This document shows, in pieces, positions 1-49,077 of a stretch of 49,077 bases of DNA. Source of the stretch: Candidatus Omnitrophota bacterium (GTDB lineage Bacteria; Omnitrophota; Gorgyraeia; Zapsychrales; JBDRMG01); assembly GCA_043812495.1 (NCBI GenBank), contig JBDRMG010000029.1, positions 1-49,077 of the forward strand, written 5' to 3'. Position 1 is the first letter of the stretch. Each line of letters opens with the position of its first letter. Below the pieces are notes generated by a model that worked only from the letters and a program-made list of their open reading frames with translations, was not told where the DNA came from and ran no database searches. The translations under genes and the position numbers were made by a program.

Positions 1-264
1 CGGACAATGTAAAGAAGCTGTCGCGTCTCTTATCATCATCGACTCTACTTGCTTGTTATCAAAGAACCCTAAAGCGGCTGAAATCCTCAAGATTAAATCA
101 CAAAGGTTTAAAGAACGGCTCAAAAATTAACAAAGTCCTGCTTATTAATAACCCACTGTTAGCCAAGCTGTTATTTCAAAAAAGTGGTGGGGGATCAAAT
201 TCAAACAGTCAACTTATGTCACTTCGTTCCATAAGTTGAGTTTTCATTTGATAAAACTTTGTCC

Positions 265-294
265 ATCCTACCACAGGACATAGCTAAGAGGCAA
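265..294 (-). promoter_or_regulatory. Putative sigma70 promoter facing the window start
   Basis: Minus strand TTGCCT-18 nt-TAGGAT with TG extension and an A/T tract upstream. Confidence 0.35.
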
Positions 295-757
295 TAATTT
301 TTTTCATTCTCTTCAGAAAGTATTATTTTTTAAGATTGCAAATGAATGCAAAGAGACATATGAAGAAAATATCAGAGATTCAGGATGTACGAAAGAAAAA
401 GAGAAAATATTTTTGAATTAGTTAATTCGCCTAAAAATAAAAATAAAAAATAAGAGAACTTTTAATATGTTGAAGAAATATATGATTTCTCAGGGAATAA
501 TGAAGCGGAGGGAAATCACAATTTAATAGATTAAAGAATGAATTAAATTAGCAAATTTTGCATCAAATATACACATTATGTTGTCGGAAAGCATAAGAAT
601 GAATGGATAGGCAATAGACAGCATCAGAATGTCCGAAAAGTAAGAAATAAGTTAGATTATATAAAAAGATGTAAAATTAATTGACGAATGTAAGAATATG
701 TAATAAACTGCATTTGAATTTAATTGCTGATTCAATTTAATCCCTTAAATAGATAAT

Positions 758-928
758 ATGGCATTTGAACCCTTAATGACAATTGAAGAAGTCGCGAAGT
801 ACCTTAAGGTGCAAAAGCGCACTATTTATGAGTGGGTCAAGAAAGGGAAAATCCCTGCAATCAAAACAATAGGACAATGGAGATTTAAAAAGGAAAAGAT
901 TGATTCCTGGTTAGACAGTCTGCAGTGA
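758..928 (+). CDS. Helix-turn-helix (HTH_17/excisionase-like) DNA-binding protein, 56 aa, not in the ORF track
   Basis: Manual translation MAFEPLMTIEEVAKYLKVQKRTIYEWVKKGKIPAIKTIGQWRFKKEKIDSWLDSLQ fits the LT.EEVA.YL...TIY.W...GKIPA.K.G.WRF pattern. Confidence 0.9.
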   Translation: MAFEPLMTIEEVAKYLKVQKRTIYEWVKKGKIPAIKTIGQWRFKKEKIDSWLDSLQ

Positions 929-983
929 TTCTGCGGGCGATAAGGGTTTTTTGTTGATAAATTGAATAGGCAAGGGAGGCAAT

Positions 984-1250
984 ATGGCTGACCAATTAAA
1001 GGGTTTCAGCGTAGAAAAAGATATTCGAGAACTGGTGGCTGAAATACTGGAAACGGAACCTAGCGAAATCAATGGGGATGCGCAATTTGTTAAGGATTTG
1101 GGAATGGATTCCATGATGGCGCTCGAGATCTTGGCCGGGATCGAGAAAAAATATCGCATCACCATACCCGAAGAAACATTGCCGAAATTTACGACGCTCA
1201 ATGAAACGATCAGAATCGTTCAAGGCATCGTCAAAGATCAGAAATCTTAA
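984..1250 (+). CDS. acpP: Acyl carrier protein
   Basis: 88 aa acidic protein with DLGMDSM phosphopantetheine site; GGGAGG RBS. Confidence 0.85.
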   Translation: MADQLKGFSVEKDIRELVAEILETEPSEINGDAQFVKDLGMDSMMALEILAGIEKKYRITIPEETLPKFTTLNETIRIVQGIVKDQKS

Positions 1251-1273
1251 AGACAACAGGAGAGGAGTTTTTC

Positions 1274-4200
1274 ATGTATTTTAAGAGATTAGAGATTTTT
1301 GGATTTAAATCATTTGCCGATAAGACGGTGCTAAATTTTGAGCCGGGGATCACGGCCGTCGTCGGACCCAATGGGTGCGGAAAAAGCAATATCTTTGACG
1401 CCATTCGCTGGGTCTTGGGAGAACAAAGCATCAAGGAACTTCGCGGTTCGGCCATGGAGGATGTGATCTTCAACGGCACCGACAAGAAACCTGCCTTAGG
1501 TTTTGCTGAAGTCAGCTGTACGTTCTCCAACGAATCCAGAGTCCTTCCCATAGAATACGATGAAGTCACGATTACCCGCAGACTGTTTCGTTCGGGTGAA
1601 AGCGAATATCTTCTCAATAAAACAGTCGTGCGCCTGAAGGATATTCTGGAATTATTGATGGGCACGGGGATTGGCTCCGAGGCCTATTCGCTGGTCCAGC
1701 AGGGGCGCGTAGATTTGATCGTGAGCGCCCGGCCCGAAGACCGACGCATCATCATCGATGAGGCCGCGGGGATCACAAAGTACAAATCAAAAAAGAAAGA
1801 GGCCTTAAATAAATTAAAAGACACCGAGAATAATCTTCTGCGCATCAATGATATTATTCTGGAAGTCAAGCGTCAAATCTCTTCCCTGGAGCGTCAAGCC
1901 ACGAAGGCCAGACGTTACAAAGAAACGTTTGAAAAGTTGAAGGACGCTGAGGTTCATCTCGCCCGTTATCAGCTGGGACTTTATCGCAACCAGGAAGACG
2001 AAATTCAGAGAAGTTTAAATTCTTACAAAGATCAAGAGGCTGACTATCAAACGCAAGCGCAACAGTTGAATGAAGACTTTGCCAAGGAAAGTGAAGCCGC
2101 CCAAGCGCTTGAGCACAAAGGCAATGAAATCACGTCCGAGGATTTAAAAATAGAAAATCAAATAGAAATCAATACACGGCAGATTCAATTTGATGAAGAA
2201 CGTATCGAAGAATTAAGAAATCAAAAAGCGCGTCTCGAACAACAAAAGGCTCAGCTCACCCAACAGTCCCTGATGCAAGAAGAGAAAATCAAATCTCTCC
2301 AAGAGGCCTTGATGGCTCTTGGCGAAACAACCCGGAATAATAATATTCTTGTGGAAGAAAAAAGGCTGTTGTTGAACAAAATCGCTCAGGACAATCGAGA
2401 AGCCAAAGACGCAATTCGTCATCACGAAGAACAAATTTTTAATCTCACAACAGATCAGGTCAATTTGAAAAACGAGCAGACCGAAGTGATGAAGGAATTT
2501 CAAGGGTGCCTGGCCCGCAAGCGCCGTCTGGAGATGGAATTCGAGAAGGTCTCCTGTGAAAAAGCAGAAAGCGACAATCGTCTCAAGACCGTCAATGAAG
2601 ATATCGACCGCTATCAATCGAAGATCGATGACCTCAAAGGAAAAAAAGAAATCAAGATTGCAGAAGTGGGCGAGCTCAAGGATCACCTAATGACCATTGA
2701 AGACAATATCCGTGAGCTTGAAAAACGCCGGTTATTTCTTAAATCTCAGAAAGAATTTATCGAGGAATTGCGCGTGCAGTATCAAGATATCCCGGATCCC
2801 GTGATCGACGGAACACTGCTAACGACTCATCCTCCGCAGGAAAACCATACAGGCATTATCGGCAAGGTTAAAAATGTGACGGTGCTTAATCAAGACAAAC
2901 TCAATCTGCTCAAGAGCCATTTTCCCCATTATAACGGCGCCAATCTTTATGAAATTATATGCGAGTCAAAGTTTATTGAGCTGGATCCGCAGCACATTAT
3001 CGCCAAGATGGATGAATTAACGCAAGGCATCGAGCAAGCCGTTAGCCAAAAAGAGATCTTGGTCCAGGACGTTAAAGAAAAAGAGGATGTGATTGCGAGT
3101 CTGACACATTCGGTTCATGACGTCGAGAAAATTCTGTCGAGTTTTGAGGCAATCAAAAACGATATCCTCAGCGAAGTCAATAAGCTCAACAATGAATTAG
3201 ATTTGGCGAATCAGGAATTGTCAGAGGCTAAAGAGTCGATGCGCACGCTCAAAAGGAAAGAAGATGAATTGATAGCGCGATTGACTGTCATCGAGGAGGG
3301 TATTGAAGTATGTCAAGAAGGCATTAAAGAAAAACGCAATCTGATCAGCCAAAAGGCCCAGGAAAAGGAAGAAGCGACCGTTACGATTGCTCAGCTTGAA
3401 ACGGAATTGGAAAGCGCTGGCGACCAGGAGAAATCGCTGAACGAAAATCTTCAGATGTTTCAGGATGCCAAGACGGATAACGCGCAAGATATCCAGAGAA
3501 TCGATCAAGAGATGCTCGGGCATGATCAGAAGAAGCTGGAGCTAGAGCAAAATATTATTAACTTGCGCTCATCCTTCCGGGAACTCGGACATAAAAGAGA
3601 ATCCCTCAAACACGCGTTTGCGGATTATGAACAGAAAAAAGCGGATATTGTGCGCACCCTCCACGAGATGAATCAAAAAAGTGCGCAGCTTGAGGAAGGA
3701 TTAAGAAAGATCCAGGAGAGTATTCACGGCCAGGCATTGAAATCGCAAGAGACGCTTTTCCAGGAAAAAAGTATCAAGGATCGGCTCGTGCAAACTTATA
3801 AGATCAATGTGGATGAATGGCCGCAATCTTGTGAAAAAGTCGCTCAACCAAGCCCGGCGCAAGATCAAGAGCAAACCGTTTGTTCGGCGGGCACGGAAGA
3901 TGCTGCAAAGGAATTTAATCCGGAGGAATGTCAGCAAGAGATTGAGGCGCTTCAAAAACGATGCGAGAATTACGGCGCCGTGAATCTCGTGGCTATTGAT
4001 GAATTTGATGCCCTCAGGGAACGGTTTGAATTCTTGACCAAGCAACAGTGTGATTTGATCACGGCCCAAGAATCCCTGCATAAAACTATTAGCAAGATCA
4101 ATCGCACAACGCGGCAGATGTTTATGGATACGTTCATCAAGGTGAGCGAGGAATTCCGTATCTATTTCCGGATGCTTTTTGGCGGCGGCGAGGCACAGTT

Positions 4201-4612
4201 GATTCTTGTCGATCCGGAAAACGTCTTGGAATCCGGAATCGAAATTATCGCGCGGCCTCCCGGAAAGAAGCTTCAGAATATCATGCTTCTCTCCGGCGGA
4301 GAGAAATCCTTGGCGGCGATCGCCTTGATCTTCGGTGTCTTCAAGGTCAACCCGAGCCCCTTCTGTATTTTGGATGAAATTGATGCGGCCTTGGACGAAG
4401 CCAATGTGGGGCGTTTTAGCTATCTCTTAAAAGACTTCTGCAAGATTGCCCAATTCATCGTGATCACCCATAATAAAAAGACTATTGTCAATGCCAATGT
4501 CATGTATGGGATCACGATGCAGGAATCCGGCGTTTCTCGCATTGTCTCGGTGAAGTTGGCGAATCAAGAAGAAGAGATGAAAGAGGCCGAGGTTCCGGCG
4601 GGAGTTTCGTAA
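1274..4612 (+). CDS. smc: Chromosome segregation protein SMC
   Basis: FKSF, Walker A GPNGCGKSN, long coiled coils, LSGGE signature, LDEIDAALD Walker B/D-loop. Confidence 0.97.
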   Translation: MYFKRLEIFGFKSFADKTVLNFEPGITAVVGPNGCGKSNIFDAIRWVLGEQSIKELRGSAMEDVIFNGTDKKPALGFAEVSCTFSNESRVLPIEYDEVTITRRLFRSGESEYLLNKTVVRLKDILELLMGTGIGSEAYSLVQQGRVDLIVSARPEDRRIIIDEAAGITKYKSKKKEALNKLKDTENNLLRINDIILEVKRQISSLERQATKARRYKETFEKLKDAEVHLARYQLGLYRNQEDEIQRSLNSYKDQEADYQTQAQQLNEDFAKESEAAQALEHKGNEITSEDLKIENQIEINTRQIQFDEERIEELRNQKARLEQQKAQLTQQSLMQEEKIKSLQEALMALGETTRNNNILVEEKRLLLNKIAQDNREAKDAIRHHEEQIFNLTTDQVNLKNEQTEVMKEFQGCLARKRRLEMEFEKVSCEKAESDNRLKTVNEDIDRYQSKIDDLKGKKEIKIAEVGELKDHLMTIEDNIRELEKRRLFLKSQKEFIEELRVQYQDIPDPVIDGTLLTTHPPQENHTGIIGKVKNVTVLNQDKLNLLKSHFPHYNGANLYEIICESKFIELDPQHIIAKMDELTQGIEQAVSQKEILVQDVKEKEDVIASLTHSVHDVEKILSSFEAIKNDILSEVNKLNNELDLANQELSEAKESMRTLKRKEDELIARLTVIEEGIEVCQEGIKEKRNLISQKAQEKEEATVTIAQLETELESAGDQEKSLNENLQMFQDAKTDNAQDIQRIDQEMLGHDQKKLELEQNIINLRSSFRELGHKRESLKHAFADYEQKKADIVRTLHEMNQKSAQLEEGLRKIQESIHGQALKSQETLFQEKSIKDRLVQTYKINVDEWPQSCEKVAQPSPAQDQEQTVCSAGTEDAAKEFNPEECQQEIEALQKRCENYGAVNLVAIDEFDALRERFEFLTKQQCDLITAQESLHKTISKINRTTRQMFMDTFIKVSEEFRIYFRMLFGGGEAQLILVDPENVLESGIEIIARPPGKKLQNIMLLSGGEKSLAAIALIFGVFKVNPSPFCILDEIDAALDEANVGRFSYLLKDFCKIAQFIVITHNKKTIVNANVMYGITMQESGVSRIVSVKLANQEEEMKEAEVPAGVS

Positions 4613-4626
4613 GTTTTTAAGTGAGT

Positions 4627-5805
4627 TTAAGCCACGCAGGTTTTATTTTTCCCGATAAATTTTGCGGTGTACATCGCCTGGTCGGCTTTAGTGATGAGTT
4701 CTTCTTTGGTTTGGGTATCATCCGGAAATTCGGCAATGCCGATACTGACGGTGAGTTTCAAAAAATGTTCCGAAGAGAATTTCGGAAAATCGAATTGAGC
4801 GATCTTTTCACGTAAGCGTTCTGCAGAAACATAAGCCTGTTCTTTATTGGTCTGGGTCAAAATAATCGAAAATTCCTCTCCGCCATAACGACAAACATAG
4901 TCGTTATCCCGGGATGATTCCTTGAGAACTCTCGCTAACTCCTGCAAAACAATATCGCCGTTTTGATGGCCCCACGAATCATTGAACATTTTAAAATTGT
5001 CGATATCGATGATCGCTAAGCTCAAAAATGATTTGCTTTGCTTGGTTTCTTCGATTTTGGCAGCAAGCGTATCTTGAAAAAAACCATGATTCCAGAGAGT
5101 CGTTAAAGAATCCGTATGGCTTTTATGGACGAACATTTCGTGTAGACGCGAATTCTCCACGGCCAATCCGGCTTGGTTTGCGAGCATCACAAAAATTTTA
5201 AAATCTTCCGGCGTAATGGTTTTCTGGGTAAACAGATTATCCGCTACGATCAGACCGTTGACTTTGTCTTTTGCTTTGAGGGGCATAATGACTAGCTCGC
5301 TGGTTTTAAAAGCGCGTAGAAGCGGGTCGTTATGATACTGATGAATTTCATTTTTCTGAATGTGCATGGGCATCCCATGAAAATAGGCTTTGGCCAAAAG
5401 GCCGCCATCATCCGCATTTAAAGAAATCCGTAGCTTTCGCATTGCTTTATTCAAGGGGGTATTTAAATTTTCTGTGACCTTATAGGCTGCGCTGAGTTTT
5501 TCGAGCGTCGGGTTTTCATCCTCAAGGTTTCTCCAGATTTTATGTGCTTCCTCCCCGGACTCGGGGCCGATGACCATTTTTCCCTCCAGGGAGCGCTCGT
5601 TGCTGTTGACTAAGAAGAGAATGGCTCGGTTGAATCCCAGACCGATATCCGAGGTCACTCCTGTCAAAATAATATGCAGGATATGGTTCAGATCAAGCGT
5701 TGTGCGCATCAGATTGCTGATTTCATAGAAAATCTCAAGCTCTCTGCGCGAACATGCAAGCTCTTTCTGCAGATTGTTTTCGTCTTTGATAATGTTCTCG
5801 CTCAT
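4627..5805 (-). CDS. GAF-domain sensor diguanylate cyclase
   Basis: N-terminal GAF-like region; DIDNFK, GH..GD, RxxD I-site (RDND) and RYGGEEF; start taken at MSENII. Confidence 0.92.
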   Translation of the reverse strand: MSENIIKDENNLQKELACSRRELEIFYEISNLMRTTLDLNHILHIILTGVTSDIGLGFNRAILFLVNSNERSLEGKMVIGPESGEEAHKIWRNLEDENPTLEKLSAAYKVTENLNTPLNKAMRKLRISLNADDGGLLAKAYFHGMPMHIQKNEIHQYHNDPLLRAFKTSELVIMPLKAKDKVNGLIVADNLFTQKTITPEDFKIFVMLANQAGLAVENSRLHEMFVHKSHTDSLTTLWNHGFFQDTLAAKIEETKQSKSFLSLAIIDIDNFKMFNDSWGHQNGDIVLQELARVLKESSRDNDYVCRYGGEEFSIILTQTNKEQAYVSAERLREKIAQFDFPKFSSEHFLKLTVSIGIAEFPDDTQTKEELITKADQAMYTAKFIGKNKTCVA

Positions 5806-5939
5806 GATTTGAAAGATAGCATGATCGCACCAAAAAGTCAAGATGAGTTTAATTTTTGAGGAAAACTAAGATGTTGCAACTTACTGATAATAAGTAAGTT
5901 ACGCTCTGTCAATGAAATATTCCCAAAGAAAGCGGTTTC

Positions 5940-5968
5940 TTGACATCATATGAGGCTTATGTTATACT
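5940..5968 (+). promoter_or_regulatory. Sigma70 promoter upstream of cvpA-NIF3-dnaG-rpoD
   Basis: TTGACA-17 nt-TATACT. Confidence 0.75.
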
Positions 5969-5987
5969 TTAGCGAATTTATAATACT

Positions 5988-6101
5988 ATTCTCCTTCGTC
6001 TTACCAATGGAAAGCAATGGTATAGGCTTCGGAGAATCATTCAGATGAGAATATTCTACGAAGCATATGCTATCTTTTTCAAGACTTATGTGAAGTAGAA
6101 T
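5988..6101. repeat. REP-like inverted hairpin doublet
   Basis: ATTCTCC-TTC-G...C-TTC-GGAGAAT followed by ATTCTAC-GAA-G...GAA-GTAGAAT; same layout at 13341-13441. Confidence 0.65.
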
Positions 6102-6112
6102 AATATATTTTA

Positions 6113-6700
6113 ATGGACTTATTAAACAGCCTTAATTGGGTTGATCTGATTATCGTAAGTATCTTCGCGCGGGCGATTTACGTAGGGACTAAGCGCGGAT
6201 TTATTGTAGAAATCTTTAAGCTTATCGGTGTTTTCTTCGGCCTATTGATTACGCTTCATTTTTTCGGGTCTCTTGCGAGTTTCTTAGAGAAGAGTATTCA
6301 ATTGCCCAAAGGCGCAAGTCATTTTGTCGCCTATCTTGCCTTGGGGGGGATCACGATCCTTGTCTTTAAATTTGCCCGCGATACATTTATGACGCTCTTT
6401 CGCATCGAAGCACACTCCGTCTTCGATCATTGGGGCGGACTTGTCCTCTCTTTTTTGCGGGCCCTTTTGCTTTGCAGCCTGCTGATGGTTTTCCTTCGTG
6501 TTCTTGATATCGGGTATTTTAGTCGGAATACAGAGAAATCATTTTTGGGCTCTCGCCTTGTGACGGTTGCGCCAAGAGTTTATGAAGGGACGTTTTTTGG
6601 GTTCATCAGCAAGTTTTTTCCGGCAGAAGAGTTAAACAAAGAGGCTTTTCCGTTCAAAAAATCTTCAGAAGAAAAAGAGAAGCAGAAAGAAAAACCGTAA
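6113..6700 (+). CDS. cvpA: CvpA family membrane protein
   Basis: NWVDLII...G.KRGFIVE motif, several transmembrane segments, D..GG motif. Confidence 0.85.
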   Translation: MDLLNSLNWVDLIIVSIFARAIYVGTKRGFIVEIFKLIGVFFGLLITLHFFGSLASFLEKSIQLPKGASHFVAYLALGGITILVFKFARDTFMTLFRIEAHSVFDHWGGLVLSFLRALLLCSLLMVFLRVLDIGYFSRNTEKSFLGSRLVTVAPRVYEGTFFGFISKFFPAEELNKEAFPFKKSSEEKEKQKEKP

Positions 6701-6736
6701 TCTGCGTCTATCCGTTAGGATGAAAGGGATCAATCC

Positions 6737-7690
6737 ATGAAACTCAACGAGATATACAGATTTATTGTCCGCGAAGGGATGCATGAGGATTTTAGGAAAA
6801 AGAACGAAATCCATAAGAAGCTCTTGGACGCTAAACGACGCTATCAAAAGTGTAAAGGCATAGAAAAAAAGCTTTTTGATGCCGAACAACTCGCTAATCC
6901 CTATGCGGATACACGCATTCTTTACGGTTCACCGACGATAAACATAGAGCGCTTGCTGGTCGGTATTGACATGGAAGTCGGCGAAATTCTTTTGGCGCAG
7001 GAGCTTGCCAAGAAAGGCAAAGCGATTGATCTTATTCTATCGCATCATCCCGAAGGAAGGGCTTTGGCCGCCCTGGATGATGTCATGGGATTGCAGGTGG
7101 ACATTCTTTCTCAAAAGGGCTTAAATTATTCCATCGCTAAGGATTTGATGGAGAAAAGAATGAAAGAAGTGAGTCGGCGTCTACATGCGGGAAATTATGC
7201 TCGCGCCGTAGATGCCGCACGATTATTAAATATTCCGTTTATGTGTTGTCATACGCCTTCGGATAATCATGTCGCCCGGTATTTGCAGAAAACCATGGAT
7301 CGCAAAAAGCCAAAAAATCTTAAAAACGTTTTGGATTTGCTCATGAAAGAGCCCGAGTATCGAGACGCGACACGCAACAATGTCGGCCCGCGGATTTTAG
7401 TTGGGAAACCCGAGGATAAAGCCGGAAAAATCATGGTGGATATGACCGGCGGTACGGAAGGCTCAAAAGAGGTTTTTGCGCGACTATCCCAGGCCGGCAT
7501 TAAAACGTTATTGTGCATGCATCTTTCAGATCAACATTTCGAGAAAGTAAAGAATGAACACATCCATGTGATTATCGCCGGGCATATTTCAAGCGATAAC
7601 ATCGGATTAAATCTTCTTTTGGATAAGCTTGAGAAAAAAGAACGCTTGGATGTGATCGAGTGTTCGGGATTTAAGAGATTTAAACGTTAA
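6737..7690 (+). CDS. NIF3-like (NGG1p interacting factor) metal-binding protein
   Basis: SHHP, HTPSDN, MH and GHISSD motifs. Confidence 0.8.
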   Translation: MKLNEIYRFIVREGMHEDFRKKNEIHKKLLDAKRRYQKCKGIEKKLFDAEQLANPYADTRILYGSPTINIERLLVGIDMEVGEILLAQELAKKGKAIDLILSHHPEGRALAALDDVMGLQVDILSQKGLNYSIAKDLMEKRMKEVSRRLHAGNYARAVDAARLLNIPFMCCHTPSDNHVARYLQKTMDRKKPKNLKNVLDLLMKEPEYRDATRNNVGPRILVGKPEDKAGKIMVDMTGGTEGSKEVFARLSQAGIKTLLCMHLSDQHFEKVKNEHIHVIIAGHISSDNIGLNLLLDKLEKKERLDVIECSGFKRFKR

Positions 7691-7788
7691 ATCTTTAAAG
7701 TAAGAAACGATTGATCAGCAACAGGAACTTTGTGCTGAGCAATGCTTAGGAAATTCATCTTTGAAGAATTTTTAAGAATAAGGCATTC

Positions 7789-9558
7789 ATGGGATTAATC
7801 TCTGAAGAGATTATCGCGCAGGTTCTGGACCGCTCGGATATCGCGGAGACCGTAGGAAGCTATATACCTCTGAAACGGGCCGGACGCAATTTTAAGGCCT
7901 GCTGTCCTTTTCATAACGAGAAAACGCCTTCGTTCGTTGTCAATGTGCAGAAACAAATTTTTCATTGTTTCGGCTGTGGTGTCGGCGGCAATGTTGTGAC
8001 TTTTGTCATGAAGCAAGAGCGCATCGAATTTCCCGAGGCCCTGCGCTTGCTGGCACGAAAAGTTAATATTGAAATTCCCGACGCAAGCCCGGCGGACCGT
8101 CAGACGTTGAGCCTCAAAGAAGTCCTGTATTCAACGAATGATTGCGCGGTTCGCTTTTTTCATGAAAATTTGATTTCCTCAAAAGAACCGTCGGCCGTTT
8201 TGGCCAGAGAATATTTGAAAAACCGCGGCCTGAGCCTGGAAACCGTTAAGAAATGCAAAATCGGTTTTGCCCTTGATCAATGGGATCGGCTGCTGAATCA
8301 TTTGCAGGCACAAAAGATTTCCTTAAGTTTTATTGAAAAAGCCGGGCTCATTGTTCCTCAGGAGCGCGGCAACGGCTTTTACGATCGCTTTCGCCATCGT
8401 ATTATTTTTCCGATCTTTGATGTCAGATTGCGTTGTGTAGCCTTCGGGGCACGCGCGATGAAAGAGGGCATAGCCAAATATATCAATTCGCCCGAGACCA
8501 TCCTTTACACCAAGGGACAGCATCTCTACGGTTTGCATTTGGCCAAAAATGCGATCCAAGAAAAAGACAGCGTGATTGTCGTTGAGGGGTATATGGATTT
8601 TCTCATCCCCTGTCAAGCCGGCGTGGAGAATATCGTGGCCTCCCAAGGGACGGCGTTGACAGTCGAGCAAATCCGCCTCTTGCGTCGTTATACAAAAAAT
8701 ATCATTATGCTTTTTGATACGGATAAGGCGGGAGAGTCGGCCATGGTTAGAAGCCTGGATCTTCTCATTGACGAAGGGATGAATGTCAAAGTGACTCTTC
8801 TTAAGGCAGGCGAAGATCCGGATTCTTTTGTGCGCAAATTCGGCGTAAAGGAATTTTGTGATCGCCTCAATCAAGCCAAATCGCTATTTGATTATAAATT
8901 GAATGTCCTCATGGGGCACTACAGCCATAAAACGATCGAAGGAAAAGAAAGGATCGCGGCCGGCCTTTTGCCGACGATTGCCAAATTTAAAAATGCCGTC
9001 GTAAAATTTAGCTATATCAAACAGCTTGCGGAGGTGTTATCCGTTCCCGAAGAAGCGCTGTTTTTGGAGATGAACAAAACACTCAAGGGCGCGCAAACAA
9101 CAGATCAACCGGCGCTAACGCAGTCGATTTTATTAAAACACACGCAAGCGGTTGAACGCGATCTGTTGCGTTTGATTTTGCATGATGAATCGTGCATGGC
9201 CACCGTCAGGGAATGTTTGAGCCTATCTGATTTTCAAGACGAAGAGATCCGATGCGTTATGGCCACCATGTTTGAGTTGGCCGAAAAAGGCAAGGACATC
9301 ACAGTCAATAACTTGATGTCCTGTATCCAGGATGAACACTTGGCCCAGATGATTGCACAGCTGGTGGCCCTTGAACACCCCTTGACGGACAACAAGGAAA
9401 GAATGCTCCAAGACTATATCAGCGTTATCAAGAAAAATTGCCTAAAACGAGAACTCAAAAGTCTCAGCCTTCATATTAAGCAAGCCGAAGAAACCGGTGA
9501 TGCTCATCGGTTGGATGATTTTCGACGGCAGTATAACCAATTAATCAAATCGAGGTAA
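7789..9558 (+). CDS. dnaG: DNA primase
   Basis: CPFH.EKTPSF...CFGC zinc finger, [14 protein letters not shown], DxD TOPRIM. Confidence 0.98.
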
Positions 9559-9562
9559 GGAC

Positions 9563-11164
9563 ATGTTAAAGAAAAGTATCAAGGAACAAAAAAAGAGCAA
9601 TGATTTCGAAACGGATGTCCGCAAGCTGATTTTACTGGGAAAGTCCAAGGGGTATCTCACCTATGATGAAGTCAACAATGCGCTTTCTAAGGATATTGAC
9701 TCCTCCGAAGACATTGACCAGGTGTTCGACATCCTCGACGGGAAAGATATCAAGATCATCGAGTCGGGAGATGACGTGAAGGGGCCTGCGGAGGCAGACG
9801 AAGAAAAAGAATCACCTTCCTACAAAGACGAGCAGGTTAAGGAAGATAACATCTATTCGGAGAAATTTATCCCCTTAGATGATCCTGTTAAAATGTATCT
9901 CAAACAGATGGGTTCGATTTCTCTGTTATCCCGGGAAGATGAAATTCGCCTGGCGATGCAGATCGAAGACACGGAAACAAAATTTGCGCGGGCCCTTTTC
10001 AAGACCGCTTATGCCCGCAAGAAGGCTCTGGAGATCATCAACAAGGTGCTCAAAGAAGAAATCAACGTGGAGGATGTGATTAAAGATGAGCTCGAGCGTC
10101 GTCCGAAACTCATTAAGGATTTGAATAAACTCATCCGTAAGATTCGCCATACCCGCGTTGGATCGGATAAGGCGGCCAAGCTATTGGCTGAATTTAAAAT
10201 GACATCGACGGAAAATGAAAAAATCGTCTCTCAAATTAACCATCTGGTTGATCGTATTGAGCGTATCGATAAGAATCTGAAAACAAAAAAGAAGGCTGCG
10301 GACATTGCGCGCGCACGTCAAAACAAAAGAAAATTCCTGCGGGAATTAGGCGAGTCTGTCAAACGCGTCAAAGAACAATTGAGGGTTGTTAAGCTGCGCC
10401 AGTCGAAATTTAATAAAGCCAAAAAATTGCTGGTGGAAGCTAATCTGCGCTTGGTCGTCAGCATTGCTAAGAAATATATTAATCGCGGGCTGTCCTTTCT
10501 GGATCTTATCCAAGAAGGCAATATGGGTCTGATTCGCGCGGTGGAAAAATTCGAATATCAGCGCGGGTATAAATTTTCCACCTATGCCACGTGGTGGATC
10601 CGGCAAGCGATCACTCGCTCGATTGCTGATCAGGCGAGGACGATCCGCATCCCGGTTCATATGACGGAAACGATTAATAAGATTATTCGCGTTTCGCGGT
10701 TGTTTGTTCAAGAATACGGACGCGAGCCTGCGGCTCAGGAAATCGCGAGGCAAATGAGGATCCCCATCAGCAAAGTAAAGGAAATCCTGAAGATTTCCCA
10801 AGTCCCGATTTCTCTCCAGACGCCGATCGGAGATGAGGGCGATACGCATTTTGGAGACTTCATTGAGGATAAAAAGGCGATTTCTCCGGCCAACGCCACT
10901 TTGCAGTCTATGCTCAAAGAGGAAATCGGCGATGTTTTGGAAACGCTGGATGATCGCGAAAAGAAAATCCTTGAGTTGCGCTTTGGTATCACGGATGGAT
11001 CGAGCCGGACCTTAGAAGAAGTCGGAAGTGAATTTGACGTCACCCGGGAAAGAGTCAGGCAAATTGAATCCAAGGCCTTACGAAAGCTCAGACATCCGAC
11101 ACGCTCGCGAAGACTGAAATCTTTCTTGGATGTTGCGGCTAAAGAGGGAGAGGGCATATTATAG
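9563..11164 (+). CDS. rpoD: Primary RNA polymerase sigma factor
   Basis: Region 1.1, [49 protein letters not shown]; follows dnaG. Confidence 0.98.
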
Positions 11165-11204
11165 CTTTAAAGCTTCCAAGAATCCTGATATGTTCTTGAA
11201 ATAT

Positions 11205-11241
11205 AGGGGCTTACCGCTTCGCGGTAAGCCCCTGTTTTTTT
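11205..11241 (+). terminator. Intrinsic terminator after rpoD
   Basis: 13 bp stem AGGGGCTTACCGC/GCGGTAAGCCCCT followed by a T run. Confidence 0.8.
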
Positions 11242-11363
11242 CCCGACGCCAGTCCGCCGCAATCTTTTTGGCGGACTGGGTCGGGATTTCCCTCGACTTC
11301 GCTCGGGACACCTTCGAGGGATCCTGAGCGCAAGTCGAAGGGCCGACCTCCAAAGGAGCGTCG
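11242..11363. repeat. Cluster of REP-like hairpins
   Basis: CCCGAC..CCAGTCCGCC/GGCGGACTGG..GTCGGG; TTCCCTCGACTTCGCTCGGGAC; TCCTGAGCGCAAGTCGAAGGG. Confidence 0.7.
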
Positions 11364-11603
11364 GAACTATGAGAATGATGGTAGTCGTAGTCGTAAGACC
11401 ACAGAGTTTCACTTGCGGAAAATAATGAATGATAGTACAATATACGACCAGTTCATTTATATTAGTATAAGTTAATAGAAAATGGACGGGGCCAGGAATC
11501 TGACAAAGGAGGGGTGACAAGACTCGCTCGCCTCGGCTTCACCGAAGTCGATGTGAGGTCAATTTTTCTAAGGAAAGAAAATAAAAAGAGAGGGAGAGAA
11601 AAG

Positions 11604-12071
11604 ATGGGTAAGAAAATATTTTTTGTTATTAGTATAATCGTAATCAGCGTTTCAAGTGTCGTTACGGCTAATTTTTCTGTTCTAACTTATAAAAAGACTT
11701 CCGCTTTAAGTCTAGTAAGTAATAAAGAAATAAGAGAACCTATTAAACCGATTGAACCCAAATGGACGCTTTCGGAATACCGCCAAGCTCATGTTCGCGC
11801 CGCAGCCTATATCAGGTTAGGGCAAAATAGTGCGGCAATAGATTCATACAAAAAAATTCTCAGCGTCAATCCCTATGATTCAGAAGCATACAAGATGCTT
11901 GCTTATATTTCTGCGCAGGATGCAACCGAGAGCAAAGATATGGCAAAATTAAGTGACGCTCTCGAATATATGGAAAAAGCTTTTGATTTAGATCCTTCCG
12001 AAATGGGAAAAAAAGACGAAAGTTTTCTAGAAAATCTGCAAAAACAATTAGGAAAAGAAGACAGGGAATAG
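11604..12071 (+). CDS. Exported or membrane-anchored TPR-repeat protein
   Basis: N-terminal hydrophobic segment; TPR-like helices (A.DSYKKILSVNP.DSEAY; ALEYMEKAFDLDP). Confidence 0.7.
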   Translation: MGKKIFFVISIIVISVSSVVTANFSVLTYKKTSALSLVSNKEIREPIKPIEPKWTLSEYRQAHVRAAAYIRLGQNSAAIDSYKKILSVNPYDSEAYKMLAYISAQDATESKDMAKLSDALEYMEKAFDLDPSEMGKKDESFLENLQKQLGKEDRE

Positions 12072-12199
12072 TATTGCATAATTGACGTTTTTTGAAACGG
12101 TTAGACACTATTTCGACACCTGAGCTAATGACGAAAAGAAATCAAAAGAGCTTGAAGGTATAAGTTTCTGGAAATTAAATATTTGTACTTCCGGGCCTA

Positions 12200-12242
12200 T
12201 TCTGCTTCGTCCGCCATTGATGCATTGGCGGACTTCGCAGAA
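12200..12242. repeat. 43 bp palindromic repeat, inverted copy at 48982-49024
   Basis: TTCTGCTTCGTCCGCCATTGATGCATTGGCGGACTTCGCAGAA; its reverse complement matches 48982-49024 at 42/43. Confidence 0.85.
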
Positions 12243-12287
12243 TTGGCCTCGGCGATTTGTCTGGATTCGTAAATTTTGGAAAACGAC

Positions 12288-12361
12288 GGGCCCATAGCTC
12301 AGTCGGTCAGAGCAGTTGACTCATAATCAATTGGTCCCAGGTTCGAGTCCTGGTGGGCCCA
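12288..12361 (+). tRNA. ileX: tRNA-Ile2 (CAT, lysidine type); CCA not encoded
   Basis: Cloverleaf GGGCCCA/TGGGCCC, anticodon arm GTTGA-CTCATAA-TCAAT, GTTCGAGTC T loop; sequence and position after rpoD resemble Ile2 more than Met. Confidence 0.85.
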
Positions 12362-12601
12362 TAAATGAGGCCACAACTTAGCGAGTCAAATGACGAGCTA
12401 AGTTGTCAGGCCGAATTTATCCCGAGTGACCATGATTTTATGTCAAGTCACGAGGGAGCGAAGCTCGTTCTGAATAGAGCGCCAACGAATACAAATTCAA
12501 CGAAAATTTTCCTGCGGAAAATTTTCGGGCCGTCAGATATCCTTTATGGAGATGCCGAGCCTCGTCAATTTTCCTCTGCTTATTTTACAGTGAAAATTGA
12601 C

Positions 12602-12678
12602 GGGCGCATAGCTCAGCTGGTTAGAGCGCTGCCCTCACATGGCAGAGGTCGAAGGTTCAAGTCCTTCTGCGCCCACCA
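12602..12678 (+). tRNA. tRNA-Val (CAC)
   Basis: GGGCGCA/TGCGCCC acceptor, CTGCC-CTCACAT-GGCAG anticodon arm, GTTCAAGTC T loop, ACCA end. Confidence 0.95.
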
Positions 12679-12680
12679 TT

Positions 12681-12893
12681 TGACTTTCCATTATGTAATT
12701 TTTTAGAAAAAGTCAAATGCGTCCCGAGCGACCGTCACAAGTAATTTTGTCGCGAGGGATGAAGATCATTGAAAAGCAAGAAGTTTTCCCTCGTCACGGA
12801 CACTTAAGCAAGAGTGACTCGGGACGTCGCCCCTCGTAATAAATACTTAGAAAAGATGACTCGGGGCTCGCAAGTCCTTCTGCGCCCACCATT
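12681..12893. mobile_element. Gene-less mini-element at the tRNA-Val 3' end, closed by a 23 bp duplication of that end
   Basis: CAAGTCCTTCTGCGCCCACCATT at 12658-12680 and 12871-12893; four hairpins between. Confidence 0.7.
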
Positions 12894-13343
12894 CCGCCTT
12901 CAATAATTCATTTTGAGGAGGAGGCGGAATGTTGTCCCGAGCAACCCTGGATAAGCTATACGTTGCGAGGGATATCACTGCAAATATGTGGTACGTGTAT
13001 ATTCTTAAATGCAAGGACGATACTTTTTATACAGGAATTTCAACGAACGTAGAAAATCGTGTCGCTAAGCACAATCAAAGTAAAGGTTCAAAATATACCA
13101 GATCAAGAAGGCCTGTAGCATTGGTTTATCAAGAAAGTTTTAGCACCAAACACCAGGCTTCTAGGCGAGAAATTGAAATTAAAAAGTTTAGCGTATTAAA
13201 CAAAGAGAGATTAATTGAATTTGGGTCTGGATTGAGGTTTCCCTCGGCTCAAGAATTTAACAAAGGAGCCTCGGGACTTCGTCCCTCGCCGCTAAAATGA
13301 ACTTTAGAGCGGCTCAGGGCTCGCAAGTCCTTCTGCGCCCATT
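12894..13343. mobile_element. GIY-YIG-carrying mini-element closed by a third copy of the tRNA-Val 3' end
   Basis: CAAGTCCTTCTGCGCCCA at 13324-13341; same hairpin order as the preceding unit. Confidence 0.7.
12986..13300 (+). CDS. Small GIY-YIG nuclease (UPF0213/YazA-like)
   Basis: WYVYILKCKDDTFYTG, R...HN, KYTR.RRP..LVY.E, A..RE..IKK; start taken at MWYVY. Confidence 0.92.
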   Translation: MWYVYILKCKDDTFYTGISTNVENRVAKHNQSKGSKYTRSRRPVALVYQESFSTKHQASRREIEIKKFSVLNKERLIEFGSGLRFPSAQEFNKGASGLRPSPLK

Positions 13344-13441
13344 CTGCTTCGCTCCAAAACTTTCGTTTGGGAGCTTCGCAGAACAAGCGAAGCAGAATGT
13401 TCTACGAAGCCAAACACGAAAGTAATTTGGCGAAGTAGAAC
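13341..13441. repeat. REP-like hairpin doublet
   Basis: CTGC-TTC-GCTCC...GGAGC-TTC-GCAG then TTCTAC-GAA-GCCAAA...TTTGGC-GAA-GTAGAA. Confidence 0.7.
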
Positions 13442-13497
13442 ACCAATAGATGTGAAAAATAAATTTCATATGACAAAACAAGTAAAGGTCAAGCATC

Positions 13498-14223
13498 GTG
13501 TCCGAAGTATCCATTAAAGATCAACTGAAAAAGCTCAAAGAATTACAAGATATCGATTCGCAGATCTATGAACATCGCGTTGAATTGAGAGAAAAACCGT
13601 TAGCCGTCGAAGAGCTTAGAAAACAGTTTGAAACAAAAAAAGCTCATTTACAGGAATGTGAAGGAAAACTCAAGACTCTTCAAGTCAATCATAAAACTCA
13701 GGAAGGTGAGCTGCAATCCAAGGAAAGCGACATCGCAAAGGCCAATAGTCAACTGCCCCAGCTGAAGACCAATAAAGAATATCAAGCCAAGACTTCCGAA
13801 ATCGAGCATCTGAAGGCCGATAAATCGATTATCGAGGAGAAAATTCTTTTGTCTTTTGACGAGATCGACGCGATCAACGCAGACATCGCCAAAGAAAAAG
13901 AGATTTTAGTCCAAGAAGAGAAAAAATATCTGGCGCAAAAAAAAGAAGTCGATGATTCTGTGCGGGAACTCCAGGACAAAGTCAAGGTTCTGGACAATAA
14001 GCGCAATCAGATTACTCCTGAGGTGGATAAGACGATTCTAAGCCGTTATGAAAGGATCCTGGCTAATAAAGACGGATTAGCTTTGGTCCCGGTCAAGAAT
14101 GAGGCCTGTGGCGGCTGTTATATGAATGTCACTCCGCAGGTGACCAATGAAATCAAGATGCATGAACATTTTATTTATTGCGGGATGTGCGCGAGGATTT
14201 TGTTTATCGAGGAGGATCTTTGA
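13498..14223 (+). CDS. Coiled-coil C4 zinc-ribbon protein (DUF164/CT398-like)
   Basis: LQDID start, long coiled coil, C-terminal CGGC...CGMCARILF. Confidence 0.88.
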   Translation: MSEVSIKDQLKKLKELQDIDSQIYEHRVELREKPLAVEELRKQFETKKAHLQECEGKLKTLQVNHKTQEGELQSKESDIAKANSQLPQLKTNKEYQAKTSEIEHLKADKSIIEEKILLSFDEIDAINADIAKEKEILVQEEKKYLAQKKEVDDSVRELQDKVKVLDNKRNQITPEVDKTILSRYERILANKDGLALVPVKNEACGGCYMNVTPQVTNEIKMHEHFIYCGMCARILFIEEDL

Positions 14224-14672
14224 GTCAAGAGTTTCAAATCTTTGTGGATGGTGGATCAAGCGGTAATCCGGGCATCGCCGCGATCGGTGTTTGCATCCGC
14301 CAAAACAAAAAAATCGTTAGAACAATTTCCCAATATATTGGCCAAGTCACCAATAATATCGCCGAATACACGGCTTGTATCTATGGATTACAAGAGGCCC
14401 TGATGCTGGGCGCACAGAACATAAAGGTCTTTACGGACAGCGAACTGCTTTATCAGCAGATTGTGGGTCGCTATAAAATCAATAATCCGAATTTGAAATT
14501 CTTACATGCGATGATTATGCATCTGTGCAAGGGATTTGAAAGAATAGAATTCAAGCAGATTCCTCGGGAAAAAAATCAGGAGGCCGACAAACTCGCCTCC
14601 GAAGCTATTAAAAATGAGCAGGCCAAGATGGTCGCTCCGATGCTCCAATTGTTTGATTCAAATAAAGAATAA
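14220..14672 (+). CDS. rnhA: Ribonuclease HI
   Basis: DGGSSGNPG, TNNIAEY, TDSEL, IPREKNQEADKLA; TTG start after GGAGGA overlapping the upstream stop. Confidence 0.9.
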   Translation: MSQEFQIFVDGGSSGNPGIAAIGVCIRQNKKIVRTISQYIGQVTNNIAEYTACIYGLQEALMLGAQNIKVFTDSELLYQQIVGRYKINNPNLKFLHAMIMHLCKGFERIEFKQIPREKNQEADKLASEAIKNEQAKMVAPMLQLFDSNKE

Positions 14673-15252
14673 ATAATTGACATCGGAGTTCCGACTTCCT
14701 TCTCAAATTTATTTTGAGGAAAAGTCGGGACCCGTTGTCCAGCATCGGGGAGGAAAGTCCGAGCTCCAAAGGATGATGCATCCTGGTAATTCAGGACGGC
14801 AACCGCAGATAACGCAAATTGTAACCGCCGATGTCGCAGATCAATATCTGTGTCATCTGCGATCGCGATATCTGCGGAATCTGCGGTTGCAGGGGTGAAA
14901 CGAGGCAATCTCTGCATGGAGCAAGGCCAAATAGGAGAAGATTCTTATCGCAAGATAAGAACGAAGTGATCCGCTTCGTTTGGATTCTCGGGTAGGCTGC
15001 AAGAGTCCGAAAAGCAATTTTCGGAGTCAGTCAAATGACCATCCATCTCGCTCCGTCTCCGTCAAACACTTAACGTGTTTGACTTCGCCGGATGAAAAGA
15101 TTCTGACAAGTTCAGAAAAAATTGAAATCCGGCGTAGCTGAACACGAAAGTGCTTCGACAAGGCTCAGCATCTTTCGAAGCATCCTGAGCAAGGTCGAAG
15201 GATATTTCAGCGAAGCCGGACGAGAGGTACAGAACTCGGCTTATTGGCCTGT
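14618..15252 (+). ncRNA. rnpB: RNase P RNA, expanded and atypical
   Basis: GAGGAAAGTCCGAGCTCC (CR-I), GGAGCAAGGCCAAATAGG, ACAGAACTCGGCTTA (CR-V); P1 GCAGGCCAA/TTGGCCTGT, P2 GATGGTC/GACCATC, P4 CCGAG/CTCGG. Confidence 0.93.
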
Positions 15253-15254
15253 AA

Positions 15255-15472
15255 ATGAGGATGCGACTTACGGAGCCCGCCATTGTTTCTGTGGCGGGCG
15301 ACGTAAGTCGCTATCCGAATTTACCCCCACACCAATTTTATGTGTGGACAAGAACAAAAAATATGGTTTAAGTATAATTCAAACGTTTTATCTGAACTCA
15401 ACACTGTTTAATAAAATTGGTGTGGGGGTTCAATTCGGCTCGCAACTTGCGTTCCGTAAGTTGCGGCCTCAT
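15255..15472. repeat. Tripartite palindromic element
   Basis: ATGAG-hairpin-CGAAT, central inverted repeat ACCCCCACACCAATTT/AAATTGGTGTGGGGGT, ATTCG-hairpin-CTCAT. Confidence 0.75.
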
Positions 15473-15488
15473 TGAAAGGGGATCGATA

Positions 15489-16238
15489 ATGTCAGGACAT
15501 TCAAAATGGGCAAGTATCAAGCACAAGAAGGCAGCAACGGATAAGAAGAGAGGGGCTGCTTTTACCAAAATCATACGCGAAATTACGGCGGCCGCAAAAG
15601 CCGGCGGAGGCAACGCAGATACAAATCCACGCCTGAGGACGGCCATGGGGCGGGCCAAGTTCATCAATATGCCTGCCAATAATGTCGACAATGCCATCAA
15701 AAAAGGAACCGGCGAATTACCCGGTGTCGTTTACGAAACAGCCATTTTAGAAGGATATGCCTCCGGTGGCGTTGCCTTGATGATCGAAGCGCTCACGGAT
15801 AATAAGAATCGAACCGTGGCCGAAATAAGAAATATATTAAGCAAGAAAAACGGCAGTCTGGCCGGCGCAGGCAGCACAGCCTGGATGTTCACGAAGAAGG
15901 GATTCATTTCGATTGATAAGAGCAAAATCAAGGAGGAAGAATTGATGGATATCGTGCTTGAGGCCGGAGCCGATGATTTGAAATCCGAAGAGGATGCTTT
16001 TGAGGTCACGTGCGATCCTTCAAGTTTTGAAGCCGTGAAAAACGCCCTTGATCAGAAAAATATCGAAACGCAATCGGCCGATTTGACCATGCTGCCCGGA
16101 TCAACCGTCAAAGTCACCGGTCCGGCGGCCAAGCAAGTGTTGGAACTCATGGAAGCTCTCGAAGAACAGGAAGACGTTCAAGCCGTTTATGCCAACTTCG
16201 ATATTCCTGACGAAGAGATCGAGCAGGCTTCCGAATAA
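15489..16238 (+). CDS. yebC: YebC/PmpR family protein
   Basis: MSGHSKWASIKHKK, NPRLR, EGY, TDNKNRT, DVQAVYANF. Confidence 0.96.
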   Translation: MSGHSKWASIKHKKAATDKKRGAAFTKIIREITAAAKAGGGNADTNPRLRTAMGRAKFINMPANNVDNAIKKGTGELPGVVYETAILEGYASGGVALMIEALTDNKNRTVAEIRNILSKKNGSLAGAGSTAWMFTKKGFISIDKSKIKEEELMDIVLEAGADDLKSEEDAFEVTCDPSSFEAVKNALDQKNIETQSADLTMLPGSTVKVTGPAAKQVLELMEALEEQEDVQAVYANFDIPDEEIEQASE

Positions 16239-16240
16239 AA

Positions 16241-16720
16241 ATGATGAAAATTCTCGGTATCGATCCCGGCTTGCAAATCACAGGATATGGCCTTATCCAG
16301 CACGACGGGCATAACGTCAAGCTTATTGAAACAGGGACCATTAACCCTAACGTAAAAGATTCGCTTGAAAACAGGATCAACAAAATTTATCTTAACCTTG
16401 AGAATTTAATTATCCAGTACCAACCGGATATTATGGTCATTGAAAAATTATATGCGCATTATCGCCATCCGGTGACGGCGAGTCTCCTGGGGCATGTCCG
16501 CGGCGTGATTTGTTTATTATGCGCGCAGCAAAATGTTAAACTTGCGGAACATAGCGTGAAGCGCATCCGTAAGGCCGTCACAGGAAGCGGCCGGGCCTCC
16601 AAAGAACAAACAAAAAAGATGGTGGCCCACACACTGGGCATCAGCCCGGATAAACTCGCGACCGATGCCAGTGATGCCCTGGCGCTCGCTTTGGGTTATA
16701 TCGGCATCAAGAGATACTAA
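16241..16720 (+). CDS. ruvC: Holliday junction resolvase
   Basis: ILGIDPG, GYG, E, GSGRASKEQ, DASDALALA. Confidence 0.95.
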   Translation: MMKILGIDPGLQITGYGLIQHDGHNVKLIETGTINPNVKDSLENRINKIYLNLENLIIQYQPDIMVIEKLYAHYRHPVTASLLGHVRGVICLLCAQQNVKLAEHSVKRIRKAVTGSGRASKEQTKKMVAHTLGISPDKLATDASDALALALGYIGIKRY

Positions 16721-16722
16721 AG

Positions 16723-17355
16723 ATGATTGTTCGCTTACACGGAAAAATTGTTGAACGCCATGACAATACACTGATCATTGACGTGCAAGGGCTCTGTTAT
16801 GAAGTGATCGTGCCCTCATCGGTCATCAACCGTATCGACGACATGATTACAAGCAACGGAAATATTCAATTGATCACCTATCATTATTTGCAGGTTGACC
16901 CGTCGCGGGCGTTTCCGACTTTGGTGGGTTTTACCAACGAGGTTGAACGGGATTTCTTTCAGCAATTTATTAAAGTCTCAGGAATCGGGCCCCGCGCGGC
17001 CGTGAAGGCCATGGATAAACCGATTTCTGAAATCGCCAGAGCCATCGACAAAGGTGATATTCATTTTCTCAAAGGTCTACCCGGTATTGGAGCGCAAAGG
17101 GCCAAGGAAATTATTGCCAAGCTTCAGGGAAAAATCGGAAAATTTGGGCTGATTCAAGATCAAGGCGCCGTTAAAGCCCCGAGCTCAACACAGGAACCGG
17201 ATTGGCAGCAAGAAGCTCTTGCGGTTTTGCTGCAGTTGCAATACAAGAAACAAGAAGCCATGGATATGATCAAAAAGGCTTTGGAGCGGTCCAAAGACAT
17301 AAAAACAACGGAAGAACTCTTAAATGAAATCTATAAACAAAAGGTGAAGATGTAA
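16723..17355 (+). CDS. ruvA: Holliday junction branch migration protein A
   Basis: IDVQGLCYEV, VSGIGPR, PGIG HhH motifs, C-terminal EA..L..L.Y domain. Confidence 0.93.
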   Translation: MIVRLHGKIVERHDNTLIIDVQGLCYEVIVPSSVINRIDDMITSNGNIQLITYHYLQVDPSRAFPTLVGFTNEVERDFFQQFIKVSGIGPRAAVKAMDKPISEIARAIDKGDIHFLKGLPGIGAQRAKEIIAKLQGKIGKFGLIQDQGAVKAPSSTQEPDWQQEALAVLLQLQYKKQEAMDMIKKALERSKDIKTTEELLNEIYKQKVKM

Positions 17356-18002
17356 TGGATGCGGCACACAATCACATCAAAGGCATTATTGAGGCTTTAT
17401 TATTTATTGGCGAAAAACCCGTCATGCTCGAACAAATCAAGGATGTCATCGAAGGGGTCAGCACAAGCGATATACGTCTGTTGATCAATGACTTGCAGCA
17501 AGAATACAAAGACCGCAAAAGCGGGATTTCGATTGTTGAGATTGCCGGCGGTTATCAGATGCTGACCAACCCCGATTATGCCATGTACATCAAGAAGTTT
17601 TACCGGACGCGCCATAAAGAGCGTTTATCCAAACCATCCTTAGAGACGATGGCGATTGTCGCCTATAAACAACCGGTCACGCGCCTAGACATCGAATTGA
17701 TTCGGGGTGTCAATTCCGACGGTGTCGTAAATCATCTTTGTGAAAAAGGACTCATCAAGATCGCCGGTCGTAAAGATATTCCCGGGCGTCCGTATCTCTA
17801 CGGAACGACAAAACAATTTTTGGAATATTTTGGTTTAAAGACATTGAGTGATTTACCCAAGCTTGAAGATTTTTCTTCCTTGCAGCCTGCGCAGGAATTA
17901 CCGGATGTTGCGTCCCAAGACCAAGAGCAACCCGAAGACCAAGGAGAGGAAAAGACCGAACCAACAATGCCACCTGAAGAGGCAACCAAGGAAAGCAGTT
18001 AA
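17355..18002 (+). CDS. scpB: SMC-Scp complex subunit ScpB
   Basis: IEALLF, LS..SLET.AIVAYKQPVTR, IRGV, GRP.LYGTT..FL.YFGL. Confidence 0.96.
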   Translation: MDAAHNHIKGIIEALLFIGEKPVMLEQIKDVIEGVSTSDIRLLINDLQQEYKDRKSGISIVEIAGGYQMLTNPDYAMYIKKFYRTRHKERLSKPSLETMAIVAYKQPVTRLDIELIRGVNSDGVVNHLCEKGLIKIAGRKDIPGRPYLYGTTKQFLEYFGLKTLSDLPKLEDFSSLQPAQELPDVASQDQEQPEDQGEEKTEPTMPPEEATKESS

Positions 18003-18031
18003 AAATTTCCCAAAACCAATAAGGAGATGGG

Positions 18032-19090
18032 ATGATGAATTTAAAAAAATACAGAAATAAGATTGATACTCTCGATGAGAAAATTGTGAGCCTTCTCAAT
18101 GAGCGGGCGGCGGCCAGTCAGAAAATCGGACAGGAAAAATTGAAGAATAAGAAAAATATCTATGCGCCCGAGCGCGAAAAAGAGGTCCTCAACAAAATCA
18201 AAAGACTCAATCAGGGTCCAATGAAACCGACGGCCTTTGAAGCGATTTACCGGGAAATCATGTCGAGCTGCATCGCTTTGGAAAAGCCTTTGAATATCGC
18301 CAATCTCGGCAGCCGGGGCTCGTTCACTTCGATCGCGGCCCGCCAGAAATTCGGCAATCAAATCAGTTATATTTCCTGCAGCAGCATCCCTGAGGTTTTC
18401 GAGAAAGTCGAGCAGGGAGATTGCGATTACGGCGTGGTGCCCATCGAGAATTCGACAGAAGGCGCGGTGACGCCGACCTTTGATCTTTTGGTGGATTCGG
18501 AATTAAAGATCTGTTCGCAAGTGATGGTGCGTGTCAGCCACTGCTTGTGTTCGCACGCCTCGCTCAACAGAATAAGAAAGATTTATTCGAATCCGCAGGT
18601 TTTCGGTCAGTGCCGTCATTGGCTGCAGACGCATCTCGCGCAAGTCGGGCAAATCTGGGTGCCGTCCACAACGCTCGCTGCGCAAATGGCCGGTAAAGAA
18701 AAAAATGCCGCGGCCATTTGTTCGCAAGAAGCCGCGGATCTTTATAAGTTAAAGGTCGTCAAGAAAAACATCCAGGATATTGCGCACAACGCAACGCGGT
18801 TCTTGATTATCGGCCCGGAAGACGCCTCCGCGACAGGCAAGGACCGGACGTCCCTTGTTTTTTCCATCAAAGATAAGGTGGGCGCCCTGCACGATATGCT
18901 GATGCCGTTTTACCGCAATAAGATCAATCTGACAAAAATCGAATCGCGTCCATCGAAGAAAAAAGCCTGGGATTACTACTTCTTCGTTGATTTAGACGGG
19001 CACAGGTGTGATCAAAAAGTGAAAAAGGCGCTGGATGAACTTGAGGGAAGATGTAAGTATTTAAAGATCCTCGGTTCTTATCCGGCGTAA
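18032..19090 (+). CDS. pheA: Chorismate mutase/prephenate dehydratase
   Basis: AroQ domain, VPIENSTEG, N.TRF, ACT domain with IESRP. Confidence 0.96.
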   Translation: MMNLKKYRNKIDTLDEKIVSLLNERAAASQKIGQEKLKNKKNIYAPEREKEVLNKIKRLNQGPMKPTAFEAIYREIMSSCIALEKPLNIANLGSRGSFTSIAARQKFGNQISYISCSSIPEVFEKVEQGDCDYGVVPIENSTEGAVTPTFDLLVDSELKICSQVMVRVSHCLCSHASLNRIRKIYSNPQVFGQCRHWLQTHLAQVGQIWVPSTTLAAQMAGKEKNAAAICSQEAADLYKLKVVKKNIQDIAHNATRFLIIGPEDASATGKDRTSLVFSIKDKVGALHDMLMPFYRNKINLTKIESRPSKKKAWDYYFFVDLDGHRCDQKVKKALDELEGRCKYLKILGSYPA

Positions 19091-19127
19091 ATGAATGAAG
19101 GAAATAGTATAATTGTCTATGTCTTGT

Positions 19128-19241
19128 CCCAGCACTAATTTTGAATCACTCATAACGTACAAAATTAGCGCTGGGTTAATTCGGCCTCGCACTTATGTTC
19201 TCCGCCATAATTCGTGGCGGATCCATAAGTACGGGCCTCAT
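19128..19241. repeat. Partial tripartite element (central repeat plus right hairpin)
   Basis: CCCAGCACTAATTTT/AAAATTAGCGCTGGG followed by ATTCG...CTCAT. Confidence 0.7.
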
Positions 19242-19245
19242 TGAA

Positions 19246-20337
19246 ATGAAAAAAATTGTCAATAAGAGAATACTAGAAATTAAACCGTATGTTCCCGGTA
19301 AGCCCATTGAGGAGGTTCAACGGGAGCTTGGCTTGAAAGATGTTGTTAAGCTGGCATCCAATGAGAATCCCTTTGGGCCGTCGCCCCAGGTCTTGAAGGC
19401 CATCAGCCAGAAGGCCAAAACCATCAATCGTTATCCCGAATCCAGTTGTTTTTATTTACGCGAAGAACTGTCACGACAGCTTAACGTGAAGCCCAACCAG
19501 CTTATTTTTGGCAACGGCTCTGATGAGATTATTGTTTTGGCTACGCGGGTGTTTACGGGACCTGGCGATGAAGTCATTGTGGCCCGGCCATCTTTTTTGA
19601 TTTACGAAATCGCCGCAAGGATCGCCGGATCAAAACTGAAATTCGTTTCTTTAAAGAATTTCCGCTATGATCTGGACGCGATGGCCAAAGCGGTAACCAA
19701 AAAGACAAAAATTATTTTTATCGGCAATCCGGATAATCCGGCCGGAACGTATATCACGGAGACCGAGTTAAAAAAATTCTTAAGAAAAATCCGCAAAAAT
19801 ATTCTTGTATTTATGGATGAGGCGTATTTCGAATTTGCGCAGGGAAAAAAAGGCTATCCAGATTCTATCAAGCTATTAGAATCCCACAAGAATATGATTG
19901 TGACAAGGACGTTCTCGAAGATGTACGGTTTGGCGGGTTTACGCGTTGGTTATGGTGTTGCCGATTCGTCCGTCATTGATATTTTCGAGCGCGTGCGCGA
20001 ACCTTTTAACGTCAATTCGCTGGCCCAGGCCGCGGCCGTGGCGTGCCTTCAGGATAAGAGGTATTATCAGAATATCCTCAAGCGACTGGAGAATCAACGC
20101 CGATATCTTTACAAAAGTTTTCAACGACTCGGATTGCATTTTGTCAAAACAGCGACCAACTTTGTGCTGCTCGATACGGGACAAGACAGTTTGAAGTTTT
20201 CTCAGTCCTTGTTGCGTAAAGGCATCATCGTGCGTGATATGGGCTTCTGGGGACTCGACACCTTTATCCGCATCACGATCGGAAGCGAAAAAGAAAATAA
20301 AAAACTCATTAGAGCCTTGAAGGACTTAATCTCATGA
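19246..20337 (+). CDS. hisC: Histidinol-phosphate/aromatic aminotransferase
   Basis: [37 protein letters not shown]. Confidence 0.93.
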
Positions 20338-21350
20338 TTGTCATCTTAAAAAAAGAAGCGACGGAAGAACAGATTCAGCATATCGTCAAAAAAGCCGAAC
20401 AGCTCGGCCTCAAAGCGCATATTTCGCGCGGTGTCGAACGGACCATCATCGGTTTTATCGGGCCTGAGGATGTCTTGCGGGTCACGCCCTTAGAGGTGTT
20501 TCCAGGCGTTGAGTCCGTGATGCCGGTTTTATCGCCGTTTAAACTGGTTTCCCGGGAATTCAAAAAAGAAAATTCCGTCATTGATTTGGGTCACGGCGTC
20601 AAAATCGGAGGCGAGAAGATTATCGTGATGGCCGGTCCTTGCTCGGTCGAAAGTCGCGATTCACTTCTGTCGATTGCCAAAAAGGTCAAAGGGCTTGGCG
20701 CCAGTGTTTTACGCGGCGGCGCTTTTAAACCCAGAACCTCACCTTATGATTTTCAGGGGTTGGGCGAAGAGGGATTGAAATACTTAAAAGAGGCGAGTGA
20801 CGCCACCGGGCTTTTGACTGTGACCGAGGTCATGGATACCCGGCACGTCGAACTTGTTTCCAAATACGCGGATATCTTGCAAATCGGCGCGCGCAATATG
20901 CATAATTTTGTCCTCTTAAAAGAGGTCGGCATGATCAAAAAGCCGATCTTGTTAAAACGCGGGATCAGCGCCACCATCAAAGAATGGTTGATGTCAGCGG
21001 AATATATTCTCTCCGAAGGGAACTTCAGCGTGATGATGTGCGAGCGCGGGATCCGCACCTTTGAGACCATCACGCGAAATACTTTAGATATCAACGCTGT
21101 TCCCGTTGTCAAAGAGCTCGCCCATTTACCGGTCGTTGTTGATCCAAGTCATGGCGTGGGCAAATGGGATTTGGTGCCGAGTGTGGCCAAGGCTGCCGTT
21201 GCGGCCGGCTGTGATGGCTTAATGATCGAAGTTCATGATAATCCTGAAGAAGCACTCTCGGACGGGGCACAATCACTTAAACCGGAGACATTTAAAACGC
21301 TGATGGAAGACTTAAGAAAAGTCGCTCAAGCGGTCTCAAGGGAATTATAA
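20334..21350 (+). CDS. aroF: DAHP synthase type I-beta with N-terminal regulatory domain
   Basis: [41 protein letters not shown]. Confidence 0.95.
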
Positions 21351-21352
21351 CG

Positions 21353-22207
21353 ATGAATGGAAAAAGAATTTTTTTTAGAAAAGTAACGATTGTTGGGGTC
21401 GGTTTAATTGGCGGGTCGTTGGGGATGGCGATCAAGAAAAACGGTCTGGCCAAAGAAGTGATGGGCTTAGCCCGCCGGCACGGTCCTCTGGTTACGGCGA
21501 TCCGCGGCGGAGCTATCGACAAAATTTCTCACGATTATAAGAAAGCCGTTGACGGGAGTGATCTCGTGATTTTTGCGACACCCGTGAAGACCATTATGGA
21601 ATTATTTCCCAAAGTCGGATGTTTTTTAAAACGCGGATGTCTTGTGACCGACGTCGGCAGCATCAAAGAAGAGATCGTCCGTGCGGCCCACAAGTCGCTT
21701 CCCCCTTATGTGAATTTTGTCGGATCTCACCCCGTGGCCGGCTCGGAGAAAAGCGGTAATTTATTCGCCAATGCCGATTTATTTAAAGATTCATTATGCG
21801 TTGTTACACCGACCGATAAAACAAATAGGGCCGCTGTGGACACCATTAAAACCTTATGGACCAAATGCGGTGCTTTAGTCAAAACCTTATCGCCTCAAGA
21901 GCATGATCAAATTCTCGCCTACGTGAGTCATGTTCCCCATCTTTTGGCTTATAGCCTGATGGATGCAATCCCTGAGAAGTATCTGGATTACGCCTCGAGC
22001 GGTCTTAAAGATACGACCCGGGTGGCCTCGTCGGATCCGAAAATGTGGAATGACATCTGCATGGCCAATTCAAGAAATATCCTGCGTACGCTCGATAGCG
22101 TCGTCAAGCAAATTTCTGTTTTACGTAAGGCCATCACGTCGCGCAAAGAACAGGACCTCATGGAACGCTTCAAGGAATCCAAAAGAAAAAGAGATGGGAT
22201 CAACTAA
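21353..22207 (+). CDS. tyrA: Prephenate/arogenate dehydrogenase
   Basis: GVGLIGGS, TDVGS.K, HP.AGSEKSG, HD...A.VSHVPH, D.TR.A. Confidence 0.93.
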   Translation: MNGKRIFFRKVTIVGVGLIGGSLGMAIKKNGLAKEVMGLARRHGPLVTAIRGGAIDKISHDYKKAVDGSDLVIFATPVKTIMELFPKVGCFLKRGCLVTDVGSIKEEIVRAAHKSLPPYVNFVGSHPVAGSEKSGNLFANADLFKDSLCVVTPTDKTNRAAVDTIKTLWTKCGALVKTLSPQEHDQILAYVSHVPHLLAYSLMDAIPEKYLDYASSGLKDTTRVASSDPKMWNDICMANSRNILRTLDSVVKQISVLRKAITSRKEQDLMERFKESKRKRDGIN

Positions 22208-22886
22208 GGGCCCATCAACTTCAGAGCCGGTTGTGATCACCATCGACGGACCTGCCGGAGCGGGAAAAAGCACGATTGCCCGCGCCTTAGCCCGTCAGCT
22301 GAAATATACGTATTTGGATACGGGAGCGATGTATCGCGCTTTGACACTCAAGGCCTTAGAAGAGAAGATTGATTTAAACAGCGAAAAAGAGCTCATCGAC
22401 TTAGCCCATCATACATTGATTAATATTGAGGCGGATGAACATCAGAATTTACGCGTTCTTCTGGATGGAAAAGACGTGACGGAAGATATCCGCTCGCTAG
22501 AAGTGACCAACAATACGTATCATATCGCGCAGGTCCCCGGTGTGCGCGAAGTGATGGTTCAAAGGCAGCGGGAAATCGGCCGAAGAACCAATGTGGTCAT
22601 TGAGGGACGCGATGTCGGTACGATGGTTTTTCCTAAGGCCACGAAGAAATTTTATCTGGATGCGGATTTCAAAGAAAGGGCCGTGCGCCGCATTAAGGAA
22701 TTAAAAGACAAGGGCATGAAGGTCGATGAACAGGAAACTTCGCACAATTTAAAAGAACGCGACACCAAAGATATGACCCGGGACGTCGGCCCCTTAAAGA
22801 AAGCTGAGGATGCGATTGTCATTGATTCCACTCATTTATCGATAGAAGAAGTAGTCAATAAGATTATGCAATATATTGATGAATAG
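22194..22886 (+). CDS. cmk: Cytidylate kinase
   Basis: ITIDGPAGAGKST, LDTGAMYRA, EGRDVGT.VFP. Confidence 0.96.
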   Translation: MGSTKGPSTSEPVVITIDGPAGAGKSTIARALARQLKYTYLDTGAMYRALTLKALEEKIDLNSEKELIDLAHHTLINIEADEHQNLRVLLDGKDVTEDIRSLEVTNNTYHIAQVPGVREVMVQRQREIGRRTNVVIEGRDVGTMVFPKATKKFYLDADFKERAVRRIKELKDKGMKVDEQETSHNLKERDTKDMTRDVGPLKKAEDAIVIDSTHLSIEEVVNKIMQYIDE

Positions 22887-22943
22887 TCACAAGTTGCAAT
22901 GTCACAAGTCACAAGGTGACTAATCGTTCATTTATTTTACGCT

Positions 22944-24734
22944 ATGCAAAAATCTCTTATCCGTAACTTTTCCATCATTGCCCATATCGACCATGGAAAA
23001 TCGACCTTGGCCGACCGGCTGCTTCTGCATACCGGCGCGATCGACGAGCGCAAGTTCAAAAATCAACTTTTGGATGACATGGACTTGGAGCGCGAACGCG
23101 GCATCACCATCAAAGCCTCCGCGGTACGTCTTCAATACAAGGCCGATGACGGACAAACGTATTTGTTGAATCTCATCGATACGCCCGGCCATGTGGATTT
23201 TACCTATGAGGTAGAAAAATCACTACGGGCCTGCGAAGGCGCCCTTTTGGTGGTTGATGCATCCCAAGGGGTCGAATCCCAGACCGTGGCCAATTATTAT
23301 CTGGCTATTGACAGTCATTTGGAGATTCTTCCGGTCTTGAACAAAATCGATATCGCGAGTATCGATTTGGATTTGGTCCGAACCCAATTAGTCGAAACCT
23401 TTAATTTTAAAGAAAAAGACATGGTGCTTGTTTCCGCGAAAGAGGGAATCGGCATCAAAGAACTTTGCGAGAAGATCGTTTCTTTTATCCCCGCGCCCGA
23501 AGGAGAAGACGCACAGCCTCTGCAGGCGCTGATCTTTGATCTGAAATACGATATGTACAAAGGGATCATTGTTTATGTGCGCATCATGCACGGTGTTTTG
23601 CGGCCCAACATGCGCATTCACCTGATGAATGAGAATAAAAATTTTACGGTGGAAGAAGTCGGCATCTTCCGTCCAGAAGGCGAGCAGATCAAAGAATTAA
23701 CGGCCGGCGAGGTCGGTTACATCACGTGCAACGTGCATGATCCCAAAGAGATCAATGTCGGCGATACGGTTACGGAAATTGAGCGGCCTGTGCCGGAGGC
23801 TTTGCCCGGTTACCGCCGCCTCAAGCCCCTTGTGTTTTGCGGTGTTTACCCCGTGAATTCCAAGGATTTCTTGAGTTTACGCGAAGCGATCGATAAACTG
23901 CGCTTAAATGACCCCAGCTTTGTTTATGAACCGGAGACCTCGCAATCTTTCGGCCATGGATTTCGCTGTGGTTTTCTGGGATTGCTTCATATGGAAATCA
24001 CCCAAGAAAGGCTCCAGAGGGAATATAACCTGAATTTGATTCTGACAACGCCCAATGTCAGTTATCGCGTGATCAAACATGACGGCGAAGTGATTGACCT
24101 TGAGAATCCTAGCGCCTTGCCTGACCGGTCCTCCTTTGATCGTATCGAAGAGCCCTACTTGAAGGTATCGATTATCACGCCGGTCTCAGCCATGGACAGC
24201 GTCATGGAATTGGCCAAGAAGAAAAGAGGAGTCTATCAGGAAAGTCATTATGTAGCCGAGCGAATGAAGGTGACGTTTGATATACCACTGTCGGAGGTGA
24301 TCGTGGACTTCAATGATTTGATCAAATCCGTAACGCGCGGATATGGCTCCATCGATTATGAATTCAAAGGATATGAACCGGCTCAGATTGCCAAGCTGGA
24401 CATTCTTATCAACGATGATGTGTGCGATGCCTTTTCCTGTTTGGTCCACAAAGAACGGGCCTATGAAAAAGGTCAAGCGCTTGTCTCTAAATTAAAAGAA
24501 CTCATTCCTCAGCAGCTCTTTGAGGTACGCATCCAGGCAGCATGCGACGGGCGCATCATTTCAAGCGCGAAAGTGCGCGCCGTCGGCAAGAACGTCACGG
24601 CTAAATGTTACGGGGGTGATATCACCCGCAAACGAAAACTCTGGGAAAAACAAAAAGAAGGGAAGAAGCGGCTCAAGCAGGTTGGACGCGTCGAAATCCC
24701 TCAGGAGGCCTTTTTAGCGGCTCTAAAACTATGA
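22944..24734 (+). CDS. lepA: Elongation factor 4
   Basis: IRNFSIIAHIDHGKSTLADR, GFRCGFLGLLH, KCYGGDITRKRKL. Confidence 0.98.
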   Translation: MQKSLIRNFSIIAHIDHGKSTLADRLLLHTGAIDERKFKNQLLDDMDLERERGITIKASAVRLQYKADDGQTYLLNLIDTPGHVDFTYEVEKSLRACEGALLVVDASQGVESQTVANYYLAIDSHLEILPVLNKIDIASIDLDLVRTQLVETFNFKEKDMVLVSAKEGIGIKELCEKIVSFIPAPEGEDAQPLQALIFDLKYDMYKGIIVYVRIMHGVLRPNMRIHLMNENKNFTVEEVGIFRPEGEQIKELTAGEVGYITCNVHDPKEINVGDTVTEIERPVPEALPGYRRLKPLVFCGVYPVNSKDFLSLREAIDKLRLNDPSFVYEPETSQSFGHGFRCGFLGLLHMEITQERLQREYNLNLILTTPNVSYRVIKHDGEVIDLENPSALPDRSSFDRIEEPYLKVSIITPVSAMDSVMELAKKKRGVYQESHYVAERMKVTFDIPLSEVIVDFNDLIKSVTRGYGSIDYEFKGYEPAQIAKLDILINDDVCDAFSCLVHKERAYEKGQALVSKLKELIPQQLFEVRIQAACDGRIISSAKVRAVGKNVTAKCYGGDITRKRKLWEKQKEGKKRLKQVGRVEIPQEAFLAALKL

Positions 24735-25318
24735 TGAAACTCCATACCCCCCCAAAAAAATCGGTGATCCGCGACTGGGTCGAATCCATTGTCATTGCCC
24801 TCATCCTTGCTCTTTTTATCCGGACCTTTATTATCCAGGCCTTTAAAATTCCGACCGGCTCCATGCGCATGACGCTTTTGGAGGGGGACAGGATTCTGGT
24901 CAATAAATTGCGATACGGGCCTCGCATACCGTTTACGACTAAACGATTGCCGGGTTTTAGCGAGCCCAAGCACGGTGATGTGGTGGTTTTTATTTATCCC
25001 GAAGATAAAAAAAGGGATTTTATCAAACGCCTGATCGCGAAAGAAGGGGAAACCGTCGAAATCAAAGACGGGGATATTTTTATTAATGGGGAGCGCGTCG
25101 AAGATTCTCCCATCAAAAATATCTATTATTACAACCGCGGAGATTATGGTGAGACCAATGAAAAGATCATTGTCCCCGAAGGGAATTATTTTGTGCTGGG
25201 CGATAATAGCGCCTCAAGCAAAGACAGCCGCTACTGGGGCTTTGTCCCCAAAGAGCTGATTGTGGGCCGGGCCGAATTGATCTATTGGCCGCTTCGACGA
25301 ATCCGCTTAATTAAGTGA
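24731..25318 (+). CDS. lepB: Signal peptidase I
   Basis: IPTGSM..TL..GD, FIKR, GDN...S.DSRYWG. Confidence 0.96.
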   Translation: MMKLHTPPKKSVIRDWVESIVIALILALFIRTFIIQAFKIPTGSMRMTLLEGDRILVNKLRYGPRIPFTTKRLPGFSEPKHGDVVVFIYPEDKKRDFIKRLIAKEGETVEIKDGDIFINGERVEDSPIKNIYYYNRGDYGETNEKIIVPEGNYFVLGDNSASSKDSRYWGFVPKELIVGRAELIYWPLRRIRLIK

Positions 25319-25502
25319 GGGGTCGGGGTGTTTCCGACCCCGAAATCCTGAGCGGAGCCCCGACTTTAGTCGAGGCGGAGTCGAAGGATCCATTAACCAG
25401 AGACCCTTCGACTCGCCCTTCGGGCTCGCTCCCCGGCCCGCGGCTTTCGCCGCGAAGCGGCGGGGCGGGCAGGTTGAGCCCCTCGGAAAAAACTCCCCGA
25501 CT
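25319..25502. repeat. REP-like hairpin cluster
   Basis: GGGTCGG..CCGACCC; TCCTGAGCGGAG...GAGTCGAAGGA; CCTTCGACTCGCCCTTCGGGCTCGCT. Confidence 0.7.
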
Positions 25503-25512
25503 GGTCAAGTAA

Positions 25513-25806
25513 ATGGTTAAAAGCTGTATGACAACAGGCTTGCTTAGATTGATTGCCTTCTTGGGCATTCTTATTTTTGTTTATGGCTGCGCCAGTTCGC
25601 CAAACCGGTCGAATCAGGATACCGCGTCAAATGCAAATCCCAAAGAAACGACGCAAGATGTTCGTAGCGCGGTCGAGGCGATTGCGGATTCTGTTTCAGG
25701 ACAAAAAGTTCAAGTGACGTATTGTCCGTTATGCGGACGCCATTACAGCGGACGCGTGAAAATTTGCCCTGTAGATCAAACACCCCTGGAAATTCTGGAA
25801 GAATGA
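25513..25806 (+). CDS. Putative lipoprotein with C-terminal zinc ribbon
   Basis: Hydrophobic signal ending VYGC; YCPLCG...CPVD. Confidence 0.7.
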   Translation: MVKSCMTTGLLRLIAFLGILIFVYGCASSPNRSNQDTASNANPKETTQDVRSAVEAIADSVSGQKVQVTYCPLCGRHYSGRVKICPVDQTPLEILEE

Positions 25807-25837
25807 ATAGAGGAAATAGAATAACTGTATTTGTCTA

Positions 25838-26407
25838 ATGAGATTAACCTTCGCCAATAAAGTAACCATCGGACGCATTATTATTGTCCCGTTTTTTATC
25901 GTGGCCATGGTTTACTATAGACCCAACCGGGACTATTTCCGCACGATAGCCTTGGGGATATTCCTTCTGGCGGTTTTAACCGATATTATTGACGGTTATA
26001 TCGCGCGTACCCTTCAAGAGAAGACAAAAGCGGGGGCCATTCTTGATCCTTTGGCGGATAAGCTGCTTCTCATTAGCGCTTTTATTTGTCTTTATCGGGT
26101 CGGGCCGCTTTTGGGTTCGATTCGTTTCCCCTTTTGGCTGGTCATAGCCGTCATCAGCCGTGATACGATTCTTTTAGTGGGGTCGCTGATCATTTACGTT
26201 ATGCATGGGGCTCTCGATATTTCTCCGACCGCGTGGGGAAAAACGACGACCTTTTTTCAAATTATTTGTGTTTTTGGTGTTCTTCTTCAATCGCCGTTAT
26301 CGATTGTCCTATGGATTATTACGGCTGTTTTGACGGTTATTTCCGGTGTAGATTATATCCGCTCAGGAATAAAGGTGCTCAATGCTCCTGTTGAAAATCA
26401 TTCTTAG
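25838..26407 (+). CDS. pgsA: CDP-alcohol phosphatidyltransferase (PgsA-like)
   Basis: AN.VT..R, D.IDG.IAR, G..LDPLADK. Confidence 0.85.
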   Translation: MRLTFANKVTIGRIIIVPFFIVAMVYYRPNRDYFRTIALGIFLLAVLTDIIDGYIARTLQEKTKAGAILDPLADKLLLISAFICLYRVGPLLGSIRFPFWLVIAVISRDTILLVGSLIIYVMHGALDISPTAWGKTTTFFQIICVFGVLLQSPLSIVLWIITAVLTVISGVDYIRSGIKVLNAPVENHS

Positions 26408-27020
26408 TTGCGCTCTTAGCTATCTGGTGGGTTCGATTCCTACGGCTTATGTCTTCGGCCGTCTGATCAAAAGGATAGATATTCGCGAGCATGGTTCCGG
26501 TAATGTCGGGGCCACCAACGCGATACGCGTTCTCGGCAAAGGACCGGGGACCCTGGTTCTCTTGTTGGATATCCTCAAAGGGATCGTCGCCACAAGCGTT
26601 GTGGCCGATTGTTTCGGCCTGGAGCGCACGTGGATGCTTATTTTGCTTGGCTTGATCGCTGTTGCCGGGCATAACTGGACCGTTTTCCTTGAATTCAAAG
26701 GCGGTAAAGGGATGGCTACAAGCCTGGGGGTGTTGATCGGCCTTATGATCAAGATAGCCCCTTTGCGCATTGTTGTCCTTTTTAGCGTGCTTGTTTGGCT
26801 GGTTGTTTTTCTTGTTTCAGGGTTCGTTTCCCTGGCAAGCATTCTGGCCGCTGTGTTTTTACCGATTTTTATGGTCCTTTCGAGTCAATCAATTGAACTT
26901 ATTGCTTTGGGCGTTGTTCTTTGCGTCTTTATTGTCTTGAGGCACCGGCCGAATATCAAACGGCTGCTTTCGCAGCAGGAGCCGCGCGTCCACTTTCCCT
27001 TCAGAAAACCTCCCCATTAA
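26382..27020 (+). CDS. plsY: Glycerol-3-phosphate acyltransferase
   Basis: YLVGSIP, GSGNVGATN..R, GHNW, FKGGKG, HRPNIKRL. Confidence 0.95.
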   Translation: MLLLKIILSCALSYLVGSIPTAYVFGRLIKRIDIREHGSGNVGATNAIRVLGKGPGTLVLLLDILKGIVATSVVADCFGLERTWMLILLGLIAVAGHNWTVFLEFKGGKGMATSLGVLIGLMIKIAPLRIVVLFSVLVWLVVFLVSGFVSLASILAAVFLPIFMVLSSQSIELIALGVVLCVFIVLRHRPNIKRLLSQQEPRVHFPFRKPPH

Positions 27021-27269
27021 TCATGTCCGAAATTGTCTGTTTTCGGATTATTTATCCGTATCTTTTCTAAACATATCGCTTCTAAAACTCCATTTTTTGG
27101 GTTCTTTTTGCATCGGAAATCGATACTTCTCCGTCGATAGATAAAAAAGAAGAGAATTCAAGGACTTCAAGAAAAAAAGCAAAGGAAACGTTTCCTCGTA
27201 ACCCCTTGACCTGCATTGTTTTGCGAAATCATCATGATATACTTTAAATGTAAAAGCATTTGAGAAAGT

Positions 27270-27394
27270 GCTTATTTACCGAAAAAGCTAACGCAAAACC
27301 CAAAGGAACCCCATCAGCCACGGATGAGGTAAGCCGGGTTGCCGAAGAAATAAGCGAAAGTTTATGACTGGCTGCAACCTGGCTTTTTCTTTTT
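27270..27394 (+). promoter_or_regulatory. c-di-GMP-I (GEMM)-like riboswitch variant with terminator
   Basis: ACGCAAAACCC...AGCCGGGTTGCCGAA matches the 3' two thirds of the motif; downstream GCAACCTGGCTT plus T run pairs with AAGCCGGGTTGC; P2 is non-canonical. Confidence 0.45.
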
Positions 27395-27395
27395 A

Positions 27396-27567
27396 ATGAG
27401 GCCATGGTTTATGGAGTCCGTCATTGGTTCAGTGGCGGACGACATAAACCATCTGGCCGAATTAACCCAGCACTAATTTTGCATTATCATAAAAATGCAA
27501 AATTAGTGCTGGGTCCATTCGCACTGATCAGTTACGTTCCTTACGGTCACGTAACTGATGTGCTCAT
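27396..27567. repeat. Tripartite palindromic element, second full copy
   Basis: ATGAG...CGAAT + ACCCAGCACTAATTTT/AAAATTAGTGCTGGGT + ATTCG...CTCAT. Confidence 0.75.
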
Positions 27568-27578
27568 GGAGGGAAACG

Positions 27579-27896
27579 ATGAAAGAGATTATTTACAAAA
27601 ACCGGCTTTCTCCCAAATATAAGCGTCGCGTCATTACCATTCATGAATGGTCGGCCTGCGAGGGCTACCAGACGCATACGCAAAAGGCTTTTATTTATAT
27701 TGTGGAGGAAAAGAAGTCCATCCGCGATCCTCTCCCTGCGCCGGAATTCTTCATCACAAAGATTACTGATTCGCTCACCAGAGAAGAGAAGTTCCATTTT
27801 CGCGTCAAAGGGCTTTTTTGGGTTGTCAAAAATAAACATTTTCTCGAGGTCCAATTCTGCCATTCCCTGCGCATTGACATGGTTCCTAAGAGTTAA
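27579..27896 (+). CDS. Hypothetical protein
   Basis: GGAGGG RBS, 105 aa ORF, followed by a terminator. Confidence 0.6.
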   Translation: MKEIIYKNRLSPKYKRRVITIHEWSACEGYQTHTQKAFIYIVEEKKSIRDPLPAPEFFITKITDSLTREEKFHFRVKGLFWVVKNKHFLEVQFCHSLRIDMVPKS

Positions 27897-27941
27897 AGAT
27901 CGATTAAAAAGTTTAACAATCAAGCCATTTTTGAGGAGATA

Positions 27942-27978
27942 AACCCCTTGGCATCCTTGGCCAAGGGGTTATTTTTTT
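27942..27978 (+). terminator. Intrinsic terminator
   Basis: AACCCCTTGGC/GCCAAGGGGTT stem plus T7. Confidence 0.75.
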
Positions 27979-28024
27979 GCGACGTGTTTTGGCCCTCCTG
28001 GACGCAACTCATGCTATAATAAAC

Positions 28025-28054
28025 TGAAACTTTCTCCGATGACTTATTGTCTAA
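28025..28054 (+). promoter_or_regulatory. ECF-type promoter, probably autoregulatory
   Basis: TGAAAC-17 nt-TGTCTAA just upstream of the ECF sigma gene. Confidence 0.6.
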
Positions 28055-28071
28055 TGCAATAGAGGTTAAGC

Positions 28072-28635
28072 ATGCAAGATATCAGTCCGGAAATCATCCA
28101 AGAGGCCTTAAAAGGAAGCATGGGCGCTTTTGAAGAAATATACAAAGCCTATAGCGGTTTTGTCTATTCCGTGACCTTTCGCGTGACCCGAAATATTGAG
28201 GATGCCAAAGAAGTGACCCAGGATGTCTTTTTAAAGGTGCACAAAAATCTAAAACATTTTCAATTTCAGTCGTCTTTGAAGACATGGGTTTACCGTATCA
28301 CGGTCAACACGGCAATCAATGCCTATAAAAGAGCCTCTAAGGATACGGTCAAAAGAGTGGATTACGAAACAGCCTTAAGATTTGTGCAAGCGCCGGAAAA
28401 GACGGATGAAATGGCCGAACAAAAGGACAACGAAGCGGCCCTGGCAACCGTTTTAGAGACTTTAAATCCGGATCAGCGAGCCTGCATTATTTTACGCGAA
28501 ATACAAGGATGCAATTATAAGGAAATGGCTAAGATTCTTAAAATTAATATCAATACCGTACGCTCAAGACTAAAAAGAGCCCGCGAGGCGCTTATAGCCT
28601 GTCGTCCAAAGGGGGTGCTTGTCCATGAATTGTAA
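28072..28635 (+). CDS. ECF RNA polymerase sigma factor
   Basis: DA.EVTQDVFL, F..S.KTWVYRI..N, Y.E.A..L.I...TVRSRL.RAR. Confidence 0.93.
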   Translation: MQDISPEIIQEALKGSMGAFEEIYKAYSGFVYSVTFRVTRNIEDAKEVTQDVFLKVHKNLKHFQFQSSLKTWVYRITVNTAINAYKRASKDTVKRVDYETALRFVQAPEKTDEMAEQKDNEAALATVLETLNPDQRACIILREIQGCNYKEMAKILKININTVRSRLKRAREALIACRPKGVLVHEL

Positions 28636-29122
28636 AATCGTGAAAGATTACTTAATGACAGATTATCTGGATAATGAAATGAATGCCGCGCTCAAAGAGC
28701 AAGTCGAACAGCATTTGGTGTCCTGTGCCGCGTGCCGGGATTTTGAAGCCACTTTAGTGGAAACGGCAAGGGAGCCTTTTAAGGATGTCGGGGAAATCAA
28801 GCCGCCGCAAGATGTTTGGCAGAATATCCAATCCACGATTATCCAGGAACAACTCAATCAAGAACCTGCGCCGGATTCGGCCATTCGTTTTCCTCGACTG
28901 ATCCCTCAGAGAAGACCTGTCTTCGTGATGGCCACGGCTTTGGCGCTTGTACTTTTGACCATGACGTTCATCAGAATCAATGATCGCCAACAGAAAATCG
29001 CCCAGAACGGAGCTGTCCAAGAAGAAAGCTACCTGGCTTACCTTTCTGGTGTTGACCAGGACAGTGATATTCTTTTGTTGGACACGGAGAATGAAACTTC
29101 GATTGAGAAATATTTGCTTTAG
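28625..29122 (+). CDS. Zinc-finger (zf-HC2) membrane anti-sigma factor
   Basis: DYLD.E, HLVSCAAC, one transmembrane segment; overlaps the sigma gene. Confidence 0.88.
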   Translation: MNCKIVKDYLMTDYLDNEMNAALKEQVEQHLVSCAACRDFEATLVETAREPFKDVGEIKPPQDVWQNIQSTIIQEQLNQEPAPDSAIRFPRLIPQRRPVFVMATALALVLLTMTFIRINDRQQKIAQNGAVQEESYLAYLSGVDQDSDILLLDTENETSIEKYLL

Positions 29123-29180
29123 AGGGGGAACTTATGCTTGAGAAGATGTGTCTAAGGAATTGAAAGGAGGCAAGAACGCT

Positions 29181-29729
29181 ATGAAACGAAAATCGAGGAA
29201 ATTAATTATTGGATTGATGGTGATAGCCTGTTTTGTTTTGGTTCAAGGGGTTTATGCCCAAGAGCAGACGGAAAGTCGTAAAGAAAAAATCGAGCGGTTT
29301 AAAGAACGAAAACAAGAGATGTCACAAAAGATCGCCGAAGAATTGGTGTTGACGGACGAACAGCAAAAGGCCCTCAAGGAGCATCGCGAGAGTTTCCGGG
29401 AAGAGACCAAGGCCTTGCGCGATTCATTACGAACGAAACAGGAAGCCCTGCACGCGCAATTAGAAAAATACGATGCTGATCAAACGGTTGTCAACAATTT
29501 GGCCAATGAGGTCAAAGCCCTCCAAAGCCAGTTGGTTGATCAGCGCGTATCCAGTATCAGCGAAGTCAAAAACATCCTCACGCCCGAGCAATTTGATAAG
29601 CTTCAATCGATAGAAAAGAAACACAAAGGCGGAAGACAACAGATGAAAGAGCGCTTCAAAGATAAGAGACAAGAATGGGGACACCCCGGCGCTAAGTCAT
29701 CAACGGATAGTGAGGCCGAAGGACTTTAA
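29181..29729 (+). CDS. Spy/CpxP family periplasmic chaperone
   Basis: Signal peptide; two LTxxQ motifs (LTDEQ, LTPEQ). Confidence 0.85.
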   Translation: MKRKSRKLIIGLMVIACFVLVQGVYAQEQTESRKEKIERFKERKQEMSQKIAEELVLTDEQQKALKEHRESFREETKALRDSLRTKQEALHAQLEKYDADQTVVNNLANEVKALQSQLVDQRVSSISEVKNILTPEQFDKLQSIEKKHKGGRQQMKERFKDKRQEWGHPGAKSSTDSEAEGL

Positions 29730-29880
29730 TTCTGCGCGGTTATTAAACTAAACAAAAGTTATGGCTGCTTGACATAGATCGGGCCGATGATTCTTCGAAT
29801 CATCGGCCCGTTTATTTTCAATCGAATTTCCCGATTTCATCTTGTCACGGTTTTTTATCAGGAGTACAATAATCATACCG

Positions 29881-30723
29881 ATGAAGAAGAAAATATGGCT
29901 TATTAGTTTTATGATTCTGTTCGGATGGACCTTGTCCGTTTCGGCCGATCTCATCGAGCTCAAAGGCGGAAGATATGTCGGCGGACAAATCATCGAACAA
30001 ACAGATGAATATGTCAAAATCTTAGTCGATGGCGCTTCTGTGACATATCCATCCGAAGATATTGTCAAAATAGATAAGACAAAAGAGGCCACTCTTCAAG
30101 GGGCCGCCCGAAGCATCAAAACAGGTTATCTGAATTTCCGCAATCAACGCGTCCAGTTGGATATCTATAATCCGGGAACGAAGAACCGCCCGGTCTTGAT
30201 TATTCTTCACGGAATCGAGGGAATAGAAGGAGAGCAGGGGGTGCGCTATTTTCAATTGGCTTCTGATTTAATGAGCCGGGGATTTATCGTGATCAACGTT
30301 CATTATGGACAAAGTCAGCCGACCTTGTGGACGGAAACGGTGATTAAGACCATCGGATTTGCCCAGGTGATTCCCAATGCCGATAAAGGACGTATCGGTC
30401 TGGTTGGGTATTCCGTAGGCGGGGCATTGGCTTTAGAAGCGGCCAGCCTGGATGAGCGCGTTAAGCTTTTGGTCATTCATAGCGGTTATATGCCTCAGGG
30501 TTTTTCTCAAGAGCAAGCGGATCGTCTTCCCCATACCTTAATGATTTGCGGGGATCAGGATCCGGTCATCCAATCCTTGGCCCAATTGCAAAAGTGGCTT
30601 GTCGACCTTAAAAAACCCCTTGAAGCCTATATCAATAAAGGGTATAGCTATAACAACATGCCTTCCAAGGTATGGAGCGAGAACCAGGCTACGATTGCAA
30701 CATTTTTCATTCAAAATTTCTAG
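29881..30723 (+). CDS. Exported alpha/beta hydrolase (dienelactone hydrolase-like)
   Basis: Signal peptide, LHG, GYSVGG nucleophile elbow, GDQDP. Confidence 0.75.
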   Translation: MKKKIWLISFMILFGWTLSVSADLIELKGGRYVGGQIIEQTDEYVKILVDGASVTYPSEDIVKIDKTKEATLQGAARSIKTGYLNFRNQRVQLDIYNPGTKNRPVLIILHGIEGIEGEQGVRYFQLASDLMSRGFIVINVHYGQSQPTLWTETVIKTIGFAQVIPNADKGRIGLVGYSVGGALALEAASLDERVKLLVIHSGYMPQGFSQEQADRLPHTLMICGDQDPVIQSLAQLQKWLVDLKKPLEAYINKGYSYNNMPSKVWSENQATIATFFIQNF

Positions 30724-30737
30724 CCCATGAGAGTCTA

Positions 30738-31904
30738 ATGAAAATTTCGCGCAGTTTATTTCTTTTTATTATTTTGCTAGGATTGCTTTCTTATGTGATG
30801 GTGTTTTCCATCCGCTCTCCCTTGAAGGATGTCCTTTATCCCGTGATTTATAAAAATATGGCCGATCAAATCGATACGCGCGTCGGCGAAATCGAAAATG
30901 CCTATGTTTTCCATCTCAAAGACGGAAAGAAGCTCAAGGTGAGCCGGTTCAAGAAAACGGGCGATGACTATTTTATCCGAGGAAGTTTCGGTCATTCGGG
31001 TTTTATCGAGGAATCGATTCACGCCGATACGATTGAGCGCATCGAGCCCGTTACCATCAAGCATACGCCTGTGAGCGCGAATGAAATTGTCGCCAAAAGA
31101 CTTTTTCCTGATTTTCATGTTTTTCGCCGGGATACGTACACGTTCTTTTCGGATGAGAGTTATTTCTATATCGAGAATACCATTGACCTCCTGGAGACGT
31201 TGCGTGGGCAAATTAAAGAGCAATTTCCCGAAATCTTTGACGACAAAGCCGATCAAAAGAGAATCGGCGTTGTGATCTTCCGCAGCGAGAAGGCATTTAA
31301 GGAATTTGCCAAGAAATTTGATCCGGCCCTCACCGATGCCGCCGGTTTCTATAATGATGATTACCAGACATTTTTTATTTATAATCTTCTGTCTCATCAG
31401 TTAGACCAGAAGGGCCTACGGCTGAATGTTTCTAATGCGATGTCACAGTCCAATGACGCTGTTCGCCACGAAGGCGCGCATCAGATTTTCTATTCGGCTG
31501 ATTTGCATTATGGTTTTGGATTGGACCGGTTATGGCTGGTTGAGGGCCTGGCGGTTTACAGCGAGCCCTATAAGGTAGGGGCGCGCATTTATCAAAGAGA
31601 AAAAGATTTTAGACAGGCGGTTTCCTCGGGCCGGTTTATCGCGCTTGAGAAACTGATCCAGGAAAAGGGCATGTTTTCATCCAAGAGTGTTGATGACATG
31701 CGGGATTTTTATAATGAATCCTGGGCCCTTGTCTATTATTTGATGGATAAACAACGATTGGGTTTTAGTAAGTTTTTAATGCGAACCAAGGCCCGTCCTT
31801 TCGATAGCTTTTTAAAAGGAGATGACAAAGTCCTTGAAGAGACACTCGGTATGAATGTGAAAACCTTAGAGAAAAAATTTAAGGCGTATTGGGGGTTTAA
31901 GTAA
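30738..31904 (+). CDS. DUF1570-like zincin metallopeptidase domain protein
   Basis: HEGAHQ, WLVEGLAVY, Y..SWALVYYL; N-terminal membrane anchor. Confidence 0.75.
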   Translation: MKISRSLFLFIILLGLLSYVMVFSIRSPLKDVLYPVIYKNMADQIDTRVGEIENAYVFHLKDGKKLKVSRFKKTGDDYFIRGSFGHSGFIEESIHADTIERIEPVTIKHTPVSANEIVAKRLFPDFHVFRRDTYTFFSDESYFYIENTIDLLETLRGQIKEQFPEIFDDKADQKRIGVVIFRSEKAFKEFAKKFDPALTDAAGFYNDDYQTFFIYNLLSHQLDQKGLRLNVSNAMSQSNDAVRHEGAHQIFYSADLHYGFGLDRLWLVEGLAVYSEPYKVGARIYQREKDFRQAVSSGRFIALEKLIQEKGMFSSKSVDDMRDFYNESWALVYYLMDKQRLGFSKFLMRTKARPFDSFLKGDDKVLEETLGMNVKTLEKKFKAYWGFK

Positions 31905-32831
31905 ATGCTCAAAACAGAGCTTATCTCAATCATTTTATTTTTGAGCGTCATTTTATTTATTTACGGCCTTGAAGTCCTTCTGTTTTTCAAAGCCTTGATC
32001 AACAAAATCAGGAAGAAGCAGACGCCTCAATCAAAAGCCGTGATGATGCTTCACGCCGTGGCTTTGGCCGGAATTCTTTGCATGCTCTACGGATATTTTG
32101 TAGAGCCAACACGAATCGAAGTCAAGACGGTTCATCTTTCCTCGGAAAAGCTCAAAGATTCGTCCTTAAGGCTGATCCAAATCTCTGATTTGCATTGCGA
32201 CGCAAAAATGCGCAACGAAAATAAGCTTGTTGAATTGGTGAATGGCCTTCATCCTGACATTATTGTTTTTACGGGTGATGCCGTCAATACGCCGGATGCC
32301 GTCGGTCTTTTTCAAGAGACGATGAAGGCTTTAAAAGCCCAATGCGGCAAATTTGCCGTGACGGGAAATTACGACCGATTTTGGCAGGGTCTGCCTATTT
32401 TCGTCGATACAGATTTTAAAGTTTTGAAGGAAAATAACATCGCGCTCTCTTGTCATGATGAAAAGATTCTAATGTCCGGCTTGAACTATGAAAATGGGGA
32501 CAAATGGCTCGCGATTCTGCACAGTTTACCTCAAGACCCGTATAACATATTACTTTACCATAATTCGGATTTGGCCGAAGACATCCAGGGAGCTGGTGTT
32601 GATCTGTATCTGTCCGGACATACGCACGGCGGGCAGTTCCGTCTGCCTTTTTATGGCGCGCTCGTAACCTTATCAAGATTCGGAAAGAAATATGAAATGG
32701 GATTATACCACGTCGGCACGACGACGCTTTATGTGAACCGGGGCATCGGCATGGAAGGCGGCTATATTCCGCGCGTGCGCTTCTTAAGCCGTCCAGAAAT
32801 TACGGTACTAGAAATATTTCCAAAAGAATAA
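31905..32831 (+). CDS. Membrane-anchored metallophosphoesterase (YkuE-like)
   Basis: SDLH, TGD, GNYD, LSGHTHGGQ, VNRGIG. Confidence 0.88.
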   Translation: MLKTELISIILFLSVILFIYGLEVLLFFKALINKIRKKQTPQSKAVMMLHAVALAGILCMLYGYFVEPTRIEVKTVHLSSEKLKDSSLRLIQISDLHCDAKMRNENKLVELVNGLHPDIIVFTGDAVNTPDAVGLFQETMKALKAQCGKFAVTGNYDRFWQGLPIFVDTDFKVLKENNIALSCHDEKILMSGLNYENGDKWLAILHSLPQDPYNILLYHNSDLAEDIQGAGVDLYLSGHTHGGQFRLPFYGALVTLSRFGKKYEMGLYHVGTTTLYVNRGIGMEGGYIPRVRFLSRPEITVLEIFPKE

Positions 32832-32866
32832 GTTAGTGACTGAAAAAAATTGCTAGGGAGTGCAAA

Positions 32867-33403
32867 ATGAATTTTCTTGACCTTGTCAACAAACGGCGAA
32901 GCTGCCGGAATTATTCATCCCAGCCCGTGGAGCGGGAGAAAATTAAGCGGTGCCTGGAAGCGGCGCGGCTAGCTCCATCGGCGTGCAATTCGCAGCCCTG
33001 GCGGTTCATTGTTGTGCAAGATCCTGCCCTCAAAGATCAGCTGGCCGATGCAGCATTTTCAGGGGTCTATAAAATGAATGGTTTTGCCAAAAAAGCACTG
33101 GTTCTGGTTGTGGTAATTCGGGAGTCATCCAAATATGCCGCTAAGCTTGCCGGCTCGTTTCGTGGGATTACCTACAGCTTGATTGATTTGGGCATCGTGT
33201 GCGAACATTTTATTCTGCAGGCGGCCGAAGAGGATTTGGGTACATGCTGGATCGGATGGTTTTACACAAAAGGAATAAGGAAAGTTTTAAACCTTTCCAG
33301 ACGCGATAAAATTGATATAATCATCAGTATGGGATATCCGGACAATCCGGTTGATGTCTCCAAGACAAGAAAAACGATTTGGGAAATGGCGGAAATCCGT
33401 TAG
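32867..33403 (+). CDS. Nitroreductase family protein
   Basis: RRSCR.Y, APSACNSQPWRF, LGTCWIG. Confidence 0.92.
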   Translation: MNFLDLVNKRRSCRNYSSQPVEREKIKRCLEAARLAPSACNSQPWRFIVVQDPALKDQLADAAFSGVYKMNGFAKKALVLVVVIRESSKYAAKLAGSFRGITYSLIDLGIVCEHFILQAAEEDLGTCWIGWFYTKGIRKVLNLSRRDKIDIIISMGYPDNPVDVSKTRKTIWEMAEIR

Positions 33404-33411
33404 TGTATCTA

Positions 33412-33548
33412 TGGTGATCCGGTGATTTAGGAGATTTGGGACTAGAAGATTCGGATATTAGGATATCGGGGACTTTTAAATTCGTTTGTCCCTAATCTCC
33501 AGATCTCCTAGTCACCTAGTCCCCGATCACCCGATCACCGGATATCCT
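33412..33548. repeat. Imperfect palindrome built from degenerate 8-mers
   Basis: GGTGATCC/GGTGATTT/GGAGATTT/GGATATTA arm mirrored by ATCTCC/GTCACC/ATCACC arm. Confidence 0.6.
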
Positions 33549-33570
33549 TAATGGTTGTGAATCTTATCCA

Positions 33571-34428
33571 ATGATTAAATCAAGACACAAAAGAATTATT
33601 TTCATAGCCGCAACTCTTTGGCTTGCGTGTACTCCTTGCGCCCTGGCCCAGGGTTTTCACGACGTAGCCATGAGGCTCAAACTCATTAATATCGGGAATC
33701 AGTTCAATCCTATGGTGGTCAGTGGGCTCGGGCTTTTGATCCTGATGCTTTCCGTGATGACCCATGAATTTATGCACGGATGGATGGCGTTTAAGCGCGG
33801 TGATCCGACCGCCCAAATGGCCGGCCGCTTGTCTTTTAATCCGCTTGTGCATATTGATCCGTTCGGTTCGATTCTTCTTCCGGCCATTCTGATTATGACC
33901 CATTCGTCTATTTTGATCGGCTGGGCCAAACCGGTTCCGATTAATCCTATGTATTTTCGCAATCCAAGAAAAGACAATGCGCTTGTGTCTTTGGCCGGGC
34001 CGTTATCCAATATTATTCTTGGGCTTGCATTCGCCTTTCTTTTGTTTTTAAGCGGCCTATTTCTTAAGGAAAATAATTTTGTCACCTTGAATTTCGGATC
34101 CCTTTCTAATTACGCGATCGTGGCCGGCCCGGCCAACAGCCTGTTGTGGACGTATGTCGTCAATGTTTTGCAATATGCCGTTGTCATCAATTTCATTTTG
34201 GCGGGCTTGAATTTGCTTCCGATACCGCCTTTAGACGGCTCACATATTCTGGCGGCGCTGTTACCGCTACAATGGGCCAAGAAATTATACGGGGTCGCAT
34301 CCAAATTTGGATTTTTGATTATTGCATTTTTGGCTTTTAGCGGCCTATTAAGTTATTTACTTGCGCCGGCATTGATGATTGTCGTTGTGACATTTGCCGT
34401 GATCGCCCGGTATCTTGGATTGGGATAA
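33571..34428 (+). CDS. Site-2 protease (M50) family protein
   Basis: HEFMH, GD.T, NPLVHIDP.G, GWAKPVP, AGPLSN, NLLPIPPLDG. Confidence 0.93.
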   Translation: MIKSRHKRIIFIAATLWLACTPCALAQGFHDVAMRLKLINIGNQFNPMVVSGLGLLILMLSVMTHEFMHGWMAFKRGDPTAQMAGRLSFNPLVHIDPFGSILLPAILIMTHSSILIGWAKPVPINPMYFRNPRKDNALVSLAGPLSNIILGLAFAFLLFLSGLFLKENNFVTLNFGSLSNYAIVAGPANSLLWTYVVNVLQYAVVINFILAGLNLLPIPPLDGSHILAALLPLQWAKKLYGVASKFGFLIIAFLAFSGLLSYLLAPALMIVVVTFAVIARYLGLG

Positions 34429-34471
34429 TGTCCGGGTTCTGAAAATCCGGTGCAAAAAGATTGGAGAAAGA

Positions 34472-35719
34472 ATGAAAACGAAGAAAACCTACATGATTTT
34501 TTCAGTCATCATATTGACTTGCATATTTTCCGCACCCCATGCCTTGGCCCTTAAGGCCGATAGCGCTGATATCAAGCCCATGGCCAAGGACAACAATGCC
34601 TTTGCCATCGATCTTTATCAAGCATTAAGAACTCAGGAAGGTAATTTGTTTTTCTCACCTTACAGCATTTCAACCGCTCTCGCCATGACCTATGCGGGGG
34701 CGCGGGGCGAAACAGAAAAACAAATGGCCGCGGTGCTTCATTTTCAGTTGCCGCAGGAGAGATTGCATAACGCGATGAATATGCTCAAGGCCCAGATTCT
34801 CTGGCGCGGACGGGAAGACAGCTATCAAATGAATATCGCCAACGCCTTGTGGGTGCAGAAGGGATTTGAGCTTTTGAAGGGATATATCGATACCACAAAC
34901 AAATATTATGAGGCCGCTTTATTTTTCGCCGATTTTATAAGCAATGCCAAAGCGCAGCGTCTGAAAATCAATGCCTGGGTCGAACAGCAAACCCAAAATA
35001 AAATCCGTGATTTGATTCAGCCGGGGCTTTTGGGCTCCTTGACGCGCCTGGTGCTTGTCAATGCCATCTATTTCAAAGGCGACTGGGAAGAGCCGTTTGC
35101 GGCTGATTTAACAAAAAAAGACAAGTTTTGGTTGGCTGCGGATGAGTCCACCGTGACGCCCATGATGCGCCAGACAGAACATTTTAACTACGCGGAAGAC
35201 GAGGATGTTCAGGTCCTTGAAATGTTTTATCAAGGATATGACTTATCCATGATTGTTATTTTGCCGAAACAAAAAGACGATTTGGATTCCCTCGAAGGGA
35301 TGCTGACGCAAAATCGCCTGGACGAATGGATCGAGCAGCTTGAGAGTAAAAATGTTTACGTCATTTTTCCCAAATTCACGATGACGCAAGGCCTTATGCT
35401 TTCGCAAACACTTAAGTCTATGGGCATGACAGATGTCTTTAGCGGTATGAAGGCCGATTTTTCAGGTATGAACGGAACGCTGGATATTGAAAAAAGATTA
35501 TTTATCAACCAAGTCATTCATAAGGCTTATGTCGATGTGGACGAACAAGGAACAGAAGCAGCGGCAGCGACGGGTGTTTTTATGGGAGACGGATTTTTCC
35601 CTGGGATACCTGAAAAACCGGTTCTCTTTCGCGCGGATCATCCGTTTCTTTTCCTGATTCGCGATGTCGAGTCCGGAAGTATTTTATTTTTAGGGCGCCT
35701 AACCAATCCGAATCAATAA
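34472..35719 (+). CDS. Secreted serpin
   Basis: Signal peptide, NLFFSPYSI, INAWV...T, LVNAIYFKG.W, EQGTEAAAAT hinge, F.ADHPFLF. Confidence 0.96.
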   Translation: MKTKKTYMIFSVIILTCIFSAPHALALKADSADIKPMAKDNNAFAIDLYQALRTQEGNLFFSPYSISTALAMTYAGARGETEKQMAAVLHFQLPQERLHNAMNMLKAQILWRGREDSYQMNIANALWVQKGFELLKGYIDTTNKYYEAALFFADFISNAKAQRLKINAWVEQQTQNKIRDLIQPGLLGSLTRLVLVNAIYFKGDWEEPFAADLTKKDKFWLAADESTVTPMMRQTEHFNYAEDEDVQVLEMFYQGYDLSMIVILPKQKDDLDSLEGMLTQNRLDEWIEQLESKNVYVIFPKFTMTQGLMLSQTLKSMGMTDVFSGMKADFSGMNGTLDIEKRLFINQVIHKAYVDVDEQGTEAAAATGVFMGDGFFPGIPEKPVLFRADHPFLFLIRDVESGSILFLGRLTNPNQ

Positions 35720-35720
35720 C

Positions 35721-36392
35721 ATGAATCTCAAAGAAAATTATCAAAGGATCAGAAGCGAGATTCCGTCCCACGTGACGCTTGTGGTGGCGGTCAAGCAGCG
35801 TTCGCCCAATCAGGTGACTGAAATGATTGGGGCCGGGGCGACCGATATCGGGGAAAACTATGTTCAGGAAGCGCAGCGAATGATTGACGCGCTTGGCGAA
35901 AAGGCCAAAAAAGTCAAATGGCACATGATCGGCGAGCTTCAAACGAACAAAATCAACAAAGCCCTGCCGGTTTTTGATATGATTCAAACCGTTGATTCCG
36001 TTGAAAAAGCCGAAGCCATGGATAAACGCGTGGCGGCGGCCGGAAAAAAGAAGATTTCGTGTTTGATTGAAGTGAATATTGCCGGAGAAACGTGCAAAAG
36101 CGGAGCCAAAGGGGACTATGATGCGGTCGAACAAATTGCACGTAGGATTTCAACGCTTGATCATCTACGACTCGAAGGCCTGATGACCATGGGGCCGCTT
36201 TCGGAAGACCCGGAAGAAAGCCGTCCGTATTTCAAAGCCGCCAAGACTATTTTTGATCAACTCAAATCGCTCTCGTTGCCGAATGGTGAGATGAAGACTC
36301 TTTCGATGGGCATGTCCGCGTCCTACAAGGCGGCGATTGAAGAGGGGGCGAACATGGTGAGGCTCGGCACCGCGCTTTTTGGGCCGAGATAA
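35721..36392 (+). CDS. yggS: PLP homeostasis protein
   Basis: GENYVQE, WHMIG.LQTNK, GLMTM, LSMGMS, VRLGTALFG. Confidence 0.93.
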   Translation: MNLKENYQRIRSEIPSHVTLVVAVKQRSPNQVTEMIGAGATDIGENYVQEAQRMIDALGEKAKKVKWHMIGELQTNKINKALPVFDMIQTVDSVEKAEAMDKRVAAAGKKKISCLIEVNIAGETCKSGAKGDYDAVEQIARRISTLDHLRLEGLMTMGPLSEDPEESRPYFKAAKTIFDQLKSLSLPNGEMKTLSMGMSASYKAAIEEGANMVRLGTALFGPR

Positions 36393-36546
36393 GTTTAAAT
36401 ATTACAATTGCGAAAAGACAGAAAGTTTATGGGTGGCCCGCCAATAATTCATTGGCGGGCCACCTTTATTTTCTTGATATCCATAAGAATTCGACATACA
36501 ATAATAAACTTGATCCTCAAGGTGAGGGATCGAAAGGAGGAGGGGA

Positions 36547-37041
36547 ATGAAAAGAACAATCGCTATATTGTTAGCGGTCTTTTTGGCTTTAACGTTGGCT
36601 GTTCCTTTTGCGATGGCGCAAAATAAAGCCGAGAAAAGAAGGGGCGCCAGCGACATGGCTATGGAAAAAGCCAGCGACCAGTCGATTTTCCATCGAACTT
36701 CGGATTGGTTTGCAACGATCGGCAAATCCGATGAAGAAAAACAAAAGATATTAGCCGAACGCAAGGCCAAGAGAGCTGCTAAAAAAGCTGAAAAGCAGGC
36801 CGAAAAAGCCAAAAAGAAGGCCGAAAAAGCTTCTATGAAAATGAACGAAGACATGGATGATGCGCAAAAAGAAATGAAAATGAAAGCAGAAAAAGCGCAA
36901 AAGACCATGAAGAAAGAGGCAAAAAAGGCCGACGAAACAATAGGCAACACAATGAAGAAACAGACACAGACAGAAATGAAAATGCAGACGCAAACGCAAA
37001 CTCAAACAAAGAGTCGCAGCCGATATAAAAAGAATCAATAA
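36547..37041 (+). CDS. Exported Lys/Ala/Glu-rich low-complexity protein
   Basis: Strong RBS, classic signal peptide (MKRT...AMA), KAEK repeats, QTQTQT tail. Confidence 0.75.
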   Translation: MKRTIAILLAVFLALTLAVPFAMAQNKAEKRRGASDMAMEKASDQSIFHRTSDWFATIGKSDEEKQKILAERKAKRAAKKAEKQAEKAKKKAEKASMKMNEDMDDAQKEMKMKAEKAQKTMKKEAKKADETIGNTMKKQTQTEMKMQTQTQTQTKSRSRYKKNQ

Positions 37042-37057
37042 AATCCATTGAGTCGCA

Positions 37058-37096
37058 AAAAGGCCCCCGCCATTGAATCGTTGGCGGGGGCCTTTT
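37058..37096 (+). terminator. Bidirectional-type terminator (CCGCCA/TGGCGG family)
   Basis: AAAAGGCCCCCGCCA/TGGCGGGGGCCTTTT. Confidence 0.7.
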
Positions 37097-37135
37097 CACT
37101 TGTTTTCAAGTCCCTAACCCTGTAAAATATCCTTC

Positions 37136-37255
37136 ATGACCCATCAAAAAATCACGCGCCGCCAAAGGAATGTTTGGCGCCTAATCAAAGAGCGTAAACA
37201 CGCGCAAAAAGATAAACTCAAAGCGACTCAAAGAGTCTTTCAAAAGATGAAATGA
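37136..37255 (+). CDS. Putative 39 aa basic peptide, leaderless, coupled to pcm
   Basis: MTHQKITRRQRNVWRLIKERKHAQKDKLKATQRVFQKMK; ATG 7 nt after TTGTTT-17-TAAAAT; ATGA overlap with pcm. Confidence 0.55.
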   Translation: MTHQKITRRQRNVWRLIKERKHAQKDKLKATQRVFQKMK

Positions 37256-37953
37256 ATCTTATGATAATTCTCCCCTTAACATTTCTCTTGGGCTTGACCG
37301 GCTGCCGTCCGCCGGCTTCAGACGATAATTTCTTCTATAAAAGAAAAACCATGGTCGAGCATCAAATCAAGGCCCGCGGCATCCGCGACGAAAACGTTTT
37401 ATCCGCTATGCTGAAAGTCAAGCGTCATCTTTTTGTTCCGCTTACCAACCGCGCTTATTCGTATGAAGATTATCCTTTGCCCATCGGCTACGACCAGACT
37501 ATTTCCCAGCCCTACATCGTGGCCTATATGACGGAAGCCGCGCTTTTGAAGCCGGACGATAAAGTTTTGGAAATCGGCACCGGTTCCGGTTATCAGGCCG
37601 CGGTCTTGGCGGAAATTGTCCGAGAAGTATATTCTGTAGAAATCATCGACGCCCTGGCCCAGAGCGCGGACAAACACCTTAAAGATTTAGGCTACACAAA
37701 TATTTTCGTTAAAAACGGCGACGGATATCAGGGCTGGAAAGAGCACGCGCCTTTCGATGTGGTGATCGTCACGGCCGCGCCCGACAAAGTCCCGCAAGAA
37801 TTGATCAACCAGATGAAAGTCGGCGGCCGCATGGTGATTCCGGTCGGTTCGTTTTCTCAGGAGCTTATTCGCATCACCAAAACAAAAACCGGTACCGAGA
37901 AAGAATTTCTTTTACCGGTACGCTTTGTGCCGATGGTGAAAGGCAAGGAATAA
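37252..37953 (+). CDS. pcm: Protein-L-isoaspartate O-methyltransferase
   Basis: RHLFVP, PLPIG..QTISQP, VLEIGTGSGYQAA, GDG..GW, VRFVPM. Confidence 0.96.
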   Translation: MNLMIILPLTFLLGLTGCRPPASDDNFFYKRKTMVEHQIKARGIRDENVLSAMLKVKRHLFVPLTNRAYSYEDYPLPIGYDQTISQPYIVAYMTEAALLKPDDKVLEIGTGSGYQAAVLAEIVREVYSVEIIDALAQSADKHLKDLGYTNIFVKNGDGYQGWKEHAPFDVVIVTAAPDKVPQELINQMKVGGRMVIPVGSFSQELIRITKTKTGTEKEFLLPVRFVPMVKGKE

Positions 37954-37990
37954 ATCACCTCCGTTCTCAAAAGGGGAGGTGGATGAAATA

Positions 37991-38138
37991 AAGATACAAG
38001 CACCAAGATACAAGGTACAAACAATAGTCAAATCACAAATTCAAATCACCAAACATTTTTGTCTATTTGACTCCGTTTGATTATTGAATATTGATTATTG
38101 GTCATTGTTTGGTTATTGTTACTTGGTATTTGTATCTT
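37991..38138. repeat. Imperfect palindrome of degenerate 7-mers
   Basis: AAGATACAA...CAAATCACAAAT arm mirrored by TTGATTATTG...TTGTATCTT arm. Confidence 0.65.
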
Positions 38139-38178
38139 ATACAACCTTTTTTGGAATCAGAATTTCGGAATTTATCAA

Positions 38179-39069
38179 ATGACCACCGACAACCAATTTT
38201 CTCAAATCATTCTCGACCTGGCCGCTGAAGCAGGCCGGCTCGCGCTCAAATATCAAGGCAGGGCCGATCCCTCTTTGAAAAAAGACGGATCTGTCGTGAC
38301 CAAAGCAGATATCGCCGTGTCCAAACTCTGCCGCAAGCGCCTGTCAAAATTCTTAAAGACCAAAGACCATCTTTTGATTGAGGAAGAAGACCCGCACATA
38401 TCCTGTCTTGTGGACCAGTCGCTTTTTGAGAGAACGCCTTATGTTTGGGCGATTGACCCCATTGATGGGACGCAGGCTTACGCAAATGGGATGCCCAATT
38501 ACGGAATCTCTATCGGGCTTCTCAAGGATTGCAAACCATTCATGGGCGCGGTGTATCTTCCGGCCTTCGGAGAACTTTTCTTTCATGACGGCGTCAAAGC
38601 TACGTTTGTGAAAAATGCGTTCACAAAAAACGAAAAAAGGAAAACCATTCAACCGGCTAAGGCTAAAGTATCGCCTCAGTCCTTTATGCTCTGCGAAGAA
38701 ACCTTCTTGAAGAAATTCAATTGGGATTTTAAAGACATTCATCTTTTGATTTCGGCATCGGCGGTCGTGGACTTGTGCTGGCCCGCCATCGGCCGCGGCT
38801 TTGGGTGCATCTTTAAAGCTCAACTCTGGGATTTCGCGGCTAGCTGGCCGATTTTCCGCGCGGCCGGACTGGATTTGCGGTCCTTGAGAACAGGAAAAGT
38901 ATTAAATTCCCTTTGTGCGGATTTATTCATCGGCCCCAAGCGCCCGTTTCGGCTTAAAGAATACTATGTGCTTTCTTCGCAAAGAAATTTTGCTTTCATT
39001 CAAGAAAAAATCAAAGGTATCAATCCGCATCTTAGAAAAGAGAACGATGAATTCAGATCAACCCAATAG
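38179..39069 (+). CDS. Inositol monophosphatase family protein
   Basis: VT.AD, EE, WAIDPIDGT, WDFAA. Confidence 0.88.
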   Translation: MTTDNQFSQIILDLAAEAGRLALKYQGRADPSLKKDGSVVTKADIAVSKLCRKRLSKFLKTKDHLLIEEEDPHISCLVDQSLFERTPYVWAIDPIDGTQAYANGMPNYGISIGLLKDCKPFMGAVYLPAFGELFFHDGVKATFVKNAFTKNEKRKTIQPAKAKVSPQSFMLCEETFLKKFNWDFKDIHLLISASAVVDLCWPAIGRGFGCIFKAQLWDFAASWPIFRAAGLDLRSLRTGKVLNSLCADLFIGPKRPFRLKEYYVLSSQRNFAFIQEKIKGINPHLRKENDEFRSTQ

Positions 39070-39553
39070 AGATCCCAGAACCTTATTGTCAATTATTGTC
39101 ATCAGCCTTCTTTTCGTTTGTGGCATTCTGCTGGCTCTTTTTGAAATCTCCTTTAAAAATCCATTGAAGGGGCTACCAAGGCCGACACCATATGCTCTTT
39201 TTCCTTCGCCTGAGAAGCCCAAAGCGTCCGGTAGGTCGGCGCCAAATAAAATGTACGTCCCCAATCCCCGGTTCTATCCGGAATTTTATAACGACGACAA
39301 TCCCATTCACAAGGCCGTTGTCCTTCACCGGACTGTTCACGATTGCGAAACCAGGGAGCAGATCGGCCTGGATCAAACCATTCAGCTTTATAATCCTGAC
39401 GGATCTCCCGCTTATATGAATTACGCCTGCCGCAGCCGATACCAGCAGCAATGTTACCGGGATGGTTCTTTTGACCGATACTATGACGAGTGGTGCGAAG
39501 ATGAAAACGGCTTCAGAATAGAGATGCCTGACCAACAGGAAAGCGCACACTGA
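39047..39553 (+). CDS. Hypothetical membrane-anchored protein
   Basis: Single N-terminal transmembrane segment, Pro-rich linker, Cys-containing C-terminal domain; overlaps both neighbours. Confidence 0.6.
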   Translation: MNSDQPNRDPRTLLSIIVISLLFVCGILLALFEISFKNPLKGLPRPTPYALFPSPEKPKASGRSAPNKMYVPNPRFYPEFYNDDNPIHKAVVLHRTVHDCETREQIGLDQTIQLYNPDGSPAYMNYACRSRYQQQCYRDGSFDRYYDEWCEDENGFRIEMPDQQESAH

Positions 39554-40005
39554 TGATGAGAAAATTCTTTTATTGTGCTTTTCTTGGGATTTGCCTGTCC
39601 TCAATCATTAGCTGCGGGCAGGCCAAAGCGCCCGTGGCTGCCCCGCAGCAAGAAGCCTCGCTATTTGTTTCCCAGGATGAACTGATTGCCCGGCTTTTTC
39701 AAGAAGGACAATCAAATACTTTTGTCCAGGCGCAGGGAGAAGTGATTCGTCTTTTATCCGATGACTTGGAAGGTTCGCGCCATCAGCGATTTATCATCAA
39801 ACTCAAAGGCGGGCAGACGCTTCTTGTCAGTCACAATATCGATATCGCTCCGCGCCTTAACGATCTTGAGACAGGCGATACTGTGCGCCTGCGCGGTGAA
39901 TATCTCTGGAATGACAAAGGCGGCCTTGTGCATTACACGCATCATGACCCGGCTTTTCGCAAAGACGGCGGGTGGATTGATCATAAGGGATGGAGATATA
40001 AATAG
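39553..40005 (+). CDS. DUF3465-like lipoprotein
   Basis: Lipobox IISC; DD..GSRHQRF, HNIDIAPR, HYTHHDP. Confidence 0.8.
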   Translation: MMRKFFYCAFLGICLSSIISCGQAKAPVAAPQQEASLFVSQDELIARLFQEGQSNTFVQAQGEVIRLLSDDLEGSRHQRFIIKLKGGQTLLVSHNIDIAPRLNDLETGDTVRLRGEYLWNDKGGLVHYTHHDPAFRKDGGWIDHKGWRYK

Positions 40006-40059
40006 CGAATAGGGATGAACATATTTTCTTATTCAACTACGAAAGAGAGGAATAATCAA

Positions 40060-40263
40060 ATGGGCTATTCAGAATGGATGGATGAAAAGATTAAGAAAAT
40101 GAGCTGTTGGGATGTCGGTGTTTTGAAAATATGCCTGATCGCTTTTGCGCTTATGGTTGCCAAGCTTTGGCCGATTGTTCTCAATCTCTCATGGTTTTGG
40201 TACGGCGCTATCTTTGGCGTGACGTATGCTTATCTAATCTACAAAATTTATCTCAAAAAATAA
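40060..40263 (+). CDS. Small two-helix membrane protein
   Basis: GAGAGG RBS; WD....K hydrophobic pattern. Confidence 0.6.
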   Translation: MGYSEWMDEKIKKMSCWDVGVLKICLIAFALMVAKLWPIVLNLSWFWYGAIFGVTYAYLIYKIYLKK

Positions 40264-40325
40264 TGACGGGTAGATCAATTACAAAAATTTAAGATATCCA
40301 TAACAGAAATGATTAAGGAAACCCT

Positions 40326-40913
40326 ATGACCGAACCGAGCATTTTCCAATCCCCGATTTATACCTACGGCGTGATTCCGCTTCTCATCTTTCTCGCTCGC
40401 GTCTGCGATGTATCCATCGGCACGGTGCGCATCATGCTTTTATCAAGAGGAAAGAGGATTCTTCCACCACTCCTTGCGTTTATTGAAATCCTGATTTGGC
40501 TTCTCGCGATCCGGCAGATTTTTGACCATCTCGATAATGTGGTCTGCTATATTGCTTACGCCGGCGGATTTGCCTTAGGCAACTATGTGGGAATACTTAT
40601 TGAACATAAGCTTGCCGTGGGCATGGAGGTGGTGCGCGTCATTACCAAACAGGATGCTGCAAGCCTGATCGAATGCTTGAAAGAAGAGGGTTACGGCGTG
40701 ACCAGCGTTGATGCGCAAGGGACCACAGGCAAGGTCAACGTAATTTACACGATTATCAACCGCTGCGACCATAAGCACGTCATCAACATGATCCATCAGT
40801 TCAATCCTCGGGCATTTTACTCGGTCGAAGACATCAAGGCCGTCAAAGAAGGCGTGTTCCCCTGCCGCGATGAAAACGGCGCGGTCATTCCCCAAGATCA
40901 AAAGAGAAAATAA
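40326..40913 (+). CDS. UPF0316/DUF2179 family membrane protein
   Basis: IF.AR..DVSIGT.R, YA.GFA.G..VG..IE, GYGVT..DA.G. Confidence 0.85.
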   Translation: MTEPSIFQSPIYTYGVIPLLIFLARVCDVSIGTVRIMLLSRGKRILPPLLAFIEILIWLLAIRQIFDHLDNVVCYIAYAGGFALGNYVGILIEHKLAVGMEVVRVITKQDAASLIECLKEEGYGVTSVDAQGTTGKVNVIYTIINRCDHKHVINMIHQFNPRAFYSVEDIKAVKEGVFPCRDENGAVIPQDQKRK

Positions 40914-40951
40914 CCTAAAGAATTCAGTATTAGCTTGATTAGAAATTTTTA

Positions 40952-41000
40952 TTGACAAAGATTTCTGTCATGTTATAATCTCTACCAATTAGATAGAGTC
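40952..41000 (+). promoter_or_regulatory. Sigma70 promoter with adjacent Rrf2-type operator candidate
   Basis: TTGACA-16 nt-TATAAT followed by palindrome CTCTA-N9-TAGAG. Confidence 0.6.
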
Positions 41001-41033
41001 ACTAGAGTATAGAGCTCAAGAGAGTTAAGCCAA

Positions 41034-41471
41034 ATGAAATTATCGACGAAGGGACGCTACGGAACGCTTTTGATGATTGACCTGGCTTTAAACGCTGGTC
41101 AAGGTCCGGTTTTTTTAAAAGATATCGCGGCCCGGCAGAAAATATCGGAAAAATATCTCTGGCATTTGATTGCGCCCTTAAAACACGCCGGCCTGATCAA
41201 TTCGATACGCGGGGCGCACGGAGGATATATCCTGGCCAGGCCGCCTGCGGACATTACGCTGAAAGAAATTGTTTCGATTGTCGAAGGACCCATTTCTTTA
41301 GTGGAAAGAAAAGACATCCATTCGGCGCACGAGCGCGACGTCAAGAACGTGACGCAGAAAATTTGGAATGAAATATCGGAGAAAATCGCGGGAATTTTTG
41401 CAGGATACACCCTGCAGGACGTGGTGGACCGATACAAAGCGCAGAGCAAGATTCCCATGTACTCAATTTGA
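41034..41471 (+). CDS. cymR: Rrf2 family regulator, CymR-like
   Basis: MKLSTKGRYG, S.RG..GGY.L, no cysteines, C-terminal MYSI; upstream of metY and cysK. Confidence 0.8.
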   Translation: MKLSTKGRYGTLLMIDLALNAGQGPVFLKDIAARQKISEKYLWHLIAPLKHAGLINSIRGAHGGYILARPPADITLKEIVSIVEGPISLVERKDIHSAHERDVKNVTQKIWNEISEKIAGIFAGYTLQDVVDRYKAQSKIPMYSI

Positions 41472-41485
41472 AAGGCAAAACAATC

Positions 41486-41596
41486 ATGGAAACGAAAACG
41501 CACAAAAGAGATTACCATCAAACGTCCCTGAAAGGTCAAACGGTGATCTGTTGTATGATGATGCACGCGCGTTGTTGTCGCAGAATAAAAGGTTGA
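41486..41596 (+). CDS. Putative Cys/Met-rich leader peptide, 36 aa
   Basis: METKTHKRDYHQTSLKGQTVICCMMMHARCCRRIKG; GAAAGG RBS. Confidence 0.65.
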   Translation: METKTHKRDYHQTSLKGQTVICCMMMHARCCRRIKG

Positions 41597-41640
41597 GCCC
41601 GATGAATAAGGAAATGACAATGACAAATCATGAAATTCCG

Positions 41641-41678
41641 CCTGCCCGGCCGGACCATTCAGCCGGTCGCGGGTTTTT
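41641..41678 (+). terminator. Candidate attenuator terminator
   Basis: CCTGC-CCGGC...GCCGG-TC-GCGGG followed by T5. Confidence 0.45.
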
Positions 41679-41688
41679 AGGAGGACCA

Positions 41689-41880
41689 ATGAAGACCAAA
41701 GAAAGAAATCATAGTATTATTAACGACGCCTTGATCAAAGATATCAACGAGGCTGTTCATAAAATCGATAACGGCACCATCACTGTTAGAGTGCGTGAGG
41801 CCAAGATCATTCAAATCGACATCAAAGACAAGAAACGTTTTAACGAAATCTGGACCCTGGAGCAGGGCGGAGGGATTTAG
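41689..41880 (+). CDS. YezD/DUF2292-like small protein, 63 aa
   Basis: AGGAGG RBS; I..G.ITV.V....IIQID...K.R pattern. Confidence 0.7.
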   Translation: MKTKERNHSIINDALIKDINEAVHKIDNGTITVRVREAKIIQIDIKDKKRFNEIWTLEQGGGI

Positions 41881-43242
<1,362 letters not shown>

Positions 43243-43260
43243 TAAGGAAAGAGAAAATTT

Positions 43261-43346
43261 AGGGACGTCCTTCGCCGGTAACTTAAGGGCGTCCCCAGGA
43301 CAATCAAAAAGGGGACATCCTTCAACGGCAGGCGAAGGACGTCCCT
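43261..43346. mobile_element. MITE-like element, copy 1
   Basis: 16 bp terminal inverted repeats AGGGACGTCCTTCGCC/GGCGAAGGACGTCCCT with inner inverted repeats. Confidence 0.75.
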
Positions 43347-43378
43347 GATTGAGCAGTCATTTCAGAAAGGGGACTGAT

Positions 43379-44305
43379 ATGCATAAGATCTACGACGATA
43401 TCACAAAAACAGTCGGCCGCACGCCCTTGGTGCGGATCAATCGAATGGCGAAAGGGCTGGATGTCCAAATTCTGGCTAAACTTGAATCCTTTAATCCGCT
43501 TTCAAGCGTTAAAGACAGAATCGGCTTGGCCATGATTGACGCGGCGGAAAAATCCGGACAACTTAAAAAAGGTTCGGCGATTATCGAGCCGACAAGCGGA
43601 AATACAGGCATTGCGCTTGCGTTTGTATGCGCCGCGCGCGGGTACAAGTTGATTTTAACGATGCCGGACACGATGAGCGTGGAGAGACGAAAACTTCTGA
43701 AGATCTTCGGTGCGGAATTGGTCCTGACCGAAGGCGCAAAGGGGATGAAAGGCGCGATTGAAAAGGCTGAAGAGCTTGCGCGCGAGACCCCAAACAGCTT
43801 TATGCCCCAACAGTTTAATAATCCGGCCAATCCCGAGATTCACAGGAACACGACCGCGCAGGAAATCTGGGATGACACCGATGGAGCCGTGGATATTTTT
43901 ATCTCGGGTGTCGGAACCGGCGGAACCGTGACCGGCGTGGGCGAGGTCTTGAAAAAGAGAAGGCCGACCGTCAAGGTGATCGCGCTTGAGCCCGTGGAAT
44001 CGCAGGTGCTCGCCGGCAAGGGGCCGGGGTCGCACAAGATTCAGGGGATCGGCGCGGGATTCATTCCGCAGGTGATCAACCGGGATATCATCGATGAAAT
44101 TATCGCGGTCAAACATGATGAGGCCGGTGCGGTGGCGCGGCGCCTGGCCAAAGAAGAGGGAATTTTTGTCGGGATTTCAAGCGGGGCTGCGATGTGGGCA
44201 GCACTCGAGGTGGCCAAGCGCGAGGAGTCCAAAGGAAAGACCATTGTTGTGATTCTGCCCGACACGGGCGAGCGGTATCTGTCCACGTGGCTGTTTGAGG
44301 AGTAA
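43379..44305 (+). CDS. cysK: Cysteine synthase A
   Basis: [42 protein letters not shown]. Confidence 0.97.
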
Positions 44306-44327
44306 AAAAAGATGGAGAGTGAAAGAT

Positions 44328-44379
44328 GGGCCCCCGCCGCTTTGCTTCGCAAAGCGAAGCAGCGGGGGCCTTTATTTTT
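44328..44379 (+). terminator. Intrinsic terminator after cysK
   Basis: GGCCCCCGC/GCGGGGGCC stem plus T-rich tail. Confidence 0.7.
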
Positions 44380-44465
44380 ATTTGACAAAGCCAGCATAAC
44401 ATCGTACATTAGAAATACTTCCGTCTAAAAACACAAATGTTGAACATAAAAGAAGGAAAGCCAAG

Positions 44466-45230
44466 TTGATAATTACCTTTGATTTAATTTGTAAAAAGTC
44501 GGAGCGTTTTAAAAAAATAGAATTGTCTTTAACAGTATTTCTCGCCGTTTTATTTTTTTCCTTCCCCCTTTACGCCCAGGAATACAAAATCATCAAAACC
44601 AAAGGTCAGGTTCTTATTCGGGAGGACGAATCCAAGCCCTGGCAAAAGGCCAAAAAAGGCTACACCCTTTCTGAAAATTATGAGCTGATGACCAAACGGG
44701 GCGGCGAATGCACGTTCGCGGCGGGCGATACCATCAATAAGGCCCTGACGCTCAAACAGAATTCCCAACTTAAAGTCAGCGCTGAATCCATGGGCCGCCT
44801 GGAACTGATACAGGGAAGGGTTTTTTCCCTGATTGAAAAAATGGACCAGGGCTCGACGTATGAAATCCAAACGCCGGTTGCCATCGCGGGTGCGCGCGGG
44901 ACCGGTTGGACCGTCGAGGCGGACAAAGATACATCGGTCAAATGTTTTGAAGGCGAAGTCTACGTCAAGGGGTTGGATGAAGAGGGCAATGTCATCGCGG
45001 ACAAAGATATCCCGGAAGGTTCCGGCGTCCAGGTGAAAGAAAAAGGCGAAATCGAAAAACCTTTTGAAGTCAGCAAAAAAGACAAAAAAGAGTGGAATAG
45101 TTTTAGGGATATCGTCAAAGACTTCATCGGTAAACCCATCGGCAAGGTCTTTAACGCGTTCGGCGGCATTACCGAAGGCGTGGTCGAAGGCTACTTGGGC
45201 AGTGAGGGCGAGAATCCGTTCAATCGCTAA
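44466..45230 (+). CDS. FecR-domain exported protein (start uncertain)
   Basis: Signal-like segment; TPVAIAGARGT.W.V and V.CFEGEV.V motifs. Confidence 0.75.
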   Translation: MIITFDLICKKSERFKKIELSLTVFLAVLFFSFPLYAQEYKIIKTKGQVLIREDESKPWQKAKKGYTLSENYELMTKRGGECTFAAGDTINKALTLKQNSQLKVSAESMGRLELIQGRVFSLIEKMDQGSTYEIQTPVAIAGARGTGWTVEADKDTSVKCFEGEVYVKGLDEEGNVIADKDIPEGSGVQVKEKGEIEKPFEVSKKDKKEWNSFRDIVKDFIGKPIGKVFNAFGGITEGVVEGYLGSEGENPFNR

Positions 45231-45237
45231 AAGATTT

Positions 45238-45329
45238 AGGGACGTCCTTCGCCGGCCAATAAAGGGTGTCCCCGAAATATCAAAAAAAAGGGAGGGGACA
45301 CCCTTAGCTTACCGGCGAAGGACGTCCCT
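45238..45329. mobile_element. MITE-like element, copy 2
   Basis: Terminal inverted repeats AGGGACGTCCTTCGCCGG/CCGGCGAAGGACGTCCCT, same as 43261-43346. Confidence 0.75.
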
Positions 45330-45361
45330 AACTAAGATATTGTTTAAGAAAGGAGTACGCT

Positions 45362-45727
45362 ATGATCGTACTGGTTAAACTACTCGGAGGTCTGGTCATA
45401 GTTGTGGGCCTGACGATATTCGCTTCGCCCGCATTCACCAAGAAAATCTTCGCTTTTGTTCAGCATGGCAAGAACATTTACTACGCCGGGGTCGCGCGCT
45501 GCGTTCTGGGGATAATTCTTTTTATCTGCGCATCCAGAAGCTCGGTTCCGCTTGCCGCGATTGCCCTGGGCCTCATGTTTGTGATGAGCGGCATCGTGGT
45601 GTTCGCGGCTGATTTGAGAAAGCTCAAGGCCCTCATTGCGTCTTACAGCGAAATGCCGGCCTTGGTGATCCGTCTTTTGGGCCTGATGGCCGCGTCGTTC
45701 GGGATGCTGGTGTTCTCGATCTTTTAA
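45362..45727 (+). CDS. Hypothetical membrane protein
   Basis: AAGGAG RBS; about four hydrophobic segments. Confidence 0.7.
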   Translation: MIVLVKLLGGLVIVVGLTIFASPAFTKKIFAFVQHGKNIYYAGVARCVLGIILFICASRSSVPLAAIALGLMFVMSGIVVFAADLRKLKALIASYSEMPALVIRLLGLMAASFGMLVFSIF

Positions 45728-45947
45728 TGAGTGCTTGACTTATGGAAGGCGAAGCCTGACATAAGTCAATGCACGAATTAACTCAGATTTCTTGCCCTTT
45801 AAGAAATCTGAGCACAATGAAACAAACGTGAAGCGTCGATCGTGAAGCGTTATTTGAGTTCCTTACGAAGGACGTAAGACGAAAATTACGTCCCTCGTTC
45901 CACGTCTCACATCTTACGTAGAAGATGCTGAATTTCCACTGTGCCCA

Positions 45948-47408
45948 GAATGGTACTGACTTAAGAAATATAGCAAAATGATCTTCTTTTGTCGAATAAG
46001 TTATGAAAAAATAATTTATATCGACTAAAGGAGGTCAAGATGAGAATAAATATAAAGAATATAAATAAGAAGAAAAAGAGATTAAAACAAGTTAGAGAGG
46101 AATTAGAAAAGAGTCAAATGAGAGCTATTCAAGAAATTATTACAAAAGAAGAAATTGAGCAAATCTGTAAAAAGAATAATTACTATTTCCGACGAAGACG
46201 GATTACACCAATAGTAACATTGTTGCACATGATAGGAGCGGCAATCAGTCGGGAGAGAAGCTTTCAGAGCGCCTGGCACAATAGTGGACAAATTGAAGGA
46301 TCAGATATATTATGCAAGGCACGCAAAAGGATGCCGGAGAAAGTATGGGAAGGTGTTGATAGTTGGATAGAAAATGAAATTGAAGAGGAATTTGGAGAAC
46401 AGACGAAATGGCGAGGACACCGGTTGGTAGGAATAGACGGAACCTGCGTATCGATGAGCGATGAGGATGAGTTAGAAAAAGAATTCGGAAAGAGTGGATC
46501 TAAACGAGGGGAAAGCCGATTCCCCATAGCATGAGTTGTCTTTGCGTTTACTTTGAAGACTCAAATTACGTTGAATCATCGAATAGGGAGATACAGAAAT
46601 TCAGAACAGGAACTATTCGGAGGAATGCTTGGCGATATGAAGACAGGAGATCTAATTATTTGCGATAGACATTTTGCTGGAGCGAACCTTTACGTTGAGT
46701 ATAAACGAGCAGGGTTGGAATTTATTACTCCAACTCATCAACGTCTGAATATAGATAAATTAAAACGGATCAAAGAATATTCAGGAGGAGATCTTGTTGT
46801 TGAATTACCCATTACTCCGAAGCATCGCCGAGACGATCCGAGTTTGCCAGAAAACATTGCGGTTCGCCTGATTGAAGTCAAGGCTAAAGTAAGAGGAAAA
46901 AATAAGATATTCTGGCTTATGACCTCTTTATTGGATCCTCAACAATATCCGGCTAATGAAATCAAAAATCTTTACAAAAAAAGATGGAAAGTTGAAACAC
47001 TTATTGAGGAGATAAAGATATGGCTTGGCAGTGATGTTTTACGATCCAAGACTGCCGCCGGTATTCGCAAAGAACTTTATGCCAGAATTGTTGCTGGAAA
47101 TCTAATTCATTGGTTAATCCTAAAGGCTGCCAAGAAGCATAAAAAAGAACCTGATCGGATTAGTACGACAGCTGCCACTCGATTAATCAATTGTTATACT
47201 CTGAAGATGAGTGAAGCCCCGGTTAAAAAATTAAATTTTCTTTATGAAGAATTATTAGATAAGATTGCCGGTTCCATTATTCCCTATCGACCTAATCGTG
47301 TTGAACCTCGTTTAAAAAGGCGGGATCAAAAACATTATTCCATATTACATACTTCAAGGGCGCAATGGAGGAAAGATAACGGTATTGATCCTTAAGTCAG
47401 TGCCATTC
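45948..47408 (+). mobile_element. IS4-family insertion sequence
   Basis: 17/18 bp terminal inverted repeats GAATGGTACTGACTTAAG / CTTAAGTCAGTGCCATTC around a DDE transposase; lower GC. Confidence 0.9.
46040..47395 (+). pseudogene. IS4-family transposase with one in-frame stop
   Basis: ORFs 46040-46534 and 46553-47395 share a frame, split by TGA at 46532-46534; GIDGT, DRHF, Y..RW.VE motifs. Confidence 0.88.
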
Positions 47409-47494
47409 GGGACACGTACCAATTAATTTCAATGAGTTTCGGACAACGTCTATAGAGTTCTGTTTATTGAGGAAAAACAAGGAGAGAAAAGATT

Positions 47495-48193
47495 ATGATA
47501 AGTAAGAGTAAATCAATTACTCCAAAGTGGTTTGATTTCGTAGTCATCGTTGGTATTTGCTTCTTTATTTTGTTTTTAGCAAAAGTATGGTTAATAGATA
47601 AATTAATATATTCTCGCGAGATTGATAATCGACCCCAATTTTATCCATTAGAAATAGGAGTGCCTGTCAACCAAATCAGAATCATTGATGGAGACACTTT
47701 CGAACTCGAGAATGGCGATATAGTTCATCTTCTCGGCATCGACTGTTCAGGAAGTGAGCCTAACGCAAAAGCAAAGCGAGATGAAGAATTCTTAAGAGAA
47801 GATACTGGGGCCACCACAAAAATGGGAAAAGAGGCTACAAAATTTGTAAGAGATTGGTACGGGGCACAATATATGCGTTTGGGTTCTGAATCAAGGGTTT
47901 ATTTTGAGTATGATACACAAAAGAGGGATAAACATGGGAGATTGTTGGCATATGTTTACTATCCGTATTATACAAAAGGCTATGGTTTGATCCGAAACCA
48001 GATGAGAAAAATAATCAATGATAAGCCTTGCATAATGTTGAATGCTTGGATTCTTGAAAGAGGCTACGCGAAGCCAATGCCTATTCCGCCAAATGTCAAG
48101 TATTCGGAGTTGTTCGAGGAATTATACCAAGAAGCGAAGGAGAACAAGAGGGGTTTGTGGAGGGAGGGGATTGCAGACGTTGTTGATCAGTAA
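47495..48193 (+). CDS. Thermonuclease (SNase) family protein
   Basis: N-terminal transmembrane segment, IIDGDT, RD.HGRLLAYVY, GYA, A.ENKRGLW. Confidence 0.9.
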   Translation: MISKSKSITPKWFDFVVIVGICFFILFLAKVWLIDKLIYSREIDNRPQFYPLEIGVPVNQIRIIDGDTFELENGDIVHLLGIDCSGSEPNAKAKRDEEFLREDTGATTKMGKEATKFVRDWYGAQYMRLGSESRVYFEYDTQKRDKHGRLLAYVYYPYYTKGYGLIRNQMRKIINDKPCIMLNAWILERGYAKPMPIPPNVKYSELFEELYQEAKENKRGLWREGIADVVDQ

Positions 48194-48439
48194 TTGCAAA
48201 GATTGATTCTTCGGGCCCCGCCAGGGGCGGGGCCCGAAGAAAATTCGCCTCGTCACTTATGTTTCCGCCAAAATCTTTGATTTTGGCGAGATCTCGCCAG
48301 ATTGCCTTATGGCAATCTGGCGGACTTCCAGGCTCAATCCATAAGTGGCGGGCTCATATTAAATAATCCGGGTAGGTGAAAGAAGCACGGAATAAGTTTG
48401 ATAATTCTTAAATCGCAATGAGTTTCGGACAACATCTAT
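48174..48439. repeat. Inter-gene repeat element
   Basis: Left end aligns without gaps to 48844-48899; right end CAATGAGTTTCGGACAAC.TCTAT repeats 47430-47453. Confidence 0.7.
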
Positions 48440-48480
48440 CAATTTCGTAATGGATCAAGAATCGTAAAACAGGAGGGCCA

Positions 48481-48846
48481 ATGAATAAAACACCGGTCAC
48501 ATTGATCATGTTCGGTTTTCTTTTAATTTTTTGTAATTTGATGTATATTCTGGCAAACCACTTAAATGCAAGCAATGGGTTTGTTGATTTCATTTGTTAT
48601 TCTTGGATCATTTGCGCCGTAGGCATTCTTTACCTTAAGAGCTGGGCAAGAATAATGGTTGTTATTTTTTCGGCTTTGACCATAATCTCTCTTCTCTGGA
48701 GCGAAAGAGGATGTCTTACCTGCGATGATGGTTTGATCCTGTATGCAGCGGCAGTCTTTGTTATGCCAATTATTTACTTCACTCGCCCCAGAGTGAAGAC
48801 GCTTTTTGAGAAGGAAAGGGGGGCGGTCCCTAAAAAGACATTGTAG
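48481..48846 (+). CDS. Hypothetical membrane protein
   Basis: GGAGG RBS; four hydrophobic segments, GIL.LK.WAR and YFTRP.VK..F. Confidence 0.7.
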   Translation: MNKTPVTLIMFGFLLIFCNLMYILANHLNASNGFVDFICYSWIICAVGILYLKSWARIMVVIFSALTIISLLWSERGCLTCDDGLILYAAAVFVMPIIYFTRPRVKTLFEKERGAVPKKTL

Positions 48847-48904
48847 ATGTTGTCCGTAAATATTTGAAAAGGCTGCTTCTTCGGGCCCCGCCAGGGGCGC
48901 TTTT

Positions 48905-49072
48905 ATTCTCCTTCGCCGAAAACTCCGGACTTCAGCCCGGAGATGAAGGCGAAGGAGAACCCTACGAAGCTCCCAAACGAGTTCTGCGAAGTCCGCCAAT
49001 GAATCAATGGCGGACGAAGCAGAACGAAAGTTTTGGAGCGAAGTAGGGTTTGAGTGTTCGGCTTCGGAGAAT
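48905..49072. repeat. Nested palindromic repeat cluster
   Basis: Three levels of hairpins related to 5988, 13344 and 12200. Confidence 0.7.
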
Positions 49073-49077
49073 GAACC

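Follow-up and report, generated by a model that had tools for sequence, protein, structure and literature searches.

The window analysed here is the stretch of 49,077 nt at positions 1-49,077 of the forward strand of Candidatus Omnitrophota contig JBDRMG010000029.1 (assembly GCA_043812495.1). Within it, the genes of tRNA-Met and tRNA-Val are each followed by long hairpins with tandem G.A mismatches, in the following arrangement.

12288..12361, plus strand: tRNA-Met(CAT), intact, with a lone left-end module behind it
12361..12420, plus strand: nested tandem-GA hairpin from the tRNA-Met 3' end, first hairpin of the left-end module
12420..12457, plus strand: long tandem-GA hairpin of left-end type, with no right end or tRNA copy after it
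12602..12678, plus strand: tRNA-Val(CAC), intact, target of the array; T-loop C56 at 12658, C56-A76 at 12658-12678
12658..12870, plus strand: repeat unit 1, 213 nt, gene-less
12677..12719, plus strand: plain hairpin of unit 1, 5' arm beginning at tRNA C75-A76
12722..12759, plus strand: long tandem-GA hairpin, left end of unit 1
12787..12824, minus strand: long tandem-GA hairpin of the conserved right-end type, at the right end of unit 1
12829..12867, minus strand: second right-end hairpin of unit 1, tandem-GA type
12870/12871: right junction of unit 1, TCG|C
12871..12891, plus strand: copy of tRNA-Val C56-A76, identity continuing 2 nt further, to 12893
12871..13323, plus strand: repeat unit 2, 453 nt, with nuclease gene
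12890..12931, plus strand: plain hairpin from the copied C75-A76, stem different from that of unit 1
12935..12972, plus strand: long tandem-GA hairpin forming the left end of unit 2, with 13 nt between it and the nuclease start codon
12986..13300, plus strand: single-domain GIY-YIG nuclease gene, 104 aa, UPF0213-like (PF01541, E 3.6e-18)
13240..13276, minus strand: long tandem-GA hairpin, right end of unit 2
13283..13318, minus strand: second right-end hairpin of unit 2, CCT-GA form
13323/13324: right junction of unit 2, TCG|C
13324..13341, plus strand: second copy of the tRNA-Val 3' end, C56-A73, with CCA moved to 13443-13445
13342..13442, plus strand: unrelated double hairpin between A73 and CCA of this copy, with duplicated CA

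Cassette anatomy and the GIY-YIG nuclease

Of the seven long tandem-GA hairpins, six delimit two cassettes of 213 and 453 nt that stand in tandem behind tRNA-Val, and the seventh, at 12420, is a lone left end behind tRNA-Met. The units share one order, namely a plain hairpin, a sense-strand tandem-GA hairpin, an optional gene, two antisense hairpins, TCG and the copied C56. The 3' end of tRNA-Val, beginning with T-loop C56, is found again at 12871 and at 13324. The initial annotation lacked the tRNA genes and their duplicated 3' ends, which explain this layout. In most relatives the second right-end hairpin is plain and variable, unlike the tandem-GA form at 12829..12867. A paralogous cassette is found on contig C50 of the same genome.

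Other hairpins crowd the same neighborhood. A double hairpin of the type at 13342-13442 also follows tRNA-Val in genome G010 (locus L274), and insertions of this kind between A73 and CCA, with duplicated CA, recur after several tRNA copies. The hairpin-rich stretch at 12546-12601, just 5' of tRNA-Val, resembles a stretch 5' of tRNA-Ser on contig C51 that stands behind a GIY-YIG gene. Reads from four DNA sequencing runs, which hold small shares of this DNA, covered mainly the tRNAs.

The cassette protein has PF01541 as its sole domain, and the last ~20 codons of its gene read through the right-end hairpins. Its best solved relatives are UPF0213 proteins (1zg2, 1ywl), and NCBIfam holds no family for it. 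The residues Tyr4, Tyr14, Gly16, Arg24, His28 and Glu61, at the catalytic Tyr/Gly/Arg/His/Glu positions, are invariant in 12 of 12 cassette proteins. These 12 rows fall on one branch with an SH-aLRT of 94; when restricted to residues 1-74, 12 of 14 cassette proteins share a branch with a support of 85, and the other two lie on a separate long branch. These are a quick tree and a FastTree tree, both of few columns, with two long-branch rows left out of the second. A profile search of 151 genomes left a gap in score between 120 and 111 bits; three new matches above the gap have the cassette layout, one of them repeating a seed locus and one having a decayed right end, and none of the 24 matches below the gap has the long hairpin. 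Likewise, a 25-29 nt copy was found near none of the distant homologs at 61 genomic loci, and neither hairpin nor cassette at any of 80 viral homolog loci. The link to the GIY-YIG protein suspected from the initial annotation holds in that the nuclease clade tracks the cassette hairpins.

This genome also has 15 other small or partial GIY-YIG matches, in addition to a UvrC-sized one. The cassette protein is 29% identical to the product of the GIY-YIG gene on contig C64 (52690-53110), which looks Ssn-like or cd10448-like by its signature. That gene lies between inverted short tandem-GA hairpins.

Pairing and arm length of the tandem-GA hairpins

All seven hairpins with the stems and 15-16 nt loops first described are present at their places. 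The CCC-GA start attributed to all of them is found in six, the copy at 13281 beginning with CCT-GA (a T.G pair); the single mismatch reported in the 12829 stem is a C.T, and TAAG, TAAA or CAAG, said to occur in most loops, is found in six of the seven. The elements at 11288, 15184 and 25346, described as short-loop versions, are indeed relatives but lack the 5-bp inner stem, the second pair being C.T, and the one at 25346 holds an inserted hairpin. As a side observation, the RNase P RNA at 14709-15240 (RF00010, 74.7 bits, E 6e-22, below the gathering score) appears swollen near its 3' end by hairpin insertions, including the short tandem-GA copy at 15184.

A relaxed scan of the window found nine such hairpins, these seven within 900 nt and two strays, compared to a mean of 0.63 and a maximum of 6 in 100 dinucleotide shuffles. 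Across the whole genome (1.94 Mb), the tandem-GA core occurs in 68 hairpins, while seven other cores reach 1-7 hairpins each; in 40 of the 68, the GA steps are separated by 25-26 nt.

Covariation was analysed on 88 distinct copies from 103 loci, located at most 800 nt behind a tRNA and picked by their ends alone, with pairing ignored. The mutual information at stem positions 2-4 is 1.47, 1.47 and 1.23 bits, against a permutation maximum of 0.27, and is zero at stem positions 6-8. Of the 352 stem cells, 322 (91%) are Watson-Crick; as read on the GA strand, eight are G.T and nine are A.C. In 36 aligned copies, 98.6% of the cells are paired, a value that none of 500 shuffles reached, that compares with 35-45% in slid controls and that may be inflated by related sequences; both-side changes occur at all four variable pairs. 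Stem covariation is thus seen in both sets, and it bears out in a larger sample the earlier reading of a conserved structure rather than a conserved sequence.

The fixed length read into the loops belongs instead to the whole path from GA to GA, which spans 25-29 nt in 87 of the 88 copies although 14-45 nt were permitted in the collection; many right-end copies came from a length-limited pattern, yet metagenome left-end copies, which did not, fall in the same range. A wider pattern applied to genome G008 added a few short or 18-nt forms. The loop itself is replaceable by a longer stem, since a second tandem-GA family of this genome (25 copies) reaches the same 25 nt via an 8-bp stem and a shorter loop. 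The conserved quantity is therefore the length of the arm, not the content of the loop. Members of this second family occur in the window at 15263-15311 and 27404-27452; they mostly have an 8-bp stem and a 9-nt loop, and are often followed by a CCC-GA hairpin.

In all seven hairpins the GA steps form a symmetric 2x2 GA/GA internal loop. The folding energies are modest (z of -0.4 to -3.4), and the two strands are similar for the three copies folded both ways. The Watson-Crick share of 91%, the lack of any G.T excess in the stems of the 88 copies and the placement of the two ends on opposite strands argue for hairpins that act as DNA rather than RNA. G.T wobbles were considered as a strand marker and dropped after the pairing-blind count of 8 G.T against 9 A.C. 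Sheared tandem G.A pairs are stable, from which we infer that the GA strand is the folded one. A protein that reads a single-stranded structure, as initially suggested, is likely by the precedent of SsnA, a single-domain GIY-YIG nuclease that, according to the available text of its description, binds its hairpin only as ssDNA and on one strand (Chenal 2025, PMC11893778).

tRNA junctions, distribution and a proposed route of insertion

At other loci, too, the cassettes read as left hairpins, an optional GIY-YIG gene, opposite-strand right hairpins and a tRNA 3' copy from C56. The copy is ~21 bases long, from C56 to about CCA, and the original tRNA is intact. It starts at GTT|CRA in 26 of 31 distinct 3' copies (98 loci), and TCG or TTG directly precedes 23 of the 31. 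The layout occurs at 14 anticodon types for eight amino acids, a count that omits one case of another hairpin type. Units of 150-510 nt stack in tandem with or without a gene, and those lacking the gene keep both hairpin types intact. The right cassette boundary lies 4-6 nt 5' of the first antisense hairpin and the left one at the foot of the sense hairpin. On the transcribed strand, most left hairpins follow the tRNA at a distance of 22-47 nt; their 3' arm lies 6-16 nt before the nuclease start codon.

Each copy agrees with the tRNA of its own locus, but the hairpin after it diverges (29-31 of 46-47 identical at three loci), as expected of a target duplication beside donor DNA. Moreover, the copies derive from DNA, because they include genomic bases beyond the tRNA end (a non-CCA flank). 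The point at which a copy ceases to match the tRNA end varies: it is near CCA in some loci, at the left hairpin or within it in the C50 cassette and at L079, L169 and L288, and beyond the left hairpin in a few others. Two further loci, L080 (genome G034) and L108 (G008), have another hairpin inserted exactly at CCC|GA of a left-end hairpin, which indicates that the hairpin foot is itself an insertion site. A kink-turn-like geometry was noticed by eye at the right junction in a few loci.

The core motif is present in 13 of 61 related genomes, against 0 for the reversed control, and genome G008 alone has 23 hairpins with it, mostly at tRNA genes. A metagenome scan for the right-end motif returned 78 loci, several of them near-duplicates. 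A tRNA is present at 28 of the 42 loci whose stem is paired, a duplicated tRNA piece at 22 and a GIY-YIG gene at 13; for the 36 loci with an unpaired stem, the counts are 1, 0 and 0. The right-end motif occurs in seven of 401 genomes of the phylum, once with an unpaired stem, and the motif search of viral contigs gave no match.

A search of 41 genomes gave 30 orthologous loci, and 28 of these loci have the tRNA-Val. The cassette is present in two of the 28 (G000, which is this genome, and G034, from different families) and absent from 26, of which 24 have only 55-180 nt before the next gene. Genome G001 appears to keep a decayed left end. Four loci with tRNA-Met T-arm matches and two with longer variable-loop duplications were left uncounted at this site. 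A different tRNA-Val 3' duplication, starting in the variable loop, is seen at the orthologous site in L258, L260 and L267.

The motif is not tRNA-specific, since lone left modules and the genome-wide tandem-GA family lie mostly away from tRNAs, with 59 of the 68 hairpins of this genome more than 300 nt from one. As a separate observation, partial copies that match the tRNA gene lie within 1.5 kb of 14 of the 41 tRNA genes of this genome, a few of them perhaps by chance. Other hairpin clusters interrupt these copies at the D-loop, anticodon or T-loop (contigs C50 at L161, C57 at L160, C66, C18, C36, C51 and C62), and several of the 15 small GIY-YIG matches are found in their midst.

Altogether, we consider it quite probable that the hairpins are the ends of miniature mobile cassettes that target tRNA genes and are served by their own GIY-YIG clade. 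The mobility is supported by the presence of the cassette at only two of 28 orthologous sites and its motif in seven of 401 genomes, and by the 23 hairpins in G008. These cassettes are tiny and look selfish. It is also probable that the hairpins act as DNA folded on one strand, the nuclease binding the CCC-GA/GA-GGG foot and the arm of 25-29 nt, free in sequence, serving as a length gauge.

How a cassette enters a new gene can be proposed tentatively, by analogy with SsnA, which cuts ssDNA a few bases 5' of its hairpin according to the accessible parts of PMC11893778. In this proposal, which we hold to be plausible but somewhat short of probable, the nuclease would nick a few bases 5' of its hairpin. 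The antisense strand of the target gene would be nicked at T55|C56; on the sense strand, the nick would fall close to CCA or else at an older left hairpin, at its foot. The two 3' ends could then prime host DNA synthesis on a donor cassette by way of the CRA-NNCC and CCA motifs, which are nearly universal. As an outcome, the cassette would be copied in, leaving the tRNA intact and the recipient's own C56-A76 duplicated. Nicking 5' of the hairpin is favored because both cassette boundaries lie in the position where SsnA cuts, and the T-loop and CCA nicks because the same span is read by the phage endonuclease SegB. Priming through universal tRNA motifs would explain both the hopping between tRNA types and the recipient-specific duplication. 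To our knowledge, GIY-YIG enzymes do not join DNA, and insertion would therefore need host repair.

Several findings weigh against the cassette model. The tree support is moderate and rests on few columns, with two of the 14 cassette proteins on a separate branch; the duplication varies in extent; the strand cannot be told from wobble pairs; the 15 other GIY-YIG matches could serve tandem-GA hairpins away from tRNAs; and an empty tRNA gene carries no such hairpin for recognition. A bolder version, which is possible yet rather doubtful, would make the bare GIY-YIG domain the sole element-encoded enzyme of a transposon-like family that combines gauged hairpin reading, nicks at T55|C56 and CCA, and copy-in of autonomous and gene-less cassettes by host synthesis at any tRNA gene, by means of universal tRNA motifs. 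If true, it would represent a new transposition route and a natural tRNA-safe insertion system, and Ssn-like enzymes would spread their own repeats.

Alternative explanations and known systems

Among the alternatives, homing at tRNA genes by a dsDNA endonuclease like SegB fares best, although we regard it as unlikely. SegB is a free-standing GIY-YIG homing endonuclease of T4/T6 (PMC2330249, PMC13096335, in their available text). Here recombination would spread the unit and amplify it in tandem, and the hairpins would be passengers or gene silencers only. In those sources, the SegB site runs from GGTTCRANTCC to CCAR with the cut after CCAR, which is the span duplicated here, and SegB drives tandem amplification of tRNA segments. 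The position of the 3' arm of the left hairpin close to the start codon would suit a silencer as well. However, the cassette protein is a bare catalytic domain, whereas the accessible descriptions give SegB a C-terminal DNA-binding motif; allelic homing does not account for 14 anticodon types with a fixed junction; both hairpin types stay intact in units that have no gene; and no cassette was found at the 80 viral homolog loci.

A domesticated Ssn-like system, now immobile, that restricts or shapes incoming ssDNA or recombination at tRNA loci is still less likely. SsnA lowers transformation by DNA bearing its hairpin, as the available part of PMC11893778 states, and the hairpins here stay under selection for pairing and length. 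Nevertheless, the patchy distribution, the empty orthologous sites and the fresh identical duplications fit recent insertion better.

We find it very unlikely that a tyrosine recombinase acting in trans integrated at the T-loop, with the tRNA copies as att remnants and the nuclease as cargo. Integrative elements usually leave duplicated tRNA 3' ends, which are present here, as are tandem units. By contrast, no recombinase is encoded within the 150-510 nt units, which have either no gene or only that of the GIY-YIG protein, and the nuclease clade tracks the cassette ends. Tyrosine recombinases need the 7-nt loop whole, whereas the identity starts at C56, inside this loop and not at its start. 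A single end design would, moreover, need a separate att site for each of the 14 anticodon types.

It is highly improbable that the hairpins are RNA structures in the trailer of the tRNA precursor, with a role in processing, termination or as a kink-turn-like protein site. The left hairpins do lie close behind the tRNA on its transcribed strand, but in the right hairpins it is the antisense strand that bears the GA steps, G.U is not in excess, and Rfam at the gathering score finds tRNAs only, weaker hits being disregarded. A kink-turn is defined by a 3-nt bulge beside tandem G.A pairs, and this bulge is absent from the symmetric GA/GA loop of all seven hairpins.

The captured or guide-like loops of the initial annotation are the least probable reading of all, since the loops are related by descent (12/16, 13/18, 15/17, 16/16 and 18/18 identical between duplicated units in several pairs), T-rich (41-45%), replaceable by longer stems and without a clear excess of matches in the host genome. 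The last result comes from a search with 0-3 mismatches against eight shuffles per loop, in which the largest gaps, at two mismatches, were 7 vs 2.1 and 31 vs 14.6. Complementarity between the loops of the two ends in 30 cassettes is below shuffled (3.60 vs 3.81). That the sequences differ at a kept length speaks for guides, as do one AT-rich 15-nt loop with a second exact genome match and three duplicated pairs that are identical over 42-63 bases and then differ sharply in the loop, where 7-9 of 16-17 positions agree; these abrupt changes, however, fit a crossover at the hairpin. In the L219 array of three left hairpins, the last combines the 5' arm of the second with the loop plus 3' arm of the first, which points to a crossover within a hairpin. 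Unlike a CRISPR-like or guide array, with same-orientation repeats and unrelated new spacers, the hairpins here stand on opposite strands and have related loops. The loops are inherited spacers, not guides.

The layout of the cassettes was not found described in a literature search that was non-exhaustive, left subscription journals outside and did not recover the Ssn paper either. Among the systems compared, free-standing homing endonuclease genes of fungal mitochondria share a duplicated 3' part of the host gene with one intact copy; they differ in being organellar, with protein-coding targets and long duplications, and conserved hairpin ends are not described in the accessible text (PMC6279837). 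REP/REPIN elements with their RAYT (TnpA-REP) enzymes share imperfect ssDNA hairpins read by a linked enzyme, a gene between hairpins and non-autonomous copies genome-wide; the dispersed imperfect hairpins of this genome are the 68 of tandem-GA type. In contrast, they use an HUH tyrosine transposase and a GTAG tag, with no tRNA duplication in the available text (PMC8266576, PMC3733652), and the term "GIY" does not occur in PMC3733652. Identity with a REPtron was rejected because the enclosed gene encodes a GIY-YIG protein, not an HUH transposase.

SegB, as far as its accessible descriptions go (PMC2330249, PMC13096335), shares a GIY-YIG gene beside tRNA genes of many types, a site from T-arm to CCA, tandem amplification and a hairpin over the ribosome-binding site. 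It differs as a phage-borne dsDNA cutter with an extra DNA-binding motif and allelic homing, and neither hairpin ends nor gene-less units are described in those parts. The C-terminal NUMOD3 region of SegB was not found in the cassette protein, in which PF01541 is the only domain, and phage carriage of the SegB type finds no counterpart in the viral contigs and viral homolog loci searched. Identity with SegB was rejected, as the cassette protein has no DNA-binding tail and is not phage-borne.

The closest published system is that of the Ssn nucleases (SsnA, cd10448) with NTS/SRM hairpins. In the available text of PMC11893778, it shares a single-domain GIY-YIG gene of ~90-100 aa with hairpins on both sides, scattered gene-free hairpins, a proposed IS-like origin, and a cut a few bases 5' of the hairpin on the motif strand, where the cassette boundaries lie. 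Yet the published SRM pattern has no match in the window or in any of 30 cassette loci, and the cassettes are set apart by UPF0213 proteins as the best solved relatives, the tandem-GA foot and the 25-29 nt arm. The tRNA targeting, the fixed T-loop junction, the target duplication and the gene-less two-ended units also have no parallel in the accessible parts of that paper, in whose main text "tRNA" occurs 0 times.

Whether small GIY-YIG nucleases mobilize the hairpin repeats that accompany them was a question left unanswered by Chenal et al. (PMC11893778, available text). The cassettes supply the material for such a test, with exact junctions, duplicated targets, unoccupied sites, units both with and without the gene, and a corresponding clade of enzymes that lies outside the SRM motif. 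In addition, they offer a hypothesis of function for part of the uncharacterized UPF0213 family, with a candidate structure-reading ssDNA nickase, and caution against taking every tRNA 3' duplication in uncultured bacteria for a prophage att site. By analogy, the cassettes may work like an Ssn/SRM unit, although the unmatched SRM pattern makes their membership doubtful, and judged from sequence the targeting of the tRNA T-loop and CCA appears to be new among the small GIY-YIG hairpin systems.
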